In this document: one piece after another, positions 1 to 64,000 of the stretch
How positions within the stretch are numbered: the first letter of the stretch is position 1
Layout of the letters: each line of letters begins with the position of its first letter
Source of the DNA: an uncultured Bacilli bacterium
GTDB taxonomy: Bacteria > Bacillota_I > Bacilli_A > RF39 > UBA660
Assembly (NCBI GenBank): GCA_944350365.1
Contig: CALVOU010000002.1
Span: forward strand, 7,290-71,289
Reading direction: 5' to 3'
Length of the DNA stretch: 64,000 nucleotides
Notes under the pieces: model-generated
Database searches by the model: none
What the model saw: the letters and a program-made list of their open reading frames with translations, nothing else
What the model was told of the DNA's origin: nothing
Position numbers and translations under genes: made by a program

Positions 1-596
1 ACCCTCTTTTTGTAGAGTTAACCTCCAAGCTTGGTACTTATATAACAGTTGATTTATCCGATAAGATTCTTATTTCCATTTATATTGGTATTTTGTCTGG
101 AGTAACAACAGGTATGGTGTACAAAGTAGGTTTTAGTAATGGCGGCTTCGCAATTATCAGTGAAATTCTAGCTCGTTACAAGAAAATATCTATTTCTAAT
201 ACCAGTTTTGTTACAAATATGATTATCGTAGCGATCGGTGGATTTACTTTCGGTTGGGATATGGTCATGTATGCCGCCATAATTCTATATATTTACAGTA
301 TCGTATTAGATCGGGTATTGATCGGTGTATCTAAAAATAAATGTTTACATATTATGACATCAAAAGAGGAAGAAGTAAAAGCCTATATTATGAATGAACT
401 TCACCACGGAGTGACTATTTTTGAAGCACAAGGTGGCTATCAAGAAAAAAGAAGAAAAGCCTTAATGACCGTAATTCCTAATCGTGAATATTTCAAATTA
501 AAAGAAGGGATTAAAGCGATTGATAAGCAAGCCTTTTTCATCGTAACGGATTCTTATCAAGTATATGGTGGCGAATATAAAGAAAAGGAAGCGTAA
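1..596 (+). CDS. YitT/DUF2179-family membrane protein, 5' end truncated by the window edge (frame is open from nt 3)
   Basis: The frame is open from the window start. The C-terminal domain resembles YitT/DUF2179 (SIYIGILSGVTTGMVYKVGFSNGG...). A weak hairpin plus T-run follows at about 583-611. Confidence 0.6.
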   Translation, partial: PLFVELTSKLGTYITVDLSDKILISIYIGILSGVTTGMVYKVGFSNGGFAIISEILARYKKISISNTSFVTNMIIVAIGGFTFGWDMVMYAAIILYIYSIVLDRVLIGVSKNKCLHIMTSKEEEVKAYIMNELHHGVTIFEAQGGYQEKRRKALMTVIPNREYFKLKEGIKAIDKQAFFIVTDSYQVYGGEYKEKEA

Positions 597-735
597 CAAA
601 GCTTCTTTTTTCATGAAACAAAAAATGACAAGGAAATGTGTGAATTTAAGGAAAGAACTATAAATTTGTCGAAAAAAATGTTATAATATTTTTTATAAAA
701 ATAGATAAGAAAATAAGATAATTAGGTGGTAAAAA

Positions 736-1434
736 ATGGAATTAATAAGAATAAAGGATGTTAGTAAGCAATACCGTAATGGTGTTACCGCAATATATGA
801 CCTAAATTTAAGAATAAAAAAAGGCGATTTTGTCTTTATTATTGGGGGTACTGGTAGTGGAAAAAGTACATTAATAAAAATGCTATACCGAGAAGAAAAA
901 CCCACTAAAGGAGAAATTATTGTCGGTGGTTTAAATGTTGCGAAATTAAGAAACGGAAGAGTATATAAACTAAGAAGAAAGCTTGGAATTGTATTCCAAG
1001 ATTATCGTCTTCTACCCAAATCGACTGTTTATGAAAATGTAGCCTTCGCTTTAGAAGTCATCGGTGCCAAAAAAGAAGAGATTAATCAAAAAGTATTAAG
1101 AGCTCTAGAATTAGTTGGCTTAAAAGGAAAGGTGAGAAATTATCCTGATCAATTATCTGGTGGTGAACAACAAAGAGTTGCTATAGCTAGAGCGATAGTC
1201 AATGAACCTAAAATACTACTATGCGATGAACCAACCGGAAACCTTGATCCAGAAATGAGTATGGAAATCATGAAAGTACTTGAAGAAATCAACCAAACCT
1301 TGGGAACGACCATTGTAATGGCTACTCACGATAAAGATATTGTTAATAAAATGAATCGACGAGTCGTTATCTTAAAAGAAGGTCGCCTTGTAAAAGATGT
1401 AGAGAAAGGAGGCTATGATGATGAAGCCATTTAG
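736..1434 (+). CDS. ftsE: Cell-division ABC transporter ATP-binding protein FtsE
   Basis: Walker A GGTGSGKST, signature LSGGEQQRVAIARA, Walker B ILLCDEPTGNLD. It is 232 aa and is followed by an overlapping ftsX. Confidence 0.9.
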   Translation: MELIRIKDVSKQYRNGVTAIYDLNLRIKKGDFVFIIGGTGSGKSTLIKMLYREEKPTKGEIIVGGLNVAKLRNGRVYKLRRKLGIVFQDYRLLPKSTVYENVAFALEVIGAKKEEINQKVLRALELVGLKGKVRNYPDQLSGGEQQRVAIARAIVNEPKILLCDEPTGNLDPEMSMEIMKVLEEINQTLGTTIVMATHDKDIVNKMNRRVVILKEGRLVKDVEKGGYDDEAI

Positions 1435-2320
1435 AATGTTTTTTAGAAGCATTAGAGATGCCTTTAAAAGTGTGTTTAGGAATTTTAGTCTATCTTTAGC
1501 CTCAATTTCTTGTATCGCGATTACTTTAGTTATTGTCGCAATTGCGATCATGGCTTCTCTCAATGTCAATAATTTCACTAAAGTAATTAAAGAAGATGTT
1601 ACGATTGTCGTATATGTAAATCCAGAGGTTGCTTCATCAGAAATAGGCACAATAAAAGCAAAAATCGAACAACTAGACAACATCGCAACAATTGAATATA
1701 AATCAAAAGACCAATTAAAAGAAGAGATGCAAGCTACTTCACCTGCTTTAAATGAAGCAATGAAAAATTGGGGGGATGATGAAAATCCCTTAAAGGATAC
1801 ATTCTTAGTTACAGTAAAAGATATTGAACAGATCGACGAAACTAGTGATAAGATCGAAGAAATGAAAGAAATTGATTTTACTGACTATGGAGAAAAAATG
1901 GTCAATAAGTTAATATCTACCTTTAAGATTGTTGAAAAAGTTGTCGTTGTGACAGTTATTGCGTTAATCATCGTTACGGTTTTCTTAATTATCAATACAA
2001 TTAAGTTGACAATTTTCTCAAGAAAAAGAGAAATTTCTATCATGAGATTAGTTGGTGCTAGTAATTTTACGATAAAGATGCCATTCGTTATCGAAGGTAT
2101 GGTCCTAGGTATGTTAGGTTCTATCATTCCTATCGTAGTTACCATGTATGGCTACTTTGTCCTATACAATCATTTTGACGGAGAACTATTTTCGCCATTA
2201 TTAAGAATGATTAGTCCAGAACCATTTATTTATATCGTATCATTAATCATTTTAGGAATAGGAATCGTTGTTGGTATGATTGGAAGTTATCGAGCAGTAA
2301 GAAAATATCTCAAAGTATAA
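1415..2320 (+). CDS. ftsX: Cell-division permease FtsX
   Basis: The 301-aa protein has an N-terminal TM segment, a periplasmic loop and three C-terminal TM segments. It overlaps ftsE; the start may be the third ATG at 1421. Confidence 0.85.
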   Translation: MMMKPFRMFFRSIRDAFKSVFRNFSLSLASISCIAITLVIVAIAIMASLNVNNFTKVIKEDVTIVVYVNPEVASSEIGTIKAKIEQLDNIATIEYKSKDQLKEEMQATSPALNEAMKNWGDDENPLKDTFLVTVKDIEQIDETSDKIEEMKEIDFTDYGEKMVNKLISTFKIVEKVVVVTVIALIIVTVFLIINTIKLTIFSRKREISIMRLVGASNFTIKMPFVIEGMVLGMLGSIIPIVVTMYGYFVLYNHFDGELFSPLLRMISPEPFIYIVSLIILGIGIVVGMIGSYRAVRKYLKV

Positions 2321-2350
2321 TAATATAAAAAAAGCAAAGGAGATGATAAA

Positions 2351-3565
2351 GTGAAGAAAAAAAAACGCTTTCTGTCAGGATTATCTATCTTGTTGATAGT
2401 AAGTCTAATAATCATGCCTTTTACTTCAGTAAAAGCTGAAACGCTACAAGACTATAAAAATCAGTTGGCTAAATATAAAAAAGAACAACAAGAAAATAAT
2501 GATAAAATCAATGAAACAGAAGATAAAATAGAAAGTTCTAATCAAGAAATTGAAAGCATTAAACAAGAATTACAAGATATGACAGAAGAAATAGAACAAA
2601 TGCGTCAAGATATCATTACCTATAATAACGAAATTAAAGAAAAAGAAATCGAAAGTAAAGAAATCATTGCTTATTATCAAATGGCCCAAGGCGAAAACTT
2701 ATATTTAGAATATGCGTTTGGGGCAGAAACCATTACGGATTTAATTTATAGAATGTCGGTTGTAGAACAATTAGTGGAATATAATGAAAACACAATTAAA
2801 GAACTAAATAACATGATTAAAGCTAATGAGCAAAGAGAAGTAGAGTTAAACCAAAAAGAAGAAGAAATGACGCAAAGACAAGAAGAATTAACTCAACAAG
2901 TTACCGATTTAACCGGAGTCAAAGCTTCACTTAATGAAAACTCTGTATCAGTAGAAAAGCAAATAAAAATATATGAGGAACAGATTCAAGCCTATGAAGA
3001 GATGGGGTGTGATGATAACGATGTCATCGGACGCGATTGTGCTACCACAAGTAGTGTTGCCGGATGGTATCGTCCTATTGAAAGTGGCTATGTAACAAGT
3101 GAGTTTGGCTATCGTTGGGGAAGTCTTCATCGAGCTGTCGATGTATCCAATAGAAATCCTTATAGTACTAAGATATATCCGGTGGCTAACGGAATAATTA
3201 CAGCTGTCTACGATGATGATTATGGAGCGTTAACCGTAGTAATTGAGCATAAAACTGCATCTGGTCAATATTATTCTTCACTATATACTCATATGAGTTC
3301 TTATGCCCCTTACGTCGATGAAGGGGTGGAAGTAACAGTTAACGACTACCTCGGGTATATGGGCGCAACTGGGTATGCCTATGGACCACATCTCCATTTA
3401 GAAATTGCCCCATGTCGTTTATTTAATCAATATGATAAAAATTGTAATACTTGGGACAAGTATGTAAGCTATGTTACCAGAATTTATAATAATGGAACCT
3501 TTACTGGACCAAGAGAGTTAATTTATTTCCCTAAACAGAATGTATTCTTCTCCGGTAGAAGATAA
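2351..3565 (+). CDS. M23 family metallopeptidase with N-terminal coiled coil (EnvC/PcsB-like FtsEX-associated hydrolase)
   Basis: A signal peptide is followed by a long K/E/Q-rich coiled coil and a C-terminal M23 domain (HRAVDV, GPHLHLE). A GTG start follows AAGGAG. A terminator hairpin GTCGAT/ATCGAC lies at about 3580-3610. Confidence 0.8.
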   Translation: MKKKKRFLSGLSILLIVSLIIMPFTSVKAETLQDYKNQLAKYKKEQQENNDKINETEDKIESSNQEIESIKQELQDMTEEIEQMRQDIITYNNEIKEKEIESKEIIAYYQMAQGENLYLEYAFGAETITDLIYRMSVVEQLVEYNENTIKELNNMIKANEQREVELNQKEEEMTQRQEELTQQVTDLTGVKASLNENSVSVEKQIKIYEEQIQAYEEMGCDDNDVIGRDCATTSSVAGWYRPIESGYVTSEFGYRWGSLHRAVDVSNRNPYSTKIYPVANGIITAVYDDDYGALTVVIEHKTASGQYYSSLYTHMSSYAPYVDEGVEVTVNDYLGYMGATGYAYGPHLHLEIAPCRLFNQYDKNCNTWDKYVSYVTRIYNNGTFTGPRELIYFPKQNVFFSGRR

Positions 3566-3730
3566 AAAATAAAAGGAAAGAGGTCGATTTAAGATCGACT
3601 TTTCTTTTATTTAAAAGTAAAAAAAGTAACCCAGAAGTTATTAAGGTACCATGTTATCCTTGCTTCTCTATTTTCAAAGTGATAGAATAAGCGTATAGAT
3701 GAGGAAACCATCTTAAAGTGAGGAGAAAAA

Positions 3731-4420
3731 ATGAAAAAGAAAATATTAATTGGGGTTTTAGTTGTAATTATTATCGCTGTAGTTGCTATCTGCTATTTTG
3801 TTTTTAATGATGGAAAACAAGAACAAAAACTAAAAGATGAATTATTAGAAATCAGCAATTTGACTAATGTTACTCCAATTGACGTCGATGCAATTAATAA
3901 AAAACTAGAGGAAACAATAACAACTGGAGATTATGCTACTGTTGAAAAAGCGATGAAAAGTTATTTGAAAGATAGTTTTGACAATATGATTAGAATTGCT
4001 GAATTGCTAAACGATGATAGAATTACAGGAATACTTACTGCAGAAAACTACCAAGAAGACGGGCCAGACTTTGTGGAAACTAAAGCGTATATCACGTCTA
4101 CTATTCAAGAATTAGAAACTAGAAAAAATAGTTATCAAGAATATCTGACCGAAGAAAAAGCCATGTCTTATATCGAAAATAAAGGATTAGACGATTACTA
4201 CATTGATTTTTATAAAACTGAAATCGTCAAAGATATGGAAAGTGATGATACAACAGTGGCTGATTCCATTGATGGAGTAATTGAAATACTAAGAAATTCT
4301 GAGAAAGTAATTGATTTTCTGATTACCAATAAAGATAATTGGAAAATAGAAAATGACAGTGTTGTCTTTAGTAATGAAGACTTATCTAACCAATATATCA
4401 ATTTGATTTCACAGATATAA
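3731..4420 (+). CDS. Hypothetical membrane-anchored protein (single N-terminal TM)
   Basis: A 229-aa ORF with an N-terminal hydrophobic segment, its own putative promoter (TTGCTT-17-TAGAAT at about 3659-3687) and an RBS. No motif was recognised. Confidence 0.5.
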   Translation: MKKKILIGVLVVIIIAVVAICYFVFNDGKQEQKLKDELLEISNLTNVTPIDVDAINKKLEETITTGDYATVEKAMKSYLKDSFDNMIRIAELLNDDRITGILTAENYQEDGPDFVETKAYITSTIQELETRKNSYQEYLTEEKAMSYIENKGLDDYYIDFYKTEIVKDMESDDTTVADSIDGVIEILRNSEKVIDFLITNKDNWKIENDSVVFSNEDLSNQYINLISQI

Positions 4421-4440
4421 GAGCGTGAGCTCTTTTTTTG
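4420..4440 (+). terminator. Intrinsic terminator after the 3731 gene
   Basis: Hairpin AGAGC-gtga-GCTCT followed by TTTTTTT. It lies inside the ORF-track start (4425) of the next ORF, which argues for a downstream start at 4518. Confidence 0.5.
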
Positions 4441-4517
4441 TTTCTTCATTTACAGAAAATTTCTTTTCCAATGAAAAAAGAGCTGTTATAATAATAGGAA
4501 ATCAGGGAGAGTGTTGC

Positions 4518-6344
4518 ATGATGCTAAGGGGAAATATTGAAATTTATCAAGAAATAGATAAATGGCAAGCTAAGTACAAACTAACTCCAGAAGAAATAGA
4601 TGCTTTATATTTAAAAGATGGAGTCACTACTAAATCCTTAGAAAGGCAACTACAAGAATTAGAAAATAATTTAAAAGCATTAACCCCATCACGAGAAGAA
4701 AGATTGCTCCAAGCGATGTTTGGTGTAGAACCACGAGAAAATGAAGAAGAAAAACAGAAACTCCAAGAGGAAATCCAACATCTTAAACAAAAATTATCTG
4801 ATCCAGAGAGCTTTCTCGTTTATGCCACATCGCGAAAAAAACCTCGTTTAAGAACATATCCGACTAGTAATACAGAAGAAAAAGTATTTCAAGCGAATCT
4901 TTATTTAGCTAGAAAGCTAGCGATGATCTACTATTATAAAAGTGATAAAAACTATGAATACGATGATTTATTTCAAGAAGCAAGCGAAGCTCTACTACAA
5001 GCTGTTCACTACTATGTTCCTTTAGGAGAGGCAACTTTCAAAACCTATGCAACTAAATGTATAGAGAATCGCTTAAAAAGAGTAGTATTTCCTAAAAAGA
5101 AAAAGAGAAAACGATTAACAAGAAAAGAATACTACCAACAGGAATTAGATAACCTAGAACGATTATATTTATATATAGAAGCTAGATACATTCAAAAAGA
5201 TAATCTTTTTTTGGTAAACCATTATCCAGATGCTTGGCGAAAGGCAATTAGAAAATGGAATAGTGGAATTAAAATGTTTAATCGTGAAGTGCAAAATTTA
5301 GGTGAAGAAAATAGAGTACAGCCTAAAGTGAAAATCAGAAAAGAGAATTCTTATGAAGAATTTTTAGAAGAATTAATTTGCCTAGTAAAAGCCACTAATT
5401 TAGAAGAGCTTATTGATGAAGAAGATCGCCAAATGGTAAACTCATTACAAAACTTTAAGAAGATTAATTCAAAAGATAAGACGGTATTTACTATGTTAGA
5501 ATATATTCGCATTGCGCAAAAAAAATTAGAGGATATCCAATTGTATTTAGAAGTAGAAGCTTCTCTTCGTAATCAAGGACAAACGCCAACACTAGAATTA
5601 ATGGAAAAAGCTATGAATGAACGTGTAAAAAAGTTAAATTCTATGATTCGTTTTTACCAGAATGCACCGAGTTCCGCTAAGATAGAAGCCAATATATTGG
5701 ATAGAACATGGTACAGTATAGAATATTATGACCTATATAAAGTCGATATCTTCAATCCAGAAGATCGGGTAAAAGAATTTGAAGATATCCGAACTTTGAT
5801 AGTAGCGACACATAAAGAACCGCTTGATGAAGAAAGTATGATCAGAGAAGTTCAACAAGAGTTAATGGCAAGAAAACAGAAAGTATCTCAAGTAGTAGCT
5901 AGTGAGAACAAAAAGATATATGCGGAAAATAAGAAAAGACTACAATCTCACCAAGCCCTTCAAAGAAAAGGTAAGTATTATCGTAAATACACGTTAAAAG
6001 ATATCCAAGAAATAGAAAATAACATTACGATTCAGGAAAATAGCCACGAAGAATGGATCACTGAAGTTGAACAGAAAGAATCAACCACAACTCTCTCTGT
6101 AGAAGACGAAGCTATTCAGAATGTATTTTTAGAAGATTACTATAAAAGCTTAGAAGAACTTCCTGAACAAGAAAAAGAAATTTTAAAAAGATGGTACAAT
6201 TTTCTGGGAAAACATGAAATGAACGCCAAAGAGATTGCCGAAGAGTTAAATATTTCTCCTAGAATAGTTTATCAGAAAAAAGAACAGGCGTTAAAAAGAT
6301 TAGCTAAAGTAAAAAGATTAATAGCGTATCAAGAAAACGAATAG
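4518..6344 (+). CDS. Atypically large sigma-70-family RNA polymerase sigma factor (about 608 aa) with long insertions between conserved regions
   Basis: Region 2 is DDLFQEASEALLQAVHYYVPLGEATFKTYATKCIENRL. A region 3.0-like segment is LRNQGQTPTLELMEKAMNERVKKL. The region 4.2 HTH is LEELPEQEKEILKRWYNF...AKEIAEELNISPRIVYQKKEQALKRLAK. The RBS GGGAGAG lies 6 nt before ATG 4518. The K/E-rich low-complexity linkers total more than 300 aa. Confidence 0.7.
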   Translation: MMLRGNIEIYQEIDKWQAKYKLTPEEIDALYLKDGVTTKSLERQLQELENNLKALTPSREERLLQAMFGVEPRENEEEKQKLQEEIQHLKQKLSDPESFLVYATSRKKPRLRTYPTSNTEEKVFQANLYLARKLAMIYYYKSDKNYEYDDLFQEASEALLQAVHYYVPLGEATFKTYATKCIENRLKRVVFPKKKKRKRLTRKEYYQQELDNLERLYLYIEARYIQKDNLFLVNHYPDAWRKAIRKWNSGIKMFNREVQNLGEENRVQPKVKIRKENSYEEFLEELICLVKATNLEELIDEEDRQMVNSLQNFKKINSKDKTVFTMLEYIRIAQKKLEDIQLYLEVEASLRNQGQTPTLELMEKAMNERVKKLNSMIRFYQNAPSSAKIEANILDRTWYSIEYYDLYKVDIFNPEDRVKEFEDIRTLIVATHKEPLDEESMIREVQQELMARKQKVSQVVASENKKIYAENKKRLQSHQALQRKGKYYRKYTLKDIQEIENNITIQENSHEEWITEVEQKESTTTLSVEDEAIQNVFLEDYYKSLEELPEQEKEILKRWYNFLGKHEMNAKEIAEELNISPRIVYQKKEQALKRLAKVKRLIAYQENE

Positions 6345-6361
6345 AAAAAAGAGGTGAAAAC

Positions 6362-7429
6362 ATGAACTTTGATTGGCATATTTCTCATTATAACTATCAA
6401 GAAAAAGAAGACAATTTAAAAGCAAGTGCCTCTGGTGTTGTCAAAAGCGATAAGTTTTTTCCGATATTTTTAACTGAAGAAAAAACTAAGAAAGTATTTA
6501 AACCCCTATCAAAAACTAAACCCTTTTCCACTCCATACTTTGCGTATAGTGAAGTATTTTGGTCAACTGTAATTCACGATTATTTTGATCCACAAACCCC
6601 AGTCTATAAACTTGCGATTTGCGAAAATATAGAAACAGAATATAAAAACAAATACCATCATGGAACAGAAGTAGATTTATTAGAGAAAAAGGATCAGAAA
6701 ATAGTAAACTTATACGAAGTCTTCCTTAAACATCCTGATCCTAAAGTCAATATTAAAGACTACATTAATTTCTGTGAAAAGTTTTACGATTATCGCGCTA
6801 TCCTTGATTTAGAGTGGTTACAAAAAAATCCCCATTTAGGGAGGCAATTAGCTTATCAAACTCTTTTATCCATATTAAAATTAGATCAGAACTTTCACTA
6901 TGAAAATGTATTATGGTGGGAAAAAGATGATCAGATAACTTCTATCGTGCCATCTTTGGATCATGAGTTTTCAACGATGTTTCTTTACCTAGATCAATTG
7001 GATAAGAACCGTGATCGATTAAATAGAGGTTTATCTTCTTTAAGTGCCCCTAAAGAAAAAGAAGGGGATATTTTTGCACCCTTTTATTACGAAGCTTTCG
7101 CTGAATTAGCTAAAAATTTAGATTGGATTGTCACACATTATTCAGATACTACTATTCTGTTTTTAAAAAACTTAAAAAAGTGGCTTCATGACTTGAAACA
7201 GAATCCTTTTCAACTAGAAGATCATGGGTATCTAGTCCCATTTAATAGTTATAATTTCGAAGTAGGCCAGGCATTATATAAACAAAATAATCCCCAATTG
7301 GCAACTAATATAAAAGAAAATTTAACTCAATATAACCCAGATTTAAAAATGATAAATCAAGTAGTATATGATGAAGTTCTACTTACCAGTTGTACATTAG
7401 AACAAGAAATAAAAAAGCTAGTAAAATAA
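6362..7429 (+). CDS. Hypothetical 355-aa protein co-transcribed with the giant sigma factor
   Basis: It starts 18 bp after the sigma gene, with the RBS GAGGTG. It is soluble and has no recognisable family. A weak DH..FS segment (SLDHEFSTMF) was not assigned. Confidence 0.5.
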   Translation: MNFDWHISHYNYQEKEDNLKASASGVVKSDKFFPIFLTEEKTKKVFKPLSKTKPFSTPYFAYSEVFWSTVIHDYFDPQTPVYKLAICENIETEYKNKYHHGTEVDLLEKKDQKIVNLYEVFLKHPDPKVNIKDYINFCEKFYDYRAILDLEWLQKNPHLGRQLAYQTLLSILKLDQNFHYENVLWWEKDDQITSIVPSLDHEFSTMFLYLDQLDKNRDRLNRGLSSLSAPKEKEGDIFAPFYYEAFAELAKNLDWIVTHYSDTTILFLKNLKKWLHDLKQNPFQLEDHGYLVPFNSYNFEVGQALYKQNNPQLATNIKENLTQYNPDLKMINQVVYDEVLLTSCTLEQEIKKLVK

Positions 7430-7624
7430 TCTTTTTTCCATCAATATGAATAAAAAATAAGCGTTTCCCATATAAGTTTGGTGGAGAGTGGTCAAATGAA
7501 AATGGAAGATAGAAAAGGATACGAGGATATGGAATTTAATTTTCAGGGAAAACATCGGTTACAGAAAGTAATCAAATAAACATAACAAAATATGGGCAGA
7601 ATGGAATAAAGGAACCCCAAATAG

Positions 7625-7733
7625 AAAACACAAGAACCTATCGATATTGCGAATATGGTAGCTTTCTTATGTACAGAAGAAGCTAGATATTACTAGCCAA
7701 AATATTGGTGTTGATGGTGGATACATATTCTAA
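7625..7733 (+). pseudogene. Frameshifted remnant of the C-terminus of an SDR/FabG-type oxidoreductase
   Basis: Translation gives ...QEPIDIANMVAFLCTEEARYY* and, after a +1 shift, TSQNIGVDGGYIF*. This matches the classical SDR C-terminus (EIAnavaFLaSdeAsyITGQ.i.VDGG). No intact upstream catalytic domain exists. Confidence 0.5.
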
Positions 7734-7780
7734 AGAAGCACAAGCTTCCTTTTTTTGATATAATAACGGTGTGAAGGAAA

Positions 7781-8470
7781 ATGAAAAGAAATAAACGGTT
7801 AATAATTTTAGTGATTATCGTAATTTTAATTTTAGGTATAGTTTACTATTTTCTAGATTACTATAATTTAATTCCCAAAAAATATTATAGTGGAGAAGAC
7901 TTTAATATTGATTATGTATATAGTGATCATGATCAAGATAAAGATGAAGTAGATGACTATGTTGATTTGTTAAATGGTGCACGTAATTTCGTAGAACAAA
8001 ACCCTAAGTATAAAAGTGAATACTATGACGGAGGATATCCTCCTCCAGGAATAGGTGTATGTACAGATGTTGTTGCTGCAGCTTTCCTAGAAGCAGGTTA
8101 TGATTTACGAGGGCTAGTTGATCAAGACATTCGAACTCATCGCAAAGCATATCCAGAAATTAAAGTAATAGATAAAAATATTGATTATCGACGGGTTAGA
8201 AATTTAAAAATCTTTTTCGACAGAAATGCTTCCTCTTTAACAACAGATATGAAGCAAATAGAAAAGTGGCAAGGTGGAGATATTGTTATTTTCCCTAATC
8301 ATATTGCGGTTGTTTCTGATCGAAGAAATAAAGAAGGAATCCCTTATATTATTCATCATGGTGGTCAACCTGTCTATGAAGAAGATGCATTAAAACGTTA
8401 TAAAGGAAATATAATTGGCCATTATCGAATAGACTTTTCTAAACTTATATCTAAGGAAAGTATTAACTGA
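7781..8470 (+). CDS. Hypothetical membrane-anchored protein (possibly DUF1287-like)
   Basis: A 229-aa ORF with an N-terminal TM and a conserved-looking core (GVCTDVVAAAF...IVIFPNHIAVV...IIHHGG). The family name is from memory only. Confidence 0.45.
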   Translation: MKRNKRLIILVIIVILILGIVYYFLDYYNLIPKKYYSGEDFNIDYVYSDHDQDKDEVDDYVDLLNGARNFVEQNPKYKSEYYDGGYPPPGIGVCTDVVAAAFLEAGYDLRGLVDQDIRTHRKAYPEIKVIDKNIDYRRVRNLKIFFDRNASSLTTDMKQIEKWQGGDIVIFPNHIAVVSDRRNKEGIPYIIHHGGQPVYEEDALKRYKGNIIGHYRIDFSKLISKESIN

Positions 8471-8518
8471 TTACCCAATCATCCCTAAAAAATATTAGTG
8501 ACTAATAGACTAACTATT

Positions 8519-9508
8519 CTAATGATTATGTAAATATAATACGAATTCTTTAGCTTTCTCTTGAAGACTATCTGGTAAATAAGTTTTCGCTAGTAAAAAG
8601 TCACAAAACCATTCTTTCCGCCAAGTAAGTAGTTGTTTAAATAAAGTTAGTTTTTCTTTTTGATAGTTAGGCTCTATTTGTTCAATATACTGCATAAATA
8701 AATCGTTAAAAGGATTGATATGATTATCCATCCATGGTTTAATTCCAGCTAATCCATAAGAATGAATAATTTTAGGATCTTTTCTTGCTTCTATTGTCTC
8801 TTCTAAAGTAATTTTTCTTTTGTTAGGATTATAAAAGAGTTTTTCTTTTTTTGAGCTGAAAATATAAGAAAAAGGAGAAAGATTATAGGATAATGGTAAC
8901 CATTCTGTTTGATTATTCAAAACACAATTTAAAATATCTTGATCTGGATAAGTTAACGGAATATTCTTGTTTTTCTGGATGAAATTAATGATTTTTGTTT
9001 GATAATCCATCTTTTTCCAAGTATCTAGATGGATGTACATAACCCCGGAATTAAAATAATCTTGAAGATGATTTAAGTTATTATAATAGGAATTAGTAGT
9101 TTCATCTCTTACTACGTATATTCCTTCTGTATATTGCTCTAGAGAAGTTAAGTCTCCAACAATAATTGTATCCGCATCTAAATAAAGAAGATAATCAATC
9201 GTATCCAAACTAGATTTCATAATTTCTTGAAAAAATAATCTTGAATTAGCTACCTGAGTACCATGCCAAAAGGGTATTCCATATTGGGATAAATTAAATT
9301 CATCAATGGGATATAGATGAAAGGTGGCTTGAGGATATTGGCTGAAAAAACGCTCTATTTTTTGATAATCAGCATCAGAAAAATTCTCTATCATAATATG
9401 AAAATGCAAAGTTAAGATTTTAGCGTTTTCTATCAAAGAAAGAATAGAGGCTAAGGTAATTGTCAAGTAATTAGAATTAGTGGCATATAAAATGTTTAGT
9501 TCCCTCAT
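8519..9508 (-). CDS. Glycosyltransferase family 8 protein (GspA-like), paralog 1
   Basis: It has the DXD motif LYLDADTIIVGD and GT8 blocks (NSRLFFQEI, YYNSGVMYI, QYPDQDILNCVLN, HSYGLAGIKPWM). It is about 55% identical to the ORF at 13071-14057 in inverted orientation. Confidence 0.75.
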   Translation of the reverse strand: MRELNILYATNSNYLTITLASILSLIENAKILTLHFHIMIENFSDADYQKIERFFSQYPQATFHLYPIDEFNLSQYGIPFWHGTQVANSRLFFQEIMKSSLDTIDYLLYLDADTIIVGDLTSLEQYTEGIYVVRDETTNSYYNNLNHLQDYFNSGVMYIHLDTWKKMDYQTKIINFIQKNKNIPLTYPDQDILNCVLNNQTEWLPLSYNLSPFSYIFSSKKEKLFYNPNKRKITLEETIEARKDPKIIHSYGLAGIKPWMDNHINPFNDLFMQYIEQIEPNYQKEKLTLFKQLLTWRKEWFCDFLLAKTYLPDSLQEKAKEFVLYLHNH

Positions 9509-9839
9509 CTTTTAACCTTCCTTTTGCCAAAAATATTTTAATGAAAGGATAAATAAGAGAAAGTCTTATTCTCTTCTCCTATATCAGTTTTAAATATTAG
9601 GTTATAATCTATTTATTCCATTATATATCAACTTATGAATAATTAGAAAGAGATAAAGAAGAAAACTAACCTATTAAACAGGACATAATAGAATGATTTT
9701 TAAGTAAACATGTGTCAATGACAGAGATAGATCATAAATCTAATTGCTTATCCTTGTTTTATCTATTATAGTTAAAGTAAAGATGTATGTAAAAACACGA
9801 AAAGAATAATAGAAAAAATAACTGGTAAAGGAGAAAAAA

Positions 9840-10205
9840 ATGTTAGAGTATGTTTTATTAGAAGGAGAAGAAATAAAACTTTTATCGGATAAGTCATTAT
9901 TAAAGGTAGAAAACAAAGAAATCCCAATCACTACTTTAATTACGAATAAAAGAATGATGTTGTTTGATTATCCAAAAGATGAGGAATCTTTTCGGTCTGG
10001 ACCTCAAATTAATCCTATAGTGAGAATGAAGAAAGAAATTATATTTGAAACTCCATTATCTGAAATTGAAAAAATAGAGGATACAGATAAGGGAAGTAAA
10101 TATATTTTAAAAAATGGAAACTATTTTTACTTAACAGATAACAAAGTTACGTCATATATTCATTCTTATATGATGAATGTAGAAAATAATGAAGAAAGTA
10201 AATAA
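9840..10205 (+). CDS. Hypothetical small protein (121 aa)
   Basis: ORF with an AAAGGAG RBS. No motif was recognised. Confidence 0.4.
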   Translation: MLEYVLLEGEEIKLLSDKSLLKVENKEIPITTLITNKRMMLFDYPKDEESFRSGPQINPIVRMKKEIIFETPLSEIEKIEDTDKGSKYILKNGNYFYLTDNKVTSYIHSYMMNVENNEESK

Positions 10206-10285
10206 TCTTTTCATCAATTTAGCCAGGAAATATTTACTTATACTAAAAGGAACAATTTAACACTTAGTATAGATAGAGGTAGTAT

Positions 10286-10735
10286 ATGAAAAAAAGAAAT
10301 TGGTATCTAATAGGAGTAATGGGGTTACTAATAGTAATTGCGCTGTTTTTAGTAATAAAAATAATTTTAAATGTTGTAGGTTACGATTTTCTAGGATGGG
10401 TATACTATGCCTTGCTCTTTCTTGTCAATATTTTTCTCATTACCTATTCACTGATCTATATAAATAAAAAACAAGGAAAGATAGATGGCCTCATAATTAG
10501 TATTTTCTTACTTATTATAGAAATCCCTATTTGCCTTGTTGTTTCTTCCCTAATCAGTATAGTCTTCAATTTCCATCATGAAGAAATAATTATCATAAAC
10601 AGTGAAAAGTACATAAAAAGCTATGATGCGTTTGAACTACATTCCAAGCCAGATTATTATGAATATATTAATCCCTTTATTAGAAAACAAGAGAAATTGG
10701 TTTATGACTTAGAAATGGATCAAAATATTCAGTAA
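10286..10735 (+). CDS. Hypothetical membrane protein (149 aa, 3 predicted TM segments)
   Basis: Hydrophobic N-terminal two thirds, with a GAGGTAG RBS. Confidence 0.45.
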   Translation: MKKRNWYLIGVMGLLIVIALFLVIKIILNVVGYDFLGWVYYALLFLVNIFLITYSLIYINKKQGKIDGLIISIFLLIIEIPICLVVSSLISIVFNFHHEEIIIINSEKYIKSYDAFELHSKPDYYEYINPFIRKQEKLVYDLEMDQNIQ

Positions 10736-10828
10736 AAAAATCGTTCTAACTATAAAAAAAATAATGAATGAATTTACAAAAATATGGATTCGTTTCTATA
10801 AATAGTTAAGAAATAAAAAATAAATAAA

Positions 10829-10866
10829 CATAACTTTTGCTATACGAAGTTATGTCTTTTTGTTTC
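10829..10866 (+). terminator. Hairpin terminator (CATAACTT-10 nt-AAGTTATG then T-rich); sequence coincides with 23/34 nt of loxP
   Basis: An 8-bp perfect stem with the loop ttgctatacg, followed by TCTTTTTGTTT. The 16-mer TGCTATACGAAGTTAT is identical to the right side of loxP. Confidence 0.45.
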
Positions 10867-11086
10867 TTGTAGGAATTAAATTGTAGCAAAGAAATATGAA
10901 CTCTGCTCTATTGTACAAAAAATAAAAAGATGATAGAATATTCCGTGAAATTAAAGTTAAGTATTATTTTCTTTTTATTTCAAAATCAAAATTAGTAACT
11001 TTTACTCACATAAGCTTGATGTTGAACTGTTTTTTAAAGAAGTGTTACACGAATTTTTTTATAAAATTTACAAAAAGGTGATATAT

Positions 11087-13051
11087 ATGTTCAATTTAGT
11101 ATCAAAATTTAAACCAAGTGGTGATCAACCAGAAGCGATTAAAGAGTTAGTCGCAGGAATAAAAGAAGGAAAGAAAAACCAAGTTCTATTAGGGGCAACC
11201 GGTACAGGTAAGACTTTTACGATGGCGAATGTAATTCAAGAAGTAGATAAGCCAACTCTAATTTTAGCTCATAATAAAACATTAGCGGGGCAACTATACT
11301 CTGAGTTTAAAGAACTATTCCCTGAAAATCGAGTAGAGTATTTTGTTTCCTACTATGACTATTATCAGCCAGAAGCCTATGTTCCTTCTACAGATACCTA
11401 TATTGAAAAGGATTCTTCCATCAACGATGAAATTGATGAGTTGCGTCATTCTGCTACCAGTGCATTACTTTCTAGACGAGATGTTATTGTTGTTGCGAGT
11501 GTTTCTTGTATCTATGGTATTGGTGAAGTTGAAGAGTACTTAAAGAAAATGTTAACCATTAATGTAGGAGATATTATCAGTAGAAATCAAATTCTAGCTA
11601 AACTAGTAGAAATGATGTATGAAAGAAATGACTTCGATTTTAAACGTGGAACTTTTCGAGTTAAAGGGGACACTCTAGAAATCATCCCAGCTTATCAAAG
11701 TACCAAAGGAATTAGAATTGAATTCTTCGATGATGAAGTAGACAGAATCAGTGAAATTGATATTTTAACTGGAGCAATTATTCAAAATAAGAAAACGATC
11801 AGTATTTTCCCAGCTAGCCACTTCGTAACAAGTGATGATAAACTACATGAAGCAATCCGTAGAATCAAAGAAGAACTCGCCGTTCGTTTGAAGGAATTAA
11901 AAGACAACAACAAGTTACTTGCAGCCGAACGATTGGAGCAAAGAACGAACTACGATATTGAAATGCTAGAAGAAACTGGTTTCTGTCATGGCATAGAAAA
12001 TTATTCCCGTCATATGTCTCTAAGAGGAGAAGGGGAGACACCTACTACATTAATTGATTTCTTCCCTGATGATTTTCTTTTAATCGTCGACGAATCTCAT
12101 GTGACCCTTCCTCAAGTACGTGGTATGTATAATGGTGACCGAGCTCGTAAAATGAATTTAGTAGAGTATGGCTTTAGGTTGCCTAGTGCCTTAGATAATC
12201 GACCATTAAAATTCGATGAGTTTGAACATAAATTAAATCAGGCTATCTATGTATCCGCTACACCTGGTGACTATGAATTAGGTTTGACTGGCGGTAAGTT
12301 CATTGAACAAATTATTCGTCCAACTGGATTATTAGATCCGACAATTGAAATCCGTAAAACAGAAGGGCAAATCGATGATTTAATTGCCGAGATTAAAGAA
12401 CGGATAGCTAAGAACGAAAGAACCTTAATTACGACACTGACTATTCGTATGGCTGAAGAATTAACCAACTATTTAAAAGAAACCGATATTAAAGTCGCTT
12501 ATTTACATAGTGAAGTTAAAACGCTAGAGAGAATGCGGATTATTCGTGATCTTCGTCTTGGAAAATACGATTGTATTGTCGGAATTAACCTACTAAGAGA
12601 AGGAATCGATATCCCAGAAGTAAGTTTAATTGCCATATTAGATGCGGATAAAGAAGGTTTCTTGAGAAGTGAACGGAGTTTAATCCAAACCATTGGACGT
12701 TGTGCGAGAAATGCTGAAGGCCACTGTATCATGTATGCCGATAAAATCACGGATAGTATGAGAAATGCGATCGATGAAACAAAACGTCGTCGAGAAATTC
12801 AAGAAGCATATAACCGTGAACATGGTATTGTTCCTAAAACAATTCAAAAAGAAATTCGTGAATTAATCAGTAACGTCGATGAAACCAAGGAAACAAAAGG
12901 AAAGAAAGCCCAGAAAGTCGATAAGAAAGAGTTACTTAAGACAATTCAAAATATTGAAGAGGAAATGAAGAAAGCTGCTCGTGACCTTGACTTCGAAAGA
13001 GCGATGGAACTACGTGATATTTTATTCGAAATGAAAGCAGAAAATGAATAG
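11087..13051 (+). CDS. uvrB: Excinuclease ABC subunit B
   Basis: Walker A GATGTGKT, helicase motifs and the C-terminal UVR domain ([16 protein letters not shown]). The start was moved to the ATG at 11087, which has an AAAGGTG RBS. Confidence 0.95.
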
Positions 13052-13070
13052 AAAATAAGGTGATAACCAC

Positions 13071-14057
13071 TTGAAAACATCTCATATTTTATACGCAACA
13101 GATAAAAATTACTTAGAAATTACCTTAGCTTCTATTTTATCTCTATTAGAAAATGCTCAGTTAGAAGAACCTATCCTTCATTTGATTACTGAAAAATTAG
13201 AAGATGATGACTATCAGAAAATAGAAAAAGTAATGCATGCTTATCCCCAGATAAAATATTATATTTATCCACTGGAAGATTATCACATCGAAAAATACCG
13301 TATTCCTGAATGGAAAGGTAGTCAGGTTGCTAATTCTAGGTTGTTTTTCCAAGAAATATTAGCCGAGCAACTTTCTGAAATCGATAATTTATTATACTTA
13401 GACTCCGACACGATTGTTGTTGATCAATTAAATACTCTTTTTTCTCTCCCCGAACATCTAGTCTATGCTAGCAGGGACGAACTAGAAAAGAAATATTATA
13501 AACATCTAAATATTCCGACCTACTATAATTCAGGAGTCTTATATATCAACAAAGAAGCTTGGGTAAAAGAGAACTGCCAACAACAAATCATTGACTTTAT
13601 TAGAACTCACTCTGATTTAAAACTCCAATATCCTGATCAAGATACTTTAAATTGTGTATTAAACGAAAAAATAGAAGAGCTTCCCCTTTCTTATAATCTA
13701 CCTCCCTATGTATTTGGGTTAAATACTCCTCATAGAAAGTTATATTGTTTAAAGAAAGGAATTGCTTATCCAGAAACTTGTAAAGCTCGAGAAAATCCTA
13801 AGATTTTACACAGTTATGGGTTATTTGGAATTAAACCCTGGATGAAGAATAATGTAAATCCCTATAATCAACTATTTAGAAAATATGTATTCCAAGTAGA
13901 TAATAACTTCGAGTTACTTGATGCGCCAGCTCATATTCCGCTAATCAATTCCCGGGATAAATTTTATCAGATGCTTTTAGCTAGAGCGTATATGCCAGAT
14001 GCTTGGCATCAACCATTAAAGAAAATAATTACGAAAGTACGAATTAAAAATAAATAA
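13071..14057 (+). CDS. Glycosyltransferase family 8 protein (GspA-like), paralog 2
   Basis: TTG start after AAGGTGATA. It has the DXD motif LYLDSDTIVVDQ and the same conserved blocks as the 8519-9508 paralog. A terminator-like hairpin lies at about 14143-14176. Confidence 0.75.
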   Translation: MKTSHILYATDKNYLEITLASILSLLENAQLEEPILHLITEKLEDDDYQKIEKVMHAYPQIKYYIYPLEDYHIEKYRIPEWKGSQVANSRLFFQEILAEQLSEIDNLLYLDSDTIVVDQLNTLFSLPEHLVYASRDELEKKYYKHLNIPTYYNSGVLYINKEAWVKENCQQQIIDFIRTHSDLKLQYPDQDTLNCVLNEKIEELPLSYNLPPYVFGLNTPHRKLYCLKKGIAYPETCKARENPKILHSYGLFGIKPWMKNNVNPYNQLFRKYVFQVDNNFELLDAPAHIPLINSRDKFYQMLLARAYMPDAWHQPLKKIITKVRIKNK

Positions 14058-14214
14058 TAGATATCTAATAAAGAATTCAAAACCAATGAAAAGACTAGAA
14101 ATAGAAATTTTCATGAAAGAACGAGGAAAATTCTAAAAGACAAAGTAGATTCAAAAATGAGTCTACTTTTTGATATTTAGAAAATTCTGTTGAAAGAGTC
14201 ATGGCTAACTTAAC

Positions 14215-14228
14215 TTTTGTCGACAAAA
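14215..14228. promoter_or_regulatory. Perfect 14-bp palindrome TTTTGTCGACAAAA upstream of the radical SAM gene (candidate operator, 0A-box-like half sites)
   Basis: Seen directly. It lies about 50 bp upstream of the TTATAAT -10 element at about 14276-14282. Confidence 0.4.
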
Positions 14229-14329
14229 AGATAGGAAATAAAGTAAGAAAAAACTTTTCATAAGAGAAAAATTTCGTTATAATGTCTAATAGACACCTTT
14301 TTAAGGATAGAAAGAAGTAAGTAATCAAT

Positions 14330-15172
14330 ATGAAAAAATTTAAACGGGTATATATTGAAATTTCTAATATTTGCAATTTATCCTGTAGTTTTTGTTCTGT
14401 GAGTAACCGTCCCAAAAGAAGTATGAGTGTCGGTGAGTTTGAAAAAGTATTGAAAAAATTAGATCCATATACGGATTATGTGTATCTACATATTAAAGGG
14501 GAGCCCCTTCTTCATCCCAAGTTAGAAAAGATTCTAGATGTCTGTCGTAAATATAAAAAACAAGTGAATATCACAACGAATGGCGTTCTCTTAAAAGAAA
14601 AAGCGAAAATTTTATTAGATAGTGGCGTAGTTAGACAAATCAATATTTCTCTTCATTCAGAGAATCATAAAGAAAAGTACTTAAAAGATATTTTTGAAGC
14701 AGTAGAGCTTTTGTCTTCTCATATGCATATTGTTTATCGCTTATGGACACTAAATGACTTTAGTTTTGATGCCAAATCCACAAGAACAGTGAATAAAATT
14801 ATGGAGTATTATCACTTATCCATAGGAACAGTGGAAAAAATATATACGGACATGAATATTGAAATCGATAAAAATATATATATTAATAAAGCTAATCAAT
14901 TTATCTGGCCAGATGTGGAGAATCGTTATTGTGAAAGTAAAGGGTACTGTCATGCGTTAAAAGATCATATCGGCATCTTATCTGATGGAACAGTAGTTCC
15001 TTGTTGTTTAGATGGAGAGGGAATAATTAATCTAGGAAATATTTTGACAATGAATATTGACCGTATATTAGAAAATCCTAAAATAGAGGCTATGCGCAAA
15101 GGTTTTGAAAATAGGCAAGTAGCGGAAGAACTATGTAGACATTGTAACTTCAAAGAACAATTTAATCGTTAG
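14330..15172 (+). CDS. Radical SAM enzyme with C-terminal SPASM/twitch-like Cys cluster (280 aa)
   Basis: CX3CX2C motif ISNICNLSCSFCS near the N-terminus. C-terminal cysteines are in GYCHAL...VVPCCLDGEGIINLGNI...CRHCNF. Confidence 0.8.
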   Translation: MKKFKRVYIEISNICNLSCSFCSVSNRPKRSMSVGEFEKVLKKLDPYTDYVYLHIKGEPLLHPKLEKILDVCRKYKKQVNITTNGVLLKEKAKILLDSGVVRQINISLHSENHKEKYLKDIFEAVELLSSHMHIVYRLWTLNDFSFDAKSTRTVNKIMEYYHLSIGTVEKIYTDMNIEIDKNIYINKANQFIWPDVENRYCESKGYCHALKDHIGILSDGTVVPCCLDGEGIINLGNILTMNIDRILENPKIEAMRKGFENRQVAEELCRHCNFKEQFNR

Positions 15173-15225
15173 AAAAAAATAGACTTTTTGATAGGAATAT
15201 ACAAGGGAAAATAATAAAAAAATAA

Positions 15226-15254
15226 TTGACAAAAAGCCAAAAATACGATACAAT
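15226..15254 (+). promoter_or_regulatory. Sigma-A-type promoter TTGACA-17-TACAAT for the 106-aa gene
   Basis: Consensus -35 with a 17-nt spacer; -10 TACAAT lies 45 nt upstream of ATG 15299. Confidence 0.45.
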
Positions 15255-15298
15255 ATCTCTCCTATGTTGAAATAGGGTCAGTAAAGGGGAGAAAAAAT

Positions 15299-15619
15299 AT
15301 GAAAAATTTAAGATACGATACTGCCAAAATATTCTTAGGGTTTGCGGAAACACTAAATCCAAATGCAGGAATCAATGAAAATCAAACGCCCCCTAAGGTA
15401 GTAGTACTACACAAAGATGGAGTTAATCAAAAACCAATCAAAGAGTATGAGTACCATTATTGTAAAAAAATTGTGCCAATCGCAAGTTATATGGATCCAA
15501 AGGAGATCAGTTGGCATATTACGACAAACAAGATCAATGAAATTATCGCTAGAACAGGTATTGAAGAAGCTAATGTAATTGATACCGACAATGCTAAAGT
15601 ATTAAAGAGGGTTGCTTAA
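15299..15619 (+). CDS. Hypothetical 106-aa protein downstream of the radical SAM gene
   Basis: It has its own promoter, an RBS AAGGGGAG and a following terminator. No motif was recognised. Confidence 0.5.
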   Translation: MKNLRYDTAKIFLGFAETLNPNAGINENQTPPKVVVLHKDGVNQKPIKEYEYHYCKKIVPIASYMDPKEISWHITTNKINEIIARTGIEEANVIDTDNAKVLKRVA

Positions 15620-15641
15620 ACACAGAAATGTGTTTTTTTTA
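15620..15641 (+). terminator. Intrinsic terminator ACACA-gaaa-TGTGT followed by T8
   Basis: Seen directly after stop 15617-15619. Confidence 0.45.
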
Positions 15642-15653
15642 CGCCAAAAATTA

Positions 15654-15682
15654 TTGACGAACATTTGTTTAAGTAATATAAT
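15654..15682 (+). promoter_or_regulatory. uvrA promoter TTGACG-17-TATAAT with an embedded Cheo/LexA-box-like CGAACATTTGTTTA
   Basis: -35 at 15654-15659 and -10 at 15677-15682. The candidate SOS box at 15658-15671 matches CGAACNNNNGTTYG at 11 of 14 positions. Confidence 0.45.
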
Positions 15683-15758
15683 AGGACTGAATAAAAAAAC
15701 ATGAGTTTTTAAAAAAGTGTGATATAATAAGAAAACGAAAAAAGGAGGAGAGTAGTTT

Positions 15759-18572
15759 ATGGATCAAATCATCATAAAAGGAGCCCGTGAAAATAATCTA
15801 AAAAACGTGGATTTAACGTTACCTAAAAATAAATTAATTGTTATGACTGGAGTATCTGGAAGTGGAAAAAGTTCTCTTGCTTTTGATACCATTTATGCCG
15901 AAGGACAAAGAAGATATGTGGAAAGTTTATCCGCATATGCTAGACAATTTTTAGGAGGAACTGAAAAACCAGATGTCGATTCAATAGAAGGTTTGTCTCC
16001 ATCAATTAGTATCGATCAGAAAACAACAAGTAAGAACCCTCGTTCAACTGTAGGGACAGTAACGGAAATATATGATTACTTACGTCTTTTATTTGCGAGA
16101 ATAGGAACCCCTTATTGCCCAGAACATCATGTACCTATTTCTTCCCAAAGCATTGAAGAAATGGTCAATAAGATCATGGAACGACCAATGGGTACGAGAT
16201 TAATTATCATGGCACCAGTTGTACATGGCGAAAAAGGAACACATAAAGATTTATTAGATGACTTACGAAAAGATGGCTACGTACGAGTAAGAATAAATGG
16301 TGAAACCTACGACTTAGGAGAAGAAATCAACCTAGAGAAAAATAAAAAATCAGATATCGATGTTGTTGTCGATCGCATTGTTTTAAAAGAAGATAGTAGA
16401 AGTCGTTTAATGGAATCTTTAGAAGTAGCGACTAAACTTTCTCATGGAAAAGTAGTCGTTGACTTTATGGGAGATAAAGAAGTAGTCTTCTCTGAAAATT
16501 TTGCTTGCCCATACTGTGATTTTTCGTTACCAGAATTAGAACCTAGAATGTTTAGTTTCAACGCCCCTTTTGGAGCTTGTCCAGATTGTAAGGGATTAGG
16601 AATTAAACTAAAGATGGATCCAGAGCTAGTTGTTCCAGATGGTAGTAAAAGCTTAAATAATGGCGCAATTAAAACATTAACTGATGATCCAGAAGCATTA
16701 GATTTTAAACGTTTAGAATGCTTATGTAAACACTATAAGATCGATATGAATAAAAGCTTTTCTAAATTAACCAAAAAAGAACAAAATTATATTTTGTATG
16801 GCAGTGATGAATTAATCCATTTTAATTATCGTTCAAAAAGTGGCAATCTCTATAATCAAAAAGATTATTATGAGGGAATCATTAATAATTTAGAAAGAAG
16901 ATATATGGAAACCAACAGTGAATGGATTAGAGAATGGTTAGAAAATTATATGATTGAAACAGAATGTGAAACTTGTCATGGTAGTCGTCTACAAGATAGC
17001 GTTTTATCTGTTTTAGTTGGGGGAAAAAACATATACGAAGTCACTTGTATGAGTATTAAACAACTAGTCGAGTTCTTCCAAAATTTAAAACTTACCCCAT
17101 CCCAACAAGAAATATCTAATCTTTTAATTAAAGAAATTTCTTCTAGACTTTCTTTCTTAAAGAATGTAGGCTTAGAGTATTTGACCCTTAGTCGTTCAGC
17201 AGGAACACTATCAGGTGGGGAAGCACAGAGAATTCGTTTGGCTACACAGATTGGTTCCAAATTAACCGGAGTACTTTATGTTTTAGATGAACCAAGTATT
17301 GGTCTTCACCAACGAGATAACGAAAAATTAATTCAATCCCTATTAGAAATGAGAGACTTAGGAAATACCTTAATCGTCGTTGAACATGATACTGATACGA
17401 TGTTAGCTAGTGATTATTTGGTCGATGTTGGACCTAAAGCTGGATCAGAAGGTGGCTATATTGTAGCGGCAGGTACGCCAGAAGAAGTAATGAAAAATGA
17501 AAATAGTATAACCGGTCGTTATCTTTCTGGAAAAGAAAAGATCGAGGTACCAAAGACAAGGCGAAAAGGAAATAAAAAATATATCGAAATTAAGGGAGCA
17601 AGTGAAAACAACTTAAAAAATATTGATGTGAAAATCCCACTTGGTACCTTAACTTGTGTAACTGGAGTATCAGGAAGCGGAAAAAGTACACTGATTAATC
17701 AAATATTATGCCGAGCAGCCTATGCCAAAGTGTATAAGAGTAAAGACAAACCAGGTAAGCATAAAAAAATATCAGGTCTAGAAAATATCGATAAAGTAAT
17801 CGAAATATCTCAAAACCCTATCGGTAGAACACCACGTAGTAATCCGGCTACTTATACTGGTGTCTTCGATGAGATTCGTGATTTGTTTACCAATACCAAA
17901 GAAGCGAAAATGGCTGGTTTTGAGAAAAATCGCTTTTCCTTCAATGTTAAAGGTGGCCGTTGTGAAGCTTGTCGTGGCGATGGAGTAAAGAAAATCGAGA
18001 TGCATTTCTTACCAGATGTCTATATCCCATGCGAAGTTTGTCATGGAACAAGATACAATAGCGAAACCTTAAGAATTAAATACAAAAATAAAAATATCGC
18101 TGAAGTTTTAGATATGCGTGTGTCTGAAGCTTTAGAGTTTTTCGAAAACGTTCCAAAAATAAAAAATAAATTGCAAGTTCTAGAAGATGTTGGAATTGGA
18201 TATATTAAATTAGGACAGAGCGCAACTACCTTATCAGGTGGAGAAGCTGGTAGAGTAAAACTAGCTAAAGAATTACAGAAGAAACCAACCGGTAAAGCAC
18301 TTTACATTCTAGATGAACCAACAACTGGATTACACTCGGCAGATATCAAAAGATTACTTGCAATATTTAATAAAATAGTAGATAATAAAGATACCGTAGT
18401 AATCATCGAACACAATCTAGATGTAATCAAATGTGCAGACTACATCATTGATTTAGGACCAAATGGTGGCGATAACGGTGGAGAAGTCGTCGCAACAGGA
18501 ACTCCAGAAGAAATTGCCAAAGTAGAAGCGTCTGCCACAGGAGAATTCTTAAAGAAAATATTAGATAACTAG
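15759..18572 (+). CDS. uvrA: Excinuclease ABC subunit A
   Basis: The 937-aa protein has two ABC modules (GVSGSGKSSL, GVSGSGKSTL), zinc-finger Cys pairs and the LSGGEAQR signatures. Confidence 0.95.
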   Translation: MDQIIIKGARENNLKNVDLTLPKNKLIVMTGVSGSGKSSLAFDTIYAEGQRRYVESLSAYARQFLGGTEKPDVDSIEGLSPSISIDQKTTSKNPRSTVGTVTEIYDYLRLLFARIGTPYCPEHHVPISSQSIEEMVNKIMERPMGTRLIIMAPVVHGEKGTHKDLLDDLRKDGYVRVRINGETYDLGEEINLEKNKKSDIDVVVDRIVLKEDSRSRLMESLEVATKLSHGKVVVDFMGDKEVVFSENFACPYCDFSLPELEPRMFSFNAPFGACPDCKGLGIKLKMDPELVVPDGSKSLNNGAIKTLTDDPEALDFKRLECLCKHYKIDMNKSFSKLTKKEQNYILYGSDELIHFNYRSKSGNLYNQKDYYEGIINNLERRYMETNSEWIREWLENYMIETECETCHGSRLQDSVLSVLVGGKNIYEVTCMSIKQLVEFFQNLKLTPSQQEISNLLIKEISSRLSFLKNVGLEYLTLSRSAGTLSGGEAQRIRLATQIGSKLTGVLYVLDEPSIGLHQRDNEKLIQSLLEMRDLGNTLIVVEHDTDTMLASDYLVDVGPKAGSEGGYIVAAGTPEEVMKNENSITGRYLSGKEKIEVPKTRRKGNKKYIEIKGASENNLKNIDVKIPLGTLTCVTGVSGSGKSTLINQILCRAAYAKVYKSKDKPGKHKKISGLENIDKVIEISQNPIGRTPRSNPATYTGVFDEIRDLFTNTKEAKMAGFEKNRFSFNVKGGRCEACRGDGVKKIEMHFLPDVYIPCEVCHGTRYNSETLRIKYKNKNIAEVLDMRVSEALEFFENVPKIKNKLQVLEDVGIGYIKLGQSATTLSGGEAGRVKLAKELQKKPTGKALYILDEPTTGLHSADIKRLLAIFNKIVDNKDTVVIIEHNLDVIKCADYIIDLGPNGGDNGGEVVATGTPEEIAKVEASATGEFLKKILDN

Positions 18573-18580
18573 GTGATAAA

Positions 18581-19000
18581 ATGGATAAAAAAAGAACTAG
18601 ACGGAATTTAGAGAACTTAATAGAATGGGTACTTCAAATAGTAGGTTATGCTCTGATACTAGTATTTGTAGCTACCTTTTTTGATACGTTTTATATCGAT
18701 GATAATCATTTATATCTATATGGGTTTACTGCTACATTGATTATTTTCTTCCTGAATAAGACGATCAAACCAATTCTCTTTTTCTTAACTATTCCTATCA
18801 CAGGAATTACAATAGGGATTTTTTATCCATGTATTAACCTATTTATCTTAAAATTAACTGATTGGATACTACGCGAACACTTTCAAATAAAAAACATATT
18901 TATTGCTTTTCTACTGGCAATTTTAATTTCGGTGATGAACCAGCTGGTAGAAAATATCATTACTAAACCAATAATGAGGAGAATAAAGAAAAATGGATAG
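18581..19000 (+). CDS. Small 4-TM membrane protein (YvlD/DUF360 phage-holin-4-like family)
   Basis: The 139-aa protein has four hydrophobic segments and overlaps the lgt start. Confidence 0.5.
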   Translation: MDKKRTRRNLENLIEWVLQIVGYALILVFVATFFDTFYIDDNHLYLYGFTATLIIFFLNKTIKPILFFLTIPITGITIGIFYPCINLFILKLTDWILREHFQIKNIFIAFLLAILISVMNQLVENIITKPIMRRIKKNG

Positions 19001-19805
19001 AATTGCGTTAGACTTAGGATTTATTCAAATATATTGGTATTCACTATTTATCTTTTTTGGAATATTAGTAGCTACATTCGTTATTTTAAAAGAATGTAAG
19101 CACCAAAATATCAATGAAGATTTTATTGTGAATCTAATATTTTATACTGTTATCTTTGGATTGATCGGAGCACGTCTATATTATGTTTGTTTTAATTTAG
19201 ACTATTATTTAAAATATCCACTTGAGATTCTGGAAATATGGAATGGGGGACTAGCCATTCACGGTGGGATTATTGCTGGACTTCTCTGTATATTTATCTA
19301 CTGTAAAAAGTACAATGCGAAATTATTAAAACTATTAGATATCGTTGTTGTAGGTCTGATCATTGGACAGGCTATTGGACGTTGGGGAAATTTCTTTAAC
19401 CAAGAAGCTTATGGAGCGATTACTACTTTAGAAAATCTACAAAAACTAGGTATTCCTGATTTCATTATCGATGGGATGTATATTGGTGGTGCTTACAGAC
19501 AACCGGCCTTCCTCTATGAATCGATTTGGTGTCTAGCTGGATTCATTGCCTTACTGATTGTTAGACATTACCGTTACTTGAAGACGGGACAATTAACCGG
19601 TGTTTATTTAATTTGGTATTCTGTAGGTAGATTTTTTATCGAAGGTATGCGAACAGATAGCTTGATGCTTGGCAGTTTAAAAATGGCCCAAGTGATATCA
19701 ATCGTGGGAATTATCATAGGTGTCATGATGTTAATACTATGTCGCAAAGGCTCACGCTTTGATAACTTATATAAAGAAGCCGAAAAGAAAGAAATAACCT
19801 TTTAA
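18993..19805 (+). CDS. lgt: Prolipoprotein diacylglyceryl transferase
   Basis: Lgt signature GLIGARLYYV, multi-pass membrane protein, 270 aa. Confidence 0.85.
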   Translation: MDRIALDLGFIQIYWYSLFIFFGILVATFVILKECKHQNINEDFIVNLIFYTVIFGLIGARLYYVCFNLDYYLKYPLEILEIWNGGLAIHGGIIAGLLCIFIYCKKYNAKLLKLLDIVVVGLIIGQAIGRWGNFFNQEAYGAITTLENLQKLGIPDFIIDGMYIGGAYRQPAFLYESIWCLAGFIALLIVRHYRYLKTGQLTGVYLIWYSVGRFFIEGMRTDSLMLGSLKMAQVISIVGIIIGVMMLILCRKGSRFDNLYKEAEKKEITF

Positions 19806-19823
19806 CAGAAAGAGGGAATGTAG

Positions 19824-20726
19824 ATGAATAAACAATATCATACAATTATTATTGGAGCGGGGGTAGCAGGAATGACTGCCGCCCTTTATTTAAAAAGAGC
19901 AGGAATCAATGTTTTATTAATTGAAAAAGAAGCTCCAGGTGGTCAAGTGATTAAGACTGCCAAAATTGAAAATTATCCTGGTATCGTAGAAATTGAAGGA
20001 CCAGAACTTGCGATGAAAATGTACGAACAAGTAACGAAGTTAGAAGTACCTTTTCTTTTTGAAGAAGTAAAAATAGTAGAAAAAAATCAAGAGAAAATTA
20101 CGGTAACTACTTCTAATGAACAATTAAGTTGTCAAAACCTAGTCATCGCAACAGGCCGCGAGCCTCGTAAATTAGGCATCGAAAATGAAGAAAAACTAAC
20201 TGGTAAAGGAATAAGCTGGTGTGCCATTTGTGATGGACCATTATATCGGAATAAAGATGTAGCGGTTATCGGTGGTGGTAGAGCTGCAGTTGAGGAAGCA
20301 ATTTATCTATCCAAATTATGTAATAAAGTAACATTAATTCATAGAAAAAACAGTTTTAGAGCCGAAGAACCATTAGTTGACGACTTAAAATCACGTTCTA
20401 ATATTGAAGTGATTACCCCAGATACTGTAGTTAAATTTGTCCCTAAAGAGGGAAAACTAGACAAGTTAGTATTAGAAAGTGGTAGAGAATTAACTGTCGA
20501 CGGATGTTTTGAATTCATCGGTCAAGTACCAATGACAGAAATTTTTCGTCCGTTAGGAATTGTTAATCCTGTCACAAATTACATTGAAGTAGATGAGAAT
20601 TTACAAACAGCTATCCCGAATATCTATGCTTGTGGGGATTGCTTGGATAAAGACCTATATCAAATCGTAACGGCCTGCAGTGAGGGAGCAATCGTTGCTG
20701 ATCATATCTTAAAAGAAGATAATTAA
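19824..20726 (+). CDS. trxB: Thioredoxin-disulfide reductase
   Basis: FAD-binding site IIGAGVAG, redox-active site CAICDG, NADPH-binding site VIGGGRAAVEEA; 300 aa. Confidence 0.8.
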   Translation: MNKQYHTIIIGAGVAGMTAALYLKRAGINVLLIEKEAPGGQVIKTAKIENYPGIVEIEGPELAMKMYEQVTKLEVPFLFEEVKIVEKNQEKITVTTSNEQLSCQNLVIATGREPRKLGIENEEKLTGKGISWCAICDGPLYRNKDVAVIGGGRAAVEEAIYLSKLCNKVTLIHRKNSFRAEEPLVDDLKSRSNIEVITPDTVVKFVPKEGKLDKLVLESGRELTVDGCFEFIGQVPMTEIFRPLGIVNPVTNYIEVDENLQTAIPNIYACGDCLDKDLYQIVTACSEGAIVADHILKEDN

Positions 20727-20785
20727 ATAAAAGCCAATAAACTTTTTAAAATAATGTTATAATAAAGATAGAAAGGAAGGATAAT

Positions 20786-21349
20786 ATGTCAAAGAAAACG
20801 ACGATAATTGTAGCTGTAGTTGCCGTTATTGCAGTAATTGCTTTGATGGTAATTAGTGGTTATAATTCTTTAGTAAGTAAAGAAGAAAGTGTGGATACCG
20901 CATATTCCAATGTATCCGTTATGCTAGAAAGAAGAGCAGATTTAATTCCTAATCTTGTAAATACAGTAAAAGGCTATATGGAGCACGAAACGGAAGTCAT
21001 CGAAAATATCACAACTGCTCGTGAGAATTTACTAGGTGCTAAAAACATCGATGAACAAATGGAAGCAAACGACCAGTTGACAGCTTCTTTAGATGCTCTA
21101 ATGGTAGTTGTTGAAAACTATCCAGACCTCAAAGCTAGTGAAAACTTCATTCAATTATCTGATGAATTAGCTGGAACAGAAAATAGAATTTCTACAGCTA
21201 GAAAAGACTATAACGACGAAGTAAAATCTTATAATACCGCAATCAAGAAATTCCCAACCAACATCTTAGCTAGTATGTTTGGCTTTGAACAAAAAGAATA
21301 CTTTGAAGCCAAAGAATCCGCAACTGAAGTTCCAGAAGTAGAGTTTTAA
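20786..21349 (+). CDS. lemA: LemA family protein
   Basis: N-terminal TM and LemA core (YNSLVSKEESVDTAYSNVSVMLERRADLIPNLV). Confidence 0.8.
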   Translation: MSKKTTIIVAVVAVIAVIALMVISGYNSLVSKEESVDTAYSNVSVMLERRADLIPNLVNTVKGYMEHETEVIENITTARENLLGAKNIDEQMEANDQLTASLDALMVVVENYPDLKASENFIQLSDELAGTENRISTARKDYNDEVKSYNTAIKKFPTNILASMFGFEQKEYFEAKESATEVPEVEF

Positions 21350-21351
21350 AT

Positions 21352-22080
21352 ATGAAAAAGGAACTACTAGTTTGTTTGTTAGTTTCTTTTCTTCTCTTTC
21401 CCAGCCATGTTTGGGCACTAGTTTCGCCAACAGAAGAATTCTATGTTAATGATTATGCCAATATTCTGTCAACTGAAACGGAAAATTATATTGTATCTAA
21501 ATCACAAAATCTAGAAAAACAAACAGGGGCGCAGATTGTTGTAGTAACCGTAGAAAATCTTGAAGGAGAAGATCTAGAATCCTATGCGACTGCATTGTTT
21601 AGAGAGTTTGGAATCGGGGATGAAGAAGAAGATAATGGTTTACTTTTATTGCTTGCCTTAGAAGAAAGAGAAAGCCGTGTTGAAGTAGGCTATGGGTTAG
21701 AAGGAATTCTGCCCGATGGAAAAACCGGTCGCTTTCAAGACCAATACATGATTCCTTATTTCAAAGACGATAATTTTGATGAAGGTATGTTAAATGGCTA
21801 TAAAGCATTCTATCAAGAGCTGGCCAACTATTATCAGATTACAGATTTAGATGAAGGAGATGCTCCTGTTGAAAAAGAAGAAACCACTCTAGGTGGCGGA
21901 ATCATTTTCTTCCAGATTATCTTTATCTTATTTATGATTTTCATTGTTAGTCGAGGAGGATTTTTCTTCATTGGCCCGGGCGGTTTCGGCGGTAGAGGGT
22001 CTTCCTTTGGCGGTGGAGGCTTTGGTGGCTTCGGCGGAGGTGGTTCCTCTGGTGGTGGTGGAAGTTCTAGAGGATTCTAA
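21352..22080 (+). CDS. TPM-domain (YgcG-like) protein with Gly-rich C-terminal tail
   Basis: A signal peptide, the TPM_phosphatase core, a TM segment and a GGFGG repeat tail. It sits immediately downstream of lemA, the classical lemA-TPM pair. Confidence 0.75.
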   Translation: MKKELLVCLLVSFLLFPSHVWALVSPTEEFYVNDYANILSTETENYIVSKSQNLEKQTGAQIVVVTVENLEGEDLESYATALFREFGIGDEEEDNGLLLLLALEERESRVEVGYGLEGILPDGKTGRFQDQYMIPYFKDDNFDEGMLNGYKAFYQELANYYQITDLDEGDAPVEKEETTLGGGIIFFQIIFILFMIFIVSRGGFFFIGPGGFGGRGSSFGGGGFGGFGGGGSSGGGGSSRGF

Positions 22081-22088
22081 CCAAAAAT

Positions 22089-22127
22089 AAAAAAAACAAA
22101 AAGGTGCTATGACAAACAGCACCTTTT
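22089..22127. terminator. Bidirectional terminator AAGGTGCT-9 nt-AGCACCTT flanked by an A-run (5' side) and a short T-run (3' side)
   Basis: It lies between the convergent TPM gene and the minus-strand ORF at 22135-22782. The U-tract is better for the minus-strand transcript. Confidence 0.55.
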
Positions 22128-22134
22128 AAAAAAC

Positions 22135-22782
22135 TTAAAACTTGTTTCCTTTTTCTTGCTCCAAGATATCCCCATAAAAACAATCTGGGCAATGTTTAAT
22201 CCGGTAATCATTAGCTAAGAATATTTTTGTGTACTCGCTTTTTTCTCCCTTATGGAAAGCATCAAACTTAGTTAAACCGATCAAAAAAATATTTATCGTT
22301 TCCATATTTTTCTTCAAAAATCTTTCTTTTAGAAACGAGTTGTCAGTAGGCATATATCGACAACAAGTAAGATCATTAAAAACCATCGTATCGGCAGTAA
22401 ACAAATAATTATAAAATATATCTTCTAAGATAAACCCTTGTTCACTTAATGTTTCGATATCTGCTTTAATTTCTTGATAAGGAATATTTTCCGTTTGGAT
22501 ATCTTTCTCCTCTACAAATTCCTCAGTATAACCGACAATTTCCTTATCTTGGACAATCACATCTTTAGGAGTCAAAAAGCAATTAAGCGTAAGTTCCGAT
22601 AGAGTAATTAAGCCTTGATCAGAAATCCGGGGTAGAGTCGTTTTTCGTTCTCGATGAAATAGCTTAATGACTTTATCCTGATAGCGATAAACTTCTACTT
22701 CTTTGCCATTGCCAAGCCGATTAGTAGGATCACAAAACATTTTAATTGTATCATATTCGAGTATAGCCATCTTCCTCACCAA
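22135..22782 (-). CDS. Hypothetical protein with protein-kinase-like N-lobe features
   Basis: A glycine-rich segment GNGKEVEVYRY is followed by VIKLF (VAIK-like lysine). No canonical HRD/DFG motifs were seen. Confidence 0.4.
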   Translation of the reverse strand: MVRKMAILEYDTIKMFCDPTNRLGNGKEVEVYRYQDKVIKLFHRERKTTLPRISDQGLITLSELTLNCFLTPKDVIVQDKEIVGYTEEFVEEKDIQTENIPYQEIKADIETLSEQGFILEDIFYNYLFTADTMVFNDLTCCRYMPTDNSFLKERFLKKNMETINIFLIGLTKFDAFHKGEKSEYTKIFLANDYRIKHCPDCFYGDILEQEKGNKF

Positions 22783-22901
22783 CTAAAGTATATCATGAAA
22801 ATGGGGATAATGAAGAAAAGCGTTGAAAATATTTACCCACTTTTTTCTTATCACAAGTGAAATTTACGAAAAATACTGTATAATATTAATTAGGTGATGA
22901 C

Positions 22902-23846
22902 ATGAAGAAAAAGATAGTTGTACTCGGTGGTGGGACAGGAATGTCACATTTACTAAGTGGATTAAAAGATTTTCCCGTTCAAATTAGTGCAATTATTACT
23001 GTTGCGGATAATGGTAAATCAACAGGAAAGTTACGTGAAGAATTCTTAACCCCCGCAGTGGGAGATATTCGTAAAGTACTAACCAATTTGTCGCCTTTAC
23101 CTGATGAAGTCAAAAGTGTGATGGAGTATCGCTTTACTACTTATAGTGATCTAAATGGTCACCCGATTGGAAACTTAATTTTAACCGCTTTACTCAATCA
23201 AAAACATGATTTAAAAAAGAGTATCGATTGTCTAAGTAAACTATTAGATGTGAAACATCAAGTACTACCGCTTTCTGAAGACTATTTAACATTAATGGCG
23301 GATACAATAGATGGCGAAACAATATCTGGTCAAGCCCAAATTATGAAATCGTATAAAAAGTTCAAAAAAATATATTATAAAGAAACACCACATGTTAGAC
23401 GTGATGTCTTACAGGCTATCCATGAAGCTGATTTGATTGTACTCAGTATGGGAAGTCTTTATACGAGTATTATTCCGCATTTAATTTGTAAAGAAGTGAT
23501 TAAAGCAATCGATAAAAGTAGCGCTCCTATCCTGTATATTTGTAATTTGATGAATCAACCAGGTGAGACGGACGATAACCGCGTTAGTGACTATTTAAAT
23601 ACACTAAATGGATATTTAGGAAAAAGAAAGATTAATGCGGTAATTGCCAGTAATACCCCAATTTCTGAGAGTATGGTAGCAAAATATGAAAAAGAGTTTA
23701 AAGAACAAGTAGAAATTGATCAGGAAAATATTGAAAAATTAAACGTCGAATTGTTGAGTTCTGATCTAGTTACTTTAGAAGACGGAACCATTAAACATAA
23801 CGGCCTAAAGTTAGGCTCACTTATTTTTTCTTACATAATGAGGTGA
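22902..23846 (+). CDS. yvcK: Gluconeogenesis factor YvcK (CofD-like, UPF0052)
   Basis: VVLGGGTG... family signature and conserved position directly upstream of whiA. Confidence 0.85.
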   Translation: MKKKIVVLGGGTGMSHLLSGLKDFPVQISAIITVADNGKSTGKLREEFLTPAVGDIRKVLTNLSPLPDEVKSVMEYRFTTYSDLNGHPIGNLILTALLNQKHDLKKSIDCLSKLLDVKHQVLPLSEDYLTLMADTIDGETISGQAQIMKSYKKFKKIYYKETPHVRRDVLQAIHEADLIVLSMGSLYTSIIPHLICKEVIKAIDKSSAPILYICNLMNQPGETDDNRVSDYLNTLNGYLGKRKINAVIASNTPISESMVAKYEKEFKEQVEIDQENIEKLNVELLSSDLVTLEDGTIKHNGLKLGSLIFSYIMR

Positions 23847-23850
23847 TAAT

Positions 23851-24783
23851 ATGTCTTTCACAACAACAATTAAAGAAGAAATTTCCAGAATTGATAACAC
23901 CAAGTCTGAAAGTATCGCAGAGTTATCTGGCTTCATGCGAAATAATGGAAGCTATAGTGATACGACAATTGACCTTGTCTCTGAAAATGCGACTGTGGTA
24001 AAACGCGTATATAAATTATGCAAAGATCTCTACGACATTACTTGTGAAATAGAAACTAGAAAAGGAAATAACTTCAGTAAAAATAATCTTTATTTAATTA
24101 TGATCGACGATAAAGTAGACTTTATTCTAAAAGATCTATCTGTCATAGATGAAAACGGAGAATATTTACCGCAACCAGCTAGCTATATTGCGGATTCAGA
24201 AGCAGAAATTAGAGCTTATTTAAGAGGAAGTTTTTTAACCAAAGGAAGTATCAACGATCCCAAAACATCTAGGTACCATTTAGAATTCTTAATCGATGAA
24301 AGAGAAGAAGCAGAGTTTATTCAAAAACTATTAAACAATTTTTCCCTCAACAGTAAAATACTAAGTAGAGAGAAAGGCTACATGGTATACATTAAAGAAG
24401 CTGAAAAAATAGGCGATTTCTTACGAATCATCAGTGCTTTTAATGCAGTATTATACTATGAAGATATCAGAATCTATCGCGATCACAAAAATATGACAAA
24501 TCGCTTAAATAATTGTGAACAAGCTAATATCGATAAAATCGTGGAAACCGCAACTAAACAACTAGAAGATATTCGTTATTTAAAAGAAAATCTAGGAATT
24601 GAATTATTAGATGACAAAACTAAAGAAATTATCGAATATCGAGAAAAGTATCCTGAGGCATCCCTTCTAGAGTTAAGTGAAATCATCTCTTATGAAACAG
24701 GGAAATCAATTACTAAATCTGGTTTAAATCATCGGTTTAGAAAAATAAGAGAATTAGCCGAAAAAATGAGAAAACAAGAGTGA
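23851..24783 (+). CDS. whiA: DNA-binding protein WhiA
   Basis: The 310-aa protein has a LAGLIDADG-like N-terminal domain and a C-terminal HTH. It is coupled to yvcK. Confidence 0.9.
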   Translation: MSFTTTIKEEISRIDNTKSESIAELSGFMRNNGSYSDTTIDLVSENATVVKRVYKLCKDLYDITCEIETRKGNNFSKNNLYLIMIDDKVDFILKDLSVIDENGEYLPQPASYIADSEAEIRAYLRGSFLTKGSINDPKTSRYHLEFLIDEREEAEFIQKLLNNFSLNSKILSREKGYMVYIKEAEKIGDFLRIISAFNAVLYYEDIRIYRDHKNMTNRLNNCEQANIDKIVETATKQLEDIRYLKENLGIELLDDKTKEIIEYREKYPEASLLELSEIISYETGKSITKSGLNHRFRKIRELAEKMRKQE

Positions 24784-24830
24784 ATATTTGAAAATAATTA
24801 GAGTGATTGAATTAAGGTGGTGTATGAACA

Positions 24831-25748
24831 ATGACGAATGAAGAAATTGACTTAGAAATTGAGAAATATATGAATAGTGGACAGTATAAAGTAGTAGATT
24901 TAAGTATCTTTGAGGTTTTAGAACATCTTACATTTGAAGAAGGAATCCTAGAACAATGTAAAGATACTTTAGAAAAATACAAGGAGTATGTTCAAAAATT
25001 AATGGAATTATCAGAAGAAGAACGTACTATTTTTTTACAGGCAATTAAAAGTGCCGAAATTGTAGATAATCAAAAATTGGAAAAAGAAAATTCCTTTCTA
25101 ATTGGACTATATATGCAAACTCAGAAATTAAATGCGATAGATTATCTTTTATCGGTTGATTCACCATTAACGAAAGAAAATGTGAAAATAAGTAACCAAC
25201 TTATTCTTCAAGGAACTTCTCATGAAAAATATGCTAGTGGTGAATATCGACAAAATAATCGTAAATTTGTAGGAAAATGGAATATAGATGGAAGTAGGGA
25301 TATTAAATATTTTCCTCTTCCTTATCCAGAGATTGACCAGGCGATGGAAAAACTATTAGCCTATTATAATCAAGAAACTGTAAATGAAATAGATATTTTA
25401 TTGAAACCACTTATTGTTCATGGACTAATCGCAGCTCTTCAGATGTTTGAAGATGGAAATACGAGATTGGGAAGAGTCATCCAAAGCATTGAATTGTGGC
25501 ACTTAAGCAACCAATTTTTAGAGACCAAATTACCTCAACCAGCTTTATATATGAGTAGATCTTACTACCCATTCCGTGAACAGTATCGTGAAAAGATTAC
25601 GAATATTGTAGTAGAAAATAATCAGGAAGTTTGGAATAATTGGCTTCATTTTAATCTAAATCGTATAGAAGATCAAATTCAGTTTAATGAATACAATCTA
25701 GAACAATACCGTACTAGACTAAACTATGAACACGCCAAAAAAAGATAA
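24831..25748 (+). CDS. Fic/Fido-domain protein with a non-canonical motif (His replaced by Gln)
   Basis: QMFEDGNTRLGR aligns to the Fic motif HPFx[DE]GNGRxxR, with H to Q and the second G to T. The motif spans about 25440-25475. Confidence 0.6.
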   Translation: MTNEEIDLEIEKYMNSGQYKVVDLSIFEVLEHLTFEEGILEQCKDTLEKYKEYVQKLMELSEEERTIFLQAIKSAEIVDNQKLEKENSFLIGLYMQTQKLNAIDYLLSVDSPLTKENVKISNQLILQGTSHEKYASGEYRQNNRKFVGKWNIDGSRDIKYFPLPYPEIDQAMEKLLAYYNQETVNEIDILLKPLIVHGLIAALQMFEDGNTRLGRVIQSIELWHLSNQFLETKLPQPALYMSRSYYPFREQYREKITNIVVENNQEVWNNWLHFNLNRIEDQIQFNEYNLEQYRTRLNYEHAKKR

Positions 25749-25767
25749 GCGTTCTTGTACCCTTATC

Positions 25768-26340
25768 TTATTGAATAATTTGATCAACGATACCATAATC
25801 GAGAGCTTCTTTACTATCCATAAAGTTATCTCTTTCGGTATCTTTTTCAATCGTTTCGATATCTTGGCCAGTATTGGTAGCAAGAATAGTATTCATTCTC
25901 TTCTTTACTTTTAAAATGTGTTCAGCCGCAATCTTAATTTCTGTTGCTTGCCCTTGAGCACCACCTAATGGTTGATGAATCATCACTTCAGCATTTGGCA
26001 AGATAAAGCGTTTTCCTTTTTCTCCAGAAGATAAAAGAAAAGCAGCCATACTTGCGGCCATACCGATACAGATCGTCGAAACCTTACTTTTAACAAAGTT
26101 CATCGTATCGTATATAGCCATCCCACTAGTAATCGACCCACCAGGACTATTGATATAGAGACTGATATCTTCATGGTTCAAAGAGTCTAAATAGAGTAAT
26201 TGGGCCACAATTGAATCAGAAGTACTATCGTTGATCTCTCCACTTAATAGAATAATTCTGTTTTTTAATAATCTAGAAAAAATATCATAACTTCTTTCTC
26301 CATTACTTTCTTTGTCTATGACAATAGGAACTAAACTCAT
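25768..26340 (-). CDS. clpP: ATP-dependent Clp protease proteolytic subunit
   Basis: Catalytic Ser in GMAASMAAF, His in MIHQPLGG; 190 aa. Confidence 0.95.
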
Positions 26341-26454
26341 TTTTCTTCACCTATATATATATTAGTAAGAAATCAAAAAAAATATTCACGCAAAAAGAAA
26401 AACTCTCCTTTCTAATTGTGAAAAAAAGTAATATAATAACTTTGAGGTGATAAC

Positions 26455-26634
26455 TTGAAAACCAAAGTTACCAATTTAAAAATAACGTCGAATAATGCAT
26501 CAAAAGGAAAAACAGTTTCGATGAGTTTATCTGATTATTATGAACTAACACGAGGAATGAAACTAAACTTTCTTGATGAAACAAATAAACATCCGGAAGA
26601 ACAGGCAAAAGTAAAACAGAAAATAAAAGAATAA
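26455..26634 (+). CDS. Possible small ORF (59 aa, TTG start) upstream of the TGS-uridine kinase gene
   Basis: GAGGTGATAAC is followed by TTG. The ORF is basic and K-rich and is missing from the ORF track, which reports an antisense ORF at 26468-26704 instead. Confidence 0.3.
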   Translation: MKTKVTNLKITSNNASKGKTVSMSLSDYYELTRGMKLNFLDETNKHPEEQAKVKQKIKE

Positions 26635-26662
26635 AATAAAAGAAAAATAAAGGGGTGCGATA

Positions 26663-28315
26663 ATGAATCAAATAACGATTACGATTGGAGAAGAAAGAGT
26701 TCAAGTAAACCGTGGAACAAGTCTTGCAGAGTTAGCAACTAACTATGCATCTAATTTTAAGTATGAGATTATTTTGGCTAAAGTTAATGGAATTTATCAA
26801 GAATTAACCGATACAATTCATAAGGATTGTCATGTAGAATTTTTAGATTTAACCGAAAGAGGTGCTAATCGAGTATTTTTGAATGGCTTAATTTATCTAA
26901 TAGTTTACGCAACAAAACAATTGTTTGGCAGTAATATGGAAATCAAAGTTAATCACTCTTTAGATAAAGGATTATATATTGAAACGAATATTCGTTTAAC
27001 GGAAGAAGATTTAACGCAATTAGAATTAAAGATGAAAGAAATTATTGTCGCTAATTTACCAATTACCAAAGTAACAGTGACAAGATTAGACGCTAAAAAT
27101 TATTTTCATGCTATTCATGATGAAGTAAAAGCAGGAATTATGGACTATGTTACTTCTACCCATGTTACTTTATACAAACTAGGCGATTTATACAATTACT
27201 TATATAGTCAGATGCCAGTTAGTACTAAAGTATTATCTCACTTTGAGTTAACGTATCTACACGAAAATGGTTTTGTACTTCGTTTCCCAACTATCTATAT
27301 GAAAGAGGGAATTAAGCCTTACCAACATCGGAAAAATATCTTTGAATTATTTCAAAGCTCTAGAGATTGGGCAAAAATGTTGAAACTAGAAAATGTAGTG
27401 GATTTAAACCGTCGAGTATCGAATAGTACGATTGAAGAATTAATTCGTATCGATGAGTTAGTCAAAAATGAAAAATTATTTGATATTGCGAAAGAAATTG
27501 TCAATAAGGGGGAAAAAGTCAAATTAGCTTTAATTGGTGGACCTTCTTCGACTGGAAAGACAACTACAACCAATAAATTAGTATTATGTTTAAAAAGTTT
27601 TGGAAAAAAACCTATTATGTTGTCGATGGATGACTTCTTTGTAGAAAGAGAAGAAACACCATTAGGAGAAGATGGAAAACCGGATTATGAGCGATTAGAA
27701 GCCGTCAATTTAGAGTTATTTGAATCGACGATTCAGAAATTATTAACTGGCGAGGAAACGCTTGTTCCAACATATAACTTTATTTTAGGGAAGAAAGAGT
27801 TTAAGAATAAAATTAAAATGAATAAAGAGGATATTCTTTTAATTGAGGGAATTCATGCGCTAAATCCCAAAGTATTAGAACATATTCCTAAGGAAAACAA
27901 AGTAACAATCTATTTGTCCGCACTTACAGAGTTAAATATAGACAATCACGCACGAGTGTCGACAACCGACAACCGCTTATTAAGAAGAATTGTTCGTGAT
28001 AATCGTACTAGAGGAAACAGTGTCGAAAGTACATTAAGAAGTTGGGCAAAAGTAAGAGAAGGGGAAGAAAAATATATTTTTCCTTATCAAGACGATGCCG
28101 AATATACTTTTAATACCGCCCATATCTATGAATTAGGTGTATTAAAAACGTTTGTCGAACCCTTACTTTATTCTGTACCTGTCGAGTCAGAATATTATAA
28201 CGAAGCGATTCGTCTAATTAACTTTTTACGAGTATTTTTACCTATCTCTTCAGAAAGTATACCAGAAGATTCTATTCTAAGAGAATTCATTGGTGGAGGA
28301 TGTTTTAGAATATAG
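26663..28315 (+). CDS. Uridine/cytidine-kinase-family nucleoside kinase fused to an N-terminal TGS/ThrRS-like domain
   Basis: The N-terminal 60 aa are TGS-like. The C-terminal half has a P-loop GGPSSTGKTTTTNKL and a PRK/uridine-kinase fold (LLIEGIHALNP). Confidence 0.75.
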   Translation: MNQITITIGEERVQVNRGTSLAELATNYASNFKYEIILAKVNGIYQELTDTIHKDCHVEFLDLTERGANRVFLNGLIYLIVYATKQLFGSNMEIKVNHSLDKGLYIETNIRLTEEDLTQLELKMKEIIVANLPITKVTVTRLDAKNYFHAIHDEVKAGIMDYVTSTHVTLYKLGDLYNYLYSQMPVSTKVLSHFELTYLHENGFVLRFPTIYMKEGIKPYQHRKNIFELFQSSRDWAKMLKLENVVDLNRRVSNSTIEELIRIDELVKNEKLFDIAKEIVNKGEKVKLALIGGPSSTGKTTTTNKLVLCLKSFGKKPIMLSMDDFFVEREETPLGEDGKPDYERLEAVNLELFESTIQKLLTGEETLVPTYNFILGKKEFKNKIKMNKEDILLIEGIHALNPKVLEHIPKENKVTIYLSALTELNIDNHARVSTTDNRLLRRIVRDNRTRGNSVESTLRSWAKVREGEEKYIFPYQDDAEYTFNTAHIYELGVLKTFVEPLLYSVPVESEYYNEAIRLINFLRVFLPISSESIPEDSILREFIGGGCFRI

Positions 28316-28446
28316 AGTTTTCCCCAAAAATGTGGAAAAATTTAGAACAAGAAGAAAATCTCGACTTTTAAAAGAAAAATCCACAGACATTGTGGAAAAA
28401 AGACAAAGACAAGCAGGATTTTCCCCAAATTCTGTGGAAAAAAGTG
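28316..28446. repeat. Three direct copies of TGTGGAAAAA(A) upstream of the gap promoter; two embedded in a longer repeat TTTTCCCCAAA..TGTGGAAAAA, the middle one a palindrome TCCACA-5 nt-TGTGGA
   Basis: The copies are at 28331-28340, 28391-28400 and 28433-28442. The longer repeat lies at 28318-28340 and 28419-28442. Confidence 0.5.
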
Positions 28447-28476
28447 ACAAGTAGGAAGTAGATTTTTTTGAATATA

Positions 28477-28506
28477 TTGACAATGCTAGGCAAAAAACTA
28501 TATAGT
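28477..28506 (+). promoter_or_regulatory. gap promoter TTGACA-17/18-TATAGT
   Basis: Consensus -35 at 28477-28482; the -10 lies 24 nt upstream of ATG 28530. Confidence 0.45.
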
Positions 28507-28529
28507 GAAAATAGAAAGAGGAGGATAAA

Positions 28530-29546
28530 ATGAAAATAGCAATTAATGGTTTTGGTCGTATTGGCCGTCTTGCTTTTCGTCAAATGTTTGGACAAAGCAA
28601 TTATGAAATTGTTGCGATCAATGACTTAACAAATCCCGAAATGTTAGCGCACTTATTAAAATATGATTCAGCGCAAAAAAAATATGAACTAGCGAATACA
28701 GTTAGTGCAACAGAAAAAGGAATCATCGTAGCTGGAAAAGAAATTCCTGTTTATGCCATTTCTAATCCAGAAGAATTACCATGGGGAGAACTTGGTGTCG
28801 ATGTTGTCTTAGAATGTACTGGTTTCTTTGCTTCTAAAGAAAAATCAGAAGCCCATTTAAGAGCCGGAGCCAAAAAAGTAATTATCTCTGCTCCAGCAGG
28901 AAACGATGTACCAACTATCGTTTATGGCGTAAATGAAAATACACTTACCAAAGAAGACCATATTATTTCGGCTGCATCTTGTACGACAAACTGTCTTGCA
29001 CCGATGGCATATGCCTTAAATAACTATGCCCCAATTATTTCAGGAATTATGACAACGGTTCATGCCTATACTGGAGATCAAATGATTCTAGATGGACCAC
29101 ATAGAAAAGGAAATTTAAGAAGAGCTCGTGCGGCAGCGATCAATATCGTACCTAATTCAACAGGAGCCGCTAAAGCAATCGGTTTAGTTATCCCTGAATT
29201 ATCTGGTAAATTAATCGGTAGTGCTCAACGTGTCCCAGTTGTAGATGGTAGTTTAACAATCCTAGACGCGGTTGTAAATAAAGAAGTAACTAAAGAAGAA
29301 ATCAATGAAATGATGAAATCCATACAAAGTGAATCTTATGGTTACACTGATGAGGAAATTGTTTCTAGCGATATCATCGGGGATACCCATGGATCAGTCT
29401 TTGATGCTACTCAAACCAAAGTAATTAGTTTAGGAGATGGCAAAACATTAGTTCAAGTAGTTGCTTGGTATGATAATGAAAATTCCTATACTAGCCAAAT
29501 GGTTAGAACAGCGAAAAAATTAGTAGAAGTTATGGAAACAATGTAG
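28530..29546 (+). CDS. gap: Type I glyceraldehyde-3-phosphate dehydrogenase
   Basis: NGFGRIGR and the active site SCTTNCLAP; 338 aa. Confidence 0.95.
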
Positions 29547-29638
29547 AAATATTTAAGAATTAAGGAAAAGAGATTTAATTCATCTCTTTTTTTTGGTATA
29601 CTAGTAATGAAAAAGAATAAAAGAAAAGAGGTTAAAGC

Positions 29639-30817
29639 ATGAAAAGAACGATTACGGATTTAAATTTGACAGGTAAACGAGTAATCATTCGTTGCGATTT
29701 TAATGTTCCAATGAAGAATGGAGAAATTGCCGATGATACGAGAATAGTAGAAAGTCTAGATACTATTCGTTATGCAGTTAGCGAGAAAGCTAAAGTGATT
29801 TTGATGTCCCATCTTGGAAGAATTAAAGAAGAAAGTGATAAGGCCAAGAATAGTTTGGCTCCTGTTGCAGAAAAATTAAGTGAATTACTTCATCATCCAG
29901 TACTATTTATCAATAGGACAAGAAGTGATACTTTAATTAAAACCGTAGAAGGAATGAAAGAAGGAGACATTCTATTAATAGAAAATACCCGTTTTGAAGA
30001 TTTGGATGGAAAGAAAGAAAGTTCAAATGATGATGAGCTTGCCACCTACTGGGCTAATTTAGGAGATATTTTTATCAATGATGCCTTTGGAACGATTCAT
30101 CGTAGTCATGCTTCCAACGCAGGAATCGGTAGTAAGTTACCAAATGCGATTGGTTTCTTAGTAGAAAAAGAATTAAAATCGTTAAGTCGCTTAGATAATC
30201 CAGAACGACCATATATTGTCATCTTAGGTGGTAGTAAAGTATCTGATAAAATTGGTGTGATCAAAAACTTGATCGAAAAGGCAGATAAAATTATTATTGG
30301 TGGTGGAATGGCATTTACCTTTTTAAAAGCAGCCGGGTACTCAATCGGAAGCAGTATTCTAGATGAAGAAAATATTGAGTTTTGTAAACAAATGTTAACC
30401 AACTATCCAAGTAAAATCGTTCTTCCTACCGATGTTCAAGCAGCGACTTCTCTAGAAGATAACAATAGTCACATAGTTAAAATTAATGACCTTTCAGATA
30501 CAGAGAAGGGATTAGATATCGGACCAGAGACAGTTAAAGAATTTTGTGATATACTAAGAACAGCCAAAATAGTAGTATGGAATGGCCCATTAGGAGTATA
30601 TGAAAATCCTAAATACAGTGTTGGAACCGAACAAATACTAAAATTCTTAACAGATAACCATATTGATACTATTTTAGGTGGTGGTGATATTGTCGCTGCA
30701 GCTAGTCAATTAGGATACAAAGATAAAGTCAGTCATGCCTCTACTGGTGGTGGAGCTACTTTAGAGTATCTAGAAGGAAAAAGTTTACCAGGACTTGAAG
30801 TAATTGCGGAAAAATAA
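29639..30817 (+). CDS. pgk: Phosphoglycerate kinase
   Basis: 392 aa with typical PGK N- and C-terminal domains (GGGDIVAA, STGGGA). Confidence 0.95.
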   Translation: MKRTITDLNLTGKRVIIRCDFNVPMKNGEIADDTRIVESLDTIRYAVSEKAKVILMSHLGRIKEESDKAKNSLAPVAEKLSELLHHPVLFINRTRSDTLIKTVEGMKEGDILLIENTRFEDLDGKKESSNDDELATYWANLGDIFINDAFGTIHRSHASNAGIGSKLPNAIGFLVEKELKSLSRLDNPERPYIVILGGSKVSDKIGVIKNLIEKADKIIIGGGMAFTFLKAAGYSIGSSILDEENIEFCKQMLTNYPSKIVLPTDVQAATSLEDNNSHIVKINDLSDTEKGLDIGPETVKEFCDILRTAKIVVWNGPLGVYENPKYSVGTEQILKFLTDNHIDTILGGGDIVAAASQLGYKDKVSHASTGGGATLEYLEGKSLPGLEVIAEK

Positions 30818-30879
30818 AAGTTTCCTCCTGGAGTTTTAAACAAGCAAAAAGATAAACATAAGAAAATGAGGAGTGTGCC

Positions 30880-31884
30880 ATGAAAAGCTTAAAGAAAAAC
30901 AGTCTAATATTAATTGGAGTCACCATAATCATTCTTTATATAGTATTAAAAGATGATTTCAACGAGATTATCGAAGCACTTCTAGGAGCTAACTTCTTCT
31001 TTTTGTTCTTAGCCCTTGTTTGCCAGCTACTAGCTGTCGTATTTGAAGCATTAGCCTATAAAAAGATTGTCAACAGTTATACAAATGATTATAGCTTTGG
31101 ACAAGCTTTGCGTATGCAGTTTATGACGAAGTTTTTTAACGGAATTACCCCTTTTTCTACAGGTGGGCAACCGATGCAAATTTACATGCTAAAAAAAGAA
31201 GGATTTCGCTTAACTAAGGCAACCAACATCATCATGCAGAACTTTATTATTTACCAAGCTGCTTTAGTAATCTATGGCCTATTTGCAATTACGATCAATG
31301 CTAATTTCCATTTATTTAAAGATATCCCTGTACTAAAGGAATTGATTGTTTTAGGATTCATGGTAAATACTTTGGTCATGCTAGGATTAATTATCATTAG
31401 TTTCAGTAGTAAATTTAACCACATAGTGATAAAGAAAGTGATTTCTTTCTTAGGAAAAATCAAACTCATAAAAAATCCAGAAAAAACTCAAGAAGCATGG
31501 AAAGAGCGTGTTGATGATTTCCATGAGGGTACGACTTTCTTAAAGAAAAATAAGTTGCTTTGTCTAGAGGCTTTTATCTATAATTTTATTTATTTAACAT
31601 TAACTTATGTAATGCCTTATTTCGTTATTGTTGCCTTAGGTGGAACCGGTGTATCCCCAATTACTGCGATTGTATCTTCTGCTTATATCTTAATTATTGG
31701 ATCATTTGTACCAATACCTGGTGCGAGTGGTGGTATTGAATACGGCTACTTAAAATTCTTTGGCTGTTTTATCGGAGGTAGCATTCTAAAAGCCTCTCTT
31801 CTAATTTGGCGAACGATATCATATTATTTATTGATGATTATTGGAGCGATTGTCTTAAATGTCAAAGGAAGGGTCAAAAAATGA
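30880..31884 (+). CDS. UPF0104 flippase-like membrane protein (MprF/LPG-synthase TM-region family)
   Basis: A 334-aa polytopic protein that overlaps the GT4 start (ATGA). Confidence 0.7.
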   Translation: MKSLKKNSLILIGVTIIILYIVLKDDFNEIIEALLGANFFFLFLALVCQLLAVVFEALAYKKIVNSYTNDYSFGQALRMQFMTKFFNGITPFSTGGQPMQIYMLKKEGFRLTKATNIIMQNFIIYQAALVIYGLFAITINANFHLFKDIPVLKELIVLGFMVNTLVMLGLIIISFSSKFNHIVIKKVISFLGKIKLIKNPEKTQEAWKERVDDFHEGTTFLKKNKLLCLEAFIYNFIYLTLTYVMPYFVIVALGGTGVSPITAIVSSAYILIIGSFVPIPGASGGIEYGYLKFFGCFIGGSILKASLLIWRTISYYLLMIIGAIVLNVKGRVKK

Positions 31885-33125
31885 GAATAGGAATTTTTAC
31901 GGAAACATATACTCCATATATTAGTGGTTTAGTCACTAGCGAAGTAATGTTGAAGGAAGCTTTAGAAAAATTAGGGCATACTGTCTATGTAGTAACGGCT
32001 AATTTAGAAAGTTTTCATTATGATTATGATGAAAAGGAACATATTTTAAGAATACCAGGTATCCCAACGGGAATATATGATTCTAGGTTAACCTCTATTT
32101 ACCCAATTAAAGCAGTCAATATTATTAAAAGCTGGAAACTGGATATTATCCATTCCCAGACTGAGTTTGCGATTGGAACTTTTGCAAGATTATTAGCTTT
32201 TCAACTAGATATTCCCTTAGTTCATACTTATCATACGATGTATGAAGACTATATACACTATGTAACGAAAGGATACTTTAATAAATCTAGTAAAAAAATC
32301 GTCGAGTATTTAACTTTGTTTTACTGTGATAAAACAGCTAGTGAATTAATTGTTCCTACGAAAAAAACGTATGATTTATTTAAAGAAAAATATAAAGTAG
32401 ATAAAAATATTCATATTATCCCAACCGGAATTGAGTTAGAAAGATTCTATAAAGAGAATATTGATTCAGAAAAGCTAGCTAAGCTAAGGAAGAAAGTGGG
32501 GCTTAAAGAAGAAGATTTTGTCGCTATCTTTGTTGGTCGTCTGGCTCAAGAAAAAAATATTATTTTCTTAATGGATGTCGTAAAAGACCTAGTGAAAAGT
32601 TGTCCAAAACTAAAATTGTTAATTGTTGGTGATGGACCAGATATGGAAGAGTATCAAGAATATGTTCAAAAAGAAAAGATGAAAGATCATATTATCTTAA
32701 CTGGAAAAGCAAAATGGGAAGAGATGCCATACTATTACCACTTGGCCAATATCTTTTTAACTGCTTCCCAATCAGAAACGCAAGGCTTAACAGTAATCGA
32801 AGCGATGGCATCAGAAGTAACGCCAATTTGTATTGATGATGAGAGTTTTGCTAATACAGTAATAGATGGATTAAATGGTAGGATTTTTAAGACGCAAGAG
32901 GAATGTAAACAAATTATTCAAGAATTATATAAAGATAGTAAACAAGTACAAAAATTATCTAAACAGGCAAGAATTAATGCCGAACGATACAGTTCTAAAT
33001 ATTTTGCTGAATCCGTATTAGATGTTTATCAATACGCGATCGATCATAAAGAAAATCGTTTAGGGGTTATTGGTAAATTAGTGGATAAAATAAAAGGTGA
33101 TAAAGATGAAATGGATAATAAGTAA
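31881..33125 (+). CDS. GT4 family glycosyltransferase (glycolipid/diacylglycerol glycosyltransferase-like)
   Basis: MRIGIFTETYTPYISG N-terminus. GT-B fold with the EX7E region (ETQGLTVIEAMASEV). The start was set at ATG 31881 rather than the longer ORF-track start. Confidence 0.75.
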   Translation: MRIGIFTETYTPYISGLVTSEVMLKEALEKLGHTVYVVTANLESFHYDYDEKEHILRIPGIPTGIYDSRLTSIYPIKAVNIIKSWKLDIIHSQTEFAIGTFARLLAFQLDIPLVHTYHTMYEDYIHYVTKGYFNKSSKKIVEYLTLFYCDKTASELIVPTKKTYDLFKEKYKVDKNIHIIPTGIELERFYKENIDSEKLAKLRKKVGLKEEDFVAIFVGRLAQEKNIIFLMDVVKDLVKSCPKLKLLIVGDGPDMEEYQEYVQKEKMKDHIILTGKAKWEEMPYYYHLANIFLTASQSETQGLTVIEAMASEVTPICIDDESFANTVIDGLNGRIFKTQEECKQIIQELYKDSKQVQKLSKQARINAERYSSKYFAESVLDVYQYAIDHKENRLGVIGKLVDKIKGDKDEMDNK

Positions 33126-33822
33126 CCATAAAATGAATTTAACTAAGGAACAAATAGAACCCTATGTTAATCGGATTTCGTCCTTAAAGTCAATGAATAA
33201 ACTTGTATTCTGCCCGAGTAATATTTATTTTCCCTATTTTCAGAATCAAGAAAATTTTCAATTAGGATCTCAAAACGTGGCTGATCGTAATATGGGAGCC
33301 TTAACTGGTGAAGTTGCGATTGAACAATTAAAGTCATTAAATGTCAAATATGTGATTATTGGTCACTCAGAACGGAGAAATATTTTAAAAGAAACGGAAG
33401 AGATGATTCATCAGAAGTTAAAACTAACTTTAGAAAACAACATGATACCGATTTTATGCATAGGAGAAAAGGAAGAAGAAATTCCAGAAAGAGAAATTAT
33501 TCTTAAGAAAGAGATTGATAATGCCTTTTCTGAACAAAGTAATCTAGATCGCGTAATTATTGCTTATGAACCAATTTGGGCAATTGGAACGGGAAGAATT
33601 CCAACCTCAGAAGAAATTACGTTAATTACGAAATGGATAAAAGATTATGTGAAAGAAAAGTATCAAGTCATTTGCCCTGTCTTATATGGCGGGAGTGTCT
33701 CTGTAAACAACATAGAAGAATTAAATACCGTATCGAATATAGACGGATACTTGATTGGTGGGACAAGCTTAGATATTGAAAAATTAAAAGTAATAATAGA
33801 AAAAACGGAGGGAGAAGTATGA
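33106..33822 (+). CDS. tpiA: Triose-phosphate isomerase
   Basis: NHKMN, IGHSERR and AYEPIWAIGTG. The start was set at ATG 33106, which has an AAAGGTGA RBS; it overlaps the GT4 3' end by 20 nt. Confidence 0.9.
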   Translation: MKWIISNHKMNLTKEQIEPYVNRISSLKSMNKLVFCPSNIYFPYFQNQENFQLGSQNVADRNMGALTGEVAIEQLKSLNVKYVIIGHSERRNILKETEEMIHQKLKLTLENNMIPILCIGEKEEEIPEREIILKKEIDNAFSEQSNLDRVIIAYEPIWAIGTGRIPTSEEITLITKWIKDYVKEKYQVICPVLYGGSVSVNNIEELNTVSNIDGYLIGGTSLDIEKLKVIIEKTEGEV

Positions 33823-33980
33823 TAGGAAATGCAGTAATCGATTGGCTAGATCGAACCTTTACCGAGATAGAGAAGTTCATTGAAAATCATTATGATAACC
33901 CACTTTTATGGATCATGATTCTGGTTATGATTTTATTAATCGTCGCTATGGCTTCTCAAGCTTTGTCAAAGAACCGCTAA
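33819..33980 (+). CDS. Possible 53-aa single-TM membrane peptide translationally coupled to tpiA (ATGA overlap)
   Basis: MIGNAVIDWLDRTF...LLWIMILVMILLIVAMASQALSKNR. A strong terminator overlaps its stop codon. Confidence 0.35.
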   Translation: MIGNAVIDWLDRTFTEIEKFIENHYDNPLLWIMILVMILLIVAMASQALSKNR

Positions 33981-34002
33981 AATTAGGTTCTTCTTTTTGT
34001 TT
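33969..34002 (+). terminator. Intrinsic terminator AAGAACC-10 nt-GGTTCTT followed by CTTTTTGTTT
   Basis: Seen directly. It ends the gap-pgk-...-tpiA transcription unit. Confidence 0.6.
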
Positions 34003-34148
34003 ACGAGTAAATCTCTTATAAATTGAGGATCTCTGTGGATATTTTTTCATACTCGACAGCATTTGACAAAAGCTTACAATATTCACTGTATCTATTTGTA
34101 AAAATATAGTGTATAATAATACTTGCGTGGAGTACGAAAGGAGAAAAT

Positions 34149-34922
34149 ATGAATAAAGTCAGAGTACTGATGATCGATGATAACATCGACCTAGTAAGCA
34201 TGATTAAGGAGTACTTTAAAGATCACGCTAGTATCGAAGTAGTATTAGAAGCAAATGATGGAGAAAGAGGTTTAGAATTAATTAAGACCAGACAGAGTGA
34301 TTACGATGTCATTATTTTGGACTTAATTATGCCAAAAAAGGATGGTCTATCCATTCTAGAGGCCATGAGAAAAGAACAAATCGATAAGAAGGTTATTATA
34401 TTAACTTCTTATAATGCTCAAGAGATGATTAGAAGAGTTTCTGAGTATGGAATCAACTACTTCATCTTAAAACCGTTTGAATTATCTGATCTAGAAAGAA
34501 GAATCGAGGACTGTGCTGACAGCAAAATATATACGAATGCCTCAATCGATATCTACCATAATAATTTACAAATTTCGATTACCAAAATATTACATGAATT
34601 AGGAATACCATCCCATATTAAGGGATATCAATATATCAGAGAAGGAATATCTATTCTCTATGAACGACCAGAAGTTATTGGTGGCATCACTAAGGAGTTA
34701 TATCCAGATATTGCGAAAAAATTTAATACGACCGTTTCTCGTGTCGAAAGAGCGATTCGTCATGCGATTGAAGTAAGCTGGAATCGTGGAGATTGGGACT
34801 TAATGGAAGAAATCTTTGGCCATAGTGTCGATATCGATAAAGCTAAACCAACCAATTCTGAATTTATTGTGACGGTTGCCGATAAATTACGGTTAGAATT
34901 CCAAAAAGATTATTGTAAATAA
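34149..34922 (+). CDS. spo0A: Sporulation master regulator Spo0A (receiver domain plus Spo0A-specific DNA-binding domain)
   Basis: The C-terminal domain matches Spo0A near-verbatim: [12 protein letters not shown]...[31 protein letters not shown]...[20 protein letters not shown]. Receiver Asp lies in [10 protein letters not shown]. Confidence 0.9.
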
Positions 34923-34957
34923 AAGGTGTAACGATTAAGCTACACCTTTTTCTATGA

Positions 34958-35428
34958 TCATTTTCTAGGCTTAGTAAAGCCTATACCATCTAAGTTTTGA
35001 TCGGTTTCAATAAAGCCAGCTTTTTGGATAACGGCTAGACTTGATAAATTTTCTGGATCAATAAATGCTCTTAAGTTAGAAATATTTTCTTGACTTAGAA
35101 TATAATCAGTACTTTGTTGTACCGCTTTAGTACCCAATCCACGATTTCGATAATTGGGGTCAATAATGTAACGAACTTCGGCATTTACTTGCTCACTCTC
35201 TACAAAAGGAGCACTAAAGAAAACATAACCTATCGGTTGCTTCTCTTTGACAAGAACGTAATGAGCATTTAATAGACCCATATTTTTAGAAATATACAGC
35301 CCATGTTCAAAATAAGGAAGAAATCTTTTGACTTCTGGATCAGTGATTAGTCCTTCAATATAACGAATATGTTGTTCATCAAAAAAATCGACTCTTTCTA
35401 GTGTAAACTCGGGTAAAGTTATTTTCAT
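34958..35428 (-). CDS. GNAT family N-acetyltransferase
   Basis: 156 aa with an acetyl-CoA binding block (RNRGLGTKAV) and a RimJ/RimL-like C-terminus. Confidence 0.8.
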   Translation of the reverse strand: MKITLPEFTLERVDFFDEQHIRYIEGLITDPEVKRFLPYFEHGLYISKNMGLLNAHYVLVKEKQPIGYVFFSAPFVESEQVNAEVRYIIDPNYRNRGLGTKAVQQSTDYILSQENISNLRAFIDPENLSSLAVIQKAGFIETDQNLDGIGFTKPRK

Positions 35429-35729
35429 TCTATCACCATAATTGATTATATCATGGAATCAATTAAAAGAGAAAATACTCTCATACCATTTTCTAGTATT
35501 TACACAAGTTAAACAAACCAACACAACTACAAATACTTAGTCTGGTCAAAGCCTAAGTAAGAAAAATCTCTACAAAAGAACCAAATTTCTTCATTTAAAA
35601 AAAGATAAAGCTGAACTGAAAACACTAAAAACTAGAAAAAATTGGTAGAAAAAAACTACCCATGAATTGACGATAAAACCAATTTGAATTATAATGTAAA
35701 TATGAAATAATGTAAGGAGGATGCGATTT

Positions 35730-37004
35730 ATGGAACGAAAAATAACAGCAGATCTTCTTAAATGGAAAAAAGAAGTCAGTAGAAAACCTTTATTACTATA
35801 TGGAAATAAACAAATTGGAAAAACCTATAGTGTAATCGAATTTGGCGAGAAAGAGTATAAGACAGTAGCTTATATCAATAGTGACAATAATATCCCATTA
35901 CTGACCATTATGAAAAAGGAGCGGACAATCGACAAAATAATCGCTAAGCTATCTTTATTAGTAGGAGAACCTATTTTAAAAACAGATACCCTAGTGATTA
36001 TCGATAATGTAAGTGATGAGGAAATCGTTAAAGGGGTAAAGAAGTTCGGCAAGGAACAAAATGATTACCATATCATTATGATTACTTCCCATAAAGAAAA
36101 ACTACCTGTTTTTAAAGGGGAAGAATTACAGTATAAATACATGTTTGCTATAGACTTTGAAGAATATCTAAGAGCGGTCAATAATCTAGAATTGATCGAA
36201 TTTATCAAAACTTCATATCGAAATAATAAACCGATGCCTTTCCACCAATTGGCTTTAGATTATTACGAAGAGTATTTAGTAACTGGTGGAATGCCAGAAG
36301 TAGTACAAGCCCATTTAAATGGGGAGTCTGATTTAAAATTAAAAATGATTCAGGAAAAGATACTAGATTGTTACAAAAAAGAACTTTTAGAAATAGAAAA
36401 TACGATTGATATCGTTAGAGCTAACGAAGTATTGAACATTGTTCCTTACCAATTACTCAAGCCGAATCGCAAATTCCAGTATGGATTGATGCGTACCGGT
36501 GGTAGAAGTAAAGACTATGAGAAAGCATTGGAGTACTTATCTCTAACCGGAATTGTGTATAAATGCCACAAGGTAACTGAAGTAACTCCACCACTTAGTA
36601 AGTGTAAAGATGTGGAAAGCTTTAAATTATATCTAAATGACACAGGTATTCTCTATATGATGATGCATTTATCCAAAATAAAATTACTTTCTGATGATAA
36701 TTTGAAGTATATTTTATACGAAAATAGTGTAGCGAATGCAATCATGAGTAGTGGATATAATCTATATTATTATCAATCAGAAGGAAAAGCAGAGGTACCA
36801 TTCGTCATTCAAACACGAAGTGGAAAGATTATTCCAGTAGAAATTGTGAATAAAAATGTTTCTAAAGCAAAATCCTTATCTTTATTCATGAGTAGATTTA
36901 ATATCAACGAAGCAATTAGAATAACAGAAGATAATTTTGGACTCAAAAAGAACGTAAAATATATTCCGATATATGCATCATTCTGTTTAAAGGACAATAA
37001 CTGA
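35730..37004 (+). CDS. AAA-family ATPase (AAA_14 plus DUF4143 architecture)
   Basis: P-loop-like LLLYGNKQIGKTY. The start was set at ATG 35730, 9 nt after AAGGAGG. 425 aa. Confidence 0.7.
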   Translation: MERKITADLLKWKKEVSRKPLLLYGNKQIGKTYSVIEFGEKEYKTVAYINSDNNIPLLTIMKKERTIDKIIAKLSLLVGEPILKTDTLVIIDNVSDEEIVKGVKKFGKEQNDYHIIMITSHKEKLPVFKGEELQYKYMFAIDFEEYLRAVNNLELIEFIKTSYRNNKPMPFHQLALDYYEEYLVTGGMPEVVQAHLNGESDLKLKMIQEKILDCYKKELLEIENTIDIVRANEVLNIVPYQLLKPNRKFQYGLMRTGGRSKDYEKALEYLSLTGIVYKCHKVTEVTPPLSKCKDVESFKLYLNDTGILYMMMHLSKIKLLSDDNLKYILYENSVANAIMSSGYNLYYYQSEGKAEVPFVIQTRSGKIIPVEIVNKNVSKAKSLSLFMSRFNINEAIRITEDNFGLKKNVKYIPIYASFCLKDNN

Positions 37005-37450
37005 TGGAGTTAAAAGAATTTCATGTTGAGAATAAAATGGAAATTGCTTCTTGTTTAGCCTTGATACGAACGGAATTTAATATCGTAGAAGAAGAGAAAG
37101 AGGAAGAAATCATTTCTCATTTACCAGGAGAATGCTTCTTTCTTGGCATGGTATCAGAAGAGAAAAAAGTAGTAGGTACTTTGTTGGTGACAAAAAGCTA
37201 CGAGCCCCTAAAACTTGTCTATAAATATGTAATCGATTATGTAGTTGTTGATTCCTCCTATCGCGGGCAAAAAATTGCGACTAAGTTAATAGAGTACGTA
37301 ATTCAAAAGGCAAAAGTAGAGGCTATTAGCTACTTAGAATTAACATCTAATCCGAAAAGAGCAATCGCTCGTCACATTTATCAAAAATTAAGCTTTCAAG
37401 CTAAAGGTACCGATGTATTTAAAAGAAATATAGAAAATAATGAAAAATAG
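37004..37450 (+). CDS. GNAT family N-acetyltransferase
   Basis: 148 aa with the motif YRGQKIATKLIEYV; it overlaps the upstream stop. Confidence 0.7.
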   Translation: MELKEFHVENKMEIASCLALIRTEFNIVEEEKEEEIISHLPGECFFLGMVSEEKKVVGTLLVTKSYEPLKLVYKYVIDYVVVDSSYRGQKIATKLIEYVIQKAKVEAISYLELTSNPKRAIARHIYQKLSFQAKGTDVFKRNIENNEK

Positions 37451-37478
37451 AAACAAAACGACAAAAACAGAAAGAAGG

Positions 37479-38984
37479 ATGAAAATGAAACCAATATTAT
37501 TAACCATTATTGATGGTTTTGGATTAAGAGAAGAGACTAAAGGAAATGCCACGAAGTTGGCTAGTAAACCTACATTTGATTTTTTGTGGAATACTTATCC
37601 CCACAGCAAGCTAGAAGCGAGTGGTGAACAAGTAGGTCTTCCAGCCGGACAGATGGGAAATTCTGAAGTAGGCCATTTAAATATTGGTGGCGGTAGAATT
37701 GTCTACCAACCTTTAGAGTTAATTTCAAAAGAAATTAGGGAAGGGAAATTCTTTGACAATGAAGAGTTGAAAAAAGTAATGGCTCATGTCAATGAAAATG
37801 ATTCCAAACTACACATTTTTGGACTATTAAGTGATGGTGGAATTCATTCTCACATTAATCATATTTTAGCTTTACTTGATATGGCCAAAAGAGAAGGAGT
37901 AAAGCGCGTTTATGTCCATGCTTTTCTAGACGGAAGAGACACACTTCCTGATGTTGCTTGCCAGTACCTAGACCAATTACAAGCCAAAATTAATGAACTA
38001 AATTTAGGAAGTATCGCCGATGTTTCTGGTCGTTACTATTCGATGGATAGAGAAAGAATGTGGAACTTAACGGAGCGTTATTATAAATTACTTGTCAAAA
38101 AAGAAGCTCCAGTCATTAAGGATTATCATACCTATATTGAAGAAGAGTATCAAAAGAAGATCTTTGATGAATTTATTGAACCAGCTATTCTAGATGAAAA
38201 TAGTAACCTAGAAGAAAATGATGGCTTGATCTTCGCTAATTTTAGACCAGATCGCGCAACGCAAACATTTACGGCAATTACGAATCCAGATTTTAAAGAA
38301 TTTGATACCGTAAAGTTCAAGAATATCAAGTTAGTTACTATGATGCCAGTAGAAAAAACAATTATTTGTACTAATGCTTATTCCCATGTGACTGTACCTA
38401 ATTCTTTAGGGGTATATTTATCAAAATGTGGGAAAAAAGTATTACGTATCGCTGAAGCAAGCAAATATCCACACGTTACTTACTTCTTTGATGGTGGTGA
38501 AGAATTAGATTTACCAGGTACAGATAAAATTATCGTACCTAGAAAAGATGTAGCAACCTACGATATGGCACCAGAAATGTCTGCCTATGAAATTGGTGAT
38601 AAACTAGAAGAAGTTATGGCAAATTACGATGTGATTATCTTGAATTTTGCAAACTGTGATATGGTAGGGCACACAGGAAACTTAGAAGCAGCAATTAAAG
38701 CAGTAGAAGCAGTAGATGAGAACTTAGGAAGAATCTATGCGAAGATTCAAGAATTAGGAGGTTTACTCATTGTAACTGCTGACCACGGAAATTGTGAGCT
38801 TATGATCGATGAAAACGACAACGTCATTACTTCTCATACGACCAATAAAGTGCCATTTATCATCTGTAATCCTGATTATATTCCTCATGATGGAAAACTT
38901 GGTGATATCGCACCAACAATTCTAGAAATTATGAATTTAGAAATTCCTCAGGAGATGACAGGAGAAAGTTTGCTTTCCAAATAA
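37479..38984 (+). CDS. gpmI: 2,3-bisphosphoglycerate-independent phosphoglycerate mutase
   Basis: iPGM N-terminus MKPILLTIIDGFG, catalytic Ser region and metal-binding His/Asp residues. The start is 37479 or 37485. Confidence 0.9.
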   Translation: MKMKPILLTIIDGFGLREETKGNATKLASKPTFDFLWNTYPHSKLEASGEQVGLPAGQMGNSEVGHLNIGGGRIVYQPLELISKEIREGKFFDNEELKKVMAHVNENDSKLHIFGLLSDGGIHSHINHILALLDMAKREGVKRVYVHAFLDGRDTLPDVACQYLDQLQAKINELNLGSIADVSGRYYSMDRERMWNLTERYYKLLVKKEAPVIKDYHTYIEEEYQKKIFDEFIEPAILDENSNLEENDGLIFANFRPDRATQTFTAITNPDFKEFDTVKFKNIKLVTMMPVEKTIICTNAYSHVTVPNSLGVYLSKCGKKVLRIAEASKYPHVTYFFDGGEELDLPGTDKIIVPRKDVATYDMAPEMSAYEIGDKLEEVMANYDVIILNFANCDMVGHTGNLEAAIKAVEAVDENLGRIYAKIQELGGLLIVTADHGNCELMIDENDNVITSHTTNKVPFIICNPDYIPHDGKLGDIAPTILEIMNLEIPQEMTGESLLSK

Positions 38985-38987
38985 TAA

Positions 38988-39023
38988 ACAAATAGGGCTA
39001 GAAATAGTTCTATTTGTTTTTTT
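38988..39023 (+). terminator. Strong intrinsic terminator AACAAATAG-13 nt-CTATTTGTT followed by TTTTT
   Basis: Seen directly, 4 nt after the gpmI stop. Confidence 0.7.
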
Positions 39024-39209
39024 CTATCCTTATTATATATATAACTAAATTAATTAATGCTTACTCGGAAACTTCGAATAACGAAAAGGAAATAACTCCT
39101 AGCTATTGAAAAAGTGGAAAACTACTACTTCTTTTCTTAAGAAAAAAACTCTATTTGTGTCAAAAAGACAAAAGTCCTTGAAAAACAAACAAATTTCTTC
39201 AAAAAGTGC

Positions 39210-39238
39210 TTGCTTTTTAGGAGGACCCATGCTATAAT
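39210..39238 (+). promoter_or_regulatory. S10-operon promoter TTGCTT-17-TATAAT
   Basis: Seen directly, about 120 nt upstream of rpsJ. Confidence 0.5.
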
Positions 39239-39360
39239 TTTAGGCGTGTGGCTGCTTAGATGTGTAAGGTTGCTGATACACCGGGTTAAGTTGTTAATTG
39301 GAATCAGGTTATTTACACGGAGCATGTCTATACTAGATATAGGCGAAGGGAGGATTCAAA
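39239..39360 (+). other. Long 5' leader of the S10 ribosomal-protein operon (potentially structured regulatory UTR)
   Basis: About 120 nt lie between the promoter and the rpsJ RBS. Complementary GTGTG/CACAC and TGTAAGG/..TTACACGG segments are present. The ORF-track ORFs here are judged non-coding. Confidence 0.35.
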
Positions 39361-39675
39361 ATGTCAAAAGGAAATGTTCGCATCAACTTACAAGCATATG
39401 ATCATAGAATTCTAGATAGTGCTGCAAAAAAAATAGTAGAAACGGTCACAAGATCAGGTGGAGAAATTAGTGGACCAGTTCCATTACCAACTAAGATCGA
39501 AAAGTTTACCGTTTTAAGAGCTGTTCACATAAATAAAGATAGTCGTGAACAATTCGAAATGCGTACACACAAAAGACTTATTGATGTCAAGAACCCAAGC
39601 AAGGAAACAATCGATGCATTAACGCATTTAGATTTGCCAAGCGGTGTTGATATTAAAATCAAAGTAGAACAATAA
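39361..39675 (+). CDS. rpsJ: 30S ribosomal protein S10
   Basis: [19 protein letters not shown]...; 104 aa. Confidence 0.95.
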
Positions 39676-39693
39676 TTATAGGAGGAAAAAAGT

Positions 39694-40446
39694 ATGAAAG
39701 GAATCTTAGGTACAAAAGTAGGAATGACTCAAGTATTTACTACTTCAGGAAAATTAATCCCTGTTACCGTAATCGAAGTAAAACCTAATGTAGTTACTCA
39801 AATCAAAACAGTAGCAAACGAAGGTTATGACGCTATCCAATTAGGTTACGAAACAGTTAAACCAAAAGCTAGTAACAAAGCAAAAATGGGTCATACAAAC
39901 AAAGCAAATACCGAGCCTAAGCGCTTCTTAAGAGAAATTAGGGGAGTAAATACTAGTGATTATGAACTAGGTCAAGAAATCAAAGCCGATATCTTCACAA
40001 AAGGAGAAGTAGTCGACGTAACAGGAGTAAGTAAAGGAAAAGGTTTCCAAGGTGTTATCAAGAGACATAATCAATCTCGTGGACCTATGGGACATGGTAG
40101 TCAATACCATAGAGGTGTTGGTTCATTAGGTACAATGTTACCAATGCACGTTCTAAAAGGAAAGAAACTTCCAGGTCATATGGGTAACGAAACAACAACA
40201 ATCCAAAACCTTGAAATCGTTGACGTTGACTTAGAAAACAATGTTATTTTAGTAAAAGGTAACGTTCCAGGTCCTAAAAAATCTTTAGTTATGATTAAAA
40301 CTTCAGTAAAAAAAGGAGAAAAAGTAAACGATAGTGAAGAACTAATCACTTACGAAGATCCTACTACTGAACAACAAGAAGCTGAGATTGAAGCTCAAGA
40401 TGCAGTAGATGAAGTAGAAACTGAAGAAACCGAAGTTAACGAATAA
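39694..40446 (+). CDS. rplC: 50S ribosomal protein L3 with an about 40-aa acidic C-terminal extension
   Basis: L3 core through ...[11 protein letters not shown], then [36 protein letters not shown]. Confidence 0.95.
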
Positions 40447-40501
40447 TCATCACAAATTAAAATAAGTAAAGAGTAATGTGATAGATAAGGAGGAATTAAA
40501 G

Positions 40502-41098
40502 ATGGAAAAACTAAAGGACGTTAAATTAAATAAAGAGTTACTTGCAATCGAACCTAATGAAAAAGTCTTATATGACGCAATCATCTTAGCTCAAGCATCA
40601 TTAAGGCAAGGAACTCACTCAACAAAAAATCGTAGTGAAGTACGTGGCGGTGGAAGAAAACCATGGCGTCAAAAAGGAACAGGACATGCTCGTCAAGGAT
40701 CTATCCGTGCCGTACAATGGGTAGGCGGTGGAAGATATGGTACACCAGTTCCTAGAGATTATTCTAAAAAACAAAATCGTAAAGAAAGAAGATTAGCATT
40801 ACAAACTGCTTTCTTAAATTTATATAACGAAAAAAATATTATCGCAGTAGACGAGTTAGTTTTAAATACACCTAAGACAAAAGAGATGATTCAAGTACTA
40901 AGTGATTTAGAATTAAATGATAAAAAAGTATTAATCATCGTTAACGAATTAGACGAGAACCTAATTCTTGCATCTAGAAACTTACCAAATATTATGGTAA
41001 TCGAACCTACAGAAATGAACGTCTTAGACTTAGTAAATACTAACGTTGTCTTAACGACAAAAGAGACAATGAAAAAAATCGAGGAGGTGCTTAAGTAA
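40502..41098 (+). CDS. rplD: 50S ribosomal protein L4
   Basis: Start at the ATG after AAGGAGGA. L4 core: [19 protein letters not shown]. Confidence 0.95.
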
Positions 41099-41382
41099 TG
41101 GATACTAAATACTTAGAGATTATCAAAGCGCCAGTCATTACCGAGAAAGCCGGTAGTTTAGCTCAAATGAAGAATCAATACGTATTTAAAGTAGATTCAA
41201 GAGCAAATAAAACCGAAATCAAACAAGCAATTGAAAAAATATTCAAAGTAAAAGTAGAAGAAATTCGTACAATTAATGTTAAACCAAAGAAAAGAAGAGT
41301 TGGTCGTTATACTGGATTGACAAACCGCACGAAAAAAGCGATTGTCACTTTAGCAGAAGGTCAATCAATCGAACTTAATTAG
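41098..41382 (+). CDS. rplW: 50S ribosomal protein L23
   Basis: TAATG overlap with rplD; 94 aa. Confidence 0.95.
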
Positions 41383-41396
41383 AAGGAGGGTTACTC

Positions 41397-42227
41397 ATGT
41401 CAGTAAGAAACTACAAGCCGATTACACCGGGGCAAAGAAAGAGAAGTACTTTAGTAAATGAAGAAATTACAAAGTCTACTCCAGAAAAAAGTCTAGTAGT
41501 TAGCTTAAAGAAAAATGGTGGTCGTAACAATCAAGGTAGAATTACCGTTAGACATCAAGGTGGCGGAGCTAAGAGAAAATATCGTATTATTGATTTTAAA
41601 CGTAATAAACGTGATATTCCAGGTACCGTTGCTAGTATCGAATACGACCCAAACAGAACGGCAAATATTGCCTTAATTAATTATTCAGATGGTGAAAAGA
41701 GATATATCATCGCTCCAAAAAGTTTGAAAGTAGGAGATAAAATCGTTAGCGGAGAAAACGCAGACATCAAAGTAGGAAACGCTCTACCGCTTATGAATAT
41801 TCCAGTAGGTACGATGATTCACAATATCGAACTTCGTCCTGGTAAGGGAGGAGAACTTGCTCGTTCAGCAGGAGCTTCAGCACAAATCCTAGGACGTGAA
41901 GGAAATTACGTAATGGTAAGGCTTTCAAGTGGCGAACAAAGATTAATTCTTGGTACTTGTTATGCAACGATCGGTGAAGTTGGTAACGAAGATAAAGGAT
42001 TAGTTAGATTAGGAAAAGCAGGACGTACTCGTCATTTAGGTATTCGTCCAACAGTTCGTGGTAGTGTAATGAACCCTAATGATCACCCACATGGTGGTGG
42101 TGAAGGACGTGCACCAATCGGTCGTAAAGGCCCAGTTACTCCTTGGGGTAAACCAGCACTTGGTTACAAAACACGTAAGAAAAAAGCGTCTGATAAATTT
42201 ATCGTACGTCGTCGTAATAGTAAATAG
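41397..42227 (+). CDS. rplB: 50S ribosomal protein L2
   Basis: 276 aa, with [13 protein letters not shown]. Confidence 0.97.
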
Positions 42228-42245
42228 GAAAGGAAGATTAGAAAA

Positions 42246-42515
42246 ATGGCTAGAAGTTCAAAGAAGAAACCTTATGTTTTTGAAAGATTATTAGATAAGG
42301 TTAATAAGTTAAATGAAACCGGAAAAAAAGAAGTCATTAAAACTTGGTCACGTCGTTCAACTATCTATCCTGCATTTATTGGACATACATTCGCAGTACA
42401 TAATGGAAAAGAATTTATTCCAGTTTATGTAACTGAAGATATGGTAGGACATAAACTTGGTGAATTCGCACCTACGCGTAAGTTTGGTGGACACGGCGAC
42501 AATAAAAAGAAATAG
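42246..42515 (+). CDS. rpsS: 30S ribosomal protein S19
   Basis: 89 aa, with TWSRRSTI. Confidence 0.95.
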
Positions 42516-42534
42516 TGACTAGGAGGAGAGAAAT

Positions 42535-42867
42535 ATGGAAGCAAGAGCAATCGCAAAAACTCTTAGAGTATCACCAATTAAAGCTCGTTTAGTCGTAGAT
42601 TTAATTCGTGGTAAACAGGTAAATGATGCCTTAGTTATTTTAAATAACATGAATAAAAAGCCTGCTCGCCTTACAAAGAAAGTATTAGTTTCTGCAATCA
42701 GTAACGCAGTCAACAATAATGGTGCAAACCAAGATGAACTTTACGTAAAAGAGGCAAGAGTAGATGCTGGTCCAGTTATGAAACGTCATATGTTTGACTC
42801 ACGTAGTCATATTGGACATAAGGATAAAAGAACAAGTCACATCGTCATCGTTGTGGCAACGAGATAA
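42535..42867 (+). CDS. rplV: 50S ribosomal protein L22
   Basis: 110 aa. Confidence 0.95.
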   Translation: MEARAIAKTLRVSPIKARLVVDLIRGKQVNDALVILNNMNKKPARLTKKVLVSAISNAVNNNGANQDELYVKEARVDAGPVMKRHMFDSRSHIGHKDKRTSHIVIVVATR

Positions 42868-42888
42868 TCTAATAAGGAGGGTTATATA

Positions 42889-43542
42889 ATGGGTCAAAAG
42901 GTAAATCCTAACGGACTTAGACTTGGAATAAACAAAGACTGGGACTCAAAATGGTATGCGAACAAAAAAGACTATGCAAAGTTTTTAAATAACGATATCA
43001 AAATTCGTGAATACTTTGCTAAGAATCTTAAAGACGCAGCTGTTTCTAAAGTACAAGTAGAGAGAAATTCTAAGAGAACAGAGATTGTTGTTCATACGGC
43101 TAAACCTGGTGTTATCATTGGTCGTGGTGGCGAAGCAATCGAAAAGTTAAAGAAAGAAATTTCAAAAGAAATTGGCGAAGAAGTACAAATTTCTATCGTC
43201 GATATCAAAAAGCCAGATATCAATGCACAGATTGTAGCAAACTCTATTGCTAATCAAATCGAAAATCGTGCATCGTTCAGAATGGCACAAAAAAGAGCAA
43301 TTAGAAATGCTATGAAGTCAGGCGCTAAAGGAATTAAAACTTTAGTATCAGGACGTCTTGGTGGCGCTGATATGGCTCGTAGTGAAGGATATACAGAAGG
43401 AACTATTCCTCTACATACACTTCGTGCCGATATCGATTATGCAACTGCTGAAGCAGATACAACATTTGGAAAAATCGGTGTTAAGGTATGGATCTACAAG
43501 GGTGAAATTCTTCCTTCAAAAAAGGCTAAAGGAGGTAATTAA
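42889..43542 (+). CDS. rpsC: 30S ribosomal protein S3
   Basis: 217 aa, with a KH domain [11 protein letters not shown]. Confidence 0.95.
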
Positions 43543-43544
43543 TC

Positions 43545-43976
43545 ATGTTAATTCCATCTAGAACAAAGTATCGTCGTGTTCATAGATTACCTTACGAAGG
43601 TCATGCTAAGGGAAATACAACATTAGATAAAGGTGAATATGGATTAATGGCAAAAGAAGGTGCTTGGATTACTTCAAACCAAATCGAAGCAGCACGTATT
43701 GCAATGACACGTTATATGAAACGTGGTGGAAAAGTATGGATTAATATTTTCCCACATATGCCTTTAACGAAGAAACCAATTGGTACACGTCAAGGTAAAG
43801 GTAAAGGTAATGTAGAAGCATGGGTAGCTGTTGTTAAAACAGGAAAGATCATGTTCGAAATTGCTGGAGTAGACGAAGCTACTGCTCGTGAAGCACTTCG
43901 TTTAGCTTCTCATAAATTACCAATCAAAACAAAATTTGTAAAAAAAGAAGATGGTGGTGAGATAAATGAAGGTTAA
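43545..43976 (+). CDS. rplP: 50S ribosomal protein L16
   Basis: 143 aa. Confidence 0.95.
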
Positions 43977-44166
43977 AGAAATAAGAGAACTAACCACTGA
44001 AGAAATCGTTGCGAAGATCAAAGAAGCAAAAGAAGAATTATTTAATTTAAGATTACAACAAGCAACAGGAAATTTAGAAAAACCTTCAAGAATAAGAGAT
44101 TTGAGACATTACGTAGCTCGTTTAAAAACAGTGTTACGTGAGCGTGAAGAATCGGAAAATAATTAA
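43966..44166 (+). CDS. rpmC: 50S ribosomal protein L29
   Basis: 66 aa. Confidence 0.9.
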
Positions 44167-44177
44167 GGAGGGTTTAC

Positions 44178-44438
44178 ATGAGAGAATCAGTTAAGAAAGA
44201 ATTAGTTGGTACAGTAGTAAGTGCTTGTAACAACAAGACTATTACTGTCAAAGTAGAGACATATAAAAAACATCCTAAGTATGGCAAAAGAGTAAAATAT
44301 TCTAAAAAATATGCCGCTCATGATGAATCAAATAAAGCGAAAGTAGGAGATACCGTTAGAATCGTAGAATGTAAACCAATTTCTAAGACAAAACACTTCT
44401 ATTTAGCAGAAATCGTAAAAGAAGCAGTTATTCTATAA
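44178..44438 (+). CDS. rpsQ: 30S ribosomal protein S17
   Basis: 86 aa. Confidence 0.95.
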
Positions 44439-44464
44439 CTCTTAGGTGAAGGAGGAAATAATTT

Positions 44465-44833
44465 ATGTTACAGCAAGAAAGCCGTTTAAAAGTAGCTGAT
44501 AACTCTGGTGCGAAAGAACTATTAGTCATTCGTGTACTAGGGGGAAGCAAAGTAAAAACTGGTAATATCGGTGACATAGTTGTTGGTACAGTAAAAGATG
44601 CCACACCTAATGGAACTGTGAAAAAAGGAAAAGTTGTAAAAGCTGTTATCGTAAGAAGTAAACAAGGTGTCCGTCGTGATGATGGAAGTTACATTAAATT
44701 CGACGATAATGCTTGCGTAATCATTAAAGACGATAAGAGTCCAATCGGAACTCGTGTCTTTGGACCAGTAGCAAGAGAACTTCGTGACAAAGATTTTATG
44801 AAAATAGTATCTTTAGCTAAAGAAGTGCTATAA
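44465..44833 (+). CDS. rplN: 50S ribosomal protein L14
   Basis: 122 aa. Confidence 0.95.
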
Positions 44834-44844
44834 AGGAGGATATT

Positions 44845-45156
44845 ATGAAACTTAAAGTTGGAGACAAAGTAAGAGTAATAGCCGGGTCTAGTAAAGGTGT
44901 CGAAGGAAAAATAACAAAGACTTTTAAAGATGAGAACAGAGTAATCGTCGAAGGAGCTCATATTGTTAAAAAACATAAAAAAGGAAACGGTCAAGAGACG
45001 GGTGGAATTCTTGAAGTAGAAGCACCAATCGATGCTTCCAATGTTATGTTGATCGATCCAAAAACAAAGAAGACCACTAGAATCGGTTATACGATCGATG
45101 AAAAAACAAATAAAAAATGTAGAATTTCTAAAAAATCAAACGAGAAGATTGATTAA
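44845..45156 (+). CDS. rplX: 50S ribosomal protein L24
   Basis: 103 aa, with KVGDKVRVIAG. Confidence 0.95.
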   Translation: MKLKVGDKVRVIAGSSKGVEGKITKTFKDENRVIVEGAHIVKKHKKGNGQETGGILEVEAPIDASNVMLIDPKTKKTTRIGYTIDEKTNKKCRISKKSNEKID

Positions 45157-45174
45157 TTGGAAGGAGGGTAATAT

Positions 45175-45714
45175 ATGAACCGCCTAAAAGAAAAATATCT
45201 TAATGAAGTAGTTCCAAGTTTAATTGAGAAAAATGGCTACAAAACGATAATGGAAGTGCCAAAATTAGAAAAAGTAGTAATTAATATCGGTGTTGGAGAT
45301 GCGACAAGCAATTCTAAATTAATCGATGCTGCTGTTAAAGATCTAGAGATGATTGCAGGACAAAAACCAGTCATTACTAAAGCAAAGAAATCAATAGCTG
45401 GTTTCAAAGTAAGAGAAGGACAATCAATCGGTTGTAAAGTAACATTACGTGGAGAAAACATGTATAGCTTTATCGATAAATTGATTTCTATCGCTCTACC
45501 ACGTGTTCGTGATTTCAGAGGAGTTTCTCCTAAAGCGTTCGATGGAAGAGGAAATTATACATTAGGAATCAAAGAACAACTAATCTTCTCAGAGATCGAT
45601 TATGATAATATCGCAAAAGTACGTGGAATGGATATCGTTTTCGTTACAACGGCGAAGACTAATGAAGAAGCGTATGACTTGTTAGATAAACTTGGAATTC
45701 CTTTTAGAAAGTAA
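45175..45714 (+). CDS. rplE: 50S ribosomal protein L5
   Basis: 179 aa. Confidence 0.95.
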
Positions 45715-45726
45715 TAGGAGGATATT

Positions 45727-45912
45727 ATGGCAAAGAAAAGTATGAAAGTAAAGGCTAATAGAAAACAAAAATTCAAAGTACGTGAATATACACGTTGCGA
45801 AAGATGTGGTAGACCTCATGCAGTAATGAGCAAATTTGGAATCTGCCGTATTTGTTTTAGAGAATTAGCAAACAAAGGACAAATACCAGGTGTGAAGAAA
45901 TCAAGCTGGTAG
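45727..45912 (+). CDS. rpsZ: 30S ribosomal protein S14 type Z (zinc-binding, 61 aa)
   Basis: CxxC...CxxC: [20 protein letters not shown]. Confidence 0.95.
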
Positions 45913-45932
45913 GGAAGGAGGATTTAATTAAT

Positions 45933-46334
45933 ATGGCTGTAGTAACAGATACAATCGCAGATATGCTTACGAGAATTCGTAATGCTAATAGTATGCGTTA
46001 TACGGAAGTTAAAGTGCCTGCTTCTAAACTAAAATTAGAACTTGCTAGAATTTTAAAAGAAGAAGGATTTATAAAGGACTATAAAGTGTTAGATGAAAAT
46101 GTACAAGGTACAATTCTTATCACATTAAAATATGGTCCAAACAAAGAACGAGTAATCACAGGATTAAAGAGAATTTCTAAACCTGGATTAAGAGTTTATG
46201 CAAAAGCAGAAGATGTACCAAAAGTGTTGAATGGGTTAGGAATTGCGATTATTTCTACATCACGTGGAATCATGACCGACAAAGAAGCTCGTAAACAAAC
46301 ACTAGGTGGAGAAGTACTAGCTTATATTTGGTAA
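45933..46334 (+). CDS. rpsH: 30S ribosomal protein S8
   Basis: 133 aa. Confidence 0.95.
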
Positions 46335-46355
46335 AATCGAAGGAGGTGCGAGATA

Positions 46356-46892
46356 ATGAGTCGTATTGGAAATAGAATAATTGTAGTACCTGAAGGTGTA
46401 ACTGTAACAAGTGAAGACAATCATATTCATGTTAAAGGACCTAAAGGAGAATTATCACTCGCTTTAGGAAAAGGAATTACAGTAAATATCGAAGGAAATA
46501 ATGTTTCTGTTTTAAGAGCAAACGATGAGAAAACGACAAAAGCAATGCATGGAACAATGAATGCACGTATTCATAACATGATCGAAGGTGTAATGCATGG
46601 CTTTAAAAAAGGATTAGAGATCATCGGTGTAGGTTATCGTTTCAATGTAAAAGGATCTACATTAGTGATCAGTGCTGGATATTCTCATCCAGTTGAGCTT
46701 GAAATACCAGCTGGTATTCAAGTAGAAGCAACATCGAATACAGAGATTACCGTAAGTGGAATCGATAAAGTGTTAGTAGGTGAATTTGCAGCTAAAATCA
46801 GAAAAGTAAGAGAACCTGAACCATACAAAGGAAAAGGTATCCGTTACAAAGATGAACATGTTCGTCGTAAAGAAGGAAAGAAAGCTGCTTAA
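46356..46892 (+). CDS. rplF: 50S ribosomal protein L6
   Basis: 178 aa. Confidence 0.95.
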   Translation: MSRIGNRIIVVPEGVTVTSEDNHIHVKGPKGELSLALGKGITVNIEGNNVSVLRANDEKTTKAMHGTMNARIHNMIEGVMHGFKKGLEIIGVGYRFNVKGSTLVISAGYSHPVELEIPAGIQVEATSNTEITVSGIDKVLVGEFAAKIRKVREPEPYKGKGIRYKDEHVRRKEGKKAA

Positions 46893-46922
46893 TAATAAAT
46901 AAGTAGAAGGGAGAAGTTACTT

Positions 46923-47279
46923 ATGATCAAAAAAATTTCTCGCAATGAAATGCGTAAAGTAAGACATGAAAGAGTAAGAAATAAGATCGTTGGTACTGCT
47001 GAAGTACCTAGATTATGTGTTTTCCGCTCAAATAAAAATATCTCTGCGCAAATCATCGATGATGAAAATGGTATTACTTTAGCAAGTGCTTCATCATTAA
47101 GTCTAAAATTAGAAAATGGTGGCAATAAAGAAGCTGCTACTAAAGTAGGAGAACAAATCGCTTTAGAAGCAAAAAAAGCCGGAATTACTAAAGTAGTATT
47201 CGATAGAGGTGGATACCTTTATCATGGACGTGTAGAAGCATTAGCTACCGCTGCACGTGAAAAAGGATTAGAATTCTAA
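46923..47279 (+). CDS. rplR: 50S ribosomal protein L18
   Basis: 118 aa. Confidence 0.95.
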
Positions 47280-47292
47280 TAGGAGGGAAATT

Positions 47293-47802
47293 ATGCAAAA
47301 TAGAAATAATGACCCAAAACAAAAAGAGCTAGAAGAATTAGTTGTCGAAGTAAAGTCTGTCACTAAAGTAACTAAAGGTGGACGTAAAAGACGCTTCTCA
47401 GCTTGTGTAGTTGTTGGGGATAGAAAAGGTCGCGTTGGTTTAGGAGTTGGTAAAGCCAATGAAGTACCAGATGCGATCAAAAAAGCAATTCAAGCTGCTA
47501 CTAAGAGTATCGTTAGAATTCCTTTAGTCGATGGCAGAACAATTCAGCATGAAGTAATCGGTGTAAATGGTGCTGCTAAAGTATTCCTAAAGCCTGCTGC
47601 AGCTGGTACAGGAGTAATCGCAGGTGGTGCAGTTCGTGCCGTATTAGAACTTGCTGGTGTTCATGATATCCTTTCTAAATCACTTGGAAGCCGTACCAAA
47701 TTAAATATGGCAACCGCTACGATCAATGCCTTAAAATCTGTAAAATCTATAGAAGAAGTTGCAAAATTAAGAGGAAAAACAGAAGAGGAGATTATCGGAT
47801 AA
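47293..47802 (+). CDS. rpsE: 30S ribosomal protein S5
   Basis: 169 aa. It ends with TAATG, overlapping the rplO start. Confidence 0.95.
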
Positions 47803-48245
47803 TGAAGTTACATGAATTAGTAGCTAATGAAGGAGCTACACATAAGAAAAAAAGACTAGGTAGCGGTCGTGGTAGTGGTTTAGGAAAAACATCAGGAAAA
47901 GGACAAAAAGGACAAAAAGCCCGTAGCGGAGGCGGAAAAGGTGCTGTATTCGAAGGTGGACAATTACCATTATACAGACGTCTTCCAAAACGTGGATTTA
48001 CAAACGCAAAATTCAAAGTAGAATATGCAGTAATCAACTTAGACGATCTTAATCGCTTTGAAGATGGTACAGTAGTAACTCCTGCTTTACTAAAAGAAGT
48101 AGGATTAATCAAAAATCAATTAGACGGAATTAAAGTACTAGGAACAGGAGAATTAACGAAAAAGCTTACTATTCAAGCGAATAAATTTTCTGCTAGTGCA
48201 CTAGTAAAAATCGAAAAGTCAGGAAGTAAAGCCGAGGTGATCTAA
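47802..48245 (+). CDS. rplO: 50S ribosomal protein L15
   Basis: 147 aa. It directly follows rpsE with no rpmD between. Confidence 0.95.
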
Positions 48246-48246
48246 T

Positions 48247-49527
48247 ATGTTTCAAACTTTGAAACAATTATTTGCACCGACGAATAAAGATTTACGAAAA
48301 AGAATCGGTTTTACGTTGGTTGCCTTAATGATCTTCGTGATTGGAACTTCGATTCGAGTTCCAGGAACACCAGAAATCACCAGTAATTTAGGATTTCTAG
48401 ATTTGATCAATGTTATGGGTGGTGGATCTTTACGTAATTTCTCAATTTTTGCGTTAGGCGTAATGCCTTATATCTCGGCATCCATCATCATGCAATTATT
48501 ACAGTTAGACATCATTCCTTATTTTAGTGAGCTAAATAAACAAGGACCAGTTGGAAGACAAAAAATCAATCAAATTACTAGATATATGGGAATCATATTC
48601 GCCTTCATTGAAGGATTTGCCTTTTCATTCGCATTCTTCGATGCGCCAAGTGCGATAGATCACCTATATATCGCCACTATATTGACAGCAGGTACTGCCT
48701 TTACTCTTTGGTTAGGAGATAGAATCACCAAGAAGGGTATTGGTAATGGTATGAGCTTAATCATTATGGCTGGTATTATCAAAGAGTTACCAACGATGTT
48801 TATTCAAGCATTTCAGGGATTAATTACAAACTCCGATTTGGCATTAGGCTTAGGAATCGCTTTATTTGTACTCTTCATCATTGTATATTTCGTCATTATC
48901 ATCGGTGTTATTTGGGTACAAGAAGCAGATCGTAAAATTCCTATTCAATATGCCAATAAAACATCAAGTGCTTATGGAAATCCACAGAGTTACATGCCAA
49001 TTAAAATTAACTCAGCTGGCGTTGTACCTGTCATCTTTGCCTCTAGCTTTCTAGCGATTCCGACAACAATTGCTCAATTAAGTGGCAATCAAGGATTCAT
49101 TGATTTCTGTAATAATTACTTATCTTATTCAACACCAGTAGGACTTATCATTTATATATTCTTAATTTTCTTCTTTGGATATTTCTATACATTTATCCAA
49201 ATTAAACCAGAAGAATTATCTAAGAATTTACAACAGAATGGTGGTTATATTCCAGGTATTAGACCAGGTGTGGAAACAGAAAATTATGTTAGTAAAATTT
49301 TATCTAGATTAACAGTAGTTGGCTCGATTTTCTTAGTGATCATAGCTATCTTACCTATTCTTTTCACAGCGTTAGTTAATCTATCAGATAAAATCTCTGT
49401 ACCAGCTAGTGTAACTATAGGTGGTACTGGACTTCTAATCGTCGTTGGTGTTGCGCTAGAGACATATAAACAACTTGAAGGAAGCCTTGTGACTAGAAGT
49501 TATCGTAAAAGCTATAGGAGACATTAA
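48247..49527 (+). CDS. secY: Preprotein translocase subunit SecY
   Basis: 426 aa with 10 TM segments and conserved SecY blocks. Confidence 0.95.
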   Translation: MFQTLKQLFAPTNKDLRKRIGFTLVALMIFVIGTSIRVPGTPEITSNLGFLDLINVMGGGSLRNFSIFALGVMPYISASIIMQLLQLDIIPYFSELNKQGPVGRQKINQITRYMGIIFAFIEGFAFSFAFFDAPSAIDHLYIATILTAGTAFTLWLGDRITKKGIGNGMSLIIMAGIIKELPTMFIQAFQGLITNSDLALGLGIALFVLFIIVYFVIIIGVIWVQEADRKIPIQYANKTSSAYGNPQSYMPIKINSAGVVPVIFASSFLAIPTTIAQLSGNQGFIDFCNNYLSYSTPVGLIIYIFLIFFFGYFYTFIQIKPEELSKNLQQNGGYIPGIRPGVETENYVSKILSRLTVVGSIFLVIIAILPILFTALVNLSDKISVPASVTIGGTGLLIVVGVALETYKQLEGSLVTRSYRKSYRRH

Positions 49528-49530
49528 TCG

Positions 49531-50190
49531 ATGAATATTATTCTATTAGCGCCCCCCGCTGCCGGGAAGGGAACTCAAGCAAAATTTTTAGAAAATGAAT
49601 ATCATTTAAATCACTTATCAACAGGAGACTTGCTTCGTCAAGTAGCTCGTGAAGATAGTGAATTAGGACAGAAAGTAAAAGAAACCTTATCGAATGGGAA
49701 TTTAGTTAGTGATGAAATCATCTTCCAATTAATTGATCATTACATGGCAGAAACTAAGAACCATCAGTTCTTATTTGATGGGTTTCCAAGAAATATTCTT
49801 CAAGCACAAACGCTCGATGATATCTTAAGTGAAAGATGTGAAAAAATCGATGCCGTATTTTTGTTAGATGTAACAGAAGAGTGTTTGAAAAAAAGAATAA
49901 CAGGCAGAAGACTATGTAAAAATTGCGGTGCAATTTACAATGTTACAGAACCCTCGTTAAAACCAAAAAATGAGTCTATTTGTGATAAATGTGGACATGA
50001 GTTATACCAAAGAGAAGATGATAACGAAAAATCATTTGAAATAAGGTATCGTGAATACAAAAAACAAACTGAGCCTTTGATCGAATACTATCGTAAACAG
50101 AATAAACTTTATTCGATCGATAGTATGGCAAAGGCCGAAGAAGTCTTCCATCGAATTACATCTATCATAGAAAAAGAGATGATTAAATGA
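49531..50190 (+). CDS. adk: Adenylate kinase (zinc-lid form)
   Basis: GAPGAGKGTQA-like P-loop (PPAAGKGTQA) and a lid with CKNCGAIYN...CDKCGHEL. Confidence 0.95.
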   Translation: MNIILLAPPAAGKGTQAKFLENEYHLNHLSTGDLLRQVAREDSELGQKVKETLSNGNLVSDEIIFQLIDHYMAETKNHQFLFDGFPRNILQAQTLDDILSERCEKIDAVFLLDVTEECLKKRITGRRLCKNCGAIYNVTEPSLKPKNESICDKCGHELYQREDDNEKSFEIRYREYKKQTEPLIEYYRKQNKLYSIDSMAKAEEVFHRITSIIEKEMIK

Positions 50191-50933
50191 TTACGATAAA
50201 AAGTAATAGAGAAATCGAATTGATGAAGCAAGCTGGTAATATTGTTTATCAGACTCATCAATACCTAAAACCGTTCTTAAAAGAAGGAATTACAACGGAA
50301 GAAATTGATCGACTTGCGGAAAAGTTTATTCGTAGTAAAAACGCAACGCCTTCTTTTAAGGGGTATGACGGTTTCCCTGGAAGTGTCTGTACGAGTATTA
50401 ATAATCAAGTTGTACATGGTATTCCTGGGAAGACAAAATTAAAAAATGGTGATATCATATCGATAGATATCGGTGCTTGCTATAAAGGGTTTCATGGAGA
50501 TTCCGCTTGGACTTATGCAGTAGGCGAAGTGGATGAAGAAAAAAAATACTTAATGGAACATACAGAAAAGGCATTGTTCGAAGGGCTAAAACAAGTAAAA
50601 CCTGGTAATAGAGTTGGGGATATTGGTTATGCAATCGAACAATACGCGTTAAAACACAACCTTGGCGTAGTAAAAGAACTAGTCGGTCATGGTGTGGGAA
50701 CAGATGTTCATGAAGATCCAGAAGTACCTAACTATGGGAAAGCGGGAACAGGTCCATTACTAAAAAAAGGAATGGTCATTGCCGTTGAACCGATGTTAAA
50801 TTTAGGAACAGCAGATATATATATGCTCGATGATGACTGGACAGTAGAAACCGCCGATGGCAAACCTTCGGCCCATTATGAACATACTGTAGCGGTAACC
50901 GAAGATGGATATCAAATTTTGACGGGAGAGTGA
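50187..50933 (+). CDS. map: Type I methionine aminopeptidase
   Basis: 248 aa with metal ligands in [12 protein letters not shown] / HGVG / EPM. Confidence 0.95.
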
Positions 50934-50940
50934 AAATCGA

Positions 50941-51156
50941 ATGGCTAAAGATGATATTATAGAAGTAGAAGGAAAAGTTCTAGAAATCATACCAGGTGGC
51001 AAGTTTAAAGTTCAAATAGAAAATGGTCACATTGTAGAAGCCCATGTTTCTGGTAAAATCCGAATGAACTACATTCGCATTTTACCAGGTGACACCGTAG
51101 TAGTCGAATTATCGCCTTACGACCCAAAACATGGACGGATAACCTATAGAAAGTAG
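50941..51156 (+). CDS. infA: Translation initiation factor IF-1
   Basis: 71 aa with an S1-like fold sequence. Confidence 0.95.
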
Positions 51157-51167
51157 GAGGGATTATA

Positions 51168-51281
51168 ATGAAAGTAAAAGCATCTGTAAAACCAATGTGT
51201 GCAAAGTGCAGAGTAATCAGAAGAAAAGGTAAAGTGATGATTATCTGTGAAAATCCAAAGCACAAACAAAAACAAGGATAA
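51168..51281 (+). CDS. rpmJ: 50S ribosomal protein L36
   Basis: [37 protein letters not shown], with RBS GGAGGG. It is 37 aa and is not in the ORF track. Confidence 0.9.
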
Positions 51282-51299
51282 TAATTAGGAGGTGTATGT

Positions 51300-51665
51300 A
51301 TGGCACGTATTAAAGGAATCGATCTACCTAACGAGAAACACGTATCTATCGCATTGACAAGTATCTATGGAATAGGAAGAAAATTAGCACTTACAATTTG
51401 TAAAGACGCTAAAGTAGAACCTAGCAAAAAAGCAAAAGACTTGGATAATGAAGAATTAGTACGCTTACGTGAAGAAGTAAACAAATATACAACAGAAGGT
51501 GATCTTCGTCGTGAAGTAAATATGAACATCAAAACGAAGATGGAGATTAATTCTTACCAAGGTAGAATGCATAAAAGAGGTCTACCAGTAAGAGGACAAA
51601 GAACTAGTAGAAATGCACGTACTCGTAAAGGAAAACCAAAAACAATCGCAAATAAAAAGAAATAA
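51300..51665 (+). CDS. rpsM: 30S ribosomal protein S13
   Basis: 121 aa. Confidence 0.95.
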
Positions 51666-51691
51666 AATAGTTAGAAATGGAGGTCAGACTT

Positions 51692-52075
51692 ATGGCATAT
51701 AAAACAAGAAAAAGAAAAGTCAAAAAGAATGTACCTGAAGGAGTAGCTCATATTCATTCCACATTCAATAATACAATTGTAACCATTACCGATAAAGATG
51801 GTAATGCAATTAGCTGGGCTAGTAGTGGTGCTATCGGTTTCAAAGGTAGCAAAAAATCTACACCATTCGCAGCAGGTATGGCAGCAGAGGCTGCAGGAAA
51901 AGCTGCTTACGATATTGGAATGCGTAAAGTAGAGATATTCGTAAAGGGTATGGGTCCTGGACGTGAAACAGCTATTCGTTCATTACAGACAGCGGGATTA
52001 GAAGTTACTTCAATTTCTGATGTAACACCAATTCCACATAATGGATGTCGTCCACCAAAACGCCCACGTGGGTAA
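51692..52075 (+). CDS. rpsK: 30S ribosomal protein S11
   Basis: Start at the ATG after AAATGGAGG: [28 protein letters not shown]. Confidence 0.95.
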
Positions 52076-52095
52076 TGAAAAAGGAGGAAAGTTTC

Positions 52096-53046
52096 ATGTT
52101 ACAATTTGAAAAACCAGTATACAAAATTACTGATTATGTAGAAAGTAATTTTTATGGAAAATTTGAACTAGAACCACTAGAGAGAGGATTTGGAACTACA
52201 CTTGGTAATGCTCTACGTAGAGTAATGTTATCTTCACTACCAGGTAGTGCGATCACAAGTGTAAAAATCGAAGGTGTTTCTCATGAATTTCAAACGATCG
52301 ATGGCGTAATCGAAGATGTTTCTTTGATTGTATTAAATTTAAAAGATATCGTCATTAAAAATCATACGAAAGAAAATAAAGTTCTTCACTTAAATGTGAA
52401 TAAAGAAGGTCCAGTTACAGCTGGAGATATCGAAAAAGATGCAGATATCGAAATTCTAAATCCTGATAAAGTAATTGCTAATATTGCTAAGGGTGGCAGT
52501 TTAGTAATGGAAATGACAGTGGGAAATGGTAGAGGATATGTAAAAAGTGATGATAATAAAAAGCTTTTAACTGACAAGAAAGTTGGTACTATCGCTATCG
52601 ATTCATTGTATTCTCCAATTGAAAGAGTATCATACGAAGTACAACCTGCCAGAGTAGGACAAGATGAAAGTTATGATAAATTAGTTCTAGAAGTGTGGAC
52701 AAATGGTTCTATGAAGCCAGAAGAAGCAATTGCTTTAGCTTCTCGTATCTTAATCGAACATTTCCAACTATTAACCGATTTAAGTAATATTGCCGATGTA
52801 ACAGGTTTAATGATCGAGAAAACAGAAGATCCTAAAGTAAAAGCTTTAGAAACAACAATCGAAGATTTAGACTTCTCAGTTCGTGCTTATAATTGTTTAA
52901 AACGAGCTGGTATTCATACGCTTCAAGATTTAGTCAACAAATCAGAAGCTGACATGATGAAAATTCGTAATTTAGGAAAGAAATCCCTAAAAGAAGTATT
53001 AGATAAAGTAAGAGATTTAGGATTAATACTTCGCGATAATGACTAA
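52096..53046 (+). CDS. rpoA: DNA-directed RNA polymerase subunit alpha
   Basis: Start at the ATG after AAGGAGGAAA. The N-terminal domain has GFGTTLGNALRR and a C-terminal alpha-CTD is present. Confidence 0.95.
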   Translation: MLQFEKPVYKITDYVESNFYGKFELEPLERGFGTTLGNALRRVMLSSLPGSAITSVKIEGVSHEFQTIDGVIEDVSLIVLNLKDIVIKNHTKENKVLHLNVNKEGPVTAGDIEKDADIEILNPDKVIANIAKGGSLVMEMTVGNGRGYVKSDDNKKLLTDKKVGTIAIDSLYSPIERVSYEVQPARVGQDESYDKLVLEVWTNGSMKPEEAIALASRILIEHFQLLTDLSNIADVTGLMIEKTEDPKVKALETTIEDLDFSVRAYNCLKRAGIHTLQDLVNKSEADMMKIRNLGKKSLKEVLDKVRDLGLILRDND

Positions 53047-53065
53047 TTAGTAAGGAGGATAGATT

Positions 53066-53410
53066 ATGGCATACCGAAAATTAGGCCGTGATAACAAACA
53101 TAGAAGAAGCTTATTAGCCAATCAAACTAAAGATGTTATCATGAATGAGAGAATCACAACGACAGAAACACGCGCAAAAGAAGTACGTAAATTCGTAGAC
53201 AAAATGATCTCTTATGGAAAAGATGGTAGTTTAGTAGCTAGAAGAAAAGCTTTAGCATTTCTTCATAACGATACTGAAGCAGTCAAGAAAGTATTCGACG
53301 AATTAGCCCCTCGTTATCAAGAAAGAAATGGTGGGTATACAAGAATCGTTAAATTGACTGAAAGAAGAGGCGACGACGCCTTAATGGTAATTTTAGAATT
53401 AGTAAAATAG
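53066..53410 (+). CDS. rplQ: 50S ribosomal protein L17
   Basis: 114 aa. Confidence 0.95.
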
Positions 53411-53420
53411 TAAGTTCTTT

Positions 53421-53449
53421 AAGTTCTCTTGAAGGACTTCTTTTTTTTG
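53421..53449 (+). terminator. Intrinsic terminator AAGTTC-7 nt-GGACTT (one G-U pair) followed by CTTTTTTTT
   Basis: Seen directly after the rplQ stop. Confidence 0.55.
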
Positions 53450-53492
53450 ATAAAAATGTGATAAGATAGATAGTGAAATGGTGGGATATAAA

Positions 53493-54290
53493 ATGGATAT
53501 TAAAATAATTGCGATGGACTTAGATGGGACGCTATTAACGGATGAGAAAACAGTAACACCACTTACTAAAGAAGTGTTACACAAGTGTAGAGAATTAGGC
53601 TATAAAGTAGTGGCAGTAACCGCTAGAATATTAACTAGTCTAGAAAATGCTTGCGAAACGGAATTATTTGATGACCTTATTTTAAACAATGGAGGGTGTA
53701 TTTATCATTGTGAAAATTCATCTATCCAAATTAAAGGAGAGATTTCCTTGCCACTCGTACAAGAAATAAAAGAAGAGGTAGAGCCATTTTGTGAGAAAAT
53801 AGATTTCTGTACGAATAAGACCTACTATATCTACAAACAAAAGAGTAATGCCAATAAACCATTCATTATCGATGTTGACTCTTTAGACGAAGTAAAAGAA
53901 ACCATTATGAGAATGAATGTCTACTTCCAAGAGGATACCAAGCTAGAAGCCTATCGAGATAGGATAAAAGAGAAATATCCTGATCTAAATTGTTTCCTCA
54001 TGCAGGGATCAGATGATAAATCAGGATGGCTCGTCATCAATCCTAAAGGAATAAGTAAGTTCACTACATTATTAGATTACGCTACTGAAAGAGGAATAAA
54101 AGAAACGCAAATTCTCTACTTTGGAGATGGTCTTAACGATTTAGAAGTAATGAATTCAAATGTCTATAGTGTTGCTATGGGAAATGCTTTACCTGAAGTG
54201 AAAAAAGTATCCAAAGAAATCACCCTAACGAATAATGAAGATGGAATCGGCAAATTTTTAAGTAAACGATTAATACGAAAAGAAGACTAA
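53493..54290 (+). CDS. Cof-type HAD-IIB family hydrolase
   Basis: IAMDLDGTLL and FGDGLNDLEVM motifs. Start at ATG 53493, which has a GGTGGG RBS. Confidence 0.8.
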   Translation: MDIKIIAMDLDGTLLTDEKTVTPLTKEVLHKCRELGYKVVAVTARILTSLENACETELFDDLILNNGGCIYHCENSSIQIKGEISLPLVQEIKEEVEPFCEKIDFCTNKTYYIYKQKSNANKPFIIDVDSLDEVKETIMRMNVYFQEDTKLEAYRDRIKEKYPDLNCFLMQGSDDKSGWLVINPKGISKFTTLLDYATERGIKETQILYFGDGLNDLEVMNSNVYSVAMGNALPEVKKVSKEITLTNNEDGIGKFLSKRLIRKED

Positions 54291-54356
54291 TTTTCTATAT
54301 AAAAACTGTTTCAAAAATACATAAACCAGTGGTATAATAAAAATAGGTGGTATAAT

Positions 54357-55115
54357 ATGAAGGCATTAGTTACAGGAGCATCTTCAGGAATCGGCAGAGA
54401 AATGGCAAAGTATCTAGATCACTTAGGGTATGAGTTGATTATTGTTGCAAGAAGCAAAGAGAAACTAGAACAGCTAGCTTCTACATTGAGCAAGAAACCA
54501 AAAATTATTGTGATGGATTTAATGTTAGAATCTAATATTAAGTCGCTTTATGTTCTAACTAAAAATGAAAATATCGATATCCTAATTAATAATGCCGGCT
54601 TTGGCACTTTTGGAACCTTTACCGAAACAGAATTAACAACAGAGTTAGAGATGATCGATCTAAATATTAAAACCGTTCATATGTTAACTAAGATGTTCTT
54701 AAAAGATATGAAGAAAAAAGATAAAGGATATATTCTTAATGTCGCATCAACTGCTGCTTTTCAACCTGGACCTTTGATGGCGACGTATTATAGTACAAAA
54801 GCTTATGTATTACGTTTGACAGAAGCGATATATTATGAACTAAAGAAAGAAAATTCGAATGTACATATTTCCTGTCTATGCCCAGGACCAGTCGATACGA
54901 ACTTTAACCAAGTAGCTGGCGTATCTTTCGCAGTAAAACCAAAATCCGCTGAAGAAGTTAGTCGCTATGCGATCGATCAGATGTTAAAGAATAAAATGTT
55001 AATCGTACCTGGCTTCAAAATGAAATGTGTAAAATTCTTTGGTCGCTTTCTATCAGATAAAACGTTAATGGCATTTGCTTATCGAATTCAAAAGAAAAAA
55101 CAAAAATCAGAATAA
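54357..55115 (+). CDS. SDR family oxidoreductase
   Basis: ALVTGASSGIGREMA, NNAG and YSTKAY (YxxxK). Confidence 0.8.
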   Translation: MKALVTGASSGIGREMAKYLDHLGYELIIVARSKEKLEQLASTLSKKPKIIVMDLMLESNIKSLYVLTKNENIDILINNAGFGTFGTFTETELTTELEMIDLNIKTVHMLTKMFLKDMKKKDKGYILNVASTAAFQPGPLMATYYSTKAYVLRLTEAIYYELKKENSNVHISCLCPGPVDTNFNQVAGVSFAVKPKSAEEVSRYAIDQMLKNKMLIVPGFKMKCVKFFGRFLSDKTLMAFAYRIQKKKQKSE

Positions 55116-55119
55116 ACTT

Positions 55120-55158
55120 AACTACATAGTAGATAAAAATTCTATTATGTAGTTTTTC
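55120..55158 (+). terminator. Strong intrinsic terminator (14-bp stem AACTACATAgTAGA / TCTAtTATGTAGTT, then TTTTT)
   Basis: Seen directly after the SDR stop. Confidence 0.7.
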
Positions 55159-55240
55159 TATCTAAAAATCCATATTATCCGCTAAAGAGGTGTATCTCAA
55201 TTAAAACAGTAACGAAAAGAGCATCTAATATGATTTTTTC

Positions 55241-55269
55241 TTGAATTTTCTGAACACTTTTAGTATAAT
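55241..55269 (+). promoter_or_regulatory. Promoter TTGAAT-17-TATAAT for the ecfA1-ecfA2-ecfT-truA unit
   Basis: Seen directly, 25 nt upstream of ATG 55294. Confidence 0.45.
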
Positions 55270-55293
55270 AGTTAAGCGATTGAGGTGGGGCTA

Positions 55294-56103
55294 ATGTCTA
55301 AGATATTAGAAATCAATAATCTTACCTTTAGCTATCCAGAAAAACCGTTATTTCATGGGCTATCGCTAGAAATAGAAGAGGGCAAATATATTACCATCAT
55401 CGGAAACAATAAAAGTGGTAAAACAACACTAATGAAATTAATTTGCGGTATCCTAAATAGTAAAGATTCGATTGTTGCTGGATATGCTTATGTAAATCAC
55501 GCTAGAATCCATGATAATTCTAGATTTTTTGGCGTGGTATTTTCTGGTGTGGACAATAAATTTTTATTCGATAATGTCTATAAAGAGATGGCCTTCCCTT
55601 TAGAAAATTTAAATATCCCAGTACCTAAGATTGAAGAAAAGATATTAGAAATAGCCAAAGAGTTCGGAATTACGAAATTTCTAGATCGTAAAATCGAAAA
55701 TTTGACTAATTCTGAAAAACAAGAATTATTAATTGCCATTGCGCTTCTACATGAACCTAAGGTATTACTTTTAGATAATGCGTTTTCGATGATGAATAAA
55801 AAGACGAAACAAAAAATACAAAAAATCTTAAATGAAAGAATCGAACGGGATAAATTAACGGTAATCTTAACAACGACGAATCTCAATGAAATTATTTCTA
55901 GTGACTATACTTACGTATTAAATAATGGAGAAATTATCATGGAAGGTAAACCAGGTAGTGTTCTACGTGAAGAAAAGATTCTAAATCGTATCGGACTAGA
56001 ATTACCGTTTATGATCGATTTATCTTTGAAATTAGAATTTTATGAATTACTAGATGATGAGATTACCGATATGGATAGGATGGTGGATACGTTATGGAAA
56101 TAA
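55294..56103 (+). CDS. ecfA1: Energy-coupling factor transporter ATPase EcfA1
   Basis: Walker A GNNKSGKTT. ABC fold; C-terminal EcfA-specific helices. Confidence 0.8.
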   Translation: MSKILEINNLTFSYPEKPLFHGLSLEIEEGKYITIIGNNKSGKTTLMKLICGILNSKDSIVAGYAYVNHARIHDNSRFFGVVFSGVDNKFLFDNVYKEMAFPLENLNIPVPKIEEKILEIAKEFGITKFLDRKIENLTNSEKQELLIAIALLHEPKVLLLDNAFSMMNKKTKQKIQKILNERIERDKLTVILTTTNLNEIISSDYTYVLNNGEIIMEGKPGSVLREEKILNRIGLELPFMIDLSLKLEFYELLDDEITDMDRMVDTLWK

Positions 56104-56903
56104 TCTTTAAAAACGTGGGCTACCGCTATAAAAATAGAAAAATCCTAGAAAAAGTAAATCTAAAGATTAGAAACAATATGATTACAGGGATAACTGGGGA
56201 TAATAAGACACTATTAATTGAATTAATTAATTCGATTACTTTTCCTAGCTATGGAGAAATTAAAATTGGGAATCAAGAAATCAATGATGATAATTTAATC
56301 GAACTAAGACGAACCGTCTGTTTAATCCGTCAAAACCCAGAAGAACAGTTCTTTACGGCTACTGTAAAAGAAGAGATGGAGTTTCTTGTTGGACGTTTAA
56401 ATTATAAAAGTAGAAACATCATTAAAAAGATGAAAGACTCGCTTCAAATTGTCGGTCTAAATGAAAAATATTTAGAAAAAGATATCTTTAAATTATCTAC
56501 AGGTGAACAGAAATTAATTCAAGTAGCGATCAGCTTGTTGTATAATCCTAATATCGTTATCTTTGATGAACCATTTGTCGAACTAGATTACACAAATAAA
56601 AAGAAGTTAATTAAGTTAATCAAACTATTGAAAGAACGTTACCATAAAACCGTGATTATCGCTAGTAATGATAGTAATATTCTATATGAATTAACTGATG
56701 ACCTAGTAGTCATTAAGAAAACTAGAATTATTGCTGCTGATGAGACTGAAAAAATCTATCAAGATGTCGATTTCCTCGTATATAACGATATCGAAATCCC
56801 AGATTTAATTGCTTTTACTGCTAAAGCTAGAGAGAAAAATGTTAAATTATCTTTTCATAAAGATATTAGAGATTTAATAAAGGATGTGTATAAACATGTT
56901 TAA
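56094..56903 (+). CDS. ecfA2: Energy-coupling factor transporter ATPase EcfA2 with degenerate Walker A/H-loop
   Basis: Signature LSTGEQKL, Walker B IVIFDEPFVELD, but P-loop GITGDNKT (no GK[ST]) and no H-loop His. Confidence 0.7.
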   Translation: MEIIFKNVGYRYKNRKILEKVNLKIRNNMITGITGDNKTLLIELINSITFPSYGEIKIGNQEINDDNLIELRRTVCLIRQNPEEQFFTATVKEEMEFLVGRLNYKSRNIIKKMKDSLQIVGLNEKYLEKDIFKLSTGEQKLIQVAISLLYNPNIVIFDEPFVELDYTNKKKLIKLIKLLKERYHKTVIIASNDSNILYELTDDLVVIKKTRIIAADETEKIYQDVDFLVYNDIEIPDLIAFTAKAREKNVKLSFHKDIRDLIKDVYKHV

Positions 56904-57543
56904 GAAAGATTCTCTTCTTTATGAAGTAAATATCATCAGTAAATTAATCTCATCACTTTTAGTGATCATCTCTTTATTATTTTTAAACTCTCCAGCTTTA
57001 ATTGTATTAGTTAGTGTTGTTTTATGTTTTTTAGCTTTAGAATTTAAATTTATTTCTAAAGTAGGAATATTCGGTGTACTTCTTTCTATCTTAGGTACTT
57101 TTTATCCACAGTTTCTGGGGATAACTAAATTCATTATTTTTATCGAATATATCATGTTAATTAAGAAAGTAACAGATTCTTCTGAATTACGATACATTCT
57201 AGAAGTAACTTTGTACAAGTTTCAAAGTAAAAAGATTACTTATCATATTCTTTATATCATTTATTTCTTCCGTTACTTAAAAAAGAATATGAAGCTTCTT
57301 GATAATTTACGAGAAGACTATGCAATTGAAAAAGACTTTTTCTATCTTCGCTTTTCTTTAAAGAAAGCACTCGCCAAGACAAAACATGAGATTCACGATT
57401 TGATGGAAATTAATGAGCTTAGATTTTACAACTATACGAGTAAACGTACTTATATTGAACGTCCAAGTTGGGAAAAATGGGATACGAACTATTTGTTATT
57501 TCATATAGCGGTATTAGTATTTGCCATAATCTACGGAGGATAA
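56884..57543 (+). CDS. ecfT: Energy-coupling factor transporter transmembrane component EcfT (CbiQ family), short form
   Basis: A polytopic membrane protein between ecfA2 and truA, the conserved ecfAAT-truA order. The start is uncertain (56884 or 56896). Confidence 0.6.
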   Translation: MCINMFKKDSLLYEVNIISKLISSLLVIISLLFLNSPALIVLVSVVLCFLALEFKFISKVGIFGVLLSILGTFYPQFLGITKFIIFIEYIMLIKKVTDSSELRYILEVTLYKFQSKKITYHILYIIYFFRYLKKNMKLLDNLREDYAIEKDFFYLRFSLKKALAKTKHEIHDLMEINELRFYNYTSKRTYIERPSWEKWDTNYLLFHIAVLVFAIIYGG

Positions 57544-57544
57544 A

Positions 57545-58276
57545 ATGAGATATAAAATTATTTTTTCTTATGATGGTACTAATTTTAATGGCTATCAAAT
57601 CCAACCAGGACTTAGAACAGTTCAAGAATGTATCGAAGATGCAGTTAGTTATTTAAATAGAAAACAAAGAACAACAATCGCCTCATCTGGACGTACAGAT
57701 AAAGGGGTACATGCTTTGGCGCAAGTTGCTCATTTTGACTTAGATATCGAAATTCCAGTAGATAAAATAAAAAGAGGATTAAACTCTAATTTACCACCAG
57801 ATATCCACATCATCAGTGTAAAAAAAGTAAGTAAAGATTTCCATGCTCGTTTTTTAGCGAAGAAAAAAGAGTATGTCTATAGAATTAATACGGGAGAATA
57901 TAATCCATTAGAAAGAAATTACGTCTATCAATACAATCGAGAATTAAAAGTAGAAAAAATGAAAGAAGCCCTAAAATTATTTGAGGGAACTCATGATTTT
58001 ACCTCTTTTGTTTCAAGTGAAGATACCCGTGAAAATAAGACGAGAACGATTTATAAAACATCGCTTAATCAAAAAGGAAAGATCATTGAAATTCGTTTCC
58101 AAGCTGATGGCTTTATGAAATACCAAGTAAGAAACATGGTAGGGCTATTATTAGCGATTGGTAACGATAAAAAAGAAGTAGAAGATGTAAGTATTTTGTT
58201 ACAAGCGAAAAGTCGTCAAAGAGCGGTTAAAACTGCTCCTGCTGCCGGATTATATTTAAAGAAAGTGTGGTACTAA
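57545..58276 (+). CDS. truA: tRNA pseudouridine(38-40) synthase
   Basis: MRYKIIFSYDGTNFNGYQIQPG...RTDKGVHA catalytic Asp region. Confidence 0.9.
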   Translation: MRYKIIFSYDGTNFNGYQIQPGLRTVQECIEDAVSYLNRKQRTTIASSGRTDKGVHALAQVAHFDLDIEIPVDKIKRGLNSNLPPDIHIISVKKVSKDFHARFLAKKKEYVYRINTGEYNPLERNYVYQYNRELKVEKMKEALKLFEGTHDFTSFVSSEDTRENKTRTIYKTSLNQKGKIIEIRFQADGFMKYQVRNMVGLLLAIGNDKKEVEDVSILLQAKSRQRAVKTAPAAGLYLKKVWY

Positions 58277-58277
58277 G

Positions 58278-59003
58278 ATGGAAAATACAAGAGAGAAGCT
58301 AGAACTATTAGCTAGACAAATTATTGCTTTACAAGGAAATAGAAGCGCAGAACAGATCATTTGGAGTGAACAACTGGAATCATTCAATCGATGTTTAAAC
58401 TCGATTAGTGATTTAATCTATATCGGACAACTTAGTGACGAGGAAAACTTCATTCTAAGAAAACTAACGGAAGAATTAATTCGCGTTGGTGGAATTCCTT
58501 CTTCAGCTAGTGATAAGGATCTAATCAGTCATAAAAGAAAAAGATTGTACGAAGCTACTCTAGATGCAGAAGCTGAGTTACAACGAATACCGGTCGTCGA
58601 AAAAAGTGAACCCGAGATAAAAACATTGAATGATTGGATATCTTATTTATCTATCTTTAAAGTGGATAACTGCTTTTTGTCTTTAGAAACTTATCCGACA
58701 AGTGATGATCTATATCAGGCCATGCGACAGATCGTATTGAATAAAAAAGCTCCACTATATAAAAAGATATATTTAGGAAGAGTAGTAGACAAATTAGATA
58801 ATGAAGAAAACAAGTGTCGACTCCCACAAGGAATTCGTCTTGAAGTAGCCGACTATGAGTTAGGACAGCTTATCAGATTAGTAAAAAATAACCCAGAGTT
58901 CAACTATCGCTTAATGGAATGGGATTACCACAAATTACTAATTAATGAACGTTTGATAAATGCCGATTGGGCAAATCGCTTATTATTACTAGTCAAAAAG
59001 TAA
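58278..59003 (+). CDS. Hypothetical 241-aa protein inserted between truA and rplM
   Basis: Translationally coupled to truA, with a 1-nt gap. Predicted helical; no motif recognised. Confidence 0.5.
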   Translation: MENTREKLELLARQIIALQGNRSAEQIIWSEQLESFNRCLNSISDLIYIGQLSDEENFILRKLTEELIRVGGIPSSASDKDLISHKRKRLYEATLDAEAELQRIPVVEKSEPEIKTLNDWISYLSIFKVDNCFLSLETYPTSDDLYQAMRQIVLNKKAPLYKKIYLGRVVDKLDNEENKCRLPQGIRLEVADYELGQLIRLVKNNPEFNYRLMEWDYHKLLINERLINADWANRLLLLVKK

Positions 59004-59050
59004 AAAGTGTAAAAAGTCAAGCCAAAACATAGAGAAAAGTAAACATTTTA

Positions 59051-59079
59051 TTGACTTTGACACTCTTTTATAATATAAT
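59051..59079 (+). promoter_or_regulatory. rplM-rpsI promoter TTGACT-17-TATAAT
   Basis: Seen directly, about 90 nt upstream of rplM. Confidence 0.45.
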
Positions 59080-59167
59080 TTTAACTGGTACATTTTATAT
59101 ATTCCAATTTCTTGCTTATGTCCTGGGAAAATATAAGTGAGAAGGGAAAAGTAAAAGGAGAATATAT

Positions 59168-59596
59168 ATGACAAGTTTCATGCAAACAAAAGAAACGGTG
59201 GACAGAAAATGGTATGTTATTGATGCCAAAGATCAACCACTAGGAAGAGTAGCTGCTAAAGCTGCACATATGTTAAGAGGTAAACATAAACCTACTTACA
59301 CACCACATATTGACTGTGGTGACTATATCATCATTATTAACGCTAAAGAATGCAAATTAACAGGAAATAAGTTAGACAAGAAGATGTATTACAATCACTC
59401 TATGTATCCAGGTGGATTAAGAGAAAGAACAGCTAAAGAAATGAAAGAAAAATATCCTGTTGAAATGATGGAAAGAGCTGTAAAAGGAATGCTACCACAC
59501 AACAGATTAGGACGTCAAATGTATAAGAAGTTATTTGTATACGAAGGAGAAAATCATCCACATATGGCTCAAAAGCCTACTGTGATTGAACTTTAA
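59168..59596 (+). CDS. rplM: 50S ribosomal protein L13
   Basis: 142 aa. Confidence 0.95.
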
Positions 59597-59611
59597 TAAG
59601 GAGGATAAGTT

Positions 59612-60031
59612 ATGGCAAAGAATAAAATTTATACTGGTACTGGAAGAAGAAAAACTAGTGTAGCTAGAGTAAGATTAGTATCAGGAAATGGAAAAATTAC
59701 CGTTAATGGAAGAGATGTACATGATTATTTACCTTATGAAACGTTAATCATGGATTTACAACAACCACTAGTTGCAACAAATACAAAAGATATATTTGAT
59801 GTTGAAGTTTCTGTATCAGGTGGAGGATTCTCAGGACAAACTGGAGCTATCCGTTTAGGAATTACAAGAGCATTATTACAATATGATGAAACAACAGCTA
59901 AGGATTCAGAAAATAGTTTCCGTAAAATTCTAAAACCAGCTGGATTCATCACTAGAGATGCACGTAAGAAAGAACGTAAGAAACCAGGTTTAAAGAAAGC
60001 TCGTCGTGCTCCACAATTCTCAAAACGTTAA
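59612..60031 (+). CDS. rpsI: 30S ribosomal protein S9
   Basis: 139 aa, C-terminus ...RRAPQFSKR. Confidence 0.95.
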
Positions 60032-60044
60032 TTGATGATCAACA

Positions 60045-60071
60045 AAGCCAAGATAGTCTCTTGGCTTTTTT
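60045..60071 (+). terminator. Intrinsic terminator AAGCCAAGA-5 nt-TCTTGGCTT followed by TTTTTT
   Basis: Seen directly after rpsI. Confidence 0.7.
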
Positions 60072-60150
60072 GATGCAAAAATTATCGATAAAACAGAAAC
60101 ATAGCTTATTACGAAAAGATAGAAAAATTTTGTAATTATTGAAAAATCAA

Positions 60151-60179
60151 TTGACGGATATACAGGCGTTTTATATAAT
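60151..60179 (+). promoter_or_regulatory. Promoter TTGACG-17-TATAAT followed by an about 160-nt 5' UTR before the DUF1848 gene
   Basis: Seen directly. Confidence 0.45.
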
Positions 60180-60343
60180 GATTATTCAAGAAGAAAAAAA
60201 CTATCTTTTATTCTAGTCATAAACAACAGAGTTAAATCATCAGTATAATTTTCTTTAAAATACATGATTTAGTGCAGAGAAACTTGTCCTATAAAAACTA
60301 GGCATAATAGATATTTAAAATAATATATGAAGAGGTAATAGTA

Positions 60344-61234
60344 ATGATACTAAGTGTGAGTGAAAGATGTGATATTGTTGCCTTTTATATGGAATGGTTC
60401 TGTAATCGTTTACAAGCTGGCTTCCTCGATGTAAGAAATCCTTTTTATCCTAAACAAGTAAGTAGAATTGTATTAGATAAAGAACACATAGAAGCTATTG
60501 TTTTTTGTACGAAAAATCCCGAACCTTTATATAGAAGAATCAAAGAAATTCCTTATCCTTTTATCCTTCATGTAACCATAACGCCATATCTAAATGATAT
60601 AGAGCCGTTTGTACCAGATAAGAAAAAAACGATTGCGATTGTGAAAAAAATTTCTCAAGAAATAGGAAAAGATAGAGTGATTATCCGCTACGATCCTATT
60701 TTTATCAGTCCTAAGTACAACATAGACTACCATAAAAAAATGTTTACTAGGTTATGTGAAGAGATAAATGGTTACGCTAGTCGTATCATTATTAGTTTTG
60801 TCGATCTGAAAAGAAATACATTGAAGAATAGAAAAATTCTAAATATGGAACCATTAACCAAAGAGAAAATAGAGGACCTAGCATCTTTTATGGGAAGAGT
60901 AGCGACTAAGAATCAGCTAATGATTACAACTTGTGCTGAAAATATTTCGTTAGAAAAATTCGGTTTTGAAAATATGCCTTGTACTCCAGAAGCAAGTATT
61001 CAAAAGTTATTAAACAATCATAAGAAGTATCGTCAAAATAAAACTAGAGAAAACTGTTCTTGTATCGATATGGTAGATATTGGAAACTATAATATTTGTC
61101 ATCACTTTTGCCGTTATTGCTACGCAAACTATGACGAAAGCCAAGTATTAATTAATGAAAGACAACATGATCCTACCTCTAGTTTATTGATCGGACATCT
61201 AACTAGCGAAGATATAATTAAAGAAAAAGCATAG
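60344..61234 (+). CDS. DUF1848-like protein with C-terminal Cys-rich motif (CSCIDM...DIGNYNICHHFCRYCYAN)
   Basis: 296 aa. The C-terminal CxC...C-x3-C-x2-C-x-Y-C-Y-A motif is characteristic of DUF1848; the family name is recalled, not searched. Confidence 0.5.
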   Translation: MILSVSERCDIVAFYMEWFCNRLQAGFLDVRNPFYPKQVSRIVLDKEHIEAIVFCTKNPEPLYRRIKEIPYPFILHVTITPYLNDIEPFVPDKKKTIAIVKKISQEIGKDRVIIRYDPIFISPKYNIDYHKKMFTRLCEEINGYASRIIISFVDLKRNTLKNRKILNMEPLTKEKIEDLASFMGRVATKNQLMITTCAENISLEKFGFENMPCTPEASIQKLLNNHKKYRQNKTRENCSCIDMVDIGNYNICHHFCRYCYANYDESQVLINERQHDPTSSLLIGHLTSEDIIKEKA

Positions 61235-61271
61235 AAAAAGAGTTGCTATCTATCTAGTAACCCTTTAACGC

Positions 61272-61508
61272 TTAAATTCCTATCTTTTCTCGCGATACTT
61301 TCGGATAAGGGTCTTTTTCATTAGTGATCCCTAAGATATAATCGATACTAGTATCGTAGAAAAAAGCTAATTTTATTAAAACATCTGTTGGTATATCATT
61401 TGTTCCAACTTCATATTTTGAATACCCTGTTTGACTCATGCCCAATACTTTGGCAACGTCTCGTTGAAATAAATCTCTATCCTCTCGCAAGTCGCGTAAT
61501 CTAGACAT
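61272..61508 (-). CDS. XRE-family HTH transcriptional regulator (Cro/CI-type), paralog A
   Basis: MSRLRDLREDRDLFQRDVAKVLGMSQTGYSKYEVG. About 50% identical to the ORF at 63460-63687. Confidence 0.75.
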   Translation of the reverse strand: MSRLRDLREDRDLFQRDVAKVLGMSQTGYSKYEVGTNDIPTDVLIKLAFFYDTSIDYILGITNEKDPYPKVSREKIGI

Positions 61509-61681
61509 ATTGTACCACCTATCTGCATTGTAGCATAGGAAATTTTTTTCATTAGTTCACAGTCTAAAATAGGTTAAAAAAACAGTTGGATATAACCTGA
61601 TTCAGCTTAATGAATCGCTAACTCCTCCAATGACAAAGAAATAATCAAAATAAATGGAAAAGAAAACACCATAACGGATAT

Positions 61682-61903
61682 CTACTTTTGAAGTTTTGTT
61701 TCTGGCAATGGGACAATTTCTAACGCCTGAAATCCTTTAGCTGTTTCCAATAATTTAAATTGAACTAATTGCCCTTGTTCTAAAGTACGATAACCATCTT
61801 GCAAGATATTAGAATAATGGACAAAAATATCTTCGTCCTCATTGTATTCTATAAATCCATATCCACGTTCATTATTGAACCATTTGATACGTCCTATCAT
61901 CAT
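61682..61903 (-). CDS. Cold-shock protein (CspA family)
   Basis: GRIKWFNNERGYGFI (RNP1-like) and VHYS (RNP2-like); 73 aa. Confidence 0.85.
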   Translation of the reverse strand: MMIGRIKWFNNERGYGFIEYNEDEDIFVHYSNILQDGYRTLEQGQLVQFKLLETAKGFQALEIVPLPETKLQK

Positions 61904-62028
61904 ATCCCTCCTTCTATTCTATTTGTGAATTCACTAAAAACTTAAGTAATTCAATCGTATCATAAAAAGATAGTAATTTTAGAAAAAAGTGATAAAATGT
62001 AGTTTTTTATCGATTTTCGGTAATTATT

Positions 62029-62781
62029 CTATAAAAAAATCTGATTATCAGTTAACTTTTTTCGTAATGCGTGACGTTTATTCCGAGAAATTAATTGACG
62101 TAATGGCTCTTGATTTGCTTTAAACTGTATAGTATTATCATGAAAATTTACTGCATCAATATTAAAAAGATTCACGATACAACTACGATGACTTTTAAAA
62201 AATCTAGGGTCTTGATGAAGTTTCTTTTCGATATTGATTAAACTACTGCAAATTGAATAGGTACGATCTATAGTATGGAGAACAGTTAAATTATCGTTAG
62301 AAATTTTTTCAAAGTATAAAATATTTTGATAGGGGATTTGTAGAATATCTCCATCAGATAAAAAGGAAAAACAAAAATGTTCGGTTGAATAAGAATAAGC
62401 AGTATTAAGCGTTTCTAAAAACAAAGAATTAAAATCACTTGCTTTTTTAGAAAGAAAATCAAGAGCTAACGTTCGTTTAGTAAATTGGCTATGTTGATAA
62501 TGTTCAAAATCAGATAATAAAATGATTTGACTATAAATATCTCCATGTAATCGGATTTCTCTTGCTAAATCTAAGCCACTTTTTCCCGGAACTTCAACAT
62601 CGAAAATAAAAATTTTAATTCCATCAAGATTTTCAGAATGCAGATGAGTAAAATCTTGATAATTTTGGCAACTAAAAATACAATAGTTTTTCTTTTTCAT
62701 ATTTCCTAAAAATTGATGAATAAGAGATTGATAAATAGAAGAAGATAAGAGAATATCTTCATAAATAATAAAATAAATCAT
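62029..62781 (-). CDS. LytTR-family two-component response regulator (orphan; no adjacent histidine kinase)
   Basis: Receiver domain (YED...IFDVEVPGKSGLDLAREIR...LLSD...FLSKK) plus a C-terminal LytTR domain (FFKSHRSCIVNL). Confidence 0.75.
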   Translation of the reverse strand: MIYFIIYEDILLSSSIYQSLIHQFLGNMKKKNYCIFSCQNYQDFTHLHSENLDGIKIFIFDVEVPGKSGLDLAREIRLHGDIYSQIILLSDFEHYQHSQFTKRTLALDFLSKKASDFNSLFLETLNTAYSYSTEHFCFSFLSDGDILQIPYQNILYFEKISNDNLTVLHTIDRTYSICSSLINIEKKLHQDPRFFKSHRSCIVNLFNIDAVNFHDNTIQFKANQEPLRQLISRNKRHALRKKLTDNQIFL

Positions 62782-62822
62782 ATAAATAAACGCTTCCTAA
62801 CTTACTCATTCTAGTATATCAC

Positions 62823-62862
62823 ATTCTAACCAAAAATAAAAAAACCTGCTAAATTAGCAGGC
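62823..62862 (-). terminator. Intrinsic terminator for hsp20 (CCTGCT-6 nt-AGCAGG, U-tract from the plus-strand A-run 62823-62844)
   Basis: Seen directly. Confidence 0.6.
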
Positions 62863-62880
62863 AGAAACTTCATCGATTGA

Positions 62881-63273
62881 TTATTTAACTTCGATAACAG
62901 TTTTAGTCTCAATTTCTTCTTTTTTAGGAACTGTAACAGTAAGAACACCATCTTTAAATTCAGCATTGATCTTAGTGTTGTCTAATTCACCAAGATAGAA
63001 CTCACGTTTGTAAGTACCATATCTTCTTTCACGTCGAATATAATTTTTATCTTTGTGTTCCTCCTCTTTTTCTTCCTTCTGAGCAGTTATCGTTAAGTAG
63101 CCTTTATCACATTCTACTTTAATGTCCTTCTTATCAAATCCAGGAATATCCATTTCAATATGATAAACACCATCTTTCTCATAAATATCACATTTCATGT
63201 TGCTCTCCTCAGGTACACTTAAGAAGTTATCAAAAATGTCATCTAAATAATACTTTTTTGGGATTAAATTCAT
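62881..63273 (-). CDS. Hsp20/alpha-crystallin family small heat-shock protein
   Basis: 130 aa, with alpha-crystallin domain motifs (FKDGVLTVTVPK). Confidence 0.85.
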   Translation of the reverse strand: MNLIPKKYYLDDIFDNFLSVPEESNMKCDIYEKDGVYHIEMDIPGFDKKDIKVECDKGYLTITAQKEEKEEEHKDKNYIRRERRYGTYKREFYLGELDNTKINAEFKDGVLTVTVPKKEEIETKTVIEVK

Positions 63274-63459
63274 ATATCATCCTTCCTTTCATGATTTCAT
63301 AATACCACTTTGATTAGCAGTTGTCAATAGTGAGTGCTAATTTTTTGAAAATTTTTAAATGTGATCTTCTGGTAACCAAAATAGTTCGTCACTTAATAGA
63401 AAATTTTGTAATATTCTTGCCCAATATTAAATAAAATGGTAGACTCAAAATATAAAAAG

Positions 63460-63687
63460 CTACTTACTTCTAGTAGCTTTAGTATAGGGCCTTCTATCAT
63501 CTGTAAATTCCGTTAAATAATCGATACTAACATGATAAAAGGTAGCTAACAGCTTTAATGCTTCGATTGGGACATTTAAATTCCCATTTTCATATCTAGA
63601 GTAGGTAGTTTGAGAACAATGTAGTAATTTAGCTATAGTGGACTGTGTCAAATCATGATCTTCCCGTAAATCCCGTAGTCTTCTCAT
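63460..63687 (-). CDS. XRE-family HTH transcriptional regulator, paralog B
   Basis: MRRLRDLREDHDLTQSTIAKLLHCSQTTYSRYENG. Confidence 0.75.
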   Translation of the reverse strand: MRRLRDLREDHDLTQSTIAKLLHCSQTTYSRYENGNLNVPIEALKLLATFYHVSIDYLTEFTDDRRPYTKATRSK

Positions 63688-63718
63688 ACAATCACCAAGC
63701 TTATTCTATAATATACCA

Positions 63719-63753
63719 ATGTCGCATATTGACATTTATGCGAATTGCGCATA
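63719..63753. promoter_or_regulatory. Two adjacent inverted repeats (ATGTC-7 nt-GACAT and TATGCG-5 nt-CGCATA) in the divergent XRE / small-ORF promoter region
   Basis: Seen directly. A plus-strand TTGACA-17-TAAAAT promoter (63729-63757) overlaps the second palindrome. Confidence 0.35.
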
Positions 63754-63776
63754 AAATGAAGCATCAGGAGGTGCTT

Positions 63777-63989
63777 ATGCTGATGGATTATGCCACAATG
63801 TATATAAAATATATCATCCACCCATTAGAAAACCAAATAAAAGAAGTAAAATGTCGGATATACCATAAGCGCTTTTATCTTTCTAGAAAGCAAGACGAAC
63901 AGTATTTATTAAAAATGGAACAATTACTGTTCAGTTACTATACAAAATTTAACCAAATATTAGAAGAAGAAATTAATATTCCAAAATAA
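63777..63989 (+). CDS. Hypothetical 70-aa protein divergent from XRE paralog B
   Basis: RBS AGGAGGT lies 4 nt before ATG 63777 (MLMDYATMYIKY...). The longer ORF-track start at 63645 would overlap the XRE gene. Confidence 0.4.
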   Translation: MLMDYATMYIKYIIHPLENQIKEVKCRIYHKRFYLSRKQDEQYLLKMEQLLFSYYTKFNQILEEEINIPK

Positions 63990-64000
63990 AAATCAGCTGA

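Follow-up and report, generated by a model that had tools for sequence, protein, structure and literature searches.

The 64,000-nt window analysed here, from contig CALVOU010000002.1 of assembly GCA_944350365.1 (an uncultured gut Bacilli bacterium), contains an intact open reading frame (4425..6344, + strand) encoding a giant sigma-70-family protein of 608 amino acids, which, judging from its sequence and predicted structure, is probably a functional alternative sigma factor of a rare and as yet uncharacterised structural type that occurs in uncultured gut Bacilli of low GC content. Sigma factors are usually compact adaptors of two to four domains, and any extra mass is either terminal, as in ECF factors, or placed before region 2, as in the NCR. 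Conserved, folded inserts of several hundred residues between the readers of the -10 and -35 elements would probe the tolerance of the holoenzyme at those junctions, and could uncover a new means of equipping the sigma factor itself with regulation or additional DNA contacts. The family is carried by gut Bacilli that are uncultured and have small genomes, a group with few well-understood regulators. In practical terms the gain is smaller, namely a well-defined target family and a second, unannotated family of HipA/CtkA-like kinases.

The gene, its domains and its immediate surroundings comprise the following features:

4419..4441, + strand: intrinsic-terminator-like hairpin AAGAGC-GTGA-GCTCTT (4419-4434) with T-tract, ending the upstream 229-aa gene (motif scan)
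4465..4492, + strand: sigmaA-type promoter-like site, TTTCCA, 16-nt spacer, TG-n-TATAAT (extended -10), 10/12 matches
4505..4511, + strand: ribosome-binding site GGGAGAG of the sigma gene, 6 nt from ATG 4518 and 9 nt from ATG 4521
4518..6344, + strand: giant sigma-70-family gene, 608 aa (Pfam, NCBIfam, homologs, AF2)
4518..4865, + strand: N-terminal helical region, aa 1-116, family signature IYQEID...LSxEEIxxLY and RxYPS
4866..5087, + strand: sigma domain 2 (regions 2.1-2.4), aa 117-190, with DDLFQ..EAL core-binding-type motif and F-x-TYA-x-x-CIEN
5088..5117, + strand: polybasic tract FPKKKKRKRL, aa 191-200, immediately C-terminal to region 2.4
5118..5468, + strand: insert A, aa 201-317, folded helices and one beta-hairpin (AF2)
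5469..5702, + strand: putative region-3-like segment, aa 318-395, a long helix followed by PT-x-EEIL opening the next helix
5703..6044, + strand: insert B, aa 396-509, helical, including a 45-residue helix (AF2)
6045..6098, + strand: acidic segment, aa 510-527, net charge -4, immediately N-terminal to sigma domain 4
6099..6344, + strand: sigma domain 4 (regions 4.1-4.2, HTH), aa 528-608, plus stop codon
6350..6356, + strand: ribosome-binding site AGAGGTG of the 355-aa gene, within the 17-nt spacer
6362..7429, + strand: 355-aa protein with HipA/CtkA-like protein-kinase fold (AF2, Foldseek, conserved motifs)

The initial annotation had described an unusual sigma-70-family protein of about 608 aa with a recognisable region 2 and a canonical region 4.2 HTH, and its size and both regions are borne out. 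Pfam Sigma70_r2 matches aa 131-188 at 29.6 bits (cutoff 24) and Sigma70_r4 matches aa 545-596 at 33.8 bits (cutoff 24.1), both above the gathering thresholds. Profile alignment of the giant-sigma family with canonical sigma factors is colinear over sigma domains 2 and 4 (hhalign, P 5e-29), and a profile search of the PDB returned sigma factors for both domains, save two weak matches of the sigma4 HTH to MatA/MatB. The protein is therefore placed in the sigma-70 superfamily, domain 2 being recognised by sequence and fold and domain 4 by its HTH.

The family comprises 50 clusters at E<1e-30, approximately 45 of them full-length, and 48 members were aligned. These diverged members are colinear, with every query column occupied in at least 80%; Pfam r2 is found in 47 of the 48 and r4 in 46. 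The 90%-identity cluster to which the window sigma belongs holds 181 near-identical sequences from many assemblies. With an overall dN/dS of 0.15-0.16, and values below 0.7 in each segment that had enough substitutions for an estimate, the giant sigma is under purifying selection, and so are the two inserts between its sigma domains (dN/dS about 0.15). Apart from the unusual length, nothing suggests that the gene is a pseudogene or was created by misassembly or fusion, for example as a frameshifted reading frame, and the chance of this is negligible; such an origin is already refuted by the intact frame throughout the 181-sequence cluster, the 48 colinear homologs, the dN/dS and an AF2 model that is confident over its full length.

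The long spacing between regions had been read as replacing regions 2.3-2.4 by linkers. Both are in fact retained, and none of the 48 members departs from F174, Y177, C181 or N184. Region 2.3 lacks its tryptophan dyad, alignment to sigma structures placing K180/C181 at the positions of W433/W434. The KKKKRKR stretch is present as FPKKKKRKR at aa 191-199; F191, P192, K193 and K194 are invariant in one alignment (A1), and the consensus of another (A2) is KKKKKK. A TYA-S/T-R/K-CIEN motif followed by a polybasic stretch is shared with SigE and SigK, and SigE/K-like sigmas carry a basic tail at the same point (LRKTKKKR in P0216, LRKTKKTEK in P0201). SigK/SigE-like proteins are also the best-scoring canonical sigmas under the giant-sigma family profile, and their models are the top specific NCBIfam matches, by way of sigma4. 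The specific SigE/SigK models TIGR02835, TIGR02846, NF006158 and NF004471 nevertheless score only 24.8-36.4 bits against cutoffs of 252-349. SigE and SigK measure only about 230-240 aa, their region 3 is short and they begin with a short, cleavable pro-sequence; the giant sigma, by contrast, has 608 aa, its sigma2 and sigma4 being set apart by folded inserts of about 340 aa and its N terminus forming a conserved domain of 116 aa, and is seen without a sporulation context. A pattern scan placed it in five species genomes only. In metagenomes the pattern TYA[SRT][RK]CIEN returned mostly short matches covering sigma2 alone, presumed to be ordinary sigmas.

The sequence separating the two sigma domains had been taken for K/E-rich, low-complexity linkers of about 170 aa each. 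The intervals measure about 130 aa and about 130-140 aa, and they are neither unusually charged nor unstructured: 35-36% of their residues are charged, no more than in the protein overall (38% in sigma4), they are colinear in 48 members, and the AlphaFold2 model (pLDDT 87.2, pTM 0.64) confidently predicts them as folded helical domains, with pLDDT mostly above 85. Insert A retains N255 and LI(T/D)DEDR and ranges from 99 to 149 aa across the family, a length counted as conserved, as are those of sigma2, sigma4 and the linker preceding sigma4. Insert B is the main length-variable site (68-605 aa). The acidic segment is the least conserved in sequence, with pLDDT below 50 at aa 517-524, and its length is held at 16-26 aa; we propose it as the equivalent of region 3.2 or of the ECF linker. 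For the region-3.0-like block, the alignment of aa ~330-380 to regions 3.0/3.1 does run in the expected order, but its significance is slight (hhalign P 0.018 and 0.05; HMMER conditional E 0.0014). Pfam r3 is found in one of the 48 family members, and the PDB profile search with this segment gave no sigma3, the best match being a TFE winged helix at E 0.074. A long extension before region 2 is present much as described (about 115-130 aa); it varies in length at aa ~74 and resembles region 1.2 weakly (hhalign P 0.013).

As a functional sigma factor, the protein would dock on the beta-prime clamp helices through sigma2 and read the -10 element, Y177 and F174 taking the roles of sigma70 Y430 and F427. 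The acidic segment of 16-26 aa would thread the RNA exit channel in the manner of region 3.2 or an ECF linker, placing sigma4 on the beta flap to read the -35 element. The insertion domains would leave the chain at two surface-exposed points, the 2.4/3.0 and the 3.1/3.2 junction, and extend outwards on the upstream side of the holoenzyme. From there they could contact DNA in the spacer or upstream, serve as docking sites for regulators or keep the factor auto-inhibited. A broader proposal, which we advance only tentatively, is that the giant sigmas of uncultured gut Bacilli, 550-1100 aa long, might constitute a distinct, undescribed sigma-70 group, in which the inserts and a family-specific N-terminal domain serve as built-in regulatory or DNA-contacting modules that replace anti-sigmas or activators and impose an unusual promoter architecture.

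It could be argued instead that the protein is a sigma-derived regulator that binds RNA polymerase or DNA without initiating transcription, the inserts forming its real core as a scaffold, sensor or core competitor. The inserts and N-terminal domain, all of them conserved, do account for about 70% of the protein; the positions contacting bases in sigma70 region 4.2 are mostly not conserved even inside the family, V584 and K588 being the only near-invariant residues among them; and compact relatives of about 300 aa share the N-terminal region and sigma4 with a degenerate sigma2 to which Pfam r2 is blind. Against this, conservation peaks in sigma2 and sigma4 (82% and 80% identity, compared with 56-66% in the inserts), which also have the lowest dN/dS; the invariance of F174, Y177, C181 and N184 is what continued DNA melting and -10 reading would predict; and the conserved length of the linker preceding sigma4 agrees with a constraint imposed by the holoenzyme. 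We consider such a non-initiating role rather unlikely, and favour an active sigma factor.

Primary sigmas provide a precedent for large, folded insertions tolerated at surface junctions, in the E. coli sigma70 NCR and in lineage-specific insertions, and the variable site of the giant sigma at aa ~74 likewise falls between a region-1.2-like motif and region 2.1. Unlike primary sigmas, the giant sigma has no region 1.1 and carries its major insertions between sigma2 and sigma4, an arrangement that to our knowledge belongs to no described sigma-70-family group. Large size, the weak region-1.2-like similarity, this NCR-like insertion and the lack of a second sigma gene in the 64-kb window might make it a highly diverged housekeeping sigma (RpoD/SigA) of a reduced genome, but the chances are remote. 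The RpoD/SigA models score 23-27 bits against NCBIfam cutoffs of 354-524, the closest canonical relatives are SigK/SigE-like, and a Pfam search of the protein found neither r1_2 nor r3. The gene is missing from the matching stretch of a related species' syntenic locus (L009), and the pattern scan found it in only five species genomes. Furthermore, the promoter of the S10 operon and that of the sigma gene are both canonical TGnTATAAT sites, and the giant sigma lacks the residues with which sigmaA reads them, which we take to be W433, Q437 and T440, with K, N and K as the giant-sigma equivalents in our alignment.

ECF (group 4) sigmas are compact pairs of sigma2 and sigma4 with a short linker and usually a cognate anti-sigma. 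Those with fused extensions (the ECF41/42 type, C-terminal) resemble the giant sigma in that clear matches are limited to sigma2 and sigma4, that a linked anti-sigma gene is missing and that the extra domains could regulate in its place; TIGR02937 is also matched (48.4 against a cutoff of 42.9), although this model operates at superfamily level, so that the match is no proof of ECF membership. Neither the short linker nor the anti-sigma of group 4 was found: the separation of sigma2 from sigma4 is about 340 aa of folded sequence, sigma2 is group-3-like, and six genomic contexts contained no anti-sigma-like neighbour; nor is any other regulator linked to the gene. The extensions of ECF sigmas are N- or C-terminal and not internal (PMC7671368, PMC3426412).

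MzaA, from the MZA anti-phage system (NF041931, model length 726), also reaches several times the usual sigma size. There, however, a long N-terminal part precedes the sigma module (model positions ~460-720) and accounts for the extra mass, which does not lie between sigma2 and sigma4; the model gave no match to the giant sigma at E<=1. That a large sigma is known from an anti-phage system, that the giant-sigma gene shifts position even between closely related species and that it is absent at the syntenic L009 locus might together point to a recently inserted sigma of a mobile element, phage or defence system. We regard this origin as very unlikely, since PADLOC matched neither the sigma nor its neighbours, PHROGs matches were to generic sigma only, and no full-length relative was found in 2.9 million viral contigs or in BFVD; the surrounding genes serve housekeeping functions and include no integrase, transposase or defence gene, and the GC content of the gene is that of its flanks. 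The impression that the protein fits no described sigma class is upheld by these comparisons, no curated NCBIfam subfamily having been matched and literature searches having found no paper describing the giant sigma.

The expression signals reported ahead of the gene, namely an upstream terminator, a dedicated RBS and a -10-like element, were all found, and all are kept in a sister species whose sigma protein shares 66% identity. There (L052/L053) the hairpin and T-tract persist with changes limited to the loop and stem top, and GGAGAG of the RBS is retained; CTGnTATAAT is invariant in the window and at L013, L052 and L053. The sigma gene has its own transcription unit, with a predicted sigmaA-type extended -10 promoter. 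Translation likely starts at ATG 4518 (608 aa) or alternatively at ATG 4521 (607 aa), the only start codon kept in the sister species.

Just downstream, as first noted, lies a 355-aa reading frame. It has its own RBS and follows a 17-nt spacer in which a scan found no terminator; co-transcription with the sigma gene is likely for this reason, and in the window genus the two are probably expressed together. The suggestion that the product is a dedicated partner or anti-sigma factor fared less well. The kinase family exceeds 219 homologs, three of which occupy four loci without a giant sigma (L007, L009/L010 and L011); L009/L010, an ftsEX-pcsB locus syntenic with that of the window, has the kinase with no such sigma beside it. 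Conversely, sigma-family members in five other contexts stand alone or among unrelated neighbours, with no kinase, so that the downstream gene is not conserved with the sigma and does not co-occur with it across the family. Adjacency is restricted to the window genus (the window species, the UMGS592 MAG and one sister species). With a widespread kinase family, adjacency in one genus only and other sigmas alone, a dedicated partnership is unsupported; the two genes are neighbours by an accident of local gene order or, at most, through a link specific to the genus. Within that genus the kinase could still phosphorylate the sigma or its targets, or head its regulon, given the terminator-free spacer, the separate RBS and the order of 229-aa gene, sigma and kinase kept in the sister species despite 66% sigma identity. 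We think a functional pair of this kind unlikely, however, in view of the distribution above, of a frameshifted kinase beside an intact sigma gene in the UMGS592 MAG (97% identical), and of a fold that differs from known anti-sigma kinases. SpoIIAB and RsbW, the anti-sigma kinases, are GHKL-type.

Sequence searches of the 355-aa protein against Pfam (including HipA_C), NCBIfam and the PDB gave no match, no HipB-like or HipS-like neighbour was found in four contexts, and no HTH antitoxin neighbour at L007, L009 or L011. Its AF2 model is of high confidence (pLDDT 94.1, pTM 0.93), and Foldseek retrieves CtkA (E 9.7e-6) and HipA/HipT (E 2e-4 to 1e-3) with probability 1.0, together with PI4KII and Fam20C, at TM-scores of only 0.35-0.45. 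The HipA/CtkA-like fold is accompanied by a catalytic loop and metal-binding Asp in the conserved motifs D175-x3-H179-x-E-N182 and D200-H-E, which, like the conserved Lys and Glu, occupy kinase-like positions, and K47, E64, N177, H179, E181, N182, D200 and E202 are invariant in the kinase alignment.

The product of 4518..6344 (+), a 608-aa protein termed here the giant sigma, is placed by its profile matches within the sigma-70 superfamily but outside every curated subgroup. Both Pfam Sigma70_r2 (aa 131-188) and Sigma70_r4 (aa 545-596) exceed their gathering thresholds, as the initial annotation of this DNA had anticipated for the two regions, and TIGR02937 passes its cutoff with a single alignment covering aa 121-597. 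In a profile search of PDB sequences, both domains matched sigma factors, the only exceptions being two weak MatA/MatB matches on the sigma4 HTH, and profile-profile alignment with 16 canonical sigmas is colinear across sigma2 (regions 2.1-2.4, aa 117-190) and sigma4 (aa 528-608; P 5e-29). None of the NCBIfam models for SigE, SigK, RpoD, FliA or SigB/F/G accepts the protein, and no published description of the architecture or family was found in the literature searched; the initial impression of an unusual, undescribed sigma architecture stands.

The gene is real, constrained and part of a family. It belongs to a 90%-identity cluster of 181 sequences from many assemblies, and a profile search of 1.84 billion representatives returned 50 clusters at E<1e-30, about 45 of them full-length (547-1104 aa). 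The extent of the family rests on this exhaustive representative search, since low-complexity words saturate the candidate list of a word-indexed search, which with the 48-sequence family profile returned only six proteins, all known. Region 2 is detected in 47 of the 48 aligned family members and region 4 in 46, and every residue of the window protein, which is among the shorter members, occupies a column filled by at least 80% of them. Lengths are conserved for sigma2 (82-86 aa), insert A (aa 201-317 here; 99-149 aa), the pre-sigma4 linker (16-26 aa) and sigma4 (78-97 aa), with length variation concentrated around two sites, aa ~74 and aa ~416-442. Conservation is highest in sigma2 and sigma4. 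The dN/dS ratio is 0.15 against a 97%-identical copy in MAG UMGS592 and 0.16 against a 66%-identical sister species, and lies below 0.7 in each segment with enough substitutions for an estimate. Together, the cluster, the colinear 48-member alignment and these ratios identify a genuine gene rather than an artefact or pseudogene. All organism-labelled genome matches, UMGS592 being the 97% match, are uncultured 'Tenericutes' or Bacilli MAGs, and on sequence and model the giant sigmas appear to form a clean-cut, conserved sigma family of odd structure in uncultured gut bacteria. A compact family of ~300 aa (P0204, P0205, P0207, P0210 and P0214) shares the N-terminal domain (LSxEEIxxIY...AEERLL.SIFG) and sigma4, but has a degenerate sigma2 and lacks the large inserts. 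At one compact-family locus (L077, 2542-3498) the neighbours are small unknown proteins, GGGtGRT and MurL, an uninformative context.

The initial annotation was largely correct in what it observed and half right in how it interpreted it. Regions 2.3-2.4, thought to have been replaced by linkers, are both present, with F174, Y177, A178, C181 and N184 invariant in 48/48 family members. F-x-TYA-x-x-CIEN is a SigE/SigK-type motif, and among canonical sigmas the highest scores under the family profile go to ones that NCBIfam models mark as SigK/SigE-like. The KKKKRKR stretch remarked on at the outset is confirmed within FPKKKKRKR (aa 191-199), immediately after region 2.4; it is the sole true compositional oddity, and a basic tail occupies the matching position in SigE/SigK-like sigmas (LRKTKKKR in P0216, LRKTKKTEK in P0201). 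By these comparisons, the likeness to SigE/SigK is one of resemblance, not membership. Scanning metagenomes with TYA[SRT][RK]CIEN gave mostly short, unannotated sigma2-only matches and no new full-length giant-sigma loci, suggesting that the motif is common beyond the family.

Nor is there support for highly charged, low-complexity linkers between the sigma regions. The AlphaFold2 model built from the family alignment (mean pLDDT 87.2, pTM 0.64) is helical throughout, with pLDDT <50 only at aa 1-5, 107-110 and 517-524; the charged fraction of the inserts (35-36%) equals that of the whole protein (35%), against 38% in sigma4; and the inserts contain conserved motifs (N255, LI(T/D)DEDR, Y333, 'PT-x-EEIL', Y403 and N471). 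At aa ~330-380 the model has a long helix followed by one opening with 'PT-x-EEIL', in the correct order for regions 3.0/3.1. The scores are marginal (hhalign P 0.018 and 0.05, HMMER conditional E 0.0014), Pfam r3 matches one family member in 48, and a PDB profile search with this segment found no sigma3, the best match being a TFE winged helix (E 0.074). The N-terminal IYQEID...LSxEEIxxLY is likewise only marginally like region 1.2 (P 0.013). Because scores from sub-alignment hhalign, HMMER and PDB profiles are only marginal, we do not claim either region, and both assignments are left as unproven leads.

The gene lies in a low-GC window (about 29-37%) among the following features:

736-1434: ftsE, at the 5' end of the window
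1415-2320: ftsX, at the 5' end of the window
2351-3565: M23/PcsB-like peptidase, after ftsX
3731-4420 (+): 229-aa membrane-anchored protein, N-terminal membrane anchor, no family match
4419-4434: hairpin plus T-tract, 3' of the 229-aa gene
4425-6344: giant sigma ORF as read from GTG; ATG at 4518
4465-4492: promoter-like site TTTCCA-16-TATAAT with upstream TG
4505-4511: RBS GGGAGAG, before the giant sigma ATG
6362-7429 (+): 355-aa ORF, followed by a DUF1287 protein, with uvrB further on

The upstream terminator, -10-like site and separate RBS described initially are thus present, and all three are kept in the sister species (L052/L053), although its sigma is only 66% identical. As the promoter-like site falls within the GTG-started ORF, and distant homologs start just before the IYQEID motif, we take the protein to be 608 aa, or 607 if translation begins at the second ATG (4521), the only start ATG preserved in L052/L053. 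The 229-aa protein is syntenic in the sister species, at 80% identity. It lacks a cytoplasmic N-terminal domain and is therefore unlikely, judging from its sequence, to act as an anti-sigma factor.

Most economically, the giant sigma would be read as an alternative sigma factor. That it might instead be the housekeeping sigma of its host is unlikely: it fails the RpoD models by a wide margin, and its gene is rare and missing from the corresponding stretch of a syntenic locus (L009). Elsewhere in the window an S10-Clostridia ribosomal-protein leader (Rfam RF03136, 40.9 bits) occupies 39249-39346 (+), with TTGCTT-17-TGcTATAAT upstream at 39210-39238 (+); hence canonical sigmaA-type extended -10 promoters exist in the source organism. 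Both this S10-operon promoter and that of the giant sigma gene appear to be canonical sigmaA-type sites, and the giant sigma seems to lack the residues with which sigmaA recognises them.

As an alternative sigma factor, the protein would bind the beta-prime clamp helices through sigma2, which would recognise a -10 element, perhaps SigE/K-like, a CATA-type -10 being in keeping with the sigma2 motif; the beta flap and a -35 element would be the targets of sigma4. The acidic, length-conserved pre-sigma4 segment (16-26 aa) may correspond to a region 3.2/ECF-type linker passing through the RNA exit channel. The inserts, A and B (aa 396-509), would branch off where known holoenzymes expose the junctions to solvent, and would stand out on the upstream face; contact with spacer or upstream DNA, binding of regulators and auto-inhibition are conceivable roles for them there. 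Among known systems SigE/SigK come closest, through sigma2. In size the protein recalls MzaA, primary sigmas that have an NCR, and ECF sigmas whose fused extensions are N- or C-terminal (PMC7671368, PMC3426412). None of the three is known to carry folded domains of large size between sigma2 and sigma4.

An origin in phage or defence systems would be a rival account of so odd a protein, but PADLOC gave no match, PHROGs only generic sigma matches, and the MzaA model was not matched; no full-length relative was found in viral contigs, and a BFVD fold search returned nothing at E<=1e-3. The GC content of the gene is unremarkable and its neighbours are housekeeping genes. One candidate family member, at L050 7956-10735 (IMG/VR contig UViG_2585428069_000004; clostridial, prophage-like), was rejected: it is an ORF joining a SigE-like and a SigG-like part, in tandem or fused, and is unrelated to the giant family. 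There a 296-aa sigma is followed by a 632-aa ORF that appears to hold two sigma modules in tandem, the first SigE-like and the second SigF/G-like, with repeated HTH tails.

The initial suggestion that the 355-aa neighbour is a dedicated partner did not survive comparison: its pairing with the giant sigma is not conserved. Homologs of the 355-aa protein at L007, L009/L010 and L011 have no sigma nearby, L009/L010 being syntenic with the present locus (ftsE, ftsX, pcsB-like and other genes, then the kinase-like gene). Conversely, sigma homologs at L001/L002, L003, L005/L006, L015, L016 and L017 have unrelated, mostly housekeeping neighbours, and the 1104-aa and 1063-aa family members stand alone, flanked by opposite-strand genes. 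All-against-all BLAST of neighbours (7-10 loci) found none common to the sigma loci, and the order 229-aa gene, sigma, kinase occurs only in the window species, in UMGS592 (97% identical) and in the sister species. The position of the sigma gene relative to one conserved block shifts among related species; this block of NUDIX, WYL-domain regulator, 357-aa unknown and Ham1-like genes (L001 10942-13812, L005 1596-4305, L016 10101-12837) lies near it in three of these, on differing sides. Neighbours of similar size, 229 and 239 aa, were rejected as a conserved partner (unrelated by BLAST), as was the 357-aa protein as a homolog of the 355-aa one (E 1.3).

The 355-aa protein had no Pfam, NCBIfam, PADLOC or PDB sequence match, and has >219 homologs. 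Its AlphaFold2 model (pLDDT 94.1, pTM 0.93) retrieved atypical protein kinases in Foldseek: CtkA (E 9.7e-6), HipA and HipT, then PI4KII-alpha and Fam20C. The invariant residues K47, E64, N177, H179, E181, N182, D200 and E202 are compatible with an active kinase. The family, from gut Bacilli and without a Pfam or NCBIfam model, shares the motifs FKPLSKTKP, DQNxHYEN and IDHEFS; no toxin-antitoxin partner was seen in four contexts. In the window the sigma and kinase genes are separated by 17 nt without a terminator, the latter having its own RBS, and are probably co-transcribed. In UMGS592 (L013 9848-10922) one extra A at position 416 splits the kinase gene into two ORFs, the sigma gene being intact; an error in the assembly, or a pseudogene at strain level, may explain this. 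In the 350-nt gap that follows the kinase gene, 7470-7733 (+) translates as ...LDITSQNIGVDGGYIF*, preceded by stops and frame breaks. It looks like the 3' end of a short-chain dehydrogenase gene that has decayed, and is probably a pseudogene remnant.

Follow-up and report, generated by a model that had tools for sequence, protein, structure and literature searches.

A compact twitch-type radical SAM enzyme family coupled to uvrB in uncultured gut Bacilli, a tentative candidate for DNA-damage handling

In an uncultured lineage of gut Bacilli, the gene for a small radical SAM enzyme follows uvrB as a conserved partner, often with translational coupling. The member described here lies at positions 14330..15172 (+ strand) of a 64,000-nt stretch of DNA from this lineage, which was analysed as a whole and is referred to below as the window. 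It encodes a protein of 280 aa, and its family (here, the rSAM family) is compact, uncharacterised, about 280 aa in size and found in Bacillota. The conserved place of the gene behind uvrB points to a role in DNA-damage handling and, judging from genomic context, we consider it a serious though tentative possibility that the enzyme takes damaged DNA, or a damage product at the level of nucleotides, as its substrate and operates side by side with UvrABC.

That the gene product is indeed a small radical SAM enzyme, carrying a truncated SPASM domain of the twitch type, is shown by Pfam, invariant alignment columns, a match to BtrN in both sequence and fold, and an AlphaFold2 model. Pfam Radical_SAM (PF04055) was matched at an E value of 1.6e-18 (67.9 bits versus a cutoff of 29.5) and SPASM (PF13186) at 1.3e-13 (51.5 bits versus 21.5), the latter over residues 207-273, the full 67-position model. 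A preliminary description of this DNA had read two open reading frames on the + strand (14330-15172, 280 aa; 15299-15619, 106 aa), a CX3CX2C radical SAM cluster at residues 15-22 of the longer product, and a C-terminal SPASM/twitch-type cluster region in what it took to be a small enzyme. Both frames are present exactly so, residues 15-22 read CNLSCSFC within a Radical_SAM match above cutoff, and the SPASM model is matched in full.

Alignment columns revealed eight cysteines that are invariant in the rSAM family, five of them C-terminal. The radical SAM cluster is represented by Cys15, Cys19 and Cys22, invariant across 84 homologues, and the auxiliary cluster by Cys207, Cys225, Cys269 and Cys272; Cys226, part of a PCCLD motif, is likewise invariant. 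The Cx9-15Gx4C motif of the SPASM/twitch subfamily can be read from the sequence as C207-x12-G220-x4-C225, while the CX2CX5CX3C motif of a full SPASM domain, with its seven or eight cysteines, is absent: C269-x2-C272 stands alone and the protein ends 8 residues on. Given this lone pair and five conserved C-terminal cysteines, we consider the protein twitch-like rather than a full SPASM enzyme. The spacing of the conserved cysteines suggests one BtrN-like auxiliary [4Fe-4S] cluster. The AlphaFold2 model (pLDDT 89.4) shows core elements that alternate between beta and alpha, and the family is uniform in size, with all 454 clusters (50% identity, E <= 1e-30) at about 270-300 aa.

The closest known counterpart is BtrN, the 2-deoxy-scyllo-inosamine dehydrogenase of the butirosin pathway (PDB 4M7T/4M7S), which is the best PDB sequence match over both halves of the enzyme (E 1.2e-15) and, as 4m7t, also the best Foldseek match (E 1.2e-11, TMt 0.71). 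Both proteins are small, have a radical SAM core followed by a twitch domain, and share the cysteine spacing for a single auxiliary cluster, at 207/225/269/272 in our enzyme; in the sequence alignment, C225, C269 and C272 fall on BtrN C187, C232 and C235. These three BtrN residues are reportedly cluster ligands, with a fourth ligand said to lie at about residue 169 (Goldman and colleagues, 2013). The two nevertheless differ: identity is just 17-19%, the enzyme has the additional invariant Cys226, and its gene neighbours are uvrB and uvrA rather than aminoglycoside biosynthetic genes, so membership in the BtrN family was rejected. More distant fold matches (E 1e-10 to 1e-7) are to anSME, SkfB, SuiB, EpeE and PqqE, which likewise combine a radical SAM core with a C-terminal Fe-S domain. 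At 320-460 aa, however, these carry a second auxiliary cluster, an RRE domain or both, whereas the 280-aa enzyme is missing one half of the SPASM motif, CX5CX3C, and has no N-terminal extension. The closest structural relatives work on small molecules or peptides and not on DNA, an observation that speaks against a function in DNA damage.

Curated families offered no home for the enzyme. Pfam yields two generic domains only, and the NCBIfam matches listed all fall far under their cutoffs, in keeping with an open point of the preliminary description, namely whether a well-characterised housekeeping family would claim the enzyme; none does. Among the NCBIfam matches listed, none is to an RNA-modification family. 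MoaA (GTP 3',8-cyclase) models score 54-66 bits against cutoffs of 231-325 and cover residues 4-117 only; prokaryotic viperin reaches 38 bits against 180, and the pVip models of PADLOC extend over residues 7-115 only. In PHROGs and PADLOC, matches were limited to the generic core of radical SAM and pVip models. Anaerobic sulfatase-maturating enzymes (anSME), which are about 370 aa long, have two auxiliary clusters and go with a linked sulfatase gene, were set aside as well: the resemblance is a fold match only (E 1.8e-8), the 25 NCBIfam families listed do not include anSME, and the neighbourhoods contain no sulfatase gene. Similarly, spore photoproduct lyase appears neither among these 25 families nor among the PDB sequence matches or the 50 fold matches listed. 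The literature on radical SAM proteins, searched for links to uvrB, uvrA, excision repair or TSCPD, yielded nothing about the rSAM family.

The association with uvrB is best seen across loci. The rSAM gene lies directly 3′ of uvrB in 51 of 166 clustered loci, and in 9 more a single gene stands between the two. The uvrB-rSAM pairs amount to 44 non-redundant cases, with rSAM identity as low as 36%, and the gaps are usually between -4 and +2 bp; adjacency was confirmed by independent gene calls. The surroundings of the pair vary: 33 different genes were seen to precede uvrB and 25 to follow the rSAM gene. In 11 loci with uvrA elsewhere, the pair is kept. Conservation of the neighbourhood, a check proposed in the preliminary description, was thus indeed found, with the rSAM gene as the downstream partner of uvrB. 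The uvrB-linked cases all come from one lineage, which counts against a role in DNA damage. In addition, the functionally unrelated genes of the block uvrA-yvlD-lgt also stay adjacent in the Bacilli lineage, so inertia explains part of the uvrB-rSAM signal.

Other neighbours with a tie to DNA metabolism occur within the same clade, where the uvrB-rSAM pair is broken. Here, uvrC overlaps the rSAM stop codon (L044, L055), recG lies directly upstream at distances of -1 and 0 bp (L094 and L095), and a HhH-GPD, endonuclease III-like (nth-like) gene is found directly upstream in seven loci and one gene further upstream in two others (L045, L164). In one locus (L027), an RNase HIII-like gene precedes the rSAM gene, and topA lies two genes downstream. 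For so many DNA-metabolism neighbours in some 12-13 separate contexts, a rough binomial estimate, which assumes that such genes make up 5-6% of a small genome, gives a p value of about 0.004-0.03. Clostridia- and Paenibacillus-type members (35-43% identity) reside in unrelated contexts, mainly the order TSCPD-rSAM-murG, which was seen in 37 loci with an operonic upstream gene for an 81-89-aa TSCPD protein; in others, the gene is next to lepB, uppP, rsmB or rlmN. Specifically, one locus reads rsmB-rSAM-MBL-rlmN (L102), and rlmN adjoins the rSAM gene in three (L129, L136, L149). A tRNA_bind protein gene (L097), greA (L065, L165, L166) and, in the nth group, a nearby mtaB complete this picture. 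That the Clostridia- and Paenibacillus-type members lack a DNA-repair context is a further observation at odds with a repair-related function.

LexA control (SOS regulon) of the rSAM gene or uvrB was rejected, no strict Cheo-type box being found. Searching for the strict GAAC-N4-GTTY pattern only, within 200 bp upstream in the case of the rSAM gene, we found such a box at none of 62 uvrB genes and at one of 171 rSAM genes, the rSAM gene of the window having none, versus 13 of 49 loci for uvrA, where it sits 66-101 bp upstream of the gene and the background frequency is 0.05 per kb. This disparity is another mark against an involvement in DNA damage, as is the finding that none of the 150 best representatives of the family is fused to a DNA-binding domain.

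How might such an enzyme work? At its N terminus, the [4Fe-4S] cluster of the CX3CX2C motif would generate a 5′-deoxyadenosyl radical by cleavage of SAM. The most plausible chemistry would be of the BtrN/anSME type, in which the radical would take a hydrogen atom from a C-H beside a heteroatom and the auxiliary cluster would then remove one electron. On DNA, this might mean dehydrogenating or dealkylating a lesion so as to reverse or prepare it, free of both oxygen and light; possible reactions are the oxidative stripping of N-alkyl groups, by which the enzyme would be an AlkB equivalent for anaerobic conditions, or the restoring of aromaticity to 5,6-dihydropyrimidines. Taken further, the family could represent a second radical SAM class of DNA repair after spore photoproduct lyase, one that is coupled to UvrB, independent of oxygen and light, present in strict anaerobes, and based on hydrogen abstraction with transfer of an electron to an auxiliary cluster. 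We regard this specific proposal as rather unlikely.

To our knowledge, spore photoproduct lyase (SplB) is the sole radical SAM enzyme established in DNA repair; as far as we know, it has neither a twitch domain nor an auxiliary cluster and is linked to sporulation, not to uvrB. If a repair function for our enzyme is right, the likeness between the two is one of concept only, that is, radical SAM DNA repair without light or oxygen, and there is no specific sequence relationship. The CAC3343 proteins form another uncharacterised radical SAM family whose tie to DNA repair comes from context and regulation only (PMC3828012). They are of a different family and architecture, absent among the NCBIfam matches listed for our enzyme, and are tied to a UDG-like partner and LexA boxes, in contrast with the link to uvrB, and no LexA-like box found, in the family described here.

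The DNA-damage role must be weighed against a housekeeping function unrelated to repair, in RNA modification or on a small molecule or cofactor, whose gene was placed behind uvrB in the ancestor of the lineage and has been kept there by operon inertia. We regard this as possible, with some doubt. It would account for the contexts outside the lineage, which are unrelated to repair (TSCPD-rSAM-murG, rsmB, rlmN, tRNA_bind and greA, plus mtaB near the nth group), and it is consistent with the absent LexA-like box, with fold relatives that act on small molecules, and with the uvrA-yvlD-lgt block as proof that unrelated neighbours persist in this lineage. However, in 44 non-redundant genomes the uvrB-rSAM pair has outlasted the rearrangement of genes on either side, the separated gene turns up beside uvrC, recG, nth or the RNase HIII-like gene above expectation, and the enzyme matches no model of an RNA-modification family. 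That it might modify nucleotides in the manner of viperin or MoaA, in antiviral defence or in nucleotide-pool chemistry, is suggested by the N-terminal half, for which MoaA (66 bits) is the best HMM match, joined by prokaryotic viperin and the pVip models. Since these matches are confined to the generic radical SAM core and lie far under cutoff (38 versus 180 and 66 versus 231-325), the context is no defence island, and the gene is chromosomal and inherited vertically with uvrB, we think this very improbable.

Two further explanations concern the small genes nearby, foremost the one for the 106-aa protein (15299..15619, + strand). This basic protein has no Pfam, NCBIfam, PHROG, PADLOC or PDB sequence match, and its mediocre structure model (pLDDT 64) yielded no fold match. 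A profile search revealed a family of 170 clusters, 92-106 aa long, basic, without conserved cysteines, and conserved over the whole length with no leader/core pattern. In one clade, it is encoded between the rSAM gene and uvrA, 40-65 bp 3′ of the former, confirming that the gene recurs beside the enzyme; in L001, the closest, 88%-identical relative, and in L002, a 244-aa gene stands between the two. A small partner common to the whole rSAM family was rejected, as the 106-aa and TSCPD profiles each match their own clade only. It is nonetheless conceivable that the enzyme modifies a protein or peptide, with the adjacent small protein (the 106-aa family here, TSCPD in Lachnospira-type genomes) as its substrate or partner. 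The position of the 170-cluster family behind the rSAM gene, the operonic TSCPD gene in 37 loci, and the SPASM/twitch enzymes anSME, SkfB, SuiB and EpeE, which modify proteins or peptides, all lend themselves to this explanation. We judge it unlikely: the two small proteins are unrelated and limited to one clade each, most family members have neither, the 106-aa proteins show neither conserved cysteines nor a leader/core pattern, the enzyme has no RRE domain, and in L001 and L002 the 244-aa gene intervenes.

The preliminary description had suggested a possible peptide or cofactor modification module, of which the explanation just given is the broad form, with RiPP maturases among the enzymes named and a search for a short precursor rich in Cys, Ser or Thr among the checks. 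For a role in maturing a RiPP natural product from a precursor peptide encoded nearby, membership in the SPASM/twitch superfamily is the sole support. No such precursor was found nearby, the downstream genes vary widely, no immunity gene was seen, and the neighbourhoods viewed contain no linked protease or transporter genes. Pfam detected no PqqD/RRE domain in the enzyme, and an N-terminal RRE is impossible because the cluster motif begins at residue 15. With no RRE, no precursor-like neighbour, and no protease or transporter genes, we reject the RiPP reading and accord it next to no probability. The 106-aa protein would instead be a clade-specific accessory partner.

AlkB, which needs oxygen, is of no use to strict anaerobes, and gut anaerobes cannot count on photolyase, which needs light. 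The translational coupling to uvrB in dozens of genomes from gut Bacilli, combined with the uvrC, recG, nth-like and RNase HIII-like neighbours, makes the enzyme a testable candidate for anaerobic DNA-damage chemistry. Should this reading prove wrong, a false RiPP lead has been removed, a compact uncharacterised enzyme family with clear invariant residues has been defined, and so has a new small-protein family of 170 clusters.

The window itself illustrates how the arrangement can be altered. The uvrB gene (11087..13051, +; 654 aa from the ATG at 11087, from the ORF list and sequence) encodes a protein 99% identical to the L001 UvrB, which carries the UvrB Pfam domains, and uvrA (15759..18572, +; 937 aa, from the ORF list) has a 96%-identical counterpart in L001 with UvrA Pfam domains. 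Between the rSAM gene and uvrA, promoter scans picked up a strong promoter-like TTGACA-17-TACAAT for the 106-aa gene (15226..15254, +; 11/12 matches), as the preliminary description had stated, and a promoter-like TTGACG-17-TATAAT for uvrA (15654..15682, +), which is overlapped by a Cheo-type (LexA-like) box, GAACATTTGTTT, at 15659-15670 found by pattern search. Upstream of the rSAM gene are a terminator-like hairpin (14142..14169, +), seen by terminator scan and as an inverted repeat, and a promoter-like TTTTCA-17-TATAAT (14255..14283, +; 10/12 matches). The hairpin is conserved in L001, where the promoter stretch and 5′ leader are also nearly identical. Neither in the window nor in eight distant loci where a long gap precedes the rSAM gene did we detect a riboswitch or leader near it. 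The perfect palindrome that had been proposed as an operator (TTTTGTCGACAAAA, 14 bp, 14215..14228) does exist but is probably not functional: the window contains 13 perfect 14-bp palindromes, while shuffled sequence has 7.9 on average and 14 at most, and this one is absent in L001. We therefore reject it as an operator. Both small genes do lie between uvrB and uvrA, as had been noted; their interpretation as an accessory insertion fails, however, because the rSAM gene is a conserved operon partner of uvrB in 44 non-redundant relatives. The true insertion is a GT8 glycosyltransferase gene (13071..14057, +; Pfam Glyco_transf_8 at 2.6e-30) between uvrB and the hairpin. L001 has no GT8 gene here, with 366 bp between uvrB and the rSAM gene, and a GT8 gene in this position was seen in the window's genome only. 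Its insertion would have broken the coupling to uvrB, leaving the enzyme to be read from its own promoter.

The 280-aa open reading frame (ORF) at 14330 to 15172 (+ strand), which lies between uvrB (11087 to 13051) and uvrA (15759 to 18572), encodes a radical SAM enzyme with its CX3CX2C cluster motif, CNLSCSFC, at residues 15 to 22. Both this motif and the SPASM/twitch domain predicted in the preliminary description were borne out by Pfam, with matches to Radical_SAM (E = 1.6e-18) and to the full SPASM model over residues 207 to 273 (E = 1.3e-13). Alignments of 12, 84, and 15 homologues showed Cys15, Cys19, Cys22, Cys207, Cys225, Cys226, Cys269, and Cys272 to be invariant. While C207-x12-G220-x4-C225 constitutes the first SPASM half-motif, only C269-x2-C272 follows before the C terminus, so that the enzyme differs from a full SPASM domain in lacking the CX5CX3C portion. 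BtrN was the top PDB sequence match for both halves of the protein (E = 1.2e-15), aligning C225, C269, and C272 with BtrN residues C187, C232, and C235, which are reported to be ligands of its single auxiliary cluster. A confident AlphaFold2 model built from 84 sequences (pLDDT 89.4, pTM 0.89) likewise had BtrN as its best fold match (4m7t; E = 1.2e-11, TM 0.63/0.71), followed by SuiB, MoaA, anSME, SkfB, and EpeE. The enzyme is a twitch-type, BtrN-like radical SAM protein, for which the cysteine pattern and the BtrN match predict one auxiliary [4Fe-4S] cluster.

An HMM search for a housekeeping family left the enzyme unassigned. Among the NCBIfam matches listed, no curated family came near its own cutoff; the best, tungsten-cofactor maturase and MoaA, scored 66 to 69 bits against cutoffs of 231 to 380 and were confined to the N-terminal core. 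The enzyme belongs to a compact, uncharacterized family: a word-indexed search returned at least 7,999 significant matches (the 120 listed were mostly ∼280 aa, at 54 to 99% identity), and when 50%-identity representatives were searched exhaustively, 454 clusters reached E ≤ 1e-30, almost all with proteins of 250 to 330 aa. According to genome records, close relatives come from uncultured gut Bacilli (labeled Bacilli, Bacillales, Tenericutes, Mollicutes, or Ca. Onthousia), and more distant ones (∼40 to 45% identity) from Clostridium, Paenibacillus, Lachnospira, and others. In four environmental loci at 35 to 39% identity (L122, L131, L151, L161), an additional radical SAM gene (380 to 415 aa), unrelated to that of the twitch enzyme, lies directly upstream (e.g., L151 1964 to 3109).

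For a view of gene neighborhoods, 80 genome and 80 metagenome loci, plus exact-protein lookups, were subjected to ORF calling and clustering, with key clusters annotated by Pfam. The enzyme gene directly followed uvrB in 51 loci, with a single gene between them in 9 more; these cases represent 44 nonredundant enzymes (<90% identity) with pairwise identities down to 36%. Intergenic gaps were mostly −4 to +2 bp, as is typical of translational coupling, and separate gene calls concurred (L169, uvrB 3114 to 5072 and enzyme 5069 to 5935; L167, 1-bp gap). The flanks of the pair varied, with 33 different genes 5′ of uvrB and 25 different genes 3′ of the enzyme gene, and the pair persists where uvrA lies elsewhere, either as uvrB-rSAM-yvlD-lgt (L035, L046, L050, L087, L092) or with other downstream genes (L049, L051, L060, L075, L082, L084). 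Within one lineage, uvrB and the enzyme gene form a conserved operon pair. The enzyme class is familiar, unlike its conserved coupling to nucleotide excision repair; our literature search turned up no report of uvrB being coupled to a radical SAM gene. In one locus (L171 1 to 2300), two tandem phage-integrase-family genes directly precede uvrB.

The window itself departs from this arrangement. The preliminary description correctly placed both its genes between uvrB and uvrA but took them as the insertion. In the closest relative (L001, 88% identical), a 366-bp spacer separates uvrB from the enzyme gene; in the window this position holds a GT8 glycosyltransferase gene (13071 to 14057, +), which is therefore the inserted gene. 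A paralogue with 46% identity lies at 8519 to 9508 on the minus strand. Upstream of uvrB, ORFs of 121 and 149 aa (9840 to 10205 and 10286 to 10735, +), neither with a recorded Pfam family and the latter resembling a membrane protein, are kept in L001, L002, and L003.

In the small clade of the window, the enzyme has its own promoter (TTTTCA-17-TATAAT, 14255 to 14283) behind a terminator-like hairpin (14142 to 14169); promoter-like site, hairpin, and leader are all kept in L001. The proposed operator, a perfect 14-bp palindrome, TTTTGTCGACAAAA (14215 to 14228), was rejected: the window holds 13 such palindromes versus a shuffle mean of 7.9 and maximum of 14, and this one is absent from L001. 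A Cheo-type (LexA-like) box, GAACATTTGTTT, overlaps the −35 element upstream of uvrA (15659 to 15670). Scanning with the strict pattern GAAC-N4-GTTY, we found such boxes 66 to 101 bp before uvrA in 13/49 loci (among them L001, L004 to L008, L036, L039, L042, L052, and L073), before uvrB in 0/62, and before the enzyme gene in 1/171, practically none; uvrA and uvrB thus appear to be regulated separately in this lineage. Far from the enzyme gene, Rfam matched an S10-Clostridia ribosomal-protein leader (window 39249 to 39346, +) and a c-di-AMP riboswitch (L079 13804 to 13936, +).

The 106-aa ORF (15299 to 15619, +) sits between the enzyme gene and uvrA and, as previously proposed, has a near-consensus promoter of its own (TTGACA-17-TACAAT, 15226 to 15254). 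A single-sequence search with this protein found one cluster only, yet a profile from syntenic homologues retrieved 170 clusters of 92 to 106 aa, none with a Pfam domain. In all relatives checked, the gene lies 40 to 65 bp 3′ of the enzyme gene and 5′ of uvrA, giving the order uvrB-rSAM-small protein-uvrA. Two of the closest relatives (L001 9106 to 9831, L002 4609 to 5343) have an additional ORF of 241 to 244 aa between enzyme and small-protein genes, missing in the window and unmatched in Pfam, PHROG, and PADLOC. The small-protein family itself is basic (median pI 9.6) and conserved over its whole length (invariant G14, T18, K33, V34, L37, Y50, E51, Y52, G87, and E90); a mediocre model (pLDDT 64) and the sequence found no match in the PDB.

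Where lineages of the uvrB-linked clade have lost this adjacency, the enzyme gene occurs immediately 5′ of uvrC, its stop overlapping the uvrC start (L044, L055), immediately 3′ of recG (L094, L095; gaps of −1 and 0 bp), and downstream of an endonuclease III-like HhH-GPD gene, directly in 7 loci and with one gene between in L045 and L164. In L027, an RNase HIII-like gene lies upstream and topA is the second gene downstream. The remaining clade contexts are not DNA related (SpoIVB/SpoIIM, GNAT, lepB, GGDEF, greA, a tRNA_bind protein, secA). On the assumption that replication and repair genes make up roughly 5 to 6% of a small genome, 4 or 5 such neighbors among 12 to 13 distinct contexts give a rough, post hoc binomial p of ∼0.004 to 0.03. 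Two greA-linked loci (L165, L166) have long flanking ORFs without a Pfam match, unusual at such size (2989 to 5058, 5036 to 5971, and 7881 to 10721; 689, 311, and 946 aa). Elsewhere, 37 Lachnospira-type loci strongly conserve mtnN (opposite strand), a TSCPD small protein, the enzyme gene, and murG, and other Clostridia-type members adjoin rsmB/rlmN, lepB, or uppP. The TSCPD protein (PF12637; 81 to 89 aa), operonic with the enzyme in the Lachnospira-type genomes, lies 5′ and murG 3′ of it in L103 to L148, L160 (e.g., L105 5711 to 7890), L062, L071, and L077. We found no literature on TSCPD small proteins or on their association with a radical SAM gene.

We tentatively favor a role for the enzyme in the processing of DNA damage. 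The chemistry would probably be that of its nearest relatives, in which a 5′-deoxyadenosyl radical abstracts a hydrogen atom and a one-electron oxidation through the auxiliary cluster follows; with DNA as the substrate, such a reaction could undo alkyl or dihydro-type lesions and would need neither oxygen nor light. Several observations speak against a repair role: the uvrB-linked cases all stem from one lineage, in which the unrelated genes uvrA-yvlD-lgt-trxB also stay together; Clostridia-type contexts such as TSCPD-rSAM-murG differ; LexA-like boxes precede some uvrA genes but no uvrB and practically no enzyme gene; and no Rfam element accompanies the latter. A housekeeping enzyme unrelated to repair and held behind uvrB by inertia is a serious, if doubtful, alternative.

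That the enzyme modifies or uses its small neighbor is unlikely; the 106-aa protein may serve it as a partner or substrate specific to the clade. A nucleotide chemistry like that of viperin or MoaA, for which the MoaA matches might speak, is quite improbable. A RiPP maturase, one option raised in the preliminary description, is hardly tenable: with the cluster motif beginning at residue 15, the enzyme has no space for an N-terminal RRE domain, and the 106-aa protein, conserved throughout and without a conserved Cys, does not look like a precursor.

A Cu-oxidase_4 (YfiH/PgeF-like) gene separates uvrB and the enzyme gene in L030, L032, L034, and L159 (e.g., L032 7277 to 7996), and the divergent upstream gene of Lachnospira-type loci was assigned by eye as MTA/SAH nucleosidase-like. 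Together, these neighbors from different clades hint at a link to 5′-deoxyadenosine/MTA salvage.
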